Source: Escherichia coli (lineage in GTDB: Bacteria; Pseudomonadota; Gammaproteobacteria; Enterobacterales; Enterobacteriaceae). Taken from it: DNA of 64,000 nt. This document shows positions 1 to 64,000 of the stretch, piece by piece (the stretch's first letter is position 1; every line of letters begins with the position of its first letter). The DNA lies in NCBI RefSeq assembly GCF_003019035.1, contig NZ_CP027447.1; one strand, written 5' to 3'. The notes under the pieces are model-generated. The model ran no database searches, had not been told where the DNA came from, and saw only the letters and a list, made by a program, of their open reading frames with translations. The position numbers and the translations under genes were made by a program.

Positions 1-922
1 TCACCGTAACCATTGAACTGAACGGTACATTGGCGGCGGCATCCATCATTGCTTTACAGGCAGCCATCGACAGATTGAGGAAGAAGTGATCGTTACCGGT
101 GATAAATGCCACGACGCGCTGGATATGTTCCTGTGGAAGAGAGCAGGCCAGCAATGCCGGGAGCAGGCGCTTAATCAGCAAACCGGTAGCGGCAGCATTG
201 CGGTTATGAACTTCATCCCCCATATGCAGCGCCTGCGCCATTAATGGCTTGAGTTCCAGCTCGCCGTGTTGTGCGATTGCTGCTTTCATTGCCGGCGCCA
301 GTTCATCGCGCATCCAGGCCAGACGATTGAGAACTTCATCGTTATTGGCGCCAAAACGGAGAACCTTACCCAGACCTTCATTGAAATTGCTAAAAGTACG
401 ATGGCCGTTGGTTTTGTTTTCTACCACCCATAACGGCATCGACGGGCTGATGATGCCTGCCATTGGGCCAACCGCGTGATAATGATGACAAGGGGCAAGG
501 TCGATTTCGCCTGCGTTTATTTGGTTTTCAGCGTCTTGCTGGCTGGTGGCCCAACCTTCGTACAGCATGGCACCAATAATCGCCCCTTTTACCGGACCAC
601 ACATCTCTTCCCAGGCAATCGGCGGGCCAGAGTGCAAAATACGTTTTTGTTCAGCCATTGCTGGAATGGCCTCTTTAGCGAGCATGACATCCACCAGCAC
701 GGGCTGTGCTTCGAGATAACGTGTCATGGCGATTTGGTTGGCATTTTCTACCAGGGGATGACGTAGCAACGATGCCAGATCCAATCCAGCGTCAATATCG
801 CCTTGTGCTGGTGGCTGCCAGTTGAGTGCAATTGCGCTTCCCCCGGCATGTTGAATATTGTCAGCAAAACTGTGTAGTCCCGCGTTCACGACCTTCAAAG
901 GCTGATTAAATAAGGTATTCAT
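1..922 (-). CDS. DUF1116-family protein (YlbE/YahG-like), partial; 3-prime end lies beyond the window start
   Basis: Minus-strand ATG at 920-922 overlaps the FdrA-like stop (ATGA); manual translation runs to the window edge (MNTLFNQPLKVVNAGLHSFADNIQHAGG...). Not in the ORF track because no in-window stop. Family call from memory of the yahEFG/fdrA-ylbEF gene order. Confidence 0.55.
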   Translation of the reverse strand, partial: MNTLFNQPLKVVNAGLHSFADNIQHAGGSAIALNWQPPAQGDIDAGLDLASLLRHPLVENANQIAMTRYLEAQPVLVDVMLAKEAIPAMAEQKRILHSGPPIAWEEMCGPVKGAIIGAMLYEGWATSQQDAENQINAGEIDLAPCHHYHAVGPMAGIISPSMPLWVVENKTNGHRTFSNFNEGLGKVLRFGANNDEVLNRLAWMRDELAPAMKAAIAQHGELELKPLMAQALHMGDEVHNRNAAATGLLIKRLLPALLACSLPQEHIQRVVAFITGNDHFFLNLSMAACKAMMDAAANVPFSSMVTV

Positions 923-2478
923 GCGTTTAGCCCCTTTTTCTGCAACTGAGTCTGTGCAACGGTGCTGGCCCATAACGCCGCCTGTGCATTGCTGCTGGCG
1001 ATGATGACCCCTGCATTTTGTAGTGCGCTTATCTGCTGACTGCGTATTTGCGGATCAGCTTCCGTTCCGCAAACGTGCGCAATCAGCAACGGTGCGTTAT
1101 TCATGTCGATGTGTGAAAGTTGGTCCAGTAATTCGCTGGCAGGCGTCGTGGAAGCGCCATAACCAAGTACCAGGTCGAATAACACGACGGCAGTGTGTGA
1201 GTCGTTGAGTTCGTTGAGCAGACGTTGATTGCGCAGAGTCGGGTCGATCATTGGATGCGGTTTGCCACGGGTGAAATCATCGTCGCCCATATCGATCAAC
1301 GTGTGATCTTCGCTTTGCCAGATATTTGCCAGAGCACGATTACCCGCAACTGGCGTATTGGAGGCTGCGCTGAATCCCTTTTGTTGGCAGATAAGTTGCG
1401 CTTCGTAGCAGAAGGTTCCTCCGGCGAAAACACCGCGTATCGCCTGGCGATGGGCTGGCAGGCGCTGGCAGGCGTTTTGTAACATTGTGAGATCGTCGCA
1501 GGAAATTTCGGTCTCGATAGTCGGAATTGGTTGATCATTCAGTAACGCCACGGCGATATTTGCGGCGCTGGCAAGTGTGGTGGCGGCAGTGATATTGGGA
1601 CGTGCCAGATCATGCGGATTCGCACCGAGGAAATTCACCACCACGGGTTTTCCACAAGCCTCGGCACGCTCCAGAATAGTCCGGGCAACGATCGGTGAAG
1701 GCGGTTTTGAAATAAGCACAATCACGCGAGTTTCATCGTCTTGCGCCAGCGCATCTAAAGCGAAGAGCATCGATATTCCACCAATCTCTTCACTGAGATC
1801 ATGTCCGCCTGTTCCCAACGCCTGAGAAATACCCGCTCCGAGCTGGTCGATTCGGCAAGTCACTTCCTGTAGCCCGGTGCCTGACGCGCCAATAACACCA
1901 ATTGCTCCGCGTTTCACCACATTAGCGAAGCCTAACGGAATGCCGTTAACAATGGCGGTTCCACAGTCAGGTCCCATTACGATGCGCTGACGTTCTCGGG
2001 CAAGCGTTTTGATGGATTTTTCCTGCACGATACTGACGTTATCGCTGAACATCATCACGTTCATTCCGAGGTTTAACGCTTTAATTGCTTCGGCGGCGGC
2101 GTAGTCTCCCGGTACAGAAATGAGTGCCAGGTTGGCTTCGGGCTCGGCTTCCAGTGCCATTTCCAGGCTGACCTTTTCCGGTGATTTAATGCCACTATCC
2201 GTTTCATCATCGGGTTTGCTGGTCAGACGTTGCTGGGCCAGTACCAGTGCTTCATTGCAAATATCTTCTTCACCCATGACTGCAATCACTAAATCATTGG
2301 GACTGGCGTTGATTTCGTTACCCAGACCCGCATCGCGCAATTGTTCGAGATTATTGGGCGTTCCCATGACGACCGAGGCCTGTTGAATACCGGGCAACTT
2401 GCTGATTTGTGCGGAAATCTGCATCAGAGAAACTGAGTCCTGATAAAGATTACTGAAAACTTTATATTTAACTTTCAT
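919..2478 (-). CDS. FdrA/YahF-like protein (succinyl-CoA synthetase alpha-like CoA-binding family), 519 aa
   Basis: ORF track 519 aa; Gly-rich CoA-binding motifs (GVIGASGTG, MGPDCGT); length and neighbours match FdrA/YahF paralogs. Confidence 0.8.
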   Translation of the reverse strand: MKVKYKVFSNLYQDSVSLMQISAQISKLPGIQQASVVMGTPNNLEQLRDAGLGNEINASPNDLVIAVMGEEDICNEALVLAQQRLTSKPDDETDSGIKSPEKVSLEMALEAEPEANLALISVPGDYAAAEAIKALNLGMNVMMFSDNVSIVQEKSIKTLARERQRIVMGPDCGTAIVNGIPLGFANVVKRGAIGVIGASGTGLQEVTCRIDQLGAGISQALGTGGHDLSEEIGGISMLFALDALAQDDETRVIVLISKPPSPIVARTILERAEACGKPVVVNFLGANPHDLARPNITAATTLASAANIAVALLNDQPIPTIETEISCDDLTMLQNACQRLPAHRQAIRGVFAGGTFCYEAQLICQQKGFSAASNTPVAGNRALANIWQSEDHTLIDMGDDDFTRGKPHPMIDPTLRNQRLLNELNDSHTAVVLFDLVLGYGASTTPASELLDQLSHIDMNNAPLLIAHVCGTEADPQIRSQQISALQNAGVIIASSNAQAALWASTVAQTQLQKKGLNA

Positions 2479-2572
2479 GCTGTTACGCCTGTTTCATTCC
2501 GCCCGATAGCAAAATTCGGGCAAAGTATCCCCGTGTAGCCCCATAAACGGGCTACGGGAGAAAAGGTTGAAA

Positions 2573-3433
2573 TCAATTCATGGTGTTCAGGGTTCGAAAG
2601 CCATGCAGCATTCCTGCAAGGCAATCTACTCCTGACGTTGCGCCAAATTGCATGACCTGTTCTGCACAGGATGCGATTGTCATTGCCGATGCGCTCCCAA
2701 CCAGTTGTGCGAGTAACTGGCAAATCGGTTCTGAAAAATGTCCCTGAAGCGCACGCTCCAGATAATGACGACTGATATCCGTGGTGTTGTGCGCATGTTG
2801 ATCAATTGCCTGCTGCAACCGGTATTGATGATCGGCAAGTGGTGCAGGGAGTTGCCATAACCAGAGCGCTGCCAGATAGCCCAACAAATAGTCATCTCCA
2901 TCGGGCGTTAAGCCTTTACCAAAGCCGATCAGTTGTGGCACCTGGCGTTCCAGCGCATCTGGATGCTCCATAATCGCTAATCCCTGGTGCGTGAGACTAT
3001 CCGGCAGGTGCAATGTGCTTTGAACGTTATGTTCCAGACAAAATAAAAGCCGTTGCGATGCCATCGTTGGGTAGTGCTGGAAAACCAAAGGGAATGCCTC
3101 AAGTGTCAGCATTCCCCCCACAAATGGCGACTGCCAGAGCGTTGCGTTATCGAGCGCCACACAAAATCGAGGTGTCCGCAGTAAGCCTGGGGTTAACTGA
3201 ATGGGATCTGAATGGGCAATCTCTCTTCGCCAGTCCCAACATTCAGGTAGCCAGACTCTGGCAGCATCAGGGAGATTCAGATACGTTTGCGCACACAACA
3301 GAGTGATGAATGTTCCCGCGTCTGAATACAGATTTACCGCATGTTTAAAAGCGCTATGCAGACGTAAATCTTGCGTTTCATTCTGCGGGAAAATATATCC
3401 CAACGACGATGCGCAAAGCGTAACCTGTACCAT
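2573..3433 (-). CDS. DUF2877-like protein (YahE/YlbF-like), 286 aa
   Basis: ORF track 286 aa; sits immediately upstream of the FdrA-like gene as yahE does before yahF; GLTPDGDD motif. Family assignment from memory, unverified. Confidence 0.5.
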   Translation of the reverse strand: MVQVTLCASSLGYIFPQNETQDLRLHSAFKHAVNLYSDAGTFITLLCAQTYLNLPDAARVWLPECWDWRREIAHSDPIQLTPGLLRTPRFCVALDNATLWQSPFVGGMLTLEAFPLVFQHYPTMASQRLLFCLEHNVQSTLHLPDSLTHQGLAIMEHPDALERQVPQLIGFGKGLTPDGDDYLLGYLAALWLWQLPAPLADHQYRLQQAIDQHAHNTTDISRHYLERALQGHFSEPICQLLAQLVGSASAMTIASCAEQVMQFGATSGVDCLAGMLHGFRTLNTMN

Positions 3434-3438
3434 CGGCG

Positions 3439-4107
3439 TTAGCCTTCCAGACCTGCAATAATGGCTTTGGAATCAGTAACCCAACCGAAAATGGCACCTT
3501 GTGCTTTGATCATCTCGAGGGCGTATTTCTGGAATTCCGGGAAATAGGAGCCGACACAATCTTCCGGGATAATGCATTCATAGCCACGATCATTTGCTTC
3601 GCGCACGGTGGTGGTTACGCAAACTTCGGTTGTAACACCACAAACTATCAGCGTCTTGATACCGTGGTTTTGCAAAATCAGATGTAAGTCGGTTTGATAA
3701 AACGCGCCTTTGCCAGGCTTATCAATCACCGGTTCGCCTGCCACCGGGTACAGTTCAGGAATGATGTCATGACCTGCTTCACCTCTGACCAGAATGCGTC
3801 CCATCGGTCCTGGTTCACCAATAAAGGTTTTTCCGCCGCGCGTCAGTTTGGCTGGCGGGCAGTCGCTTAAGTCTGCACGATGGCCTTCACGAGTATGAAT
3901 AACCATAATTCCTTTTTGACGTGCGGCTGCCAGCACCTCTGTACATGGTGCGATAGCCGTGCGTACCAGTGAAACATCATTGCCCAGTGCCTCACCGAAG
4001 CCCCCTGCTTCGACAAAGTCACGCTGCATGTCGATCATGACCAGTGCAGTTGTGCGCGGATCAAAAGGTAATTCAAAGGGTTGAGCCTGAAAAATGGATT
4101 GCGTCAT
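3439..4107 (-). CDS. Isochorismatase-family cysteine hydrolase, 222 aa
   Basis: ORF track 222 aa; N-terminal LVMIDMQRDF motif typical of the isochorismatase/CSHase fold; 5-nt gap to the next gene suggests an operon. Confidence 0.75.
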   Translation of the reverse strand: MTQSIFQAQPFELPFDPRTTALVMIDMQRDFVEAGGFGEALGNDVSLVRTAIAPCTEVLAAARQKGIMVIHTREGHRADLSDCPPAKLTRGGKTFIGEPGPMGRILVRGEAGHDIIPELYPVAGEPVIDKPGKGAFYQTDLHLILQNHGIKTLIVCGVTTEVCVTTTVREANDRGYECIIPEDCVGSYFPEFQKYALEMIKAQGAIFGWVTDSKAIIAGLEG

Positions 4108-4363
4108 GGTAAATCTCCTGTCTGATGTTTAAACGATCCAGTTGTTCTGAGAACGAGTATTCAGGAGAAAAGCGGCACAAAACAGGAAAAAAGTTTGCCG
4201 CACAGCAACGAAATTTTTGCATTCAGCAGGTGGTGTGATGACGAATGTGAAGGGAGTCAAAGAGTGGCATACAGCAACAAATTTTTTGATGCTGTATGGT
4301 TTTGAGATTAAAAAAATCGTTGAAATTGTGTGAGCTTAATCATCAGATTTAGCGACTATGGCG

Positions 4364-5173
4364 TTACTTTTTAACACCATACTGTGTAAACCATTCCAAC
4401 ATTCGCTGCCAGCCGTCTTTCGCAGACTCGGCATGATAGCTCGGACGATAATCGGCGTTGAACGCATGCCCTGCATCCGGGTAGACGATAATCTCTGCTT
4501 TCGCGTTTGCTGCCCGCAGCGCCTGGCGCATCGTTTCCACGCTCTCTTGCGGAATGCTGTTATCCTGGCCGCCATATAAGCCGAGAACCGGCGCGTTAAG
4601 ATCGGTTGCGATATCAACAGGTTGTTTCGGTGAATTCAGCGACTTATCGCCCGTCAGTTTGCCGTACCACGCCACTGCGGCTTTTAGCTGTGGATTATGC
4701 GCGGCATACAGCCAGGTGATACGTCCACCCCAGCAGAATCCGGTGATCATTAAACGATGAACATCGCCGCCGTTGCGGGAAGCCCAACTGGCGACATGAT
4801 CGAGATCGGCCAGCACCTGCGAGTCAGGCACTTTTGCTACCAGACCGCTAAGCAACGTGGGGATATCGGCAAAATCATTCGGATCGCCTTCGCGGAAGTA
4901 AAGTTCAGGTGCGATAGCCAGATACCCCTCCAGCGCCAGACGGCGACAAATATCGCGGATATGTTCATGCACGCCAAAAATTTCCTGCACTACAATGACC
5001 ACTGGCAGTGGGCCATCGCTTTGCTTTGGTCTGGCATGGTAAGCAGGCATGTTATCCCCTTGTGAAGGGATAGAGGTGAAGCCCGCCACAATCGCGTCGT
5101 CCGGAGTCTGAACGATGGTCGAAGCGAGAGGCGATGCAGCAGGTGCAAATCCAGATTGTTGTGTTGTTGCCAT
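4364..5173 (-). CDS. ysgA: Dienelactone hydrolase family protein
   Basis: ORF track 291 aa begins at an upstream GTG; the internal Met (MATTQQSG...) follows an RBS (GGAGAA) and gives about 269 aa; GFCWGG nucleophile motif. Confidence 0.75.
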   Translation of the reverse strand: MATTQQSGFAPAASPLASTIVQTPDDAIVAGFTSIPSQGDNMPAYHARPKQSDGPLPVVIVVQEIFGVHEHIRDICRRLALEGYLAIAPELYFREGDPNDFADIPTLLSGLVAKVPDSQVLADLDHVASWASRNGGDVHRLMITGFCWGGRITWLYAAHNPQLKAAVAWYGKLTGDKSLNSPKQPVDIATDLNAPVLGLYGGQDNSIPQESVETMRQALRAANAKAEIIVYPDAGHAFNADYRPSYHAESAKDGWQRMLEWFTQYGVKK

Positions 5174-5291
5174 GGTATTCTCCGTACCCTTATAAAAATG
5201 TTGCGCAATGTTAACTATAGTCAGCATGCAACAAATCACATTGCCTGAATCGGCTCATCTTTTATGCAGTCCTGCAGAATGAAGAGTGATT

Positions 5292-5361
5292 TATGTGATT
5301 TGCATCACTTTTGGCGGGTAAATTTATGCAACGCATTTTCGTCATGGTGATGAGTATCACG
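5292..5361 (+). promoter_or_regulatory. udp promoter region with two CRP-like sites (TGTGA-N6-TCAC)
   Basis: tgtgatttgcatcact near 5294-5309 and gtgatgagtatcac near 5347-5360, upstream of udp; udp is a known CRP/CytR-regulated gene. Confidence 0.5.
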
Positions 5362-5434
5362 AAAAAATGTTAAACCCTTCGGTAAAGTGTCTTTTTGCTT
5401 CTTCTGACTAAACCGATTCACAGAGGAGTTGTAT

Positions 5435-6199
5435 ATGTCCAAGTCTGATGTTTTTCATCTCGGCCTCACTAAAAACGATTTACAAGGGGCTACGCTTGCC
5501 ATCGTCCCTGGCGACCCGGATCGTGTGGAAAAGATCGCCGCGCTGATGGATAAGCCGGTTAAGCTGGCATCTCACCGCGAATTCACCACCTGGCGTGCAG
5601 AGCTGGATGGTAAACCTGTTATCGTCTGCTCTACCGGTATCGGCGGCCCGTCTACCTCTATTGCTGTTGAAGAGCTGGCACAGCTGGGCATTCGCACCTT
5701 CCTGCGTATCGGTACAACGGGCGCTATTCAGCCGCATATTAATGTGGGTGATGTCCTGGTTACCACGGCGTCTGTTCGTCTGGATGGCGCGAGCCTGCAC
5801 TTCGCACCGCTGGAATTCCCGGCTGTCGCTGATTTCGAATGTACGACTGCGCTGGTTGAAGCTGCGAAATCCATTGGCGCGACGACTCACGTTGGTGTGA
5901 CGGCTTCTTCTGATACCTTCTACCCGGGTCAGGAACGTTACGATACTTACTCTGGTCGCGTAGTCCGTCACTTTAAAGGTTCTATGGAAGAGTGGCAGGC
6001 GATGGGCGTAATGAACTATGAAATGGAATCTGCAACCCTGCTGACCATGTGTGCAAGTCAGGGCCTGCGTGCCGGTATGGTAGCGGGGGTTATCGTTAAC
6101 CGCACCCAGCAAGAGATCCCGAATGCTGAGACGATGAAACAAACCGAAAGCCATGCGGTGAAAATCGTGGTGGAAGCGGCGCGTCGTCTGCTGAAATAA
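5435..6199 (+). CDS. udp: Uridine phosphorylase
   Basis: Protein [35 protein letters not shown]... matches E. coli Udp from memory; RBS GAGGAG upstream; ORF track start (5429) is an upstream TTG. Confidence 0.95.
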
Positions 6200-6203
6200 A
6201 AAA

Positions 6204-6225
6204 CGCTCCCCAACGTCGGGGAGCG
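6204..6225. terminator. GC-rich stem-loop between convergent udp and tctA; putative bidirectional terminator
   Basis: cgctcccc/ggggagcg inverted repeat with an A-run on the plus side (U-run for the minus-strand transcript). Confidence 0.55.
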
Positions 6226-6232
6226 ATATCAG

Positions 6233-7723
6233 TTATTGACGCCGTAAACGCATTATTTTGCGGATTATTGGCGTCAGTAGCGTAAAGGCTGCCAGAGTCA
6301 GCAATGCCAGAGTGATCGGTCGGGTATACAGAAAGTCGAGTGACCCACCAGAAAGCGACAGCGCACGGCGAAAATTACTTTCCGCCATTGGCCCCATAAT
6401 CAATGCCAGCACTACGGGTGACGCCGGATACCCCCCTTTTTGCATGAAATAGCCCACCACGCCTGCAATCAGCATAATGCCAACATCAAAAAGGCTATTG
6501 TTCAACGCATAAGTCCCGACCACACAAAGTGCGAGGATCATCGGTGTGAGAATATTGCCGGGAATTTTCACCACATTACCGATGACTTTCAAAGAGAGCA
6601 GTCCAAGAACTAGTAGCATGAAGTAACAGAAGATCATGCCGACAAACAGTGTATAAACCATATCGCCGTGGTCGGTAAACATCAGCGGGCCTGGTTGCAT
6701 TCCCTGTAACGTTAACGCGCCCAGCATGATGGCAGTTACCGCATCGCCAGGGATCCCCAGCGTCAGCATAGGTAACAATGCGCCACCGGTGCAGCCATTC
6801 GCGCCTGCCTCACAGGAGGCCACAGCTTTAATTTCACCCTTACCAAAGTTTTCTGGTGTCTTACTGAAACGACGAGTTTCGTTATAGGCAACAAAAGCTG
6901 CAATATCCGCCCCCGCACCGGGGATCATGCCGATAAAAACCCCTAATCCTGATGAGCGCAAAATGGTTAATGCAATGCGGCGTAGTGTCTGCCAGGGCAG
7001 TAACAGACTGCCGATAGCCACCTTCGCCCCCTGACGAATTTGCTGGTTTTGCTCCATAGAGCGGAATGCTTCTGAAGCAGCAAATAAACCAATCATCACC
7101 GGGATAAATGGCACATTCATCAGCTCCACAAATCCACCTGTAAACCGTGGAAAACCGCCCATTGGATCAAGGCCTATCGTTGCGATCAGCAATCCGCCAA
7201 CCCCGGCAATCAGCCCTTTAATCAGTGACTCACCGGAAATACTGGCAATAATGCTCAGTCCGAAGGTTGCCAGGGCGAAGGACTCCGAGGCACTAAATTT
7301 CAGCGCCCAACTGGCAAGTACCGGAGAGAGAAACATCAGCACGATAATGCTGAGCGTTCCGCCACTAAAGGAAGAGAACGTGGCGGCACTCAATGCCAGC
7401 CCTGCTTTTCCCTGTTTCGTCAGCTCATAACCATCAATAGCGGTGGCTGCGGCGGCAGGCGTTCCGGGAATTTTGAGCAAAATTGCGGTGATAGAACCAC
7501 CGTAGACGCCACCAAAAAAGACGCCGCAAATCATCAACAAGCCAGAAACAGGCTCCATGCCGTAGGTGAAAGGCAGCAAAATCGCCACACCCATGGTCGC
7601 TGTCAGACCAGGCAAAGCGCCAATCACAATACCCAGCATCACCCCAAAAGTGGCAAACAGCAGCGCCTGAGGATTATTGAGTAATGTCGAAAAACCCTGA
7701 GTTAAAAGTTCACTTTCAAACAT
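6233..7723 (-). CDS. Tripartite tricarboxylate transporter large permease, TctA family, 496 aa
   Basis: ORF track 496 aa; highly hydrophobic, Gly/Ala-rich polytopic membrane protein of TctA size and composition. Confidence 0.8.
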   Translation of the reverse strand: MFESELLTQGFSTLLNNPQALLFATFGVMLGIVIGALPGLTATMGVAILLPFTYGMEPVSGLLMICGVFFGGVYGGSITAILLKIPGTPAAAATAIDGYELTKQGKAGLALSAATFSSFSGGTLSIIVLMFLSPVLASWALKFSASESFALATFGLSIIASISGESLIKGLIAGVGGLLIATIGLDPMGGFPRFTGGFVELMNVPFIPVMIGLFAASEAFRSMEQNQQIRQGAKVAIGSLLLPWQTLRRIALTILRSSGLGVFIGMIPGAGADIAAFVAYNETRRFSKTPENFGKGEIKAVASCEAGANGCTGGALLPMLTLGIPGDAVTAIMLGALTLQGMQPGPLMFTDHGDMVYTLFVGMIFCYFMLLVLGLLSLKVIGNVVKIPGNILTPMILALCVVGTYALNNSLFDVGIMLIAGVVGYFMQKGGYPASPVVLALIMGPMAESNFRRALSLSGGSLDFLYTRPITLALLTLAAFTLLTPIIRKIMRLRRQ

Positions 7724-7735
7724 TGCTGGCCCCTG

Positions 7736-8242
7736 TTATTCGAAAAATGTGCCGACAGGCAATGGCACCTGTAACGCTTCGACAAACAGCAACCAGAGGA
7801 TTGCCGTTAACAGCAGCGCAATACCCGGTGTGAGTACCCATCGCCTGTAGCCCATCAACGTCATAATGACGATGAGGAAAACAGGAGTAGTAATGAGATA
7901 ACCGCAGTAGCCCATCGTCACAATATAAAACGCGGTTGCCGCAATTCCTGTTGCCGTTTTCCTGAATGCCGGTTTTTCCTGTGCGTTGGCGCAAGAGGCT
8001 GGTTTTGCCTGCAAAAGATCGCGTATCACCAGCAAGACAGCGAGCACAATCAGGGCACAGGCATAGAAGGTAGGGAAGGCACTTGCACCGGGATCCGTTT
8101 CAATGGCAGTTGCTGGAAAATCAGCGGCATTAATCATCACCGCGCCAGCAACCACACAAAGTAACAGCGCCACCACCATCGTTGATGAAAGGCGCTTGCG
8201 GTGCGGTACGGCGAGTTGAGCAACAGACTGTTTTGTGTTCAT
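7736..8242 (-). CDS. Tripartite tricarboxylate transporter small permease, TctB family, about 168 aa
   Basis: Small hydrophobic protein between the TctC-like and TctA-like genes; start taken at the ATG one codon inside the track start (TTG). Confidence 0.65.
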   Translation of the reverse strand: MNTKQSVAQLAVPHRKRLSSTMVVALLLCVVAGAVMINAADFPATAIETDPGASAFPTFYACALIVLAVLLVIRDLLQAKPASCANAQEKPAFRKTATGIAATAFYIVTMGYCGYLITTPVFLIVIMTLMGYRRWVLTPGIALLLTAILWLLFVEALQVPLPVGTFFE

Positions 8243-8258
8243 CAACCGTACCTCAGGT

Positions 8259-9233
8259 TTATTTTTTCAGGCCCAGGCGAGTCAGCAACTCGTCAAAGTA
8301 CTTTTCCTGTTCGCTGATTTGGGTCTGGAAGCTGGCAGCGTCAAGCCATGCATAGTTGAGATTCAACTTTTGCAGTGCATCCTGGAATGCAGGCTCTTCA
8401 GCCGTCTCTTTTGCTGCCTTTGCCAGAACATCCACCACATCCTGCGGCGTTTTTTGCGACACAATCAGGCCGCGCCAGGTGCCGATGGAGAGATCAACGC
8501 CTTTCTCTTTTAACGTCGGGACGTCAGGCATGGTTTTCATTCGCTCATCCGCCATCACTACCAGTGTCTTCAGCTTGCCGCCTTTCACATGGTTGATAAC
8601 TTCACCTGGGCTTACGGAAACCGCTTCAATATGCCCGCCTAACAGACCTGTAATGGCAGGAGCTGCGCCGTCATACGGGACATGGGAAAACTTTGCGCTC
8701 GTTTTGTCTTCCAGTGCAGCTGCCGCCAGATGCCAGATAGCTCCGGTGCCTGAGTTACCAATGCGTACTTTTCCGGGATTCGCTTTGGCGTAAGTCATAA
8801 ATTCTTCATAGCTATTCCACGGCGCATCGGCACGGACGGTGATAGCCGCCGGATCCGCATTCAGACGGGCAATGGGTTTAAAGTCGCTGGTTTTAAAACG
8901 CACCATTCCGAGGCTGGGAAGGGTGGTCAGTTCAACCGTGCCTAAACCAATTTTGTAACCGTTAGGGCGGGCAGCGGCGATTTCACTCAGGCCGATAGCG
9001 CCGCCACCGCCAGGTTTATTGATAACTCCGATGCTGACGGGCAAATGGTTTTTGGCGGCATCAGCAAAGGCACGGGCCACCAGGTCCGTACCGCCTCCGG
9101 CAGCGTAGGGAACGATTAGCTCGATCTGTTTGGTTGGGTAGGAGGCAGCCTGTACAGGCGCAGTGCTGAGGGCAGCGCCTGCAATAAGTACTATCGCAGC
9201 TATTTTTTTCGGTAAGGTAAGATGTTTTATCAT
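8259..9233 (-). CDS. Periplasmic substrate-binding protein, TctC/Bug family, 324 aa
   Basis: Signal peptide (MIKHLTLPKKIAAIVLIAGAALSTAPVQAAS); size and position upstream of tctB/tctA; RBS AAGGA. Confidence 0.8.
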   Translation of the reverse strand: MIKHLTLPKKIAAIVLIAGAALSTAPVQAASYPTKQIELIVPYAAGGGTDLVARAFADAAKNHLPVSIGVINKPGGGGAIGLSEIAAARPNGYKIGLGTVELTTLPSLGMVRFKTSDFKPIARLNADPAAITVRADAPWNSYEEFMTYAKANPGKVRIGNSGTGAIWHLAAAALEDKTSAKFSHVPYDGAAPAITGLLGGHIEAVSVSPGEVINHVKGGKLKTLVVMADERMKTMPDVPTLKEKGVDLSIGTWRGLIVSQKTPQDVVDVLAKAAKETAEEPAFQDALQKLNLNYAWLDAASFQTQISEQEKYFDELLTRLGLKK

Positions 9234-9256
9234 AGTTTTATATCCTTATTTATCAG

Positions 9257-9886
9257 TTATTTGCTATTTAAATTATTCCATGCATTCATAAACAGCACTG
9301 CATTTTCATAGACCTGCTCTGGCGTCATGCCGGGGCGATATAGCGCAGAACCGAGGCCAAAACCGTTTGCGCCGTGGCTCAGATAACGCGCCATTGTTTC
9401 CGGTGTGATACCGCCAACCGGTAACATCGGAACGGATTGCGGAATAACCGCACGCCAGGCTTTGGTGACTTCTGGCGTAATTTGTTCGGCCGGGAACAGC
9501 TTGATGGCATTGGCGCCATGTTCAATGGCAGCAAAAGCTTCGGTGGGCGTAGCGACGCCTGGCGCGCAATACATACCCAGCGCACGGGCGCGACGGATCA
9601 CCGCAGTATCGCAATGCGGCATCACGATAATCTGGCCCCCAGCCTCTTTAACCGCAACCACCTGCTCTACCGAAAGCACAGTTCCGGCTCCGACCAGGCA
9701 GTCCTTAGGCAGGGCGTCGCGCAGTAAACTGATACTTTGCAACGCCTCCGGCGAGTTCATAGGAATCTCAATCAGGCGGAATCCGGCGGCGTACAGTTTT
9801 TCACCGATGGCGACAATCTCATCCGGTTTCACGCCGCGTAAAATGGCGACTAACCCGGTTTTTTGCAAAAGCGTCTTAAATGGCAT
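9257..9886 (-). CDS. 2-dehydro-3-deoxy-6-phosphogalactonate aldolase-like (DgoA/KDPGal aldolase family), about 209 aa
   Basis: Core LVAILRG...EIPMNSP...GAGTVL...GVATPTEAF...FPA...VGGI resembles E. coli DgoA from memory; start set at MPFKTLL (ATG 9884-9886, RBS AGGGAA), overlapping the kinase stop by 11 nt. Confidence 0.8.
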   Translation of the reverse strand: MPFKTLLQKTGLVAILRGVKPDEIVAIGEKLYAAGFRLIEIPMNSPEALQSISLLRDALPKDCLVGAGTVLSVEQVVAVKEAGGQIIVMPHCDTAVIRRARALGMYCAPGVATPTEAFAAIEHGANAIKLFPAEQITPEVTKAWRAVIPQSVPMLPVGGITPETMARYLSHGANGFGLGSALYRPGMTPEQVYENAVLFMNAWNNLNSK

Positions 9887-10880
9887 GGGTATATTCCCTG
9901 GCGTTGGTGGACAGTAACCCGGCAGCGTGGGCGATTCGCCATAATCCCTGTTCAGTGGCATTAGGAATGGCGTGTATCTGTCTGTCGGGAAAAACGTGGC
10001 TGAATGCTTGTGAATAGCGGCTGTTCAGATTTGCGCTACCGATTAAGGCGATCGGTGTTGTGGCGGGTAAATCACGTAGCAAACTGGATGCCAGACCACA
10101 TAATTCATGGCCTATCAGTAATCCGGAAAGGTAATCCCCCTGCGAGGACGACGTAAGATTACTGGTCAGCAGGCGCGAACGGGTCGAAAACAGCGTCGAT
10201 AATAATCCGGTCTGATGATGCTCTTGTGCTGCTGTCAGCCCGTGGGTGAAGGCATCCCAGTGCGGTTCATCTCCAGGATGCATGGTGGCACCGAGAATCG
10301 AATGGCGGGATAAAACATCAAATAACTCGCCCGTCATAAAGGTTCGGAAATCGGTAATGGTGTTGTTTTCAACTACTGCCCATTTCGCATGTGTGCCGGG
10401 TAAGCCTATCAGCACTGGCATACCCTGATGGATCGCGTTTTGCAGGGCCGGTTCCATCGAGATAGCACCGAAGATTTGTGTCTCTTCGCCACGCATCACT
10501 TCGGGCATTTCACCTTCTTTAATCACGCCAGGAATGATGTGCAGCATTGTCTGCTGCTGGTGGATAACAGGCGTCAACTGCTTCGCCAGACCCTCGAGAG
10601 TGACCGGGCAAGGTAAATAAGCTGCTGGTTGCCACCCTTGCGCACTGCCGAGCATGCCGCAAGCCAGTACCGGGCATGGGGTTTGTGCCAGCCAGTCGCC
10701 GCAGACACGTAAAAACGTATCGTGGAAAGCGTCCTCACGTGTTGCTGCCTGGGAGGGTAATTTCATGATCCCCCAGGGGAATTCACGTTTTTCTTGTGGA
10801 TTTGGTGATTCGCCAAAACGCCATGCCCGAAGCGATGACGTTCCCCAGTCCAGGGCAATAAATGAGGGTGCTCCCGGCAT
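9876..10880 (-). CDS. 2-dehydro-3-deoxygalactonokinase-like (DgoK family), 334 aa
   Basis: N-terminal IALDWGTSSLRAW and internal VMRGEETQIFG / GTHAKW motifs parallel E. coli DgoK; RBS AAGGAAA. Confidence 0.8.
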   Translation of the reverse strand: MPGAPSFIALDWGTSSLRAWRFGESPNPQEKREFPWGIMKLPSQAATREDAFHDTFLRVCGDWLAQTPCPVLACGMLGSAQGWQPAAYLPCPVTLEGLAKQLTPVIHQQQTMLHIIPGVIKEGEMPEVMRGEETQIFGAISMEPALQNAIHQGMPVLIGLPGTHAKWAVVENNTITDFRTFMTGELFDVLSRHSILGATMHPGDEPHWDAFTHGLTAAQEHHQTGLLSTLFSTRSRLLTSNLTSSSQGDYLSGLLIGHELCGLASSLLRDLPATTPIALIGSANLNSRYSQAFSHVFPDRQIHAIPNATEQGLWRIAHAAGLLSTNAREYTHAI

Positions 10881-10903
10881 TAGTCGTTTCCTTTAATCAT
10901 GGT

Positions 10904-11671
10904 TTATTTATCTTTGCGGACGTGCTTACCCCAGCCCAGTTCAGCGGATATCTCTTCTGCACAGGATTTGACGTAAGGTGCCAGTTCTTCCAGACGCGCC
11001 AGCGACATATACGTGGTGGTACTGGCGACAGAAATAGCCGCCACAATTTCATCCCGGGCGTTGTAAACCGGCGCTGCAACGCAACGGATAGTCGGCTCGT
11101 TCTCTTCCAGATCAAAAGCAAAACCACTGGCGGCATAACGACGCATGTTCTGAATAAATGCGCCCAGTTTTGTTTCATCACCACAGGTCTTAAACAGCGT
11201 GCGCCACTCTTCTTCTGTTCGGTTGAGGATCAATGCCTTGCCGATGCCGGTGATTGCCAGTGGCATGCGATGGCCTGGGCGTGAGCGCATTTCCAGCCCG
11301 CGCTGACTGTTGATCTTCTCCAGATACAGCACTTCGTCGCCTTCAACGATCCCCAGATGCACGGTGTCCAGGGTGTAACGGGCAAGGCGTTGCAAAACGG
11401 GCTGGGCAATTTCGTACAGCGAGGTGCTTTCCAGTGCTCTGGCACCGAATTCGATCAGTTTGGCACCCAGTTGGTAGCCCTGCGTTGGGACATGGCGCAG
11501 GTAGCGTTGTTCCACCAGAACGGTGACTAAACGATGGGTTGTGCTCCGGGTCGTGCCGGTGAACTCGCCGATACTTTTTAGGTCATGGCAGCCGTTATAA
11601 ACAGCATTAAGAACCGCCAGTCCACGTAATAACGTTTGTGCGCCTGCGGTGGTTGAAGAGGTTTCTGCCAT
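10904..11671 (-). CDS. IclR-family transcriptional regulator, about 255 aa
   Basis: N-terminal HTH region (LLRGLAVLNAV...) and C-terminal effector domain typical of IclR; start set at MAETSS (RBS AGGAGA) rather than the longer track ORF. Confidence 0.8.
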   Translation of the reverse strand: MAETSSTTAGAQTLLRGLAVLNAVYNGCHDLKSIGEFTGTTRSTTHRLVTVLVEQRYLRHVPTQGYQLGAKLIEFGARALESTSLYEIAQPVLQRLARYTLDTVHLGIVEGDEVLYLEKINSQRGLEMRSRPGHRMPLAITGIGKALILNRTEEEWRTLFKTCGDETKLGAFIQNMRRYAASGFAFDLEENEPTIRCVAAPVYNARDEIVAAISVASTTTYMSLARLEELAPYVKSCAEEISAELGWGKHVRKDK

Positions 11672-11887
11672 ACGTTTCTCCTGATGATATTGCTGAAGTG
11701 TTCCACATAATGACGTGGGGAAAAGGTGATATATCCCACAATATAAACTCCATCTCATATTGTGGGATAAAATAATGAAAATTAACGATCGTTTTGCGTA
11801 GCGCCTCGCAGGAAACTTCTTTCAAACTGGACGTTTGTACAGCACAATTCTATTTTGTGCGGGTAAGTTGTTGCGTCAGGAGGCGTT

Positions 11888-13315
11888 GTGGATTTCTCAA
11901 TCATGGTTTACGCAGTTATTGCATTGGTGGGTGTGGCAATTGGCTGGCTGTTTGCCAGTTATCAACATGCGCAGCAAAAAGCCGAGCAATTAGCTGAACG
12001 TGAAGAGATGGTCGCGGAGTTAAGCGCGGCAAAACAACAAATTACCCAAAGCGAGCACTGGCGCGCAGAGTGTGAATTGCTCAATAACGAAGTGCGCAGC
12101 CTGCAAAGTATTAACACCTCGCTGGAGGCCGATCTGCGTGAAGTGACCACGCGGATGGAAGCCGCACAGCAACACGCTGACGATAAAATTCGCCAGATGA
12201 TCAACAGCGAACAGCGCCTCAGTGAGCAATTTGAAAACCTTGCCAACCGTATTTTTGAACACAGTAATCGTCGGGTTGATGAGCAAAATCGCCAGAGTCT
12301 GAACAGTCTTTTGTCGCCGTTGCGTGAACAACTGGATGGTTTCCGCCGTCAGGTCCAGGACAGCTTTGGTAAAGAAGCCCAAGAACGTCATACCCTGACT
12401 CACGAAATCCGCAACCTCCAGCAACTCAACGCCCAGATGGCCCAGGAAGCGATCAACCTGACGCGTGCGCTGAAAGGCGACAATAAAACCCAGGGCAACT
12501 GGGGCGAGGTAGTATTGACGCGGGTGCTGGAGGCTTCCGGTCTGCGTGAAGGGTATGAATATGAAACCCAGGTCAGCATCGAAAATGACGCCCGCTCGCG
12601 GATGCAGCCGGATGTCATCGTGCGGTTGCCGCAGGGAAAAGATGTGGTGATCGACGCCAAAATGACGCTGGTCGCCTATGAACGCTATTTCAACGCCGAA
12701 GATGACTACTCCCGCGAAAGCGCGCTACAGGAACATATCGCGTCGGTACGTAACCATATCCGTTTGCTGGGACGCAAAGATTATCAACAGCTGCCGGGGC
12801 TGCGAACTCTGGATTACGTGCTGATGTTTATTCCCGTTGAACCCGCTTTTTTACTGGCGCTTGACCGTCAGCCGGAGCTGATCACCGAAGCGTTGAAAAA
12901 CAATATCATGCTGGTTAGCCCGACTACGCTGCTGGTGGCGCTGCGCACTATCGCCAACCTGTGGCGTTATGAGCATCAAAGCCGCAACGCCCAGCAAATC
13001 GCCGATCGTGCCAGCAAGCTGTACGACAAGATGCGTTTGTTTGTCGATGACATGTCCGCGATTGGTCAAAGTCTCGACAAAGCGCAGGATAACTATCGCC
13101 AGGCAATGAAAAAACTCTCTTCAGGTCGCGGAAATGTGCTGGCGCAGGCAGAAGCGTTTCGCGGTTTAGGGGTAGAAATTAAACGCGAGATTAATCCGGA
13201 TTTGGCTGAACAGGCGGTGAGCCAGGATGAAGAGTATCGACTTCGGTCGGTTCCGGAGCAGCCGAATGATGAAGCTTATCAACGCGATGATGAATATAAT
13301 CAGCAGTCGCGCTAG
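11888..13315 (+). CDS. rmuC: DNA recombination protein RmuC
   Basis: 475 aa, GTG start; N-terminal TM segment followed by long coiled-coil region; matches E. coli RmuC from memory. Confidence 0.9.
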   Translation: MDFSIMVYAVIALVGVAIGWLFASYQHAQQKAEQLAEREEMVAELSAAKQQITQSEHWRAECELLNNEVRSLQSINTSLEADLREVTTRMEAAQQHADDKIRQMINSEQRLSEQFENLANRIFEHSNRRVDEQNRQSLNSLLSPLREQLDGFRRQVQDSFGKEAQERHTLTHEIRNLQQLNAQMAQEAINLTRALKGDNKTQGNWGEVVLTRVLEASGLREGYEYETQVSIENDARSRMQPDVIVRLPQGKDVVIDAKMTLVAYERYFNAEDDYSRESALQEHIASVRNHIRLLGRKDYQQLPGLRTLDYVLMFIPVEPAFLLALDRQPELITEALKNNIMLVSPTTLLVALRTIANLWRYEHQSRNAQQIADRASKLYDKMRLFVDDMSAIGQSLDKAQDNYRQAMKKLSSGRGNVLAQAEAFRGLGVEIKREINPDLAEQAVSQDEEYRLRSVPEQPNDEAYQRDDEYNQQSR

Positions 13316-13409
13316 CCCATTGGGGGTAGTTAAGCCGGGTAGAAATCTAGGGCATCGACGCCCAATCTGTTACACTTCTGGAACAATTTTTTGATGAGCA
13401 GGCATTGAG

Positions 13410-14165
13410 ATGGTGGATAAGTCACAAGAAACGACGCACTTTGGTTTTCAGACCGTCGCGAAGGAACAAAAAGCGGATATGGTCGCCCACGTTTTCCATT
13501 CCGTGGCATCAAAATACGATGTCATGAATGATTTGATGTCATTCGGTATTCATCGTTTGTGGAAGCGATTCACGATTGATTGCAGCGGCGTACGCCGTGG
13601 GCAGACCGTGCTGGATCTGGCTGGTGGCACCGGCGACCTGACAGCGAAATTCTCTCGCCTGGTCGGAGAAACTGGCAAAGTGGTCCTTGCTGATATCAAT
13701 GAATCCATGCTCAAAATGGGCCGCGAGAAGCTGCGTAATATCGGTGTGATTGGCAACGTTGAGTATGTTCAGGCGAACGCTGAGGCGCTGCCGTTCCCGG
13801 ATAACACCTTTGATTGCATCACCATTTCGTTTGGTCTGCGTAACGTCACCGACAAAGATAAAGCACTGCGTTCAATGTATCGCGTGCTGAAACCCGGCGG
13901 CCGCCTGCTGGTGCTTGAGTTCTCGAAGCCAATTATCGAGCCGCTGAGCAAAGCCTATGATGCATACTCCTTCCATGTGCTGCCGCGTATTGGCTCACTG
14001 GTCGCGAACGACGCCGACAGCTACCGTTATCTGGCAGAATCCATCCGTATGCATCCCGATCAGGATACCCTGAAAGCCATGATGCAGGATGCCGGATTCG
14101 AAAGTGTCGACTACTACAATCTGACGGCAGGGGTTGTGGCGTTGCATCGTGGTTATAAGTTCTGA
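13410..14165 (+). CDS. ubiE: Ubiquinone/menaquinone C-methyltransferase UbiE
   Basis: 251 aa; SAM-binding motif [10 protein letters not shown]; matches UbiE. Confidence 0.95.
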
Positions 14166-14178
14166 CAGGAGACCGGAA

Positions 14179-16421
<2,243 letters not shown>

Positions 16422-16499
16422 TTTTTTCATCGCTCAAGGCGGGCTGTGTAACGTATAATGCGGCCTTGTTTAATCATCATCTACCACAGAGGAACATGT

Positions 16500-16769
16500 A
16501 TGGGTGGTATCAGTATTTGGCAGTTATTGATTATTGCCGTCATCGTTGTACTGCTTTTTGGCACCAAAAAGCTCGGCTCCATCGGTTCCGATCTTGGTGC
16601 GTCGATCAAAGGCTTTAAAAAAGCAATGAGCGATGATGAACCAAAGCAGGATAAAACCAGTCAGGATGCTGATTTTACTGCGAAAACTATCGCCGATAAG
16701 CAGGCGGATACGAATCAGGAACAGGCTAAAACAGAAGACGCGAAGCGCCACGATAAAGAGCAGGTGTAA
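16500..16769 (+). CDS. tatA: Twin-arginine translocase subunit TatA
   Basis: 89 aa from [27 protein letters not shown]; the track ORF has a spurious N-terminal extension. Confidence 0.95.
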
Positions 16770-16772
16770 TCC

Positions 16773-17288
16773 GTGTTTGATATCGGTTTTAGCGAACTGC
16801 TATTGGTGTTCATCATCGGCCTCGTCGTTCTGGGGCCGCAACGACTGCCTGTGGCGGTAAAAACGGTAGCGGGCTGGATTCGCGCGTTGCGTTCACTGGC
16901 GACAACGGTGCAGAACGAACTGACCCAGGAGTTAAAACTCCAGGAGTTTCAGGACAGTCTGAAAAAGGTTGAAAAGGCGAGCCTCACTAACCTGACGCCC
17001 GAACTGAAAGCGTCGATGGATGAACTACGCCAGGCCGCGGAGTCGATGAAGCGTTCCTACGTTGCAAACGATCCTGAAAAGGCGAGCGATGAAGCGCACA
17101 CCATCCATAACCCGGTGGTGAAAGACAATGAAGCTGCGCATGAAGGCGTAACGCCTGCCGCTGCACAAACGCAGGCCAGTTCGCCGGAACAGAAGCCAGA
17201 AACCACGCCAGAGCCGGTGGTAAAACCTGCTGCGGACGCTGAACCGAAAACCGCTGCACCTTCCCCTTCGTCGAGTGATAAACCGTAA
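16773..17288 (+). CDS. tatB: Twin-arginine translocase subunit TatB
   Basis: 171 aa, GTG start; [25 protein letters not shown]. Confidence 0.9.
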
Positions 17289-17290
17289 AC

Positions 17291-18067
17291 ATGTCTGTAG
17301 AAGATACTCAACCGCTTATCACGCATCTGATTGAGCTGCGTAAGCGTCTGCTGAACTGCATTATCGCGGTGATCGTGATATTCCTGTGTCTGGTCTATTT
17401 CGCCAATGACATCTATCACCTGGTATCCGCGCCATTGATCAAGCAGTTGCCGCAAGGTTCAACGATGATCGCCACCGACGTGGCCTCGCCGTTCTTTACG
17501 CCGATCAAGCTGACCTTTATGGTGTCGCTGATTCTGTCAGCGCCGGTGATTCTCTATCAGGTGTGGGCGTTTATCGCCCCAGCGCTGTATAAGCATGAAC
17601 GTCGCCTGGTGGTGCCGCTGCTGGTTTCCAGCTCTCTGCTTTTTTATATCGGCATGGCGTTCGCCTACTTTGTGGTCTTTCCGCTGGCATTTGGCTTCCT
17701 TGCCAATACCGCGCCGGAAGGGGTACAGGTATCCACCGACATCGCCAGCTATTTAAGCTTCGTTATGGCGTTGTTTATGGCGTTTGGTGTCTCCTTTGAA
17801 GTGCCTGTGGCAATTGTGCTGCTGTGCTGGATGGGGATTACCTCGCCAGAAGACTTACGCAAAAAACGCCCGTATGTGCTGGTTGGTGCATTCGTTGTCG
17901 GGATGTTGCTGACGCCGCCGGATGTCTTCTCGCAAACGCTGCTGGCGATCCCGATGTACTGCCTGTTTGAAATCGGTGTCTTCTTCTCTCGCTTTTACGT
18001 TGGTAAGGGTCGAAACCGGGAAGAGGAAAACGACGCTGAAGCAGAAAGCGAAAAAACTGAAGAATAA
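17291..18067 (+). CDS. tatC: Twin-arginine translocase subunit TatC
   Basis: 258 aa polytopic membrane protein; matches TatC. Confidence 0.95.
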
Positions 18068-18108
18068 ATTCAACCGCCCGTCAGGGCGGTTGTCATATGG
18101 AGTACAGG

Positions 18109-19421
<1,313 letters not shown>

Positions 19422-19542
19422 TTACGCTAAGTTAATTATATTCCCCGGTTTGCGTTATACCGTCAGAGTTCACGCTAATTTAACAAATTTACAGCATCGC
19501 AAAGATGAACGCCGTATAATGGGCGCAGATTAAGAGGCTACA

Positions 19543-21036
19543 ATGGACGCCATGAAATATAACGATTTACGCGACTTCTTGACGCTGCTTGAACAGCAGG
19601 GTGAGCTAAAACGTATCACGCTCCCGGTGGATCCGCATCTGGAAATCACTGAAATTGCTGACCGCACTTTGCGTGCCGGTGGGCCTGCGCTGTTGTTCGA
19701 AAACCCTAAAGGCTACTCAATGCCGGTGCTGTGCAACCTGTTCGGTACGCCAAAGCGCGTGGCGATGGGCATGGGGCAGGAAGATGTTTCGGCGCTGCGT
19801 GAAGTTGGTAAATTATTGGCGTTTCTGAAAGAGCCGGAGCCGCCAAAAGGTTTCCGCGACCTGTTTGATAAACTGCCGCAGTTTAAGCAAGTATTGAACA
19901 TGCCGACAAAGCGGCTGCGTGGTGCGCCTTGCCAACAAAAAATCGTCTCTGGCGATGACGTCGATCTCAATCGCATTCCCATTATGACCTGCTGGCCGGA
20001 AGATGCCGCGCCGCTGATTACCTGGGGGCTGACCGTGACGCGCGGCCCGCATAAAGAGCGGCAGAATCTGGGCATTTATCGCCAGCAGCTGATTGGTAAA
20101 AACAAACTGATTATGCGCTGGCTGTCGCATCGCGGCGGCGCGCTGGATTATCAGGAGTGGTGTGTGGCGCATCCGGGCGAACGTTTCCCGGTTTCTGTGG
20201 CGCTGGGTGCCGATCCCGCCACGATTCTCGGTGCAGTCACCCCCGTTCCGGATACGCTTTCAGAGTATGCGTTTGCCGGATTGCTACGCGGCACCAAAAC
20301 CGAAGTAGTAAAGTGTATTTCCAATGATCTCGAAGTGCCCGCCAGTGCGGAGATTGTGCTGGAAGGGTATATCGAACAAGGCGAAACTGCGCCGGAAGGG
20401 CCGTATGGCGACCACACCGGTTACTATAACGAAGTCGATAGTTTCCCGGTATTTACCGTGACGCATATTACCCAGCGTGAAGATGCGATTTATCATTCCA
20501 CCTATACCGGGCGTCCGCCGGATGAACCTGCGGTGCTGGGTGTCGCACTGAACGAAGTGTTTGTGCCGATTCTGCAAAAACAGTTCCCGGAAATTGTCGA
20601 TTTTTACCTGCCGCCGGAAGGCTGCTCTTATCGCCTGGCGGTAGTGACGATCAAAAAACAGTACGCCGGACACGCGAAGCGCGTCATGATGGGCGTCTGG
20701 TCGTTCTTACGCCAGTTTATGTACACTAAATTTGTGATCGTTTGCGATGATGACGTCAACGCACGCGACTGGAACGATGTGATTTGGGCGATTACCACCC
20801 GTATGGACCCGGCGCGGGACACGGTGTTGGTCGAAAATACGCCTATTGATTATCTGGATTTTGCCTCGCCTGTGTCCGGGCTGGGTTCAAAAATGGGGCT
20901 GGATGCCACGAATAAATGGCCAGGGGAAACCCAGCGTGAATGGGGACGTCCCATCAAAAAAGATCCGGATGTTGTCGCGCATATTGACGCCATCTGGGAT
21001 GAACTGGCTATTTTTAACAACGGTAAAAGCGCCTGA
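19543..21036 (+). CDS. ubiD: 3-octaprenyl-4-hydroxybenzoate decarboxylase UbiD
   Basis: 497 aa; [25 protein letters not shown]...; TATAAT -10 box at about 19515-19520. Confidence 0.95.
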
Positions 21037-21081
21037 TGCGCGTTTGTTTTGCCCTATTTATCGATCCGACAGAGAAAGCGC

Positions 21082-21783
21082 ATGACAACCTTAAGCTGTA
21101 AAGTGACCTCGGTAGAAGCTATCACGGATACCGTATACCGTGTCCGAATCGTACCAGACGCGACCTTTTCTTTTCGTGCTGGTCAGTATTTGATGGTAGT
21201 GATGGATGAGCGTGACAAACGTCCGTTCTCAATGGCTTCGACGCCAGATGAAAAAGGGTTCATCGAGCTGCATATTGGCGCTTCTGAAATCAACCTTTAC
21301 GCGAAAGCAGTCATGGACCGCATTCTTAAAGATCATCAAATCGTGGTCGATATTCCGCACGGTGAGGCATGGCTGCGCGATGATGAAGAACGTCCGATGA
21401 TTTTGATTGCGGGTGGCACCGGGTTCTCTTATGCGCGCTCGATTTTGCTGACGGCGCTGGCGCGTAACCCAAACCGTGATATCACCATTTACTGGGGCGG
21501 GCGTGAAGAGCAGCATCTTTATGATCTCTCCGAGCTTGAGGCGCTTTCGTTGAAGCATCCTGGTCTGCAAGTGGTGCCGGTGGTTGAACAACCGGAAGCG
21601 GGCTGGCGTGGGCGTACTGGCACCGTGTTAACGGCGGTATTGCAGGATCATGGTACGCTGGCAGAGCATGATATCTATATTGCCGGACGTTTTGAGATGG
21701 CGAAAATTGCCCGTGACCTGTTTTGCAGCGAGCGTAATGCGCGGGAAGATCGCCTGTTTGGCGATGCGTTTGCATTTATCTGA
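21082..21783 (+). CDS. fre: NAD(P)H-flavin reductase Fre
   Basis: Start at [16 protein letters not shown] (233 aa); the track ORF has an N-terminal extension. Confidence 0.9.
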
Positions 21784-21794
21784 GATATAAAAAA

Positions 21795-21813
21795 CCCGCC
21801 CCTGACAGGCGGG
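21795..21813. terminator. Stem-loop downstream of fre (cccgcc/ggcggg); putative terminator
   Basis: Inverted repeat directly after the fre stop; the A-run upstream gives a U-tract on the minus strand. Confidence 0.4.
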
Positions 21814-21854
21814 AAGAACGGCAACTAAAACTTTATACAGTGGCATTTAGATCT

Positions 21855-21970
21855 ATGTCGCATCCGGCAATCGGTGCACGATGCCTGATGCGACGCTGGC
21901 GCTTCTTATCAGACCCACATGGGTGCAGGATCGGTAGACCGGATAAGGCGTTCACGCCGCATCCGGCAAG
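21855..21970. repeat. REP/BIME cluster between fre and fadA
   Basis: Several REP-like palindromic units (gcatccggca..., gccggataaggcgttcacgccgcatccggca). Confidence 0.6.
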
Positions 21971-21973
21971 TGG

Positions 21974-23146
<1,173 letters not shown>

Positions 23147-25336
23147 TTAAGCCGTTTTCAGGTCGCCAACCGGACGGGCTGGCTCAACCGGGGGATAGTA
23201 CGGTTCGTTATGACGCGCTTTATTACGCAGACCTTCCGGCACTTCATACAGCGGGCCGAGGTGCTGATATTGTTGTGCCATATCGAGGTATTTTGCGCTA
23301 CCGAGGGTGTCCAGCCAGCGGAACGCGCCGCCGTGGAACGGAGGGAACCCCAGTCCGTAGACCAGCGCCATATCCGCTTCTGCTGGAGTGGCGATAATGC
23401 CTTCTTCCAGACAGCGCACCACTTCGTTGACCATCGGGATCATCATGCGGGCGATAATCTCTTCTTCGCTGAAATCGCGCTTCGGCTGGCTCACTTCTGC
23501 CAGCAGGTCGTCAACGACGGCATCTTCTTCTTTCTTCGGCTTGCCTTTACTGTCTTCTTTATAACGCCAGAAACCGAGGCCGTTCTTCTGACCAAAACGG
23601 TTGGCATCAAACAGCGCATCGATGGCATCGCGGTAATCTTTCTGCATCCGCTGCGGGAAGCCTGCTGCCATCACCGCCTGAGCGTGATGCGCGGTATCAA
23701 TCCCCACAACGTCCAGCAGATATGCCGGCCCCATCGGCCAGCCAAACTGTTTTTCCATCACTTTGTCGATCTTGCGGAAATCCGCGCCGTCGCGCAGCAA
23801 CTGGCTGAAACCGGCGAAATAGGGGAACAGTACACGGTTGACGAAGAAGCCGGGGCAGTCGTTAACCACAATCGGCGTTTTGCCCATCTTGCTCGCCCAG
23901 GCGACGACTTTCGCGATGGTTTCGTCGGAGCTTTTCTCGCCGCGAATAATTTCTACTAACGGCATTCGGTGGACCGGGTTAAAGAAGTGCATCCCGCAGA
24001 AGTTTTCCGGACGTTCCAGCGCGTTGGCCAGTTCGCTGATAGGAATGGTTGAAGTGTTAGACGCCAGTACGGTATCCGGGCGTACTTTTTGTTCGGTTTC
24101 TGCCAGTACGGCTTTTTTCACTTTCGGGTTTTCAACAACCGCTTCTACCACAACATCCACGCGGTCAAACCCGGCGTAGTCGAGCGTTGGGTGAATTGTG
24201 GAGATCACGCCAGCCAGTTTCAGACCATCGATCTTGCCGCGCTCAAGCTGCTTGTTCAGCAGTTTCGCGGCTTCGGTCATGCCGAGGGTTAACGACTTGT
24301 CGTTGATATCTTTCATGACAACCGGCACGCCTTTCCACGCAGACTGGTAAGCGATGCCGCCGCCCATAATGCCTGCGCCCAGCACAGCGGCCTGTTTCGG
24401 GGTTTCAACATCTTTGGTGAGTTTCTTCGCTTTACCTTTTACATATTGATCGTTAAGGAAAATGCCGACCAATGCGCGGGCTTCGTTGGTATGCGCCAGC
24501 GGGACAAAACTTTTGTTTTCCAGGTTTAAGGCTTCTTCACGACCAAAACGGGCCGCAGCTTCAATGGTTTTTACTGCGGTGATGGGGGCCGGATAATGTT
24601 TCCCCGCCGTTTGCGCGACCATCCCTTTAGCGATGGTGAAGCTCATGGTGGCTTCAATCTTGCTCAGTTTTAGCGGTTCCAGCTTCGGCTGACGTTTTGC
24701 TTTCCAGTCGAGGTCGCCGTTAATGGCCTGACGTAAAATCGCCTTCGCGCCTTCAACCAGTTTTTCTGCTTTGACTACGCCATCCACCAGACCGATTTTC
24801 AGCGCCTGATCCGCGCCGACATCTTTACCGGCGGCAATGATTTCCAGCGCACTGTCAGCGCCCAGCATACGTGGCATACGTACAGAACCGCCAAAGCCCG
24901 GCATGATGCCCAGTTTGGTTTCCGGCAGACCGATGCGCAGATCCGGCGTCGCCAGACGATAATCGGTCGCCAGCACGCATTCGCAGCCACCGCCCAGCGC
25001 ATAGCCGTTGACGGCAGCAATGGTCGGCACCGGCAGATCTTCCAGGCGATTAAACACGCTATTGGCAAAGTGCAGCCACTGACTTAACTGTTCTTCAGGA
25101 ACGAGGAACAGGGACAAAAATTCGGTGATATCAGCACCGACGATAAAGGCTGCTTTGTTCGAACGCAGCAGCAGCCCTTTTAGATCTGATTGCTGTTCCA
25201 GCACGCCGATGGCCTCGCCGAGGCTGGCGACGGTGGCAGTGTCGAGTTTATTAACTGAACCTGGGGCATCAAATACCAGTTCGGCAATGCCATCTTCCAG
25301 CCAGTCAAGGTACAGGGTGTCGCCTTTGTAAAGCAT
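23147..25336 (-). CDS. fadB: Fatty acid oxidation complex alpha subunit FadB
   Basis: Start at [27 protein letters not shown] (729 aa); the track ORF (771 aa) is an upstream extension. Confidence 0.95.
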
Positions 25337-25361
25337 GTCAGTCTCCTGAATCCGCAAGGTG

Positions 25362-25378
25362 ATCTGGTCGTACCAGAT
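25362..25378. promoter_or_regulatory. FadR operator in the fadBA promoter
   Basis: atctggtcgtaccagat palindrome about 25 bp upstream of the fadB start; matches the known FadR site (ATCTGGTACGACCAGAT on the coding strand). Confidence 0.7.
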
Positions 25379-25525
25379 GTATCGAAGTGTGTATTTTGTG
25401 TTAAAAATATGCAAATAAAAGATTAAAGAAATGCCGATCTGATCACGCTCGGCAGAAATCACGCTCTGGATGAACGATGTGCTAAGATGCGGAGACTTAA
25501 GGTCAAAAAAACAGAAGGGTAAAAA

Positions 25526-26857
25526 ATGGAATCACTGGCCTCGCTCTATAAAAATCATATAGCTACCTTACAGGAACGGACTCGCGATGCGCTGGCGCGC
25601 TTCAAGCTGGATGCGTTACTTATTCACTCCGGCGAACTGTTCAACGTTTTTCTCGACGATCATCCCTATCCGTTTAAAGTGAACCCGCAATTCAAAGCGT
25701 GGGTGCCGGTAACTCAGGTGCCAAACTGCTGGTTGCTGGTGGATGGCGTGAACAAGCCGAAACTGTGGTTTTATCTGCCGGTTGATTACTGGCACAACGT
25801 CGAACCGCTGCCGAACTCCTTCTGGACTGAAGATGTGGAAGTGATCGCGCTGCCGAAAGCCGATGGCATTGGTAGCCTGCTGCCTGCTGCGCGCGGCAAT
25901 ATCGGTTATATCGGTCCGGTGCCGGAACGTGCGCTGCAACTGGGTATTGAGGCCAGCAACATCAACCCGAAAGGGGTGATCGACTACCTGCATTACTACC
26001 GCTCCTTCAAAACCGAGTACGAACTGGCCTGTATGCGTGAAGCGCAGAAAATGGCGGTCAACGGTCATCGTGCGGCAGAAGAAGCGTTCCGTTCTGGCAT
26101 GAGCGAGTTCGATATCAATATTGCCTATCTGACCGCGACCGGTCATCGTGATACTGACGTACCTTACAGCAACATTGTGGCGCTTAACGAACACGCTGCG
26201 GTGTTGCATTACACCAAACTGGACCACCAGGCACCGGAAGAGATGCGCAGCTTCCTGCTGGATGCCGGGGCCGAATATAACGGCTATGCGGCTGACCTGA
26301 CCCGTACCTGGTCGGCAAAAAGCGACAACGACTACGCACAGCTGGTGAAAGACGTAAATGATGAACAACTGGCGCTGATCGCCACCATGAAAGCAGGCGT
26401 CAGCTATGTGGATTACCACATCCAGTTCCATCAGCGCATCGCCAAATTGCTGCGTAAACATCAAATCATCACCGATATGAGTGAAGAAGCGATGGTCGAA
26501 AACGATCTCACCGGACCGTTTATGCCGCACGGTATCGGTCATCCACTGGGCCTGCAGGTGCATGACGTAGCTGGCTTTATGCAAGATGATAGCGGTACGC
26601 ACCTCGCGGCACCGGCAAAATATCCGTACCTGCGCTGCACCCGTATTCTCCAGCCGGGCATGGTGTTAACCATCGAACCGGGTATCTACTTCATCGAATC
26701 GCTGCTGGCACCGTGGCGTGACGGGCAGTTCAGCAAACACTTCAACTGGCAGAAAATTGAAGCACTGAAACCGTTCGGCGGCATTCGTATCGAAGACAAC
26801 GTGGTGATCCACGAAAACAACGTGGAAAACATGACCCGGGAGCTGAAACTGGCGTGA
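25526..26857 (+). CDS. pepQ: Xaa-Pro dipeptidase PepQ
   Basis: 443 aa; M24 metallopeptidase fold; matches PepQ. Confidence 0.95.
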
Positions 26858-27471
26858 TGGAAAGCTGGTTAATTCCTGCGGCACCGGTCACGGTCGTTGA
26901 AGAGATCAAAAAGAGCCGCTTCATAACGATGTTAGCGCATACCGATGGCGTTGAGGCGGCGAAAGCGTTTGTTGAATCGGTACGGGCAGAACACCCCGAT
27001 GCCCGCCACCATTGCGTGGCGTGGGTGGCGGGTGCGCCGGATGATTCTCAACAGCTCGGTTTCTCTGACGACGGGGAACCGGCGGGAACGGCCGGTAAAC
27101 CGATGCTCGCCCAACTAATGGGCAGCGGCGTCGGGGAAATTACCGCTGTGGTGGTGCGCTACTACGGCGGCATATTGCTTGGTACCGGTGGGTTAGTGAA
27201 AGCGTATGGCGGCGGCGTGAATCAGGCGCTGCGCCAGCTAACGACCCAACGCAAGACGCCATTAACCGAATATACTTTGCAATGTGAATATAGTCAGTTA
27301 ACCGGCATTGAAGCGTTGCTGGGGCAGTGTGACGGCAAAATTATCAACAGTGATTATCAGGCATTCGTTCTGCTGCGGGTGGCGCTTCCGGCGGCGAAAG
27401 TGGCTGAATTTTCGGTAAAGCTGGCGGATTTTAGCCGTGGTTCATTGCAATTGTTAGCGATTGAAGAATAA
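26857..27471 (+). CDS. yigZ: IMPACT-family protein YigZ
   Basis: ATG overlaps the pepQ TGA (GTGATGG); about 204 aa, [22 protein letters not shown]. Confidence 0.85.
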   Translation: MESWLIPAAPVTVVEEIKKSRFITMLAHTDGVEAAKAFVESVRAEHPDARHHCVAWVAGAPDDSQQLGFSDDGEPAGTAGKPMLAQLMGSGVGEITAVVVRYYGGILLGTGGLVKAYGGGVNQALRQLTTQRKTPLTEYTLQCEYSQLTGIEALLGQCDGKIINSDYQAFVLLRVALPAAKVAEFSVKLADFSRGSLQLLAIEE

Positions 27472-27509
27472 TCCCCACTTCGTTTTGCAGAACTAAGGAA
27501 GCGGCAGAG

Positions 27510-28961
27510 ATGCATTTTCGCGCCATTACCCGAATCGTTGGACTACTGGTCATCTTATTTTCAGGGACCATGATTATCCCTGGGCTGGTAGCACTCATCT
27601 ACCGGGATGGAGCGGGCCGCGCTTTTACCCAGACCTTTTTTGTCGCCCTCGCCATTGGCTCTATGCTGTGGTGGCCGAACCGCAAAGAGAAGGGCGAACT
27701 GAAATCCCGTGAGGGGTTTCTGATAGTGGTGCTGTTCTGGACCGTGCTGGGTAGCGTCGGTGCGCTCCCTTTTATCTTCTCGGAAAGCCCGAACCTCACG
27801 ATTACCGATGCGTTTTTTGAATCTTTCTCTGGCCTGACCACCACGGGAGCCACTACGCTGGTGGGGCTGGATTCGCTCCCTCATGCCATCCTCTTTTATC
27901 GCCAGATGCTGCAATGGTTTGGCGGGATGGGGATCATCGTGTTGGCGGTTGCGATACTGCCTATCCTCGGCGTGGGTGGGATGCAGCTCTATCGCGCAGA
28001 AATGCCCGGCCCGCTGAAAGATAACAAAATGCGCCCGCGAATTGCGGAAACGGCGAAAACCCTGTGGTTGATTTATGTCTTGCTGACCGTCGCCTGTGCG
28101 CTGGCGTTGTGGTTTGCCGGAATGGATGCCTTTGATGCCATCGGCCATAGCTTTGCGACTATCGCTATTGGCGGCTTCTCGACACATGATGCCAGTATCG
28201 GTTATTTCGACAGCCCGACTATTAACACTATCATTGCTATCTTCCTGCTGATCTCCGGCTGTAACTACGGTCTGCACTTTTCGCTGTTAAGTGGGCGTAG
28301 TCTGAAGGTTTATTGGCGCGATCCGGAATTTCGCATGTTTATCGGCGTACAGTTTACGCTGGTGGTTATTTGTACCCTCGTGCTGTGGTTTCATAATGTC
28401 TATAGTTCGGCGCTGATGACAATTAACCAGGCGTTTTTCCAGGTGGTGTCGATGGCGACAACCGCCGGGTTTACGACTGACAGCATTGCCCGCTGGCCGC
28501 TCTTTTTGCCGGTACTGCTCTTATGTTCAGCTTTTATCGGCGGTTGTGCCGGGTCAACGGGCGGTGGCCTGAAAGTGATCCGCATCCTGCTGCTGTTTAA
28601 GCAGGGGAACCGTGAGCTGAAACGACTGGTGCATCCGAACGCCGTCTATAGCATTAAGCTGGGGAATCGCGCACTGCCGGAACGTATCCTCGAAGCCGTG
28701 TGGGGATTTTTCTCCGCCTATGCATTGGTGTTTATTGTCAGTATGCTGGCGATTATCGCCACGGGCGTGGATGACTTTTCTGCCTTTGCCTCGGTTGTTG
28801 CAACATTGAATAACCTGGGGCCAGGGCTTGGCGTGGTTGCTGATAACTTTACCAGCATGAACCCGGTGGCTAAATGGATCCTGATTGCCAACATGCTGTT
28901 TGGTCGTCTTGAGGTCTTTACATTGCTGGTGCTCTTTACCCCGACTTTCTGGCGTGAATGA
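27510..28961 (+). CDS. trkH: Trk-system potassium uptake protein TrkH
   Basis: 483 aa polytopic membrane protein; matches TrkH. Confidence 0.95.
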   Translation: MHFRAITRIVGLLVILFSGTMIIPGLVALIYRDGAGRAFTQTFFVALAIGSMLWWPNRKEKGELKSREGFLIVVLFWTVLGSVGALPFIFSESPNLTITDAFFESFSGLTTTGATTLVGLDSLPHAILFYRQMLQWFGGMGIIVLAVAILPILGVGGMQLYRAEMPGPLKDNKMRPRIAETAKTLWLIYVLLTVACALALWFAGMDAFDAIGHSFATIAIGGFSTHDASIGYFDSPTINTIIAIFLLISGCNYGLHFSLLSGRSLKVYWRDPEFRMFIGVQFTLVVICTLVLWFHNVYSSALMTINQAFFQVVSMATTAGFTTDSIARWPLFLPVLLLCSAFIGGCAGSTGGGLKVIRILLLFKQGNRELKRLVHPNAVYSIKLGNRALPERILEAVWGFFSAYALVFIVSMLAIIATGVDDFSAFASVVATLNNLGPGLGVVADNFTSMNPVAKWILIANMLFGRLEVFTLLVLFTPTFWRE

Positions 28962-28972
28962 TGGAGTAATAC

Positions 28973-29518
28973 GTGAAAACATTAATTCTTTTCTCAACAA
29001 GGGACGGACAAACGCGCGAGATTGCCTCCTACCTGGCTTCGGAACTGAAAGAACTGGGGATCCAGGCGGATGTCGCCAATGTGCACCGCATTGAAGAACC
29101 ACAGTGGGAAAACTACGACCGTGTGGTCATTGGTGCTTCTATTCGCTATGGTCACTACCACTCTGCGTTCCAGGAATTTGTCAAAAAGCATGCGACGCGG
29201 CTGAATTCGATGCCGAGCGCCTTTTACTCCGTAAACCTTGTGGCGCGTAAACCGGAGAAGCGTACTCCACAGACCAACAGCTACGCGCGGAAGTTTCTGA
29301 TGAGTTCACAATGGCGTCCCGATCGCTGCGCGGTCATTGCCGGGGCGCTGCGTTATCCACGTTACCGCTGGTACGACCGTTTTATGATCAAGCTGATTAT
29401 GAAGATGTCAGGCGGTGAAACGGATACGCGCAAAGAAGTTGTCTATACCGATTGGGAGCAGGTGGCGAATTTCGCCCGAGAAATCGCCCATTTAACCGAC
29501 AAACCGACGCTGAAATAA
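28973..29518 (+). CDS. hemG: Protoporphyrinogen oxidase HemG (flavodoxin-like)
   Basis: 181 aa, GTG start; [25 protein letters not shown]. Confidence 0.9.
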
Positions 29519-29567
29519 GCATAAAGAATAAAAAATGCGCGGTCAGAAAATTATTTTAAATTTCCTC

Positions 29568-29595
29568 TTGTCAGGCCGGAATAACTCCCTATAAT
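29568..29595 (+). promoter_or_regulatory. rRNA operon promoter P1 (-35 TTGTCA, -10 TATAAT, GC-rich discriminator)
   Basis: cttgtcaggccggaataactccctataatgcgccacc with 16-bp spacing; AT-rich UP-element-like region upstream (29521-29565). Confidence 0.7.
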
Positions 29596-29685
29596 GCGCC
29601 ACCACTGACACGGAACAACGGCAAACACGCCGCCGGGTCAGCGGGGTTCTCCTGAGAATCTCAACAGAGAAAAGCAAAAAAATGC

Positions 29686-29713
29686 TTGACTCTGTAGCGG
29701 GAAAGCGTATTAT
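29686..29713 (+). promoter_or_regulatory. rRNA operon promoter P2 (-35 TTGACT, -10 TATTAT)
   Basis: aaaaaaatgcttgactctgtagcgggaaagcgtattatgcacacc. Confidence 0.7.
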
Positions 29714-29750
29714 GCACACCGCGCGCCGCTGAGAAAAAGCGAAGCGGCAC

Positions 29751-29763
29751 TGCTCTTTAACAA
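29751..29763 (+). promoter_or_regulatory. boxA antitermination element in the rRNA leader
   Basis: tgctctttaacaa matches the rrn boxA consensus. Confidence 0.6.
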
Positions 29764-29894
29764 TTTATCAGACAATCTGTGTGGGCACTCGAAGATACGG
29801 ATTCTTAACGTCGCAAGACGAAAAATGAATACCAAGTCTCAAGAGTGAACACGTAATTCATTACGAAGTTTAATTCTTTGAGCATCAAACTTTT

Positions 29895-31436
<1,542 letters not shown>

Positions 31437-31504
31437 CCTTAAAGAACTGTGCTTTGCAGTGCTCACACAGATTGTCTGATGAAAATGAGCAGTAAAACCT
31501 CTAC

Positions 31505-31581
<77 letters not shown>

Positions 31582-31623
31582 AATTTGCATCGCAAATTTG
31601 AAGAGGTTTTAACTACATGTTAT

Positions 31624-31699
31624 GGGGCTATAGCTCAGCTGGGAGAGCGCCTGCTTTGCACGCAGGAGGTCTGCGGTTCGATCCCGCATAGCTCCACCA
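31624..31699 (+). tRNA. alaT: tRNA-Ala (anticodon UGC)
   Basis: ggggctatagctcagctgggagagcgcctgctttgcacgcaggaggtctgcggttcgatcccgcatagctccacca; G3:U70 identity pair present. Confidence 0.95.
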
Positions 31700-31872
31700 T
31701 CTCTGTAGTGATTAAATAAAAAATACTTCAGAGTGTACCTGCAAAGGTTCACTGCGAAGTTTTGCTCTTTAAAAATCTGGATCAAGCTGAAAATTGAAAC
31801 ACTGAACAACGAAAGTTGTTCGTGAGTCTCTCAAATTTTCGCAATCAGAAGTGAAACATCTTCGGGTTGTGA

Positions 31873-34776
<2,904 letters not shown>

Positions 34777-34867
34777 ACAACGCCGAAGATGTTTTGGCGG
34801 AAGAGAGAAGATTTTCAGCCTGATACAGATTAAATCAGAACGCAGAAGCGGTCTGATAAACAGAATT

Positions 34868-34987
34868 TGCCTGGCGGCCTTAGCGCGGTGGTCCCACCTG
34901 ACCCCATGCCGAACTCAGAAGTGAAACGCCGTAGCGCCGATGGTAGTGTGGGGTCTCCCCATGCGAGAGTAGGGAACTGCCAGGCAT
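34868..34987 (+). rRNA. rrfA: 5S ribosomal RNA
   Basis: tgcctggcggcc...gggaactgccaggcat; 120 nt. Confidence 0.95.
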
Positions 34988-35001
34988 CAGATTAAGCAGA
35001 A

Positions 35002-35026
35002 GGCCATCCGTCAGGATGGCCTTTTT
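35002..35026 (+). terminator. rRNA operon rho-independent terminator
   Basis: ggccatcc-gtca-ggatggcc hairpin followed by TTTTT. Confidence 0.7.
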
Positions 35027-35087
35027 GCGCTGGTGCAGAAAAAGGCCGGCTGCGACGCTGGCTGCGTCTGATCCAGCCTACTCTTGC

Positions 35088-35615
35088 TTATCCGTCCTGA
35101 TTTTGCATCCACTCCACCACAAAATCAGCCAGCCCCTCAACATCATTAATATCCAGTAACGCGACATCAAGATTAAGCGGCACATCACTGGCTACAGCAA
35201 TAACATGTCTGTCTATCACTAATTCTTCCGGTCGATGTCCGGCTCCATCGCGAAACAGCACAATCTTTGCGATCTCTTCATGCTTAAACCCTTCGACCAG
35301 AATCAAATCCAGCTTTGAGGTATCCATTCGACTTGCGAGAAAATGTAGATCCAGCTCTTCTTCGTCTGGTGTTTCCGTCATCAAGGCCCATCGCTGCTGG
35401 CTGGCAACGATGGTTTGCGCCGCGCCAGCCTTGCGCAGCTCATAGCTATCTTTGCCCGGTTTATCAACATCCATATCATGGTGCGTATGCTTAATCAGCC
35501 CCGGACGGATCCCTCTGGCGCATAATGCCGGGATCAATTTTTTCAGCAGCGTTGTTTTTCCGGTGCCACTCCATGCAGCAAAGGCGAGTAACGGTATCAT
35601 CGTTTTTCCTGCCAT
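35088..35615 (-). CDS. mobB: Molybdopterin-guanine dinucleotide biosynthesis adapter MobB
   Basis: 175 aa; P-loop GTGKTT; matches MobB. Confidence 0.9.
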
Positions 35616-36181
35616 CGGGCAAGCTCCTCTGGCGTATTCACGTTTATAAATGCCTCTTTACGATCGCTGAAATCAACCGCATGACCGCCAGCCAGACGCA
35701 TAAATGCCATAACCCGGCGTTCTCCTGCTTGCAGATATTCTTGTAATAAAGGCTCAATTGCGCGGTTTACCAGAGCAATAGTCGGGTGATCGCGTTCACC
35801 GTCGTGGACCCACACGACAGGCGCATCTTTGCGCTGATGATTAAGCCGGGAGGCTAAATCATGGGGAATGTAAGGCGTATCGCACGGGCAAAACAAAAAC
35901 CACTCACCCGCTTCCTGCTGCATTACTGAAAGCATTCCTGCCAGAGGGCCTGGGTAATCCGCCAGTGAATCTTCAATCACTTTCAGACCGCTTGCCTGAT
36001 AGATTTCCTGATGACGATTAGCATTAACCACGACGTGAGAGAGCTGCGTCATAAGCGCGTCAGCGACATGTTGCCATAATGGTTTGCCGTTTAATTCAAG
36101 CAATCCTTTATCTACGCCGCCCATTCGTCTGGCTTTACCGCCCGCCAGCACAACGCCTGTTATCGTCGTCATCAGATTCAC
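35597..36181 (-). CDS. mobA: Molybdenum cofactor guanylyltransferase MobA
   Basis: 194 aa; [13 protein letters not shown] motif; 19-nt overlap with mobB. Confidence 0.9.
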
Positions 36182-36250
36182 CGATATCGCCTCTTTTATT
36201 GTGGGATTGACCCTGCTAACGTGTCTGTCTCAAGAGTAAGGAGCATTACT

Positions 36251-36520
36251 ATGAAATGTAAACGTCTGAATGAAGTTATTGAACTCCTCCAGCCAGCCTG
36301 GCAAAAAGAGCCAGACCTTAACCTGCTGCAATTTTTGCAGAAACTGGCGAAAGAGTCAGGTTTTGACGGCGAACTGGCGGATTTGACGGATGACATTCTG
36401 ATCTATCACCTGAAAATGCGTGATTCCGCGAAAGATGCGGTGATCCCGGGTTTGCAGAAAGATTATGAAGAAGATTTCAAAACGGCGCTATTACGCGCAC
36501 GTGGCGTAATTAAAGAGTAA
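36251..36520 (+). CDS. yihD: Small conserved protein YihD
   Basis: Start at [17 protein letters not shown] (89 aa) with RBS TAAGGAG; the track ORF has an extension. Confidence 0.85.
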
Positions 36521-36596
36521 AAGCTTGTAAGCGGTGCCACCAAAATCATCATGAAATGATATCCTTCATCATTCGTAATGTTTTCCGGATGATGGG

Positions 36597-37583
36597 ATGA
36601 ACAACAGCGCTTTTACTTTCCAGACACTACACCCGGATACCATCATGGATGCTCTGTTTGAGCAAGGGATCCGGGTGGATTCCGGTCTTACCCCGCTTAA
36701 CAGCTATGAAAACCGTGTCTATCAATTTCAGGATGAAGATCGTCGACGTTTTGTCGTCAAATTTTATCGTCCTGAACGTTGGACACCCGATCAAATCCTC
36801 GAAGAACATCAATTTGCGTTGCAGTTGGTAAATGATGAAGTTCCGGTCGCAGCACCTGTGGCCTTTAACGGTCAGACTTTATTGAATCATCAGGGATTTT
36901 ATTTCGCTGTTTTTCCAAGCGTCGGTGGTCGCCAGTTCGAAGCTGATAATATCGATCAGATGGAAGCGGTTGGGCGTTATTTAGGGCGTATGCACCAGAC
37001 GGGGCGCAAACAGCTTTTTATCCATCGCCCGACCATCGGTCTGAATGAATATCTCATTGAGCCTCGCAAGCTGTTTGAGGACGCTACACTGATACCTTCC
37101 GGGTTGAAAGCGGCATTTCTGAAAGCGACAGATGAGCTGATCGCCGCCGTTACAGCACACTGGCGGGAAGATTTCACCGTTCTGCGGCTACATGGAGACT
37201 GCCACGCTGGGAATATTCTCTGGCGCGATGGTCCAATGTTTGTTGATCTGGATGATGCACGTAATGGTCCGGCTATTCAGGATTTGTGGATGTTGCTCAA
37301 TGGCGATAAAGCCGAGCAGCGGATGCAACTGGAAACTATTATTGAAGCTTATGAAGAATTTAGCGAGTTCGACACTGCTGAAATCGGACTGATTGAACCT
37401 TTACGCGCCATGCGTTTGGTTTATTATCTTGCCTGGCTAATGCGGCGTTGGGCTGATCCCGCGTTCCCGAAAAATTTCCCGTGGTTAACCGGGGAAGATT
37501 ACTGGCTGCGACAGACGGCGACTTTTATAGAACAGGCAAAAGTTCTACAAGAACCCCCTTTGCAATTAACACCTATGTATTAA
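36597..37583 (+). CDS. srkA: Stress response Ser/Thr kinase SrkA (RdoA/YihE)
   Basis: 328 aa; kinase motif HGDCHAGNILW and DLDDA; matches YihE. Confidence 0.9.
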   Translation: MNNSAFTFQTLHPDTIMDALFEQGIRVDSGLTPLNSYENRVYQFQDEDRRRFVVKFYRPERWTPDQILEEHQFALQLVNDEVPVAAPVAFNGQTLLNHQGFYFAVFPSVGGRQFEADNIDQMEAVGRYLGRMHQTGRKQLFIHRPTIGLNEYLIEPRKLFEDATLIPSGLKAAFLKATDELIAAVTAHWREDFTVLRLHGDCHAGNILWRDGPMFVDLDDARNGPAIQDLWMLLNGDKAEQRMQLETIIEAYEEFSEFDTAEIGLIEPLRAMRLVYYLAWLMRRWADPAFPKNFPWLTGEDYWLRQTATFIEQAKVLQEPPLQLTPMY

Positions 37584-37599
37584 TCGGAGAGAGTAGATC

Positions 37600-38226
37600 A
37601 TGAAAAAGATTTGGCTGGCGCTGGCTGGTTTAGTTTTAGCGTTTAGCGCATCGGCGGCGCAGTATGAAGATGGTAAACAGTACACTACCCTGGAAAAACC
37701 GGTAGCTGGCGCGCCGCAAGTGCTGGAGTTTTTCTCTTTCTTCTGCCCGCACTGCTATCAGTTTGAAGAAGTTCTGCATATTTCTGATAACGTGAAGAAA
37801 AAACTGCCGGAAGGCGTGAAGATGACTAAATACCACGTCAACTTCATGGGTGGTGACCTGGGCAAAGATCTGACTCAGGCATGGGCAGTGGCGATGGCAC
37901 TGGGCGTGGAAGACAAAGTCACTGTTCCGCTGTTTGAAGGCGTACAGAAAACCCAGACCATTCGTTCAGCATCTGATATCCGCGATGTATTTATCAACGC
38001 AGGTATTAAAGGTGAAGAGTACGACGCGGCGTGGAACAGCTTCGTGGTGAAATCCCTGGTCGCTCAGCAGGAAAAAGCTGCAGCTGACGTGCAATTGCGT
38101 GGCGTTCCGGCGATGTTTGTTAACGGTAAATATCAGCTGAATCCGCAGGGTATGGATACCAGCAATATGGATGTTTTTGTTCAGCAGTATGCTGATACTG
38201 TGAAATATCTGTCCGAGAAAAAATAA
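37600..38226 (+). CDS. dsbA: Periplasmic thiol:disulfide oxidoreductase DsbA
   Basis: 208 aa; signal peptide and CPHC active site. Confidence 0.95.
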
Positions 38227-38244
38227 TTCAATGTAAATTACATA

Positions 38245-38274
38245 AAGCCCGTGAATATTCACGGGCTTTTTTTA
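38245..38274 (+). terminator. dsbA rho-independent terminator
   Basis: aagcccgtgaatattcacgggctt hairpin followed by a T-run. Confidence 0.8.
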
Positions 38275-38380
38275 TTATTTAATAAATATAAATACATTCT
38301 GATAATGCGTCCTGCCGCTGGACATTATTTCAGCATAAGCGGATATTTAAAGTTTTGCTGTTTTATCAGGGAATATTTAT

Positions 38381-39811
38381 ATGATACGTAAGTCAGCTAC
38401 AGGTGTTATTGTTGCGTTAGCCGTAATCTGGGGTGGTGGCACATGGTACACAGGTACGCAAATTCAGCCTGGTGTCGAAAAGTTTATTAAAGATTTTAAC
38501 GATGCTAAAAAGAAAGGTGAACATGCCTACGATATGACGTTAAGTTATAAAAACTTTGACAAAGGCTTTTTTAATTCTCATTTTCAAATGCAAATAACAT
38601 TTGATAACGGTGCACCCGATCTCAATATCAAGCCAGGCCAGAAAGTTTCATTTGATGTGGATGTTGAGCACGGTCCGTTGCCCATCACAATGTTAATGCG
38701 TGGTAATGTCATCCCCGCACTGGCAGCGGCAAAAGTGAACTTAGTGAATAATGAACTGACACAACCGCTATTTATCGCCGCAAAAAATAAATCGCCCGTG
38801 GAAGCGACATTGCGATTCGCGTTTGGTGGCTCATTCTCCACGACATTAGATGTTGCCCCTGCAAAATATGGAAAGTTTTCTTTTGGTGAGGGCCAGTTTA
38901 CTTTTAATGGTGATGGTAGTTCATTGTCTAACCTGGATAGTGAAGGCAAAGTCGAAGATATTGTTCTGCAATTTTCACCAATGAACAAAGTAACGGCGAA
39001 AAGTTTTACCTTTGATTCTCTGACACGATTAGAAGAAAAGAAATTTCCGGTTGGTGAAAGCGAGTCGAAATTTAATCAGGTTAATATTATCAACCAGGGG
39101 GAAGTCGTTGCCCAAATCGATGCTTTCGTTGCAAAAACCAGGCTGGATCGCGTTAAAGACAAAGATTATATCAATGTCAATCTGACCTACGAACTTGATA
39201 AGTTAATAAAAGGGAATCAGCAACTCGGTAGTGGTGAGTGGTCATTGATTGCTGAATCTATTGATCCGTCAGCGGTGCGCCAATTTATCATCCAGTATAA
39301 CATTGCGATGCAGAAGCACCTTGCTGCACACCCTGAGTTAGCAAACGATGAAGTTGCTCTGCAAGAAGTGAATGCTGCATTGTTCAAAGAGTATTTACCG
39401 TTATTACAAAAAAGTGAGCCGACCATTAAACAACCGGTAAGATGGAAGAACGCACTCGGCGAACTAAATGCCAATCTGGATATCAGTATTGCCGACCCAG
39501 CCAAATCTTCATCATCCACAAACAAAGATATTAAATCGCTCAATTTTGATGTGAAGTTACCGCTTAATGTCGTCACAGAAACCGCAAAACAGCTTAATTT
39601 ATCTGAAGGGATGGATGCTGAAAAAGCGCAAAAGCAGGCTGATAAACAAATCAGCGGGATGATGACATTAGGTCAGATGTTGCAGTTAATCACGATTGAC
39701 AACAATACCGCCTCGCTGCAACTGCGTTATACACCGGGTAAAGTTGTTTTTAACGGACAGGAGATGAGCGAAGAAGAATTTATGTCTCGTGCCGGACGTT
39801 TTGTTCATTAA
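38381..39811 (+). CDS. yihF: DUF945-family protein YihF
   Basis: 476 aa; N-terminal TM/signal anchor; matches YihF from memory. Confidence 0.85.
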   Translation: MIRKSATGVIVALAVIWGGGTWYTGTQIQPGVEKFIKDFNDAKKKGEHAYDMTLSYKNFDKGFFNSHFQMQITFDNGAPDLNIKPGQKVSFDVDVEHGPLPITMLMRGNVIPALAAAKVNLVNNELTQPLFIAAKNKSPVEATLRFAFGGSFSTTLDVAPAKYGKFSFGEGQFTFNGDGSSLSNLDSEGKVEDIVLQFSPMNKVTAKSFTFDSLTRLEEKKFPVGESESKFNQVNIINQGEVVAQIDAFVAKTRLDRVKDKDYINVNLTYELDKLIKGNQQLGSGEWSLIAESIDPSAVRQFIIQYNIAMQKHLAAHPELANDEVALQEVNAALFKEYLPLLQKSEPTIKQPVRWKNALGELNANLDISIADPAKSSSSTNKDIKSLNFDVKLPLNVVTETAKQLNLSEGMDAEKAQKQADKQISGMMTLGQMLQLITIDNNTASLQLRYTPGKVVFNGQEMSEEEFMSRAGRFVH

Positions 39812-39814
39812 AAT

Positions 39815-39850
39815 ACTCACTCGCCTCTGCTCATTCAGAGGCGAGTAAAA
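39815..39850. terminator. Stem-loop between convergent yihF and yihG; putative bidirectional terminator
   Basis: ctcgcctctg ... cagaggcgag inverted repeat. Confidence 0.55.
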
Positions 39851-39851
39851 C

Positions 39852-40784
39852 TTACTTTTCCTGCCGCTGTGATGACATCAACGATGTCAGAAGCCGGTCT
39901 TTTTCCTGCCACAATGAGTTCAGCCATTGCTGAAAATGGCGCTTAAAGCTTTTGTCATTGATGTAGTCGCCATGTAACTCATCGGCAATAGGCTGTAAAT
40001 CCACATGTACGACAATCCGCGTCAGTTTACCGCTTAACATATCGAAGAACGGCTGACGGTTATTGTCCGGATAACACAGCGTAACATTAAGCAGTTTATC
40101 GAATTGTTTACCCAGTACATTTAGCGCCATCGCAATGCCTGCCGCCTTTGGTGGCAACAAGTTTTGAAAAGTGGAGTGGGTTTGCTGATGTTTTTCTTGC
40201 GTGAAACGGGAGCCTTCAACGAAATTGACAATGGTGGTGGGATGCAGGCGAAACTTTTCACAAGAACGCCGAGTGGTTTCAACATCTTTACCACGTCGCT
40301 CCGGATGACGTAATAAATAAGCGCGGGAATAACGCTTCATAAACGGCATATCCAGCGCCCAGCACGCCAGGCCAAGAAATGGCACCCAGGCCAGCTGCTG
40401 CTTGAGGAAATATTTATTCATCGGAATGTGCTTACGAAACAGCACGCACAGTACGACAATATCTGCCCAACTACGGTGGTTACAAATAAGCAGATACCAG
40501 TTCTTCTTACTTAACCCTTCCAGCCCGTGAACTTCCCATTGCAGGTGTGGGTTCAGATGCAGTAATACCGCCAGACCTTCACACCAGCAATACATCATAA
40601 AATCACAAAAACGCGAAACCTTTCGCCAAATGACTGGCACAGGTAGCAATAGTTTTACAATCCCGGCAATGATGATCGGGACGGAACAAAAAATAGTGAC
40701 CAAAATGGTCAATACGATACTCAGCAAAAGGGTTATCGCAGCGAGTATTCTCGTCATAATGAATTTATTCAAAAGGTTAGCCAT
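39852..40784 (-). CDS. yihG: Acyltransferase (1-acyl-sn-glycerol-3-phosphate acyltransferase family) YihG
   Basis: Start at [20 protein letters not shown] (about 310 aa); HxxxxD acyltransferase motif (NHRSWAD). Confidence 0.8.
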
Positions 40785-41015
40785 AGACAGTGCGCTAAAG
40801 AAGCGCAAGGCGCAGATTTTAGCAGAAAACGACCCAAATAACGGATGATCCTTAAGGAGAAAAATAATTCATATCTATCCACATTAGAAAAAATCCCATT
40901 ATCTCAATTATTAGGGATGGCTTTATTTTTAACTGCATGAAAAACAAAGATAAACATCATGCTGTAAAAAGCATGATAATAAATTAAAAGTGATGTAAAT
41001 AATTTATGCACAAAG

Positions 41016-41024
41016 TTATCCACA
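41016..41024. promoter_or_regulatory. DnaA box (TTATCCACA) in the polA promoter region
   Basis: Exact 9-mer consensus about 125 bp upstream of the polA start; polA is known to carry a DnaA box. Confidence 0.4.
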
Positions 41025-41147
41025 TGACGATTTGCGAGCGATCCAGAAGATCTACAAAAGATTTTCACGAAAAGCGGTGAAAAACTCATGTTTTCATCCT
41101 GTCTGTGGCATCCTTTACCCATAATCTGATAAACAGGCACGGACATT

Positions 41148-43934
41148 ATGGTTCAGATCCCCCAAAATCCACTTATCCTTGTAGATGGTTCATCTTATCT
41201 TTATCGCGCATATCACGCGTTTCCCCCGCTGACTAACAGCGCAGGCGAGCCGACTGGTGCGATGTATGGTGTCCTCAACATGCTGCGCAGTCTGATCATG
41301 CAATATAAACCGACGCATGCAGCGGTGGTCTTTGACGCCAAGGGAAAAACCTTTCGTGATGAACTGTTTGAACATTACAAATCACATCGCCCGCCAATGC
41401 CGGACGATCTGCGAGCACAAATCGAACCTCTGCACGCGATGGTTAAAGCGATGGGACTGCCGCTGCTGGCGGTTTCTGGCGTAGAAGCGGACGACGTTAT
41501 TGGTACTCTGGCGCGCGAAGCCGAAAAAGCCGGGCGTCCGGTGCTGATCAGCACTGGCGATAAAGATATGGCGCAGCTGGTGACACCAAATATCACGCTT
41601 ATCAACACCATGACGAATACCATCCTCGGACCGGAAGAGGTGGTGAATAAGTACGGCGTGCCGCCAGAACTGATCATCGATTTCCTGGCGCTGATGGGTG
41701 ACTCCTCTGATAACATTCCTGGCGTACCGGGCGTCGGTGAAAAAACCGCGCAGGCATTGCTGCAAGGTCTTGGCGGGCTGGATACGCTGTATGCCGAGCC
41801 AGAAAAAATTGCTGGGTTGAGCTTCCGTGGCGCGAAAACAATGGCAGCGAAGCTCGAGCAAAACAAAGAAGTTGCTTATCTCTCATACCAGCTGGCGACG
41901 ATTAAAACCGACGTTGAACTGGAGCTGACCTGTGAACAACTGGAAGTGCAGCCACCGGCGGCGGAAGAGTTGTTAGGGCTGTTCAAAAAGTATGAGTTCA
42001 AACGCTGGACTGCTGATGTCGAAGCGGGCAAATGGCTACAGGCTAAAGGGGTGAAACCCGCAGCCAGGCCGCAGGAAACCAGTGTTGCAGACGAAGCGCC
42101 AGAAGTGACGGCAACGGTGATTTCTTATGACAACTACGTCACCATCCTTGATGAAGAAACACTGAAAGAGTGGATTGCGAAGCTGGAAAAAGCGCCGGTA
42201 TTTGCATTTGATACCGAAACCGACAGCCTTGATAACATCTCTGCTAACCTGGTCGGGCTTTCTTTTGCTATCGAGCCAGGCGTAGCGGCATATATTCCGG
42301 TTGCTCATGATTATCTTGATGCGCCCGATCAAATCTCTCGCGAGCGTGCACTCGAGTTGCTAAAACCGCTGCTGGAAGATGAAAAGGCGCTGAAGGTCGG
42401 GCAAAACCTGAAATACGATCGCGGTATTCTGGCGAACTACGGCATTGAACTACGTGGGATTGCGTTTGATACCATGCTGGAGTCCTACATTCTCAATAGC
42501 GTTGCCGGGCGTCACGATATGGACAGCCTCGCGGAACGTTGGTTGAAGCACAAAACCATCACTTTTGAAGAGATTGCGGGTAAAGGCAAAAATCAACTGA
42601 CCTTTAACCAGATTGCCCTCGAAGAAGCCGGACGTTACGCCGCCGAAGATGCAGATGTCACCTTGCAGTTGCATCTGAAAATGTGGCCGGATCTGCAAAA
42701 ACACAAAGGGCCGTTGAACGTCTTCGAGAATATCGAAATGCCGCTGGTGCCGGTGCTTTCACGCATTGAACGTAACGGTGTGAAGATCGATCCGAAAGTG
42801 CTGCACAATCACTCTGAAGAGCTCACCTTGCGTCTGGCTGAGCTGGAAAAGAAAGCGCATGAAATTGCAGGTGAAGAATTTAACCTTTCTTCCACCAAGC
42901 AGTTACAAACCATTCTGTTTGAAAAACAGGGCATTAAACCGCTGAAGAAAACGCCGGGTGGCGCGCCGTCAACGTCGGAAGAGGTACTGGAAGAACTGGC
43001 GCTGGACTATCCGTTGCCAAAAGTGATTCTGGAGTATCGTGGTCTGGCGAAGCTGAAATCGACCTACACCGACAAGCTGCCGTTGATGATCAACCCGAAA
43101 ACCGGGCGTGTACATACCTCTTATCACCAGGCAGTAACCGCAACGGGACGTTTATCGTCAACCGATCCTAACCTGCAAAACATTCCGGTGCGTAATGAAG
43201 AAGGTCGTCGTATCCGCCAGGCGTTTATTGCGCCAGAGGATTATGTGATTGTCTCGGCGGACTACTCGCAGATTGAACTGCGCATTATGGCGCATCTCTC
43301 GCGTGACAAAGGCTTGCTGACCGCATTCGCGGAAGGAAAAGATATCCACCGGGCTACGGCGGCAGAAGTGTTTGGTTTACCACTGGAAACCGTAACCAGC
43401 GAGCAACGCCGTAGCGCGAAAGCGATCAACTTTGGTCTGATTTATGGCATGAGTGCTTTCGGCCTGGCGCGGCAATTGAACATTCCACGTAAAGAAGCGC
43501 AGAAGTACATGGACCTTTACTTCGAACGCTACCCTGGCGTGCTGGAGTATATGGAACGCACCCGTGCTCAGGCGAAAGAGCAGGGCTACGTTGAAACGCT
43601 GGACGGACGCCGTCTGTATCTGCCGGATATCAAATCCAGCAATGGTGCTCGTCGTGCAGCGGCTGAACGTGCAGCCATTAACGCGCCAATGCAGGGAACC
43701 GCCGCCGACATTATCAAACGGGCGATGATTGCCGTTGATGCGTGGCTACAGGCTGAGCAACCGCGTGTACGTATGATCATGCAGGTACACGATGAACTGG
43801 TATTTGAAGTTCATAAAGATGATGTCGATGCCGTCGCGAAGCAGATTCATCAACTGATGGAAAACTGTACCCGTCTGGATGTGCCGTTGCTGGTGGAAGT
43901 GGGGAGTGGCGAAAACTGGGATCAGGCGCACTAA
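41148..43934 (+). CDS. polA: DNA polymerase I
   Basis: 928 aa; 5-prime nuclease, 3-prime-5-prime exonuclease and polymerase domains; matches E. coli Pol I. Confidence 0.97.
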
Positions 43935-44081
43935 GATTCGCCTGAACATGCCCTTTTTTCGTAAGTAAGCAACATAAGCTGTCACGTTTTGTGATGGCTA
44001 TTAGAAATTCCTATGCAACAACTGAAAAAAAATTACAAAAAATGCTTTCTGAACTGAACAAAAAAGAGTAAAGTTAGTCGC

Positions 44082-44190
44082 GTAGGGTACAGAGGTAAGA
44101 TGTTCTATCTTTCAGACCTTTTACTTCACGTAATCGGATTTGGCTGAATATTTTAGCCGCCCCAGTCAGTAATGACTGGGGCGTTTTTTA
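44082..44190 (+). ncRNA. spf: Spot 42 small RNA
   Basis: gtagggtacagaggtaagatgttctatctttcagacc...gccgccccagtcagtaatgactggggcgtttttta matches Spot 42 (109 nt) with its intrinsic terminator. Confidence 0.85.
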
Positions 44191-44210
44191 TTGGGCGAAA
44201 GAAAAGATCC

Positions 44211-44296
44211 GTAATGCCTGATGCGCCATGTTTATCAGGCCAACGGTAGAAGTGTAATCTATTGAATTTACTGGCCGGATACGCCACATCCGGCAC
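44211..44296. repeat. REP-like palindromic units between spf and engB
   Basis: gcctgatgcgccatgtttatcaggcc and ggccggatacgccacatccggc. Confidence 0.5.
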
Positions 44297-44315
44297 AAGC
44301 ATTAAGGCAAGAAAA

Positions 44316-44948
44316 TTATTCGCCGTCCTGCGTTTCTTCTACAGGCTGCATCTCGCTAAACCAGGTATCCAGTTTCTGCCGCAGCTTGTCCACGCCTTGT
44401 TTCTTCAGTGAAGAGAAGGTTTCAACCTGCACATCACCGTTAAACGCCAGCACCGCTTCACGCACCATATTCAATTGCGCTTTACGTGCGCCGCTTGCCA
44501 GTTTGTCCGCTTTGGTCAGCAGCACCAGCACGGCGATATTGCTGTCTACCGCCCACTCAATCATCTGCTGATCCAAATCTTTCAGCGGATGGCGAATATC
44601 CATTAGCACCACCAGACCTTGCAGGCTCTGACGTTTTTCGAGGTACTCGCCGAGCGCGCGCTGCCATTTGCGCTTCATCTCTTCCGGGACTTCCGCATAA
44701 CCGTACCCAGGCAAGTCAACCAGACGCTTGCCGTCAGCCACTTCAAACAGGTTGATAAGCTGGGTGCGCCCTGGGGTTTTTGAGGTCCGCGCCAGGCTTT
44801 TCTGGTTAGTCAGCGTGTTCAGCGCGCTGGATTTACCTGCGTTGGAACGGCCTGCAAAAGCCACTTCAATTCCGGTATCGGAAGGTAGGTGGCGAATATC
44901 AGGCGCACTCATCACAAAATGCGTCTGTTGATAATTCAAATTAGTCAA
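44316..44948 (-). CDS. engB: Ribosome biogenesis GTPase EngB (YihA/YsxC)
   Basis: 210 aa; G1 motif GRSNAGKSS; non-ATG (TTG) start as read from the sequence. Confidence 0.9.
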
Positions 44949-45218
44949 AGCGGTCGTCTCCGTCAGTCAAAGCTTTGCGGCGATTATACCTGAACCATAA
45001 TAAAAGGCGGATTTTTCGGCGTGAGCGTTGTAAGTAAAAGCCATACGCTTTGTGAGACATTGCCGATAGTCTTTATGCGAAATAGCAGAGAAAATTCTGC
45101 GATGCATGTCAAATAAGCTATATAAATCAGTTAATTGCTTTTATATAAAACTCTGAAAATGTGCAAATACTGATGGCGGTTGATTGTTTGTTTAAAGCAA
45201 AGGCGTAAAGTAGCACCC

Positions 45219-45462
45219 ATAGAGCGAGGACGCTAACAGGAACAATGACTCAGGATGAGGGTCAGGAGCGCCAGGAGGCGAAGACAGAGGATTGTCAGGA
45301 AGACAAACGTCCGGAGACGTAATTAAACGGAAATGGAATCAACACGGATTGTTCCGGCTAATGGAAAAACAGGGTGTGTTGGCGGCCTGCAAGGATTGTA
45401 AGACCCGTTAAGGGTTATGAGTCAGGAAAAAAGGCGACAGAGTAATCTGTCGCCTTTTTTCT
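45219..45462 (+). ncRNA. csrC: CsrC small RNA (CsrA-sequestering)
   Basis: Non-coding stretch with many GGA motifs (caggatgagg, caggaggcg, caggaag, ...) ending in a ggcgacagagtaatctgtcgcc hairpin plus T-run; position between engB and yihI matches csrC. Confidence 0.65.
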
Positions 45463-45529
45463 TTGCTTGCTTTCTGTTAGATTCCGCCGCAAATCTATAC
45501 TGAATAAAACGGCTAAAAGACGAACCATT

Positions 45530-46039
45530 ATGAAACCATCATCTTCAAACTCACGCAGCAAAGGTCATGCAAAAGCGCGTCGAAAAACACGCGAGGAGCT
45601 GGATCAGGAAGCTCGTGACCGTAAGCGTCAGAAAAAACGTCGTGGTCATGCGCCGGGCAGCCGCGCAGCGGGCGGTAACACCTCGTCAGGCAGCAAAGGC
45701 CAGAACGCACCAAAAGATCCACGTATTGGCAGTAAAACCCCTATTCCATTGGGCGTGACTGAAAAAGTCACCAAACAGCACAAACCGAAGAGTGAGAAAC
45801 CTATGCTTTCACCGCAGGCGGAGTTGGAATTACTGGAAACGGATGAGCGTCTGGATGCGCTGCTGGAACGTCTGGAAGCAGGCGAAACCCTGAGCGCCGA
45901 AGAGCAATCCTGGGTGGATGCTAAACTGGATCGTATTGATGAGTTGATGCAGAAACTCGGCCTCTCTTATGACGATGACGAAGAAGAGGAAGAAGACGAG
46001 AAGCAAGAAGACATGATGCGTCTGCTGCGGGGCAACTAA
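45530..46039 (+). CDS. yihI: Der GTPase-activating protein YihI
   Basis: Start at [19 protein letters not shown] (169 aa); basic N-terminus, acidic C-terminus. Confidence 0.85.
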
Positions 46040-46227
46040 CGGATTGCCGCCGTGGGCCTTCCCGTTCTGCTGATAACCCTTCCGGTTATATGTTATCTGG
46101 TGTGGTTATTCGTTAAACTACAGCGGTTGTCGCGGCGACAAAAGTGGCTGCGCAACCGGCTGATGACCCGAAACGGGCATCCGCCGGTACGCCGTAGCCG
46201 CCAGAGACGCCATCGGAAGGAGTGAGC

Positions 46228-47601
46228 ATGTCTGTACAGCAAATCGACTGGGATCTGGCCCTGATCCAGAAATATAACTATTCCGGGCCACGATACACCT
46301 CGTACCCGACCGCGCTGGAGTTTTCAGAAGACTTCGGCGAACAGGCGTTTTTACAAGCCGTGGCGCGCTATCCTGAGCGTCCATTATCTCTCTACGTACA
46401 TATTCCGTTCTGCCATAAGCTTTGTTACTTCTGCGGTTGCAATAAGATAGTTACTCGCCAGCAGCACAAGGCCGATCAGTATCTGGACGCGCTGGAGCAA
46501 GAAATCGTCCATCGTGCACCGCTTTTTGCCGGGCGCAAGGTGAGCCAGCTGCACTGGGGCGGTGGTACGCCGACGTATCTGAACAAAGCGCAAATCAGCC
46601 GTCTGATGAAGCTGCTGCGCGAAAACTTCCAGTTCAATGCCGATGCGGAGATTTCGATCGAAGTCGATCCGCGCGAAATCGAACTGGATGTACTCGATCA
46701 TTTACGCGCCGAGGGCTTTAATCGCCTGAGCATGGGCGTGCAGGACTTCAACAAAGAAGTGCAACGTCTGGTTAACCGCGAGCAGGATGAAGAGTTCATC
46801 TTTGCACTGCTTAACCATGCGCGTGAGATTGGCTTTACCTCCACCAACATCGACCTGATTTACGGTCTGCCGAAACAGACGCCGGAAAGTTTTGCCTTTA
46901 CCCTGAAACGTGTGGCGGAGCTGAACCCCGATCGTCTGAGCGTCTTTAACTACGCGCATCTGCCAACTATTTTTGCCGCCCAACGCAAAATCAAAGATGC
47001 TGACTTGCCGAGTCCGCAACAAAAACTCGATATCTTGCAGGAAACCATCGCCTTCCTGACACAATCGGGCTATCAGTTTATCGGTATGGATCACTTTGCT
47101 CGCCCTGATGACGAGCTGGCAGTGGCCCAGCGCGAAGGCGTGTTGCATCGTAACTTCCAGGGCTATACCACTCAGGGCGATACCGATTTGCTGGGGATGG
47201 GCGTTTCCGCCATCAGCATGATTGGCGACTGCTACGCGCAGAACCAGAAAGAGTTGAAGCAGTACTATCAGCAAGTGGATGAACAAGGCAATGCGCTGTG
47301 GCGTGGTATTGCGCTAACGCGTGATGACTGTATTCGCCGCGATGTGATTAAGTCGCTCATCTGCAACTTCCGTCTGGATTACGCTCCCATTGAGCAACAG
47401 TGGGATTTGCACTTCGCTGATTACTTTGCGGAAGATCTCAAGCTGCTCGCCCCGTTAGCAAAAGATGGGCTGGTGGATGTGGATGAGAAGGGGATTCAAG
47501 TGACGGCGAAAGGTCGCTTGCTGATCCGCAACATTTGCATGTGCTTTGATACCTATCTGCGCCAGAAAGCGCGGATGCAGCAGTTCTCACGGGTGATTTA
47601 A
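46228..47601 (+). CDS. hemN: Oxygen-independent coproporphyrinogen III oxidase HemN (radical SAM)
   Basis: Start at MSVQQIDWDLALIQKYNYSGPRYTSYPT (457 aa, RBS GGAAGGA); CxxxCxxC radical-SAM motif (CHKLCYFC). Confidence 0.95.
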   Translation: MSVQQIDWDLALIQKYNYSGPRYTSYPTALEFSEDFGEQAFLQAVARYPERPLSLYVHIPFCHKLCYFCGCNKIVTRQQHKADQYLDALEQEIVHRAPLFAGRKVSQLHWGGGTPTYLNKAQISRLMKLLRENFQFNADAEISIEVDPREIELDVLDHLRAEGFNRLSMGVQDFNKEVQRLVNREQDEEFIFALLNHAREIGFTSTNIDLIYGLPKQTPESFAFTLKRVAELNPDRLSVFNYAHLPTIFAAQRKIKDADLPSPQQKLDILQETIAFLTQSGYQFIGMDHFARPDDELAVAQREGVLHRNFQGYTTQGDTDLLGMGVSAISMIGDCYAQNQKELKQYYQQVDEQGNALWRGIALTRDDCIRRDVIKSLICNFRLDYAPIEQQWDLHFADYFAEDLKLLAPLAKDGLVDVDEKGIQVTAKGRLLIRNICMCFDTYLRQKARMQQFSRVI

Positions 47602-47667
47602 ATAGTGAATGGCGCTTCGTTTACAAAGTAGAAAACGAAAGCGCCATCAATGTGCTGAGAACAAGAT

Positions 47668-48888
<1,221 letters not shown>

Positions 48889-48917
48889 CAACAGCGCCTG
48901 ACGGCGCTGTGTCTGGC

Positions 48918-48977
<60 letters not shown>

Positions 48978-49000
48978 AAACCTGTTGAAAATATTGCTTT

Positions 49001-49040
49001 TGCAGGCCGGATAAGGCGTTCACGCCGCATCCGGCATGAA
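49001..49040. repeat. REP element downstream of the IS
   Basis: gcaggccggataaggcgttcacgccgcatccggcatg. Confidence 0.5.
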
Positions 49041-49069
49041 CAAAGAGCACTTCATCAGCAATCTGAAAC

Positions 49070-49180
49070 TCAACTAAACAGCCCAATCATCGCGGCACAC
49101 AGCACGGCAGCAACGGCAGTTTGTGGTGTGTGGCTGTCAACTGCGCCACTCGATACCAGATTAATTATTGATTCCAGCAT
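49070..49180 (-). CDS. yshB: Small membrane protein YshB-like, 36 aa
   Basis: Manual translation: MLESIINLVSSGAVDSHTPQTAVAAVLCAAMIGLFS with RBS GGAGAG; below the ORF-track size cut-off; identity to YshB recalled from memory. Confidence 0.5.
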   Translation of the reverse strand: MLESIINLVSSGAVDSHTPQTAVAAVLCAAMIGLFS

Positions 49181-49291
49181 AATGACTCTCCCCGTTTTCC
49201 GGGCAAGATCATACTGAACTTATCGGAACAGTAAAGCGCAAAATACCAGCAATTTGCGCTCAATAATCAATCTTTACTCACAAGCCGTGAA

Positions 49292-50701
49292 TCACTCCAT
49301 CCCTAGCTCTTTTAACTTACGCGTCAGGGTGTTACGCCCCCAGCCAAGTAAGCGCGCAGCTTCCTGTTTATGCCCCTGCGTATGTCGCAACGCGGTCGTC
49401 AGTAACGTCCGCTCCAACTCTGGTTGCGCTTCAGACAGCAAGTTTTGATGACCGGAACGTAGCGCCCGATCTGCCCACTGTGCTAACAGCGTTGCCCAAC
49501 TGTCCGGCTGCATTTGTGAAGTGCTTTCCGGTACGGTTGATTCAAACAGTTCACCGGGCAAATCCTGAATCAACACTTCCTGCCCGGCGGCCATCACCGT
49601 TAGCCAGCGACAGGTGTTTTCCAGCTGACGCACGTTCCCCGGCCACGCCAGGCGCGTCAGCGCGGCTTCGGTTTCCGGATGCAGCAACTTCGCTTCTACG
49701 CCCAGTTCGCGCGCGGCAACCTGTAAAAAATGGCGTGCCAGACGGGGAATATCTTCCCGACGCTCACGCAATGGCGGCAGATGAACGCGGATAACGTTCA
49801 GGCGGTGGAACAGATCCTCGCGGAACTTGCCTTCCTGCACGCGCAGTTCCAGGTTCTGGTGAGTAGCAGCGATAATACGCACATCCACTTTCACCGGCGC
49901 ATAGCCGCCAACGCGGTAAAACTGACCGTCTGCCAGTACGCGCAGCAAACGGGTCTGCACATCCAGCGGCATATCGCCAATTTCATCGAGGAATAATGTG
50001 CCACCATCGGCCTGTTCAAAACGCCCCTGACGAATGGTATTCGCGCCGGTAAACGCGCCTTTCTCGTGACCAAACAGTTCTGATTCGATCAAATCCTTCG
50101 GAATAGCCGCCATATTCAGCGCGATAAATGGCGCTTTGGCTCGCGGACTGTGGCGATGCAGGGCATGAGCGACCAGTTCTTTACCGGTGCCGGATTCGCC
50201 GTTAATCAGCACGCTAATAGAAGAACGCGAAAGCCGACCGATAATACGGAACACGTCCTGCATGGCTGGCGCTTCGCCGATGATATCGGTCGTTGGGCCG
50301 TTAAGCTGAACATTACGCGGCTGCTGCTGTTCCTGATAATGGCTGATGGCGCGCTCAACCAGCGCCACGGCTTCGTCGATATCAAACGGTTTGGGCAGAT
50401 AATCAAACGCCCCTTGTTGATAGGCGCTGACGGCAGCATCCAGATCGGAATGTGCGGTCATAATGATGACCGGAAGCATCGGATGGCGCTGTTTAATCTG
50501 CTTGAGCAGCGCCAGCCCGTCCATTCCCGGCATACGGATATCTGAAAGCAGCACATCCGGCGTTTTGCTCGCCAGCGCCTCCAGTACTTCCGCGCCGTTC
50601 TCAAATGTCGTACAGGTTAAACCCGCTCCAGCGAGCGCACGTTCAAGCACCCAACGGATGGAACTATCGTCATCGACTACCCAGACTATCCCTCGTTGCA
50701 T
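49292..50701 (-). CDS. glnG: Nitrogen regulation response regulator NtrC (sigma-54 activator)
   Basis: Start at [23 protein letters not shown] (469 aa); AAA+ GESGTGKE and GAFTGA motifs; track ORF has an extension. Confidence 0.95.
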
Positions 50702-50712
50702 AAACGTCACCT

Positions 50713-51762
50713 TTATTTCCTGATAGGCAGGTAAACCGAGAACTCGGTATGACCTGGCCAACTGGTAAATTCAATTTTGCCTGAATGCTGATCAATCAAA
50801 TTACGGGCGATGGATAAGCCAAGCCCGGTGCCACCTTCGCGGCCGCTGACCATCGGGTAAAACAGCGTATCCTGCAAATGAGGCGGAATACCTGGCCCGT
50901 TATCTTCCACATCAATTCGCGCCGCCAGCCGATAACGCTCGCCGTGTAAGGTCAGTTGAAACGCGGTGCGGGTACGCAGAATGATTTCACCACCCTCCGG
51001 CCCCAGCGCCTGTAGCGCATTGCGCACAATATTCAGCAAGACCTGTTCAATTTGATCCGGGTCGTGCGCCAGTTCCGGCAGGCTGGGGTCGTAATCCCGA
51101 ATCAACCGCACGTTGCTCGGCAGTTCCATCGACACCAGCGTCACCACGCGTTCAGCCACTTTGTGAATACTTTCGGTAATACGCGTACCGGGCAGCTGCG
51201 GCCCCAACAGACGGTCGACCAGATTTCGCAGCCGGTCCGCCTGTTCGATAATCACTTTGGTATATTCGAGTAGTGACGGGTCAGGTAATGCTTTGCTGAG
51301 CAGCTGCGCCGCGCCACGTAAACCGCCAAGCGGATTTTTAATCTCATGTGCCAGGCCGCGCACTAAATCACGGGCAGCAACCTGCTGGGCGTGCTGTAGC
51401 TGTTCCTGACTTAAGCGGCGCTGGTTATCCATCGGTGCCATCTCCAGCAGGATCATGCCGTCCGGCATACGCTGAGCCGTCACAGAAAGGATATGCGAGC
51501 GCCCGTCGATGACCAGCGTCACTTCGTTATCGGTAAAGCCTTGCCCCGCCTCCAGACTTTCTTGCATCAGCTCGATATTTAATGAGAAGTAGCTCAACAG
51601 TTCCGGTAACGGCGTACCAAACAATTTGCGGGAGCTTTGGGCGAGCAGTTGTTGCGCGGCGGGGTTGGCGTAATGGATCGCCAGATTGTCATCAATTAAC
51701 AAAATACTGTTAATCAGCGAGTTGAGGATCTGCCCAGCATCGGGCTGCGTGCCTGTTGCCAT
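50713..51762 (-). CDS. glnL: Nitrogen regulation sensor histidine kinase NtrB
   Basis: 349 aa; H-box HEIKNPL; RBS AGGAGA. Confidence 0.95.
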
Positions 51763-51850
51763 AAAGCAGTCTCCTGAACAGGTTGCACCATTTTAGTGCA
51801 TTATAGCTTTTTACGGATAAAAAGCGCGAAGCATCAGAGAATTGACGGAG

Positions 51851-51875
51851 AAAAAAGCCCATGCAGAGATGGGCT
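51851..51875 (-). terminator. glnA rho-independent terminator
   Basis: On the minus strand: agcccatctctgcatgggct hairpin followed by TTTTTT. Confidence 0.6.
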
Positions 51876-51935
51876 GAAAGTTTCCACGGCAACTAAATCC
51901 CAGCGTTGTTGCGCCGGGTAGTACAACTTCAACTA
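51851..51935 (-). ncRNA. Candidate 3-prime-UTR-derived sRNA of glnA (GlnZ-like); position-based only
   Basis: About 60 nt of 3-prime UTR plus the intrinsic terminator downstream of the glnA stop; glnA 3-prime-UTR sRNAs are described in enterobacteria. Confidence 0.3.
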
Positions 51936-53345
51936 TTAGACGCTGTAGTACAGCTCAAACTCTACCGGATGCGGAGTCATACGCACACGGTCATCTTCTT
52001 CGCGACGCAGAGCGATGTACGCATCGATCGCTTCATCAGTGAACACGCCACCGGCTTTCAGGAACTCGCGGTCCAGATCCAGTTCGTTCAGTGCTTCTTC
52101 CAGAGAACCAGCAACCTGTGGGATCTCTTTCGCTTCTTCCGGCGGCAGGTCATACAGGTTTTTGTCCATGGCTTCGCCCGGATGGATCTTGTTCTTGATA
52201 CCGTCAAGACCGGCCATCAGCAGGGCAGCAAAACACAGGTACGGGTTAGCCGCCGGGTCCGGGAAACGTACTTCGATACGACGTGCTTTCGGAGAAGAAA
52301 CCACCGGAATACGGATAGACGCAGAACGGTTACGCGCAGAGTAAGCCAGCATTACCGGTGCTTCGTAGCCCGGGACCAGACGCTTGTAAGAGTTGGTGGT
52401 CGGGTTTGCCAGGGCATTAATCGCTTTCGCGTGTTTGATTACGCCGCCAATATAGTACAGCGCCTGCTCAGACAGACCTGCGTATTTGTCGCCAGCAAAC
52501 AGGTTAACGCCGTTTTTAGACAGCGACATGTGGCAGTGCATACCGGAACCGTTATCACCGAACATCGGTTTTGGCATAAAGGTCGCAGTTTTACCGAAGC
52601 GGTGCGCTACGTTGTGCACAACATATTTGTAGATCTGAATTTCGTCAGCTTTTTTGGTCATGGTATTGAAGCGGGTAGCCACTTCGTTCTGACCAGCAGT
52701 CGCTACTTCGTGGTGATGGGCTTCAACCACCAGACCCATCTGTTCCATCACCAGACACATTTCAGAACGAATATCCTGAGCCGAGTCTACCGGTGGAACC
52801 GGGAAGTAACCGCCTTTCACTGCCGGACGGTGACCTTTGTTACCACCTTCGTATTGGGTGGAGGAGTTCCATGCGCCTTCGATATCGTCGATAGCAACGT
52901 GGGAACCGGAGATAGATGATCCGAAACGGATGTCATCGAACAGGAAGAATTCAGGTTCTGGCCCGAACAGTACGGTGTCGGCAATGCCAGTGGAACGCAG
53001 GTAATCTTCGGCGCGCTTCGCAATGGAGCGCGGGTCACGGTCATAGCCTTGCAGGGTGCCAGGTTCAAGGATGTCGCAACGGATAATCAGGGTGGAGTCG
53101 GCGAAGAACGGGTCAATCACTGCGGTGGATGCGTCTGGCATCAGCACCATGTCGGATTCATTAATGCCTTTCCAGCCGCCAATCGAGGAGCCGTCAAACA
53201 TTTTGCCTTCTTCGAAGAATTCGGCATTCACCTGATGAGCAGGGATAGTGACGTGCTGTTCTTTACCTTTGGTATCGGTGAAGCGCAAATCAACAAACTT
53301 CACTTCGTGCTCGTTCAGCATCGTCAGTACGTGTTCAGCGGACAT
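51936..53345 (-). CDS. glnA: Glutamine synthetase GlnA
   Basis: 469 aa; [31 protein letters not shown]...; adenylylation-site region present. Confidence 0.97.
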
Positions 53346-53424
53346 ACTTTAACTCTCCTGGATTGGTCATGGTCGTCGTGGTAACGAAATCTGCAATTAT
53401 TTTGGCCGTGTCGCCGTAAAAAAG

Positions 53425-53446
53425 ATAAAGCGAAAACTGTGCCAAC
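53425..53446 (-). promoter_or_regulatory. Sigma-54 promoter glnAp2 (TGGCAC-N5-TCGCT)
   Basis: Minus-strand reading ttggcacagttttcgct, with correct -24/-12 spacing, upstream of glnA. Confidence 0.6.
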
Positions 53447-53489
53447 TTTTAAATTGCCCCTAAAAGGCGTTATCATGCTTAACATCGTG

Positions 53490-53570
53490 CAAAAGGGCTG
53501 CACCATGATGTGAATGTTGCACCAATATAGTGCTTCAATGGAAACATTAAGCACCATATTGGTGCAATGA
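53490..53570. promoter_or_regulatory. NtrC binding sites (enhancer) upstream of glnA
   Basis: Perfect palindrome gcaccatattggtgca (53551-53566) plus tgcacca-type half-sites at 53500-53530. Confidence 0.55.
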
Positions 53571-53717
53571 CCTTTGGATAACCCTTTTTATGCTCCGTGA
53601 AAGCGATCACAAAGGGACTCTGCAATACTTGTTTGCGGAGGATGTTTGTGATCCTGTTTTGTAGTGCGATTAATCCGTGTACAATAACGCGCTATTTCTA
53701 ATGCCTGAGGCAAAGTT

Positions 53718-55541
53718 GTGATCGAAAAATTGCGTAATATCGCCATCATCGCGCACGTAGACCATGGTAAAACCACCCTGGTAGACAAGCTGCTCCAACA
53801 ATCCGGTACGTTCGACTCTCGTGCCGAAACCCAAGAGCGCGTGATGGACTCCAACGATTTGGAGAAAGAGCGTGGGATTACCATCCTCGCGAAAAACACC
53901 GCTATCAAATGGAATGATTACCGTATCAACATCGTTGATACCCCGGGGCACGCCGACTTCGGTGGTGAAGTTGAACGTGTAATGTCCATGGTAGACTCAG
54001 TGCTGCTGGTGGTTGACGCATTTGACGGCCCGATGCCGCAAACGCGCTTCGTAACCAAAAAAGCGTTTGCTTACGGCCTGAAGCCGATTGTTGTTATCAA
54101 CAAAGTTGACCGCCCTGGCGCGCGTCCTGATTGGGTTGTGGATCAGGTATTCGATCTGTTCGTTAACCTCGACGCGACCGACGAGCAGCTGGACTTCCCG
54201 ATCGTTTACGCTTCTGCGCTGAATGGTATCGCGGGTCTGGACCACGAAGATATGGCGGAAGACATGACCCCGCTGTATCAGGCGATTGTTGACCACGTTC
54301 CTGCGCCGGACGTTGACCTTGACGGTCCGTTCCAGATGCAGATTTCTCAGCTCGATTACAACAGCTATGTTGGCGTTATCGGCATTGGCCGCATCAAGCG
54401 CGGTAAAGTGAAGCCGAACCAACAGGTTACTATCATCGATAGCGAAGGCAAAACCCGCAACGCGAAAGTCGGTAAAGTGCTGGGCCACCTCGGTCTGGAA
54501 CGTATCGAAACCGATCTGGCGGAAGCTGGCGATATCGTGGCGATCACGGGTCTTGGCGAACTGAACATTTCTGACACCGTTTGCGACACGCAAAACGTTG
54601 AAGCGCTGCCGGCACTCTCCGTTGATGAGCCGACCGTTTCTATGTTCTTCTGCGTTAACACCTCGCCGTTCTGCGGTAAAGAAGGTAAGTTCGTAACGTC
54701 TCGTCAGATCCTGGATCGTCTGAACAAAGAACTGGTACACAACGTTGCGCTGCGCGTAGAAGAAACCGAAGACGCCGATGCGTTCCGCGTTTCTGGTCGT
54801 GGCGAACTGCACCTGTCTGTTCTGATCGAAAACATGCGTCGTGAAGGTTTCGAACTGGCGGTATCCCGTCCGAAAGTTATCTTCCGTGAAATCGACGGTC
54901 GTAAACAAGAGCCGTATGAAAACGTGACTCTGGACGTTGAAGAACAGCATCAGGGTTCTGTGATGCAGGCACTGGGCGAACGTAAAGGCGACCTGAAGAA
55001 CATGAATCCAGACGGTAAAGGCCGCGTACGTCTCGACTACGTGATCCCAAGCCGTGGTCTGATTGGCTTCCGTTCTGAGTTCATGACCATGACCTCTGGT
55101 ACGGGTCTGTTGTACTCCACCTTCAGCCACTATGACGACGTACGTCCGGGTGAAGTGGGTCAGCGTCAGAACGGCGTACTGATCTCTAACGGTCAGGGTA
55201 AAGCGGTAGCGTTCGCGCTGTTCGGTCTGCAGGACCGTGGTAAGCTGTTCCTCGGTCACGGTGCAGAAGTTTACGAAGGTCAGATTATCGGTATTCATAG
55301 CCGCTCTAACGACCTGACTGTAAACTGCCTGACCGGTAAGAAACTGACCAACATGCGTGCTTCCGGTACTGACGAAGCCGTTGTTCTGGTTCCACCTATC
55401 CGCATGACTCTGGAACAAGCTCTGGAGTTCATCGATGATGACGAACTGGTAGAAGTGACTCCGACCTCTATCCGTATTCGTAAACGTCACCTGACGGAAA
55501 ACGATCGTCGTCGCGCCAACCGCGCACCGAAAGACGATTAA
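53718..55541 (+). CDS. typA: Ribosome-associated translational GTPase TypA/BipA
   Basis: 607 aa, GTG start; G-domain AHVDHGKTT and DTPGH motifs. Confidence 0.95.
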
Positions 55542-55562
55542 TTTCGTTTTTTAGTTATAAAA

Positions 55563-55591
55563 AACCTGCCATCGCTGGCAGGTTTTTTTTT
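55563..55591 (+). terminator. typA rho-independent terminator
   Basis: aacctgccatcgctggcaggtt hairpin followed by a 9-T run. Confidence 0.8.
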
Positions 55592-55757
55592 ACCTGTCGT
55601 GAGCGCACACCAATGCGAGTATCTCCCTTATAAGTCTGTGATTACGTCAATAGAGAGCTTTGTCACAATTATCTGCAAAGTCATACACCGTTAATTGCTT
55701 TCTTTTTTGGCGTAAGCGTAAGATGCTTCATCTGGTTTAAACCAAAAGGATTAAACA

Positions 55758-56468
55758 ATGGCGGAGAATCAATCCACCGTAGAAAATGCAAAAGAGAAAC
55801 TGGATCGGTGGTTGAAAGATGGCATCACCACGCCGGGTGGAAAACTCCCTTCAGAAAGAGAGCTGGGAGAACTGCTGGGCATTAAACGTATGACGCTGCG
55901 CCAGGCGTTGTTGAACCTCGAGGCAGAATCCAAAATCTTCCGTAAGGATCGTAAAGGGTGGTTCGTGACCCAGCCGCGATTTAATTACAGTCCAGAGCTG
56001 TCGGCGAGCTTTCAGCGGGCTGCAATTGAGCAAGGGCGGGAACCTTCCTGGGGGTTTACCGAGAAAAGCCGTACCAGAGATATTCCCGAGACGCTCGTGC
56101 CACTGATTACAGTGACACCATCCACTGAACTCTATCGCATCACCGGCTGGGGAGCGCTGGAAGGACATAAAGTTTTCTATCACGAAACATATATTAATCC
56201 TGAAGTTGCCCCGGGTTTTATTGAACAACTTGAAAACCACTCATTTTCTGCAGTCTGGGAAAAGTGCTACCAAAAAGAGACGGTAGTAAAAAAATTGATT
56301 TTCAAACCCGTCAGAATGCCGGGCGATATCAGCAAGTATCTTGGCGGTTCTGCGGGTATGCCAGCGATCTTAATTGAAAAGCATCGCGCCGACCAGCAGG
56401 GCAATATTGTCCAGATAGATATTGAATATTGGCGATTTGAGGCCGTAGACCTCATCATTAATCTGTAG
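55758..56468 (+). CDS. yihL: GntR/UTRA-family transcriptional regulator YihL
   Basis: 236 aa; HTH region LPSERELGELLGIKRMTLRQAL. Confidence 0.8.
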   Translation: MAENQSTVENAKEKLDRWLKDGITTPGGKLPSERELGELLGIKRMTLRQALLNLEAESKIFRKDRKGWFVTQPRFNYSPELSASFQRAAIEQGREPSWGFTEKSRTRDIPETLVPLITVTPSTELYRITGWGALEGHKVFYHETYINPEVAPGFIEQLENHSFSAVWEKCYQKETVVKKLIFKPVRMPGDISKYLGGSAGMPAILIEKHRADQQGNIVQIDIEYWRFEAVDLIINL

Positions 56469-56475
56469 GTGTTTT

Positions 56476-57456
56476 ATGGTGACAATAAATAACGCAAGAA
56501 AGATTCTACAACGTGTCGACACTCTTCCTCTTTATTTACATGCTTATGCCTTTCATTTAAATATGCGACTGGAAAGAGTGTTGCCTGCTGATTTACTTGA
56601 TATCGCAAGTGAAAATAATCTACGTGGCGTCAAAATCCATGTTCTGGATGGAGAGCGTTTTTCTCTTGGTAATATGGACGATAAAGAACTCTCTGCCTTT
56701 GGGGATAAAGCCCGCCGTCTGAACCTTGATATTCATATTGAAACCAGCGCCTCAGATAAAAAATCTATTGACGAAGCCGTCGCCATCGCGTTGAAAACTG
56801 GGGCATCCTCCGTACGTTTTTATCCGCGTTATGAAGGTAATTTGCGCGATGTATTATCGATTATCGCTAACGACATTGCCTATGTACGAGAAACGTATCA
56901 GGACAGCGGCCTGACTTTTACGATCGAACAGCATGAAGATTTAAAAAGCCATGAGCTGGTGTCGCTGGTCAAAGAAAGTGAGATGGAATCTCTTTCCTTA
57001 CTGTTTGATTTTGCGAACATGATCAATGCAAATGAGCATCCCATCGACGCTTTAAAAACGATGGCACCGCATATTACCCAGGTCCATATCAAAGATGCCT
57101 TGATCGTTAAAGAAGAGGGTGGCCTGGGTCATAAAGCCTGTATTTCAGGTCAGGGTGATATGCCGTTCAAAGCGTTATTAACGCACCTTATCTGCCTGGG
57201 TGATGATGAGCCGCAGGTGACGGCATATGGCCTGGAAGAAGAGGTTGATTACTATGCGCCGGCGTTCCGCTTTGAAGACGAAGATGATAATCCGTGGATC
57301 CCTTATCGCCAGATGAGTGAAACACCATTGCCAGAAAATCATTTACTGGATGCGCGGTTACGTAAAGAAAAAGAAGATGCAATTAATCAGATAAATCATG
57401 TGCGTAACGTACTACAACAAATCAAACAAGAGGCAAACCATCTTCTGAACCACTAA
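56476..57456 (+). CDS. yihM: Sugar phosphate isomerase/epimerase-like (xylose isomerase-like TIM barrel) YihM
   Basis: 326 aa; gene order yihL-yihM-yihN as in E. coli. Confidence 0.8.
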   Translation: MVTINNARKILQRVDTLPLYLHAYAFHLNMRLERVLPADLLDIASENNLRGVKIHVLDGERFSLGNMDDKELSAFGDKARRLNLDIHIETSASDKKSIDEAVAIALKTGASSVRFYPRYEGNLRDVLSIIANDIAYVRETYQDSGLTFTIEQHEDLKSHELVSLVKESEMESLSLLFDFANMINANEHPIDALKTMAPHITQVHIKDALIVKEEGGLGHKACISGQGDMPFKALLTHLICLGDDEPQVTAYGLEEEVDYYAPAFRFEDEDDNPWIPYRQMSETPLPENHLLDARLRKEKEDAINQINHVRNVLQQIKQEANHLLNH

Positions 57457-57557
57457 TAAGTTTTAACTCATACGCTGTTAATAAAACCATTCCATATGAA
57501 TGGTCGGTATCTTATTGCCTTTAAAACAGTGATTTTAAAAATCGCTTAGGGGATGTT

Positions 57558-58823
57558 ATGCTCACGAAAAAGAAATGGGCGTTATTTAGTCTATTAACAC
57601 TGTGTGGCGGTACAATTTATAAATTACCGTCGCTGAAAGATGCGTTTTATATCCCGATGCAGGAATATTTCCATTTGACCAATGGTCAAATTGGTAATGC
57701 TATGTCGGTAAACTCATTTGTCACGACAGTGGGCTTTTTTCTGTCTATTTATTTTGCCGATAAACTACCGCGCAGATACACCATGTCATTCTCACTCATT
57801 GCGACAGGATTACTGGGTGTTTATTTGACGACAATGCCGGGGTATTGGGGCATCCTCTTTGTCTGGGCGCTATTTGGCGTTACTTGCGACATGATGAACT
57901 GGCCGGTCTTGCTCAAGTCGGTAAGTCGATTGGGCAATAGCGAACAACAAGGTCGGTTGTTTGGCTTCTTCGAAACAGGGCGTGGCATTGTCGATACCGT
58001 GGTGGCATTTTCTGCGTTGGCAGTATTTACCTGGTTTGGCAGTGGCTTATTGGGTTTTAAAGCAGGCATCTGGTTCTATTCCCTTATTGTGATTGCCGTA
58101 GGCATTATCATTTTCTTTGTTCTGAATGACAAAGAAGAGGCACCGTCCGTTGAGGTGAAAAAAGAAGACGGAGCATCGAAAAACACCAGTATGACCTCGG
58201 TGCTGAAAGACAAAACTATCTGGCTTATCGCTTTCAACGTCTTCTTCGTTTACGCGGTTTACTGTGGCCTGACATTCTTCATTCCATTCTTGAAAAACAT
58301 CTATCTATTGCCTGTTGCGCTGGTGGGGGCTTACGGCATCATTAACCAATACTGTCTGAAAATGATTGGTGGACCGATTGGTGGCATGATTTCAGATAAG
58401 ATCCTGAAATCGCCGAGTAAATATCTATGCTACACCTTTATCATCAGTACCGCTGCGCTCGTACTGTTGATTATGCTGCCGCACGAAAGTATGCCGGTCT
58501 ATTTAGGGATGGCATGTACGCTGGGCTTTGGCGCGATAGTCTTTACACAGCGAGCCGTATTTTTTGCACCTATCGGCGAAGCAAAAATTGCTGAAAATAA
58601 AACAGGCGCGGCGATGGCGTTGGGTAGCTTTATTGGTTACGCCCCGGCGATGTTCTGCTTCAGTCTGTATGGCTACATTCTGGATTTAAATCCGGGGATT
58701 ATTGGCTACAAAATCGTGTTTGGCATTATGGCCTGCTTCGCATTCTGTGGTGCGGTGGTTTCCGTAATGCTGGTTAAGCGTATTAGCCAACGTAAGAAAG
58801 AGATGCTGGCGGCTGAAGCTTAA
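57558..58823 (+). CDS. yihN: MFS transporter YihN
   Basis: 421 aa; about 12 predicted TM segments. Confidence 0.85.
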   Translation: MLTKKKWALFSLLTLCGGTIYKLPSLKDAFYIPMQEYFHLTNGQIGNAMSVNSFVTTVGFFLSIYFADKLPRRYTMSFSLIATGLLGVYLTTMPGYWGILFVWALFGVTCDMMNWPVLLKSVSRLGNSEQQGRLFGFFETGRGIVDTVVAFSALAVFTWFGSGLLGFKAGIWFYSLIVIAVGIIIFFVLNDKEEAPSVEVKKEDGASKNTSMTSVLKDKTIWLIAFNVFFVYAVYCGLTFFIPFLKNIYLLPVALVGAYGIINQYCLKMIGGPIGGMISDKILKSPSKYLCYTFIISTAALVLLIMLPHESMPVYLGMACTLGFGAIVFTQRAVFFAPIGEAKIAENKTGAAMALGSFIGYAPAMFCFSLYGYILDLNPGIIGYKIVFGIMACFAFCGAVVSVMLVKRISQRKKEMLAAEA

Positions 58824-58827
58824 TTAA

Positions 58828-58907
58828 TGGCCGGATGTGGCTTAATCCGGCCAACGAAAACCGTATCAACCGTAGGCCGGATAAGGCGTTTTCGCCGCAT
58901 CCGGCAG
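58828..58907. repeat. REP elements between yihN and ompL
   Basis: ggccggatgtggcttaatccggcc and gtaggccggataaggcgttttcgccgcatccggca. Confidence 0.5.
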
Positions 58908-58914
58908 TTTTACA

Positions 58915-59607
58915 TCAGAAGAAATACTTCGTCCCGATACGAATCTGGTTTTGCTCGCGGTGGTACGGCTCTACGTTGCGATCTAACCAGCGCAATTCAA
59001 TATAGGGCAACCAGTGCTCATTAATGCGATAACGGAAGGTGTTAGTGATTTCCCAGTGATGCTTCGTACCATTGCTGCTATTGAAATCATTAATGTTATA
59101 AAAATAATGCGGTTCAAAGGTATATGAGAACTTATCGGTAATAATAAAGTTCCAGTAGTTGCCAATCTCGTAGCTGTCATTATTATCCAGATCACCGTTC
59201 AAATCGGTTGAGCTATAGTTATTATGGTTAAAACGATTACGTACCGTCAGGTTAAACCATGGAGTAAATTTGTAGTTAACATCCAGATAAACAGCACCAC
59301 CCGAACCGATACTCTTATCATTAATTAAGCCACCGGGCTGGATGGTTAATTTATCGGTTGGTTTGAATAACGGATACCAACCTTCGATTTCGTTATATCC
59401 ATGTTTGAGTTCATCTTCTCGCTGAAAGGTGTAGGTATTGGTTAACATAATACCCGCGCCCATATCGAAGTTATAACCCACACGTAGCATAACCTCGCCC
59501 TGATCGGAGGCGAGATTATATGCCTCCCTGTTTTCGACGTATGCGCCAGCAAATACCGAGGCAGAGGTCAGAGAGGATAATAGAATTATTGCATTAATCT
59601 TTTTCAT
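58915..59607 (-). CDS. ompL: Outer membrane porin OmpL
   Basis: Start at MKKINAIILLSSLTSASVFA (signal peptide; 230 aa); C-terminal aromatic residue (..TKYFF) typical of beta-barrels. Confidence 0.8.
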   Translation of the reverse strand: MKKINAIILLSSLTSASVFAGAYVENREAYNLASDQGEVMLRVGYNFDMGAGIMLTNTYTFQREDELKHGYNEIEGWYPLFKPTDKLTIQPGGLINDKSIGSGGAVYLDVNYKFTPWFNLTVRNRFNHNNYSSTDLNGDLDNNDSYEIGNYWNFIITDKFSYTFEPHYFYNINDFNSSNGTKHHWEITNTFRYRINEHWLPYIELRWLDRNVEPYHREQNQIRIGTKYFF

Positions 59608-59673
59608 AATAAGTCCATTTTTAAGCGTAGGGAGGCCGCCACCCACCAGGATGGAAATAGCGGCTATTGACAT

Positions 59674-61077
59674 TTATAACGTTACGGAAGCCGTTTTTTC
59701 TTCTGTCGCCATCTCTTTATTTTTGCGTTGGTTAATTTCCTCAATAATCAGTGCAAACCGTTTTTCATTGAGTGTGTAAAAGAATCCCATCGTCAATGCA
59801 GCAATAATTGCCAGTGCACAAGGCCAGATAAAAATGAGCTGACGCAAACCCTGTAATGTCGCATCACTTTGCGCGATGTTGGGAACATAACCTATTTGCG
59901 TCAGCATAATGCCTGGCAAGAAGCCAGCAAGTGCGGCAGAAATTTTACGAAAGAAGGTATAACCGGTATAAACAGAACCTTCGGCACGAATACCGGTTTT
60001 CCATTCACCGTAATCTACGGTATCTGGCACCAGTGCCCAGTTCAGGCTGTTTACAAAGGCCGTGCCAAAAAAGGCGACACAAGAGAACATGACGAAAGTG
60101 AAAGAGTTATTTCCCCAGAAATAATTCAGGATATCACCAACCGCCCACAGCACCATGCCAGCTAAATAAACCTGTTTTTTACCAAAATATTTTACAGTTA
60201 ATGGCACCAGTAATACGCCGACGAGGATGCATCCCATACTGAAGAATCCCATCCACGACAATAAATTAATATCATTTAGCACATACTGGGTGTAATAGAC
60301 CTGAATCGCCAGTTTGATATTAAATGCCGCCAGAGTACACAGGTTAGCAATGCACAATACCAGCAAAGGTGGATTATGAAATATCGCGCAAAATGATTTG
60401 AGAATACTGGCCTTATGTCCGGTTGGCGTGGTGTCCACATAATGCTCTTTGACGCCTCTGTAGCACAGCATCATAAAAATAAAGCCGCCAATGGAGAACA
60501 TCAGTGCCGCACAGGCATAACCGACGGTTGAGTCAGAAAAAAGCGACTGCAACGGAATAAACGCCACGGTACAAATCAATAGCCCTATGGTTGCACCACC
60601 CTGGCGGTAAGCCGCGAGCTGCGCGCGCTCATTGGGGTTTTTGGTAATGGCCGGGATCATCGCACCATACGAGCAGTTCATCAGACTGTATGAAAGTCCA
60701 AACATCATAAACAGTGCGGTGGCAATCGTCGTTTTAACCGGCAAACTAAAGGTGGTGGCGATAAACTGGAGCGTTGCAATTAACGCCGCCGGAACCGCTG
60801 CATATAAAATAAAGGGACGAAATTTGCCTTTAGGCCCAATATTTTTCCGCGAGTCGAGTAAAAATCCGGTGAGCATATCGGTAAATGCGGTAAAAAACTT
60901 CGCCACCAGAAAGATAATCCCGCCATAGTAAGCAGGCATCCCTAATTCATCGGTATAAAATTTGAGGAGATACAGAGTACCGATGCAGAGCATTAAATTC
61001 GAACCGACGTCGCCCATACCATAGGCGATTTTTTCCCGCAGATTCAGTCTTAATGTCAGTGGATTATGGTCAGACAT
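59674..61077 (-). CDS. yihO: GPH-family sugar:cation symporter YihO (putative sulfoquinovose importer)
   Basis: Start at MSDHNPLTLRLNL with RBS AAGGAG (467 aa); paralog of the adjacent yihP. Confidence 0.85.
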   Translation of the reverse strand: MSDHNPLTLRLNLREKIAYGMGDVGSNLMLCIGTLYLLKFYTDELGMPAYYGGIIFLVAKFFTAFTDMLTGFLLDSRKNIGPKGKFRPFILYAAVPAALIATLQFIATTFSLPVKTTIATALFMMFGLSYSLMNCSYGAMIPAITKNPNERAQLAAYRQGGATIGLLICTVAFIPLQSLFSDSTVGYACAALMFSIGGFIFMMLCYRGVKEHYVDTTPTGHKASILKSFCAIFHNPPLLVLCIANLCTLAAFNIKLAIQVYYTQYVLNDINLLSWMGFFSMGCILVGVLLVPLTVKYFGKKQVYLAGMVLWAVGDILNYFWGNNSFTFVMFSCVAFFGTAFVNSLNWALVPDTVDYGEWKTGIRAEGSVYTGYTFFRKISAALAGFLPGIMLTQIGYVPNIAQSDATLQGLRQLIFIWPCALAIIAALTMGFFYTLNEKRFALIIEEINQRKNKEMATEEKTASVTL

Positions 61078-61119
61078 AATCACTCCTTATAACGCCCCGC
61101 AGGGCGTTGTTTATTATAA

Positions 61120-62505
61120 TTACGCCGTGCGTTTACGGGCTTCTATCTCTTCAACAATGCGGACGTACATCTTCTCGTTCAGACTGTAGAAGCAACCCAT
61201 TGCCACGATGGTGACTACTGCCAGTGCGCTTGGGTAGATGAAGATCAGTTGGCGCAACCCTTCGATAGTGTGGTCAGCCTGGGCGACGTTTGGCACATAG
61301 CCGATTTGCGTCAGCATCCAGCCTGGGAAGAAACCTGCCAGCGCCTGAGATACTTTGCGAAAGAAGGTGAAACCGGTGTAGACCGTACCTTCCGAACGCA
61401 CACCGGTGCGCCACTCGCCGTACTCGACGGTGTCGGAAACCAGCGCCCAGTTCAGGCTGTTAACAAACGCCGAACCAAAGAACGCCAGGCAGGAGAAAGC
61501 CACAAAGCTGACCGAGCCGCTGCCGAAGAAATAGTTGAGCAGATCGCCCAGCACCCAGATCAGCAGGCCGCCGATATAGACCTTCTTCTTACCAAAACGT
61601 CTGACCGCACCAGGCATCAGGAACACACCGATGAAAATACAGCCCATGCTGAAAAATCCCATATATGACAACAGGATGGGATCGTTAAGCACGTACTGGG
61701 TGTAATAGACCTGAATGGCGAGCTTGACGTTAAATGCCCCTAAAGTGCAGAGGTTGGCAATGCACAGAATGAACAGCGGGCGGTTACCGGCAATCGCACG
61801 GAAAGATTGCAACAAGCCAGGCTTTTGCGCCGGATTGGTAGGTTGGGTTTCGACATAACGCTCTTTCACGCCCGAGTAGCAGATCCACATAAACAGCAGG
61901 CCGAACAGTGAAAACAGCGTGGCGGCGAAGATATAGCCAAGTTGCTGATTACCTTCGATAAGATTCATAACCGGCACGAATCCCACCGTACACAGCAGCA
62001 GGCCTAATGTAGCGCCACCCTGACGCCATGCTGCCAGCGATGCACGTTCGTTGGGGTTTTTAGTAATAGCGGGGACCATCGCGCCATACGAGCAGTTCAT
62101 CATGCTGAAAAACAGTCCGTAAAGCATAAACAGGATGGTGGCCATCACCGTTTTACCGGTGACATCGAACGGCGTACCGATAAAGTTGGCGATCGCCAGC
62201 AGGGTGACCGGGAATGACGCATACAGAATAAAAGGACGGAACTTGCCTTTTGGGCCGATCTTGCGTCGGGAATCCAGCATGATGCCTGTTCCCATATCGG
62301 TAAACGCAGTAAAGAATTTTGAAATCAAAAAGATAATGCCGCCATAGGTGCCAGGCAGCCCCAGAACGTCGGTATAAAACTTCAACAGATAAAGCGTACC
62401 AATATCCAGCAGGATGTTAGAGGCCAGGTCGCCAATACCGTAAGAGAGTTTCTCTTTAAAGGGCAGGCGTAAAGTTGCTGGATCTTCCGTTGTGATGTGA
62501 CTCAT
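61120..62505 (-). CDS. yihP: GPH-family sugar:cation symporter YihP
   Basis: Start at MSHITTEDPATLRL with RBS GGGAGAA (461 aa); the track ORF has an 11-aa extension. Confidence 0.85.
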   Translation of the reverse strand: MSHITTEDPATLRLPFKEKLSYGIGDLASNILLDIGTLYLLKFYTDVLGLPGTYGGIIFLISKFFTAFTDMGTGIMLDSRRKIGPKGKFRPFILYASFPVTLLAIANFIGTPFDVTGKTVMATILFMLYGLFFSMMNCSYGAMVPAITKNPNERASLAAWRQGGATLGLLLCTVGFVPVMNLIEGNQQLGYIFAATLFSLFGLLFMWICYSGVKERYVETQPTNPAQKPGLLQSFRAIAGNRPLFILCIANLCTLGAFNVKLAIQVYYTQYVLNDPILLSYMGFFSMGCIFIGVFLMPGAVRRFGKKKVYIGGLLIWVLGDLLNYFFGSGSVSFVAFSCLAFFGSAFVNSLNWALVSDTVEYGEWRTGVRSEGTVYTGFTFFRKVSQALAGFFPGWMLTQIGYVPNVAQADHTIEGLRQLIFIYPSALAVVTIVAMGCFYSLNEKMYVRIVEEIEARKRTA

Positions 62506-62550
62506 CGTTGTTCTCCCTTTGCCCGTGAGTTTCCCCACGGGCGGATGTGA

Positions 62551-64000
62551 TTAGATGCTTTTTAACGACGCGAACAGTGCCGCCCATTCGCTATCGGCGC
62601 GATAAAAGACCGGCGGTTTACCGATGGGCGCATTAACGGTAACTTCCCCGCCCCGGAACGCTTCACCCGTCCAGGCATGGACCCAGTTATCCTCCGGCAG
62701 ATAGAGCGTCCAGTCGCTACGGCCTTCTTCATGCACCGGAGCGACCAGAATGTCGCGGCCTAACAGGTACTGATATTTCAGGGTGTAGGTCTGCGCGTCG
62801 TCTTCGTAATGCAGGAACAGCGGGCGCATAACCGGCAGGCCGGACTTCGCATTCAGCGCGACGGCCTCTTTCAGGTAAGGTTTCAGGGTGGTGAAGACGG
62901 TGGTCATACGGGCAAAATGGGCGATAGTTTCCGCGTCGCTATCAAACTGCCAGTTGTCGCCAGGACGGTTACCTTCGTGGGTGCGCATCATCGGCGTGAA
63001 GGCGCTGAAATCGCACCAGCGCAGCAGCAGCTCTTTGCTGCGCTTCATCTCAAACAGGGTGGTATAACCGCCAATGTCACTGTGATGCAGGCCATGTCCG
63101 GTCATTGCCAGCGACAGCGCCGCCGGAACAACCGACGCCAGGCCATCGTCCAGACTCCAGTCCACGTTCTGGTCGCCCGCCCACATCATGGTGGAATATT
63201 TCTGGCTACCAGTAGAACCGGCGCGCATAAAGAAGAGGAGCTCGCCGAGCTTGCCTGTTTCTTCAAGGGCTTCGTAGTTACACTTCGCCCACAGTGCGGG
63301 CCAGGCGTTATGCATTATTTCGGCACTGACGCCGTTGTGCAGATACGTATCGGTCGGCAAGTATTCGCCAAAATCTGCCATCCAGCCGCCGCAGCCCAAT
63401 TCGATCATGTTTTTCTTGATGACTTCTTTGAACCAGGAATAGGCTTCAGGATTGGTCAAATCGACAACGCCGCCATAAAACTCACCAAACTCCACCAGAT
63501 AGTCACCGCCAGAGGCATCTTTTGCCAGATAGCCGTGTGAAGCCGCCTCGGCGCAGAGGTCCTTATCGCTGGCAACATACGGGTTGATGTAGGCGAGGAA
63601 CTGCACGCCTTCTTTGTTCCACTGTTTAATACGCGAATCCAGTTGCGGATAGTTTTCGCTGTTCCACTTCCAGTTCCACATCACACGTTTACCAAACGAG
63701 GTCATACGGATCCCGGACCAGTCCTGCGCCCAGATGCCGTTGACCTTCACGCCTGCGTTACGCATGGTGTCCAGTTTCTTCTGGCACACTTCAGTCCCGC
63801 CCTGAATGCCGAGCGTTACCCCGTCATAAATCCAGTCGGGCAGTTCTGGCTGGCGTCCCAGCAGGGCAGTTAATTTTTCCAGCAGGGAGATGTATGTATC
63901 AGCACATTCAAAACGCAGCGTTGCTTTGTCTTCCCACAGCGCCAGTTCATGGTATTCCGGGGCGCTAAAGTCGAAGTTCATGTAGCAACTGTTATCAACA
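62551..64000 (-). CDS. yihQ: Sulfoquinovosidase YihQ (glycoside hydrolase family 31), partial; N-terminus lies beyond the window end
   Basis: The track ORF (476 aa) is the C-terminal part; the reading frame continues open to position 64000; GH31-like region (WxDF/GEY motifs). Confidence 0.85.
   Translation of the reverse strand, partial: VDNSCYMNFDFSAPEYHELALWEDKATLRFECADTYISLLEKLTALLGRQPELPDWIYDGVTLGIQGGTEVCQKKLDTMRNAGVKVNGIWAQDWSGIRMTSFGKRVMWNWKWNSENYPQLDSRIKQWNKEGVQFLAYINPYVASDKDLCAEAASHGYLAKDASGGDYLVEFGEFYGGVVDLTNPEAYSWFKEVIKKNMIELGCGGWMADFGEYLPTDTYLHNGVSAEIMHNAWPALWAKCNYEALEETGKLGELLFFMRAGSTGSQKYSTMMWAGDQNVDWSLDDGLASVVPAALSLAMTGHGLHHSDIGGYTTLFEMKRSKELLLRWCDFSAFTPMMRTHEGNRPGDNWQFDSDAETIAHFARMTTVFTTLKPYLKEAVALNAKSGLPVMRPLFLHYEDDAQTYTLKYQYLLGRDILVAPVHEEGRSDWTLYLPEDNWVHAWTGEAFRGGEVTVNAPIGKPPVFYRADSEWAALFASLKSI

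What the first reader, a model, noticed from the sequence alone, without database searches (positions are those of the whole stretch)
59674..64000. Left end of the sulfoquinovose utilisation locus (yihO, yihP, yihQ), with ompL and yihLMN alongside
yihO and yihP are tandem paralogous GPH-family symporters followed by the GH31 sulfoquinovosidase gene yihQ, which runs off the window. This matches the known E. coli sulfoglycolysis cluster, so it is established biology rather than novel. The roles of the adjacent ompL porin and the yihL (GntR) - yihM (isomerase-like) - yihN (MFS) unit are less well defined.
Basis: established knowledge. Interest (0 to 1): 0.2.

Follow-up and report, generated by a model that had tools for sequence, protein, structure and literature searches.

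The report
Known E. coli sulfoquinovose uptake genes
This stretch holds the already well-described E. coli genes that take up the plant sulfo-sugar sulfoquinovose and cut it from its glycosides, so the finding is correct but ordinary.

Summary
On the minus strand lie yihQ (62551 to beyond 64000; residues 197-678 of 678 are in the window), yihP (61120-62505), yihO (59674-61077) and ompL (58915-59607). The sequence is 100% identical to E. coli SCU-301. [quoted passage not shown]

- **Family checks:** YihO and YihP are 65% identical GPH symporters. YihQ is the GH31 sulfoquinovosidase and keeps every catalytic and sulfonate-binding residue. All genes are intact and under purifying selection.
- **First correction:** ompL belongs to the published 10-gene cluster and is induced by sulfoquinovose, so the cluster's left end is 58915, not 59674.
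- **Second correction:** yihLMN is an unrelated neighbour. It occurs without the long cluster, and the cluster occurs without it in 69 of 72 species loci.

Small extras, none changing the verdict:
- Two GC-rich stem-loops between the genes are conserved across Enterobacterales.
- yihP and yihO occasionally recombine into a single hybrid gene.
- This strain's yihP allele is rare.
- The transport roles of YihP, and partly YihO, remain assigned by hypothesis only.

Verdict: already known, low interest.

The parts
62551..64000 (-). yihQ, the GH31 sulfoquinovosidase. Only the 3' part is in the window (codons 197-678 of 678); the gene starts at what would be position 64587.
   Evidence: Translation is open to the window edge. 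PDB 5aed residues 197-678 match at E=0. NF007746 scores 1238 bits on the full protein from L001. Key residues are conserved.
62521..62542 (-). Stem-loop between yihQ and yihP: GCCCGUGGG-GAAA-CUCACGGGC. It ends a few bases before the yihP ribosome-binding site and has no U-tract.
   Evidence: dG -19.6 kcal/mol, z -4.8. A hairpin of dG <= -8 is present in 57 of 59 species spacers. 8 of 9 pairs show double changes and 98% of cells are paired.
61120..62505 (-). yihP, a GPH-family symporter (461 aa). It is annotated as a putative DHPS exporter, but its substrate has not been shown.
   Evidence: TIGR00792 538 bits and Pfam MFS_2. 98.9% amino-acid identity to K-12 YihP. Annotation.
61091..61108 (-). 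Stem-loop between yihP and yihO: AACGCCC-UGCG-GGGCGUU. It lies just upstream of the yihO ribosome-binding site and has no U-tract.
   Evidence: dG -13 kcal/mol, z -2.5. The 14-nt core is invariant in five genera. 56 of 66 species spacers fold at <= -8. One pair covaries A-U/G-C, and loops are mostly UNCG type.
59674..61077 (-). yihO, a GPH-family symporter (467 aa) and the proposed sulfoquinovose importer.
   Evidence: TIGR00792 527 bits. Aligns to MelB 4m64 over residues 11-439. 98.7% identical to K-12 YihO. A yihO deletion in K-12 fails to grow on SQ (PMC6278857).
58915..59607 (-). ompL, a KdgM-family outer-membrane porin (230 aa). It is the last gene of the transcription unit and the true left end of the cluster.
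   Evidence: PF06178 288 bits and NF007434 473 bits. A signal-peptide-like N-terminus, MKKINAIILLSSLTSASVFA, can be read. Induced on SQ in K-12.
58824..58914 (.). Convergent spacer between ompL and yihN, holding two REP-like palindromes that probably end both transcription units.
   Evidence: Sequence. dG -40.4 kcal/mol, z -5.1. A 35-nt piece recurs elsewhere in E. coli genomes (hit H34; median two places per genome).
55758..58823 (+). yihL (GntR/UTRA regulator), yihM (xylose-isomerase-like TIM barrel) and yihN (MFS_1 transporter). An adjacent, separate unit that is not part of the sulfoquinovose cluster.
   Evidence: Pfam and NCBIfam results. Dissociated from the cluster in both directions.

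Best explanation
This is the uptake-and-deglycosylation end of the E. coli sulfoglycolysis (sulfo-EMP) cluster, in its 'long cassette' form. The genes yihQ, yihP, yihO and ompL are co-directional with spacers of 45, 42 and 66 nt. They are most likely read as one message, which ends in the REP palindromes before yihN.

Proposed working, marked shown or inferred:
- Sulfoquinovose (SQ) and its glycerol glycoside cross the outer membrane through the KdgM-type porin OmpL (inferred from family and SQ induction).
- They cross the inner membrane through the GPH symporters. YihO is needed for growth on SQ in K-12 (shown genetically in the literature). The role of YihP is hypothesis only.
- The cytoplasmic GH31 enzyme YihQ cleaves alpha-sulfoquinovosides (shown biochemically and structurally for the 98%-identical K-12 enzyme).
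- The enzymes YihR, YihS, YihV, YihT and YihU, encoded just beyond the window, turn SQ into DHAP and DHPS, which is exported.
- Expression is switched on by SQ through release of the repressor CsqR (shown in the literature for K-12).

The two conserved stem-loops between the genes probably grade the amount of message: more for the enzyme, less for the transporters and porin (inferred).
For: - **Identity and context:** 100% identity to SCU-301, with the complete yihR-csqR continuation.
- **Family HMMs:** all well above curated cut-offs.
- **YihQ:** matches solved E. coli YihQ structures and keeps the catalytic and sulfonate-binding residues. Its N-terminus has no signal peptide.
- **Integrity:** every gene is intact, with dN/dS below 0.11 against K-12.
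- **Conservation:** gene order yihQ-yihP-yihO holds in nearly all of 72 species loci.
- **Induction in K-12 on SQ:** read counts rise from 0-3 to 676/699 (yihQ), 204/212 (yihP), 149/169 (yihO) and 25/13 (ompL).
- **Genetics:** a yihO deletion does not grow on SQ.
- **Predicted binding pocket:** both transporters have Asn where MelB has the acidic sugar-binding residues D19 and D124, and Arg where MelB has V376. This fits an anionic substrate.
- **Stem-loops:**
Against: - Nothing argues against the identification.
- No transport assay exists for YihO, YihP or OmpL.
- The window's own genome differs from SCU-301 by an IS621 insertion. The rightward continuation is therefore inferred from a near-identical strain rather than read from the window.
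- This strain's yihP, yihQ and ompL alleles are unusually divergent, and the strain has not been tested on sulfoquinovose.
- Co-transcription and the role of the stem-loops are inferred. The read counts used are low and come from another strain.
Confidence: 0.92

Rival explanations
1. A sub-rival on one step: YihP is not the DHPS exporter of the textbook scheme. It is a second importer, for example for sulfoquinovosyl glycerol, feeding the cytoplasmic YihQ. DHPS would then leave by another route.
For: - YihP is 65% identical to YihO.
- It shares every predicted pocket residue mapped from MelB except three: Y130/F133, Y373/F379 and A381/Q387.
- GPH proteins are cation-coupled importers by family.
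- YihQ is cytoplasmic, so its glycoside substrates must be imported.
- Natural strains and species carry one YihP::YihO hybrid in place of the pair.
- The exporter role is stated only as 'most likely' or 'not experimentally characterized'.
Against: - The pair is kept as two genes in most of the 72 species loci, so the roles differ in some way.
- A yihO deletion alone abolishes growth on SQ, so YihP does not import free SQ well. This fits either reading.
- No DHPS exporter alternative was identified here.
- The pocket mapping rests on a roughly 25%-identity alignment.
Confidence: 0.3
2. The locus serves O-antigen capsule assembly and export, as proposed for the Salmonella yihUTSRQPO and yihVW operons, rather than sugar catabolism.
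For: The Salmonella literature assigns the operons to O-antigen capsule biosynthesis (PMC7922415).
Against: The same paper reports that a 100-fold rise in operon expression gave no more capsule. The enzymology and structures of YihQ and the downstream enzymes fit sulfoquinovose. The genes are induced by sulfoquinovose.
Confidence: 0.04
3. The cluster has a second role in lactose or galactose breakdown independent of the lac operon.
For: PMC5816610 reports induction of yihS, yihT and yihV on lactose and galactose.
Against: The same paper found yihQ barely dependent on those sugars, found yihR independent of them, and did not study yihO, yihP or ompL. So the claim does not touch the genes in this window.
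Confidence: 0.08
4. The unusually divergent alleles in this strain mean the locus is decaying and is no longer functional.
For: Synonymous divergence from K-12 is 3 to 10 times that of the flanks: ompL 0.50, yihP 0.27 and yihQ 0.25 against 0.04-0.08. No other complete E. coli genome has a yihP more than 96.3% identical.
Against: All reading frames are intact and the same length as in K-12. dN/dS is 0.02-0.08 in these genes, and the functional residues are kept. This is the pattern of an old, selected allele brought in by recombination, not of decay.
Confidence: 0.03

Closest known systems
E. coli K-12 sulfo-EMP (sulfoglycolysis) cluster ompL-yihOPQRSTUVW (Denger et al. 2014; the 'long yih cassette' of PMC12608037)
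   Same: Same genes, order, strands and spacing, at the same chromosomal site between typA/yihLMN and yihX. Proteins are 94-100% identical.
   Different: Only allelic. Nucleotide identity falls to 90-95% in ompL, yihP, yihQ, yihS and yihV while the flanks are 98-99%. The yihP allele is unique among 3891 complete genomes.
Solved sulfoquinovosidases: E. coli YihQ (5aed, 5aee, 5aeg, 5oht) and the Agrobacterium enzyme (5ohs, 5ohy)
   Same: GH31 fold family. Catalytic D405 and D472 and the sulfonate-binding R301, W304 and Y508 are kept, as is the Q262/Q288 pair of the E. coli type.
   Different: 12 amino-acid differences from K-12 YihQ, none at the listed positions.
MelB, the melibiose permease of Salmonella (4m64, 7l16) and structural model of the GPH family
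   Same: Alignable over about 430 residues at E 1e-39. The Asp equivalent to MelB D59 and the Lys equivalent to K377 are kept.
   Different: MelB D55 and N58 (Na+ site) are Thr. The sugar-binding D19 and D124 are Asn, and V376 is Arg, in both YihO and YihP. This suggests proton rather than sodium coupling and an anionic substrate (inference).
The 'short yih cassette' of E. coli Nissle 1917 and many B2 strains (PMC12608037)
   Same: Occupies the same chromosomal site next to yihLMN. Encodes a DeoR regulator, kinase, reductase and aldolase that are 67-72% identical to CsqR, YihV, YihU and YihT.
   Different: It lacks ompL, yihO, yihP, yihQ and yihS. It carries a Zn-dependent alcohol dehydrogenase, two Sugar_tr-type MFS transporters and an epimerase instead. 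It is not present in this window.

Membership tests
Sulfo-EMP (sulfoglycolysis) gene cluster | A GH31 sulfoquinovosidase with the sulfonate-binding Arg/Trp/Tyr triad | tested here: met
   R301, W304 and Y508 plus D405 and D472 are present. NF007746 scores 1238 bits. 5aed is the top hit.
Sulfo-EMP (sulfoglycolysis) gene cluster | Adjacent SQ isomerase (YihS), SF kinase (YihV), SFP aldolase (YihT), SLA reductase (YihU) and DeoR regulator (CsqR) | tested here: met
   All are present directly to the right in SCU-301, which is 100% identical to window 48973-64000. They lie outside the window itself.
Sulfo-EMP (sulfoglycolysis) gene cluster | Induction by, and growth on, sulfoquinovose with DHPS excretion | not testable with these tools
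   Shown for K-12 in the literature, not for this strain.
GPH (glycoside-pentoside-hexuronide:cation symporter) family, TC 2.A.2 | Full-length match to the family model above the curated cut-off | tested here: met
   TIGR00792 scores 526.6 (YihO) and 537.6 (YihP) against a cut-off of 231. Pfam MFS_2 covers 426-427 of 427 positions.
GPH (glycoside-pentoside-hexuronide:cation symporter) family, TC 2.A.2 | Demonstrated cation-coupled transport of a defined substrate | not testable with these tools
   No transport assay has been published.
MelB-type Na+-coupled subgroup of GPH | Na+-site residues equivalent to MelB D55, N58 and D59 | tested here: not met
   YihO has T63, T66 and D67; YihP has T66, T69 and D70. 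Only the D59 equivalent is kept. So neither is filed as a MelB-type sodium symporter.
KdgM family of outer-membrane porins | Full-length match to PF06178 or the OmpL equivalog, plus an N-terminal signal sequence | tested here: met
   PF06178 288.5 bits over 222 of 222 positions. NF007434 473 bits against a cut-off of 288. The N-terminus MKKINAIILLSSLTSASVFA|GAY can be read.
yihLMN as part of the sulfoquinovose cluster | Co-occurrence with the cluster across genomes | tested here: not met
   yihLMN sits next to the short cassette in SCU-101. It is next to ompL in only 3 of 72 species loci, and typA directly follows ompL or yihO in at least 27.
Intrinsic (Rho-independent) terminator, for the two stem-loops between genes | A GC-rich stem followed by a U-tract | tested here: not met
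   The stems are followed by AAAGGGAGAA and AUAAGGAGUG, with no U run. The scan flagged the yihP-yihO palindrome only on the opposite strand.
REP / BIME elements (ompL-yihN spacer) | The imperfect palindrome GCCGGATG...CATCCGGC, repeated at many genomic sites | tested here: inconclusive
   The sequence fits the consensus as I recall it and folds at -40 kcal/mol. A piece recurs elsewhere in E. coli genomes. No formal REP model was run.

The most novel reading that the evidence does not exclude
The transport half of this textbook pathway may be mis-assigned and more finely regulated than assumed. In this reading, YihP is a second importer for sulfoquinovose glycosides rather than the DHPS exporter. 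The two stem-loops conserved across Enterobacterales, capped by GNRA- and UNCG-type loops just before the yihP and yihO ribosome-binding sites, would set a graded enzyme > transporter > porin output from one message. Natural YihP::YihO hybrid genes would then be ready-made tests of which half of the protein decides the substrate.
Probability: 0.25. Interest if true: 0.35.

Novelty: already known. Interest (0 to 1): 0.12.

Why it matters
[quoted passage not shown] The cluster itself has been known since 2014, so finding it again adds nothing. What remains open is modest: which transporter carries what, and how the amounts of the four proteins are balanced. The comparative data gathered here give concrete handles for those questions. 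They are the conserved stem-loops, the ten positions that separate YihO from YihP, and the natural hybrid genes.

Tried and rejected
- **Loss of function from divergent alleles.** Rejected: frames are intact and dN/dS is 0.02-0.11.
- **Escherichia whittamii as donor of the rare alleles.** Rejected: only 90-95% nucleotide identity, no closer than K-12 except for ompL.
- **yihLMN as part of the cluster.** Rejected by two-way dissociation. Its own function stayed unresolved. YihL is nearest to the phosphonate regulator PhnR but below cut-off (183 against 297 bits). YihM has only weak matches to uncharacterised TIM barrels.
- **Long ORFs antisense to yihQ (62809-63540, 243 aa) and to yihP/yihO.** The yihQ one was checked and rejected as an artefact; the shorter ones were not examined individually. 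The yihQ ORF lies in the codon-aligned antisense frame, where stops arise only from sense TTA, CTA or TCA. Only 4 of the 483 codons in the window are of that kind, and their positions differ in K-12.
- **Rfam families.** None in 55600-64000.
- **Promoter scan.** No excess over shuffles (16 against 13.1 expected) and nothing convincing on the minus strand before ompL.
- **Stem-loops as terminators.** Rejected: no U-tracts.
- **yihO-ompL spacer hairpin.** Not better than shuffles (z -0.5).
- **Crude hydropathy count of membrane helices.** Gave overlapping segments and was not used.
- **Technical note.** Loci fetched in one turn are stored together in one file under the first locus's name. That caused three failed scripts and one that skipped its analysis.
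Full report
**What is there.** The ORF list shows three long minus-strand ORFs at 59674-61083, 61120-62538 and 62551-63981. Window 59000-64000 is 100% identical to the chromosome of E. coli SCU-301. That record annotates ompL, yihO, yihP and yihQ there. Translated into window coordinates, ompL is 58915-59607, yihO 59674-61077, yihP 61120-62505 and yihQ 62551-64587. The yihQ frame stays open to the window edge, so the window holds codons 197-678 of 678. The identity with SCU-301 runs from 48973 to 64000. Further left, the window carries 1277 extra bases that SCU-301 lacks.

**Family checks.**
- YihO and YihP match the GPH symporter model TIGR00792 at 527 and 538 bits (cut-off 231), and Pfam MFS_2 end to end. 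They are 65% identical to each other, so 'tandem paralogues' is correct.
- YihQ, taken whole from SCU-301, matches the NCBIfam equivalog NF007746 at 1238 bits and the three GH31 domains of Pfam.
- The part of YihQ inside the window aligns to residues 197-678 of the solved E. coli YihQ structures 5aed, 5aee, 5aeg and 5oht at E=0.
- The nucleophile D405, the acid/base D472, the sulfonate-binding R301, W304 and Y508, and the Q262/Q288 pair are all present.
- The YihQ N-terminus has no signal sequence, so the enzyme acts in the cytoplasm.
- OmpL matches the KdgM porin family and the OmpL equivalog and begins with a typical export signal.

In SCU-301, yihQ is followed by yihR, yihS, yihT and yihU, then by yihV and csqR, then by yihX. 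This is the same layout as in K-12 MG1655. YihQ is inside GH31. One caveat: the rightward sequence is read from a near-identical genome, not from the window itself.

**State of the genes.** Against a K-12-type sequence, every gene from yihL to fabY has the same or nearly the same length. dN/dS is below 0.11 everywhere. The locus is intact and under purifying selection.

- *ompL.* It is counted as part of the 10-gene cluster in the literature. In K-12 it rises from 0 reads on glucose to 25 and 13 on sulfoquinovose, log2FC 7.29. The left end of the cluster is therefore 58915.
- *yihLMN is a separate unit.* It sits unchanged next to the alternative 'short' cassette in SCU-101.
- In Enterobacter ludwigii, Rahnella and most other genera, the cluster abuts typA or unrelated genes with no yihLMN.
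- Among 72 species loci with yihQ, yihLMN follows ompL in 3: Escherichia whittamii and two Citrobacter. typA follows directly in at least 27.
- yihL, yihM and yihN are absent from the differential-expression table that could be read.

**How it most likely works.**
- The four genes are co-directional, with spacers of 45, 42 and 66 nt. No spacer contains a stem followed by a U-tract.
- The unit ends in a 91-nt spacer with two REP-like palindromes before the convergent yihN.
- Salmonella workers treat yihUTSRQPO as one operon driven from the yihU promoter and repressed by YihW. For E. coli, a separate yihQ promoter has been predicted. Either way, the promoter lies outside the window.
- The accepted scheme is: sulfoquinovose and its glycosides enter, YihQ frees the sugar, and YihS, YihV, YihT and YihU yield DHAP and DHPS.
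- The enzymology is shown in the literature. For transport, the only data found are that a yihO deletion cannot grow on sulfoquinovose. YihP's exporter role is 'most likely' and 'not experimentally characterized'.

**What the sequences add on the transporters.**
- Aligned to MelB, both proteins keep the equivalents of D59 and K377.
- Both have Thr at the Na+-site positions D55 and N58, Asn at the sugar-binding acids D19 and D124, and Arg at V376. This fits proton coupling and an anionic substrate, but it is an inference from a distant alignment.
- Among 89 YihO-type and 25 YihP-type proteins, only ten positions separate the two groups cleanly.
- Three of the ten lie at or near MelB sugar-site positions: Y130/F133, Y373/F379 and A381/Q387.
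- The pair is conserved in order behind yihQ in most of the 72 loci, which argues for distinct roles.

**Hybrid transporter genes.**
- Seventeen database proteins are YihP at the N-terminus (to about residue 140) and YihO thereafter. Two show the reverse arrangement.
- One such E. coli genome carries a single hybrid gene between yihQ and ompL. That is the product expected from unequal crossing-over between the tandem copies.
- In complete E. coli genomes this is rare: at most 19 of 3900 cover less than 80% of the query.

**Stem-loops between the genes.**
- The yihQ-yihP spacer folds into a 9-bp stem with a GAAA loop (62542-62521; dG -19.6 kcal/mol, z -4.8).
- The yihP-yihO spacer folds into a 7-bp stem with a UGCG loop (61108-61091; dG -13 kcal/mol, z -2.5).
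- Each ends a few bases before the next ribosome-binding site.
- Both are conserved in five genera, with compensatory changes.
- Across the species loci, 57 of 59 and 56 of 66 spacers fold at -8 kcal/mol or better. This includes genera where the sequence is unrelated.
- On 20 distinct hairpins, 98% of cells pair and 8 of 9 pairs show double changes, with 0 of 500 shuffles as high. The caveat is that these rows were chosen by their predicted fold.
- In K-12 on sulfoquinovose, read density falls from about 0.34 reads per nt (yihQ) to 0.15 (yihP), 0.11 (yihO) and 0.03 (ompL). These figures are computed from the counts.
- Together this fits hairpins that protect the upstream message or partly stop transcription. 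That reading is inference from low counts in another strain.

**Population picture.**
- The flanking glnA-typA segment is about 98.5% identical in 5425 of 5426 complete genomes.
- The yihOPQ segment is found in 3900 genomes, mostly at 90-95% identity.
- Against K-12, synonymous divergence is 0.04-0.08 in the flanks and in yihO. It is 0.50 in ompL and 0.19-0.27 in yihP, yihQ, yihS, yihT and yihV. This is a recombination mosaic.
- No other complete genome has a yihP more than 96.3% identical. ompL falls into several identity classes.
- E. whittamii is not the source of the rare alleles.
- A further 1343 genomes carry the alternative cassette instead. This is in line with the long and short forms described in 2025.

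**Comparison and verdict.** This is the known E. coli sulfo-EMP long cassette, allelic variant only. The rivals are listed with their weights in the Rival explanations section: capsule assembly, a lactose side role, decay of the locus, and YihP as a second importer. None of them alters the identification. Novelty is 'already known' and interest is low.

Noticed in passing
window 47696-48972: A 1277-bp insertion relative to the otherwise identical SCU-301 chromosome, between hemN and yshB. It carries a 326-aa IS110-family recombinase (Pfam DEDD_Tnp_IS110 + Transposase_20). It matches elements annotated 'IS110-like element IS621 family transposase' in other E. coli genomes, with up to 29 matching places per genome (some partial).
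   Followed up: partly
window 62521-62542 and 61091-61108 (minus strand): Two GC-rich stem-loops, with GAAA and UGCG loops, lie between yihQ/yihP and yihP/yihO. They are conserved across Enterobacterales with compensatory changes and have no U-tracts. No mention of them was found in the yih-cassette paper checked.
   Followed up: yes
L005 7001-8413 (GCA_025155915.1); proteins P0004-P0017, P0087, P0088, P0101, P0105, P0128: Natural YihP(N-terminus)::YihO(C-terminus) hybrid transporters, with a single hybrid gene between yihQ and ompL. They occur in some E. coli, E. albertii, S. bongori and others. Two proteins show the reciprocal form.
   Followed up: partly
window 58915-64000: Mosaic divergence from K-12: dS is 0.50 in ompL and 0.25-0.27 in yihP and yihQ, but 0.08 in yihO and the flanks. 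This yihP allele is at most 96.3% identical to that of any other complete E. coli genome.
   Followed up: partly
L004 17184-25742 (E. coli SCU-101; same site in Nissle 1917): The published 'short yih cassette (yihTUVW)' is really an eight-gene cluster. It also encodes a Zn-dependent alcohol dehydrogenase, two Sugar_tr-type MFS transporters and an aldose epimerase. Its four yih-like proteins are only 67-72% identical to the long-cassette ones. It is present in 1343 of 5426 genomes.
   Followed up: partly
L054, L062-L067, L069, L070, L073, L079 (Hafnia, Yersinia, Serratia, Chimaeribacter): These loci have csqR, yihV, yihU, yihQ and two transporter genes (ompL only in some), but give no YihS or YihT match. 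This hints at a variant pathway core.
   Followed up: no
window 55758-56468 (yihL): YihL's best curated-family match is the phosphonate-utilisation regulator PhnR (183 bits, below the 297 cut-off). YihM has no close solved relative. The substrate of the yihLMN unit stays unknown.
   Followed up: partly
window 44072-44190, 45219-45472, 53529-53636, 55526-55594: Rfam matches above gathering score: Spot 42, CsrC, ES222 (upstream of typA) and STnc370 (just after typA).
   Followed up: no
window about 51763-51935 (glnL-glnA spacer): This spacer is 173 nt here but 285 nt in K-12, where the 194-nt sRNA GlnZ is annotated. This strain may therefore carry a shorter GlnZ form (coordinates).
   Followed up: no
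window 62809-63540 (plus strand): A 243-aa ORF lies antisense to yihQ in the codon-aligned frame. It is explained by the rarity of TTA, CTA and TCA codons in yihQ, and it is not conserved in extent in K-12.
   Followed up: yes
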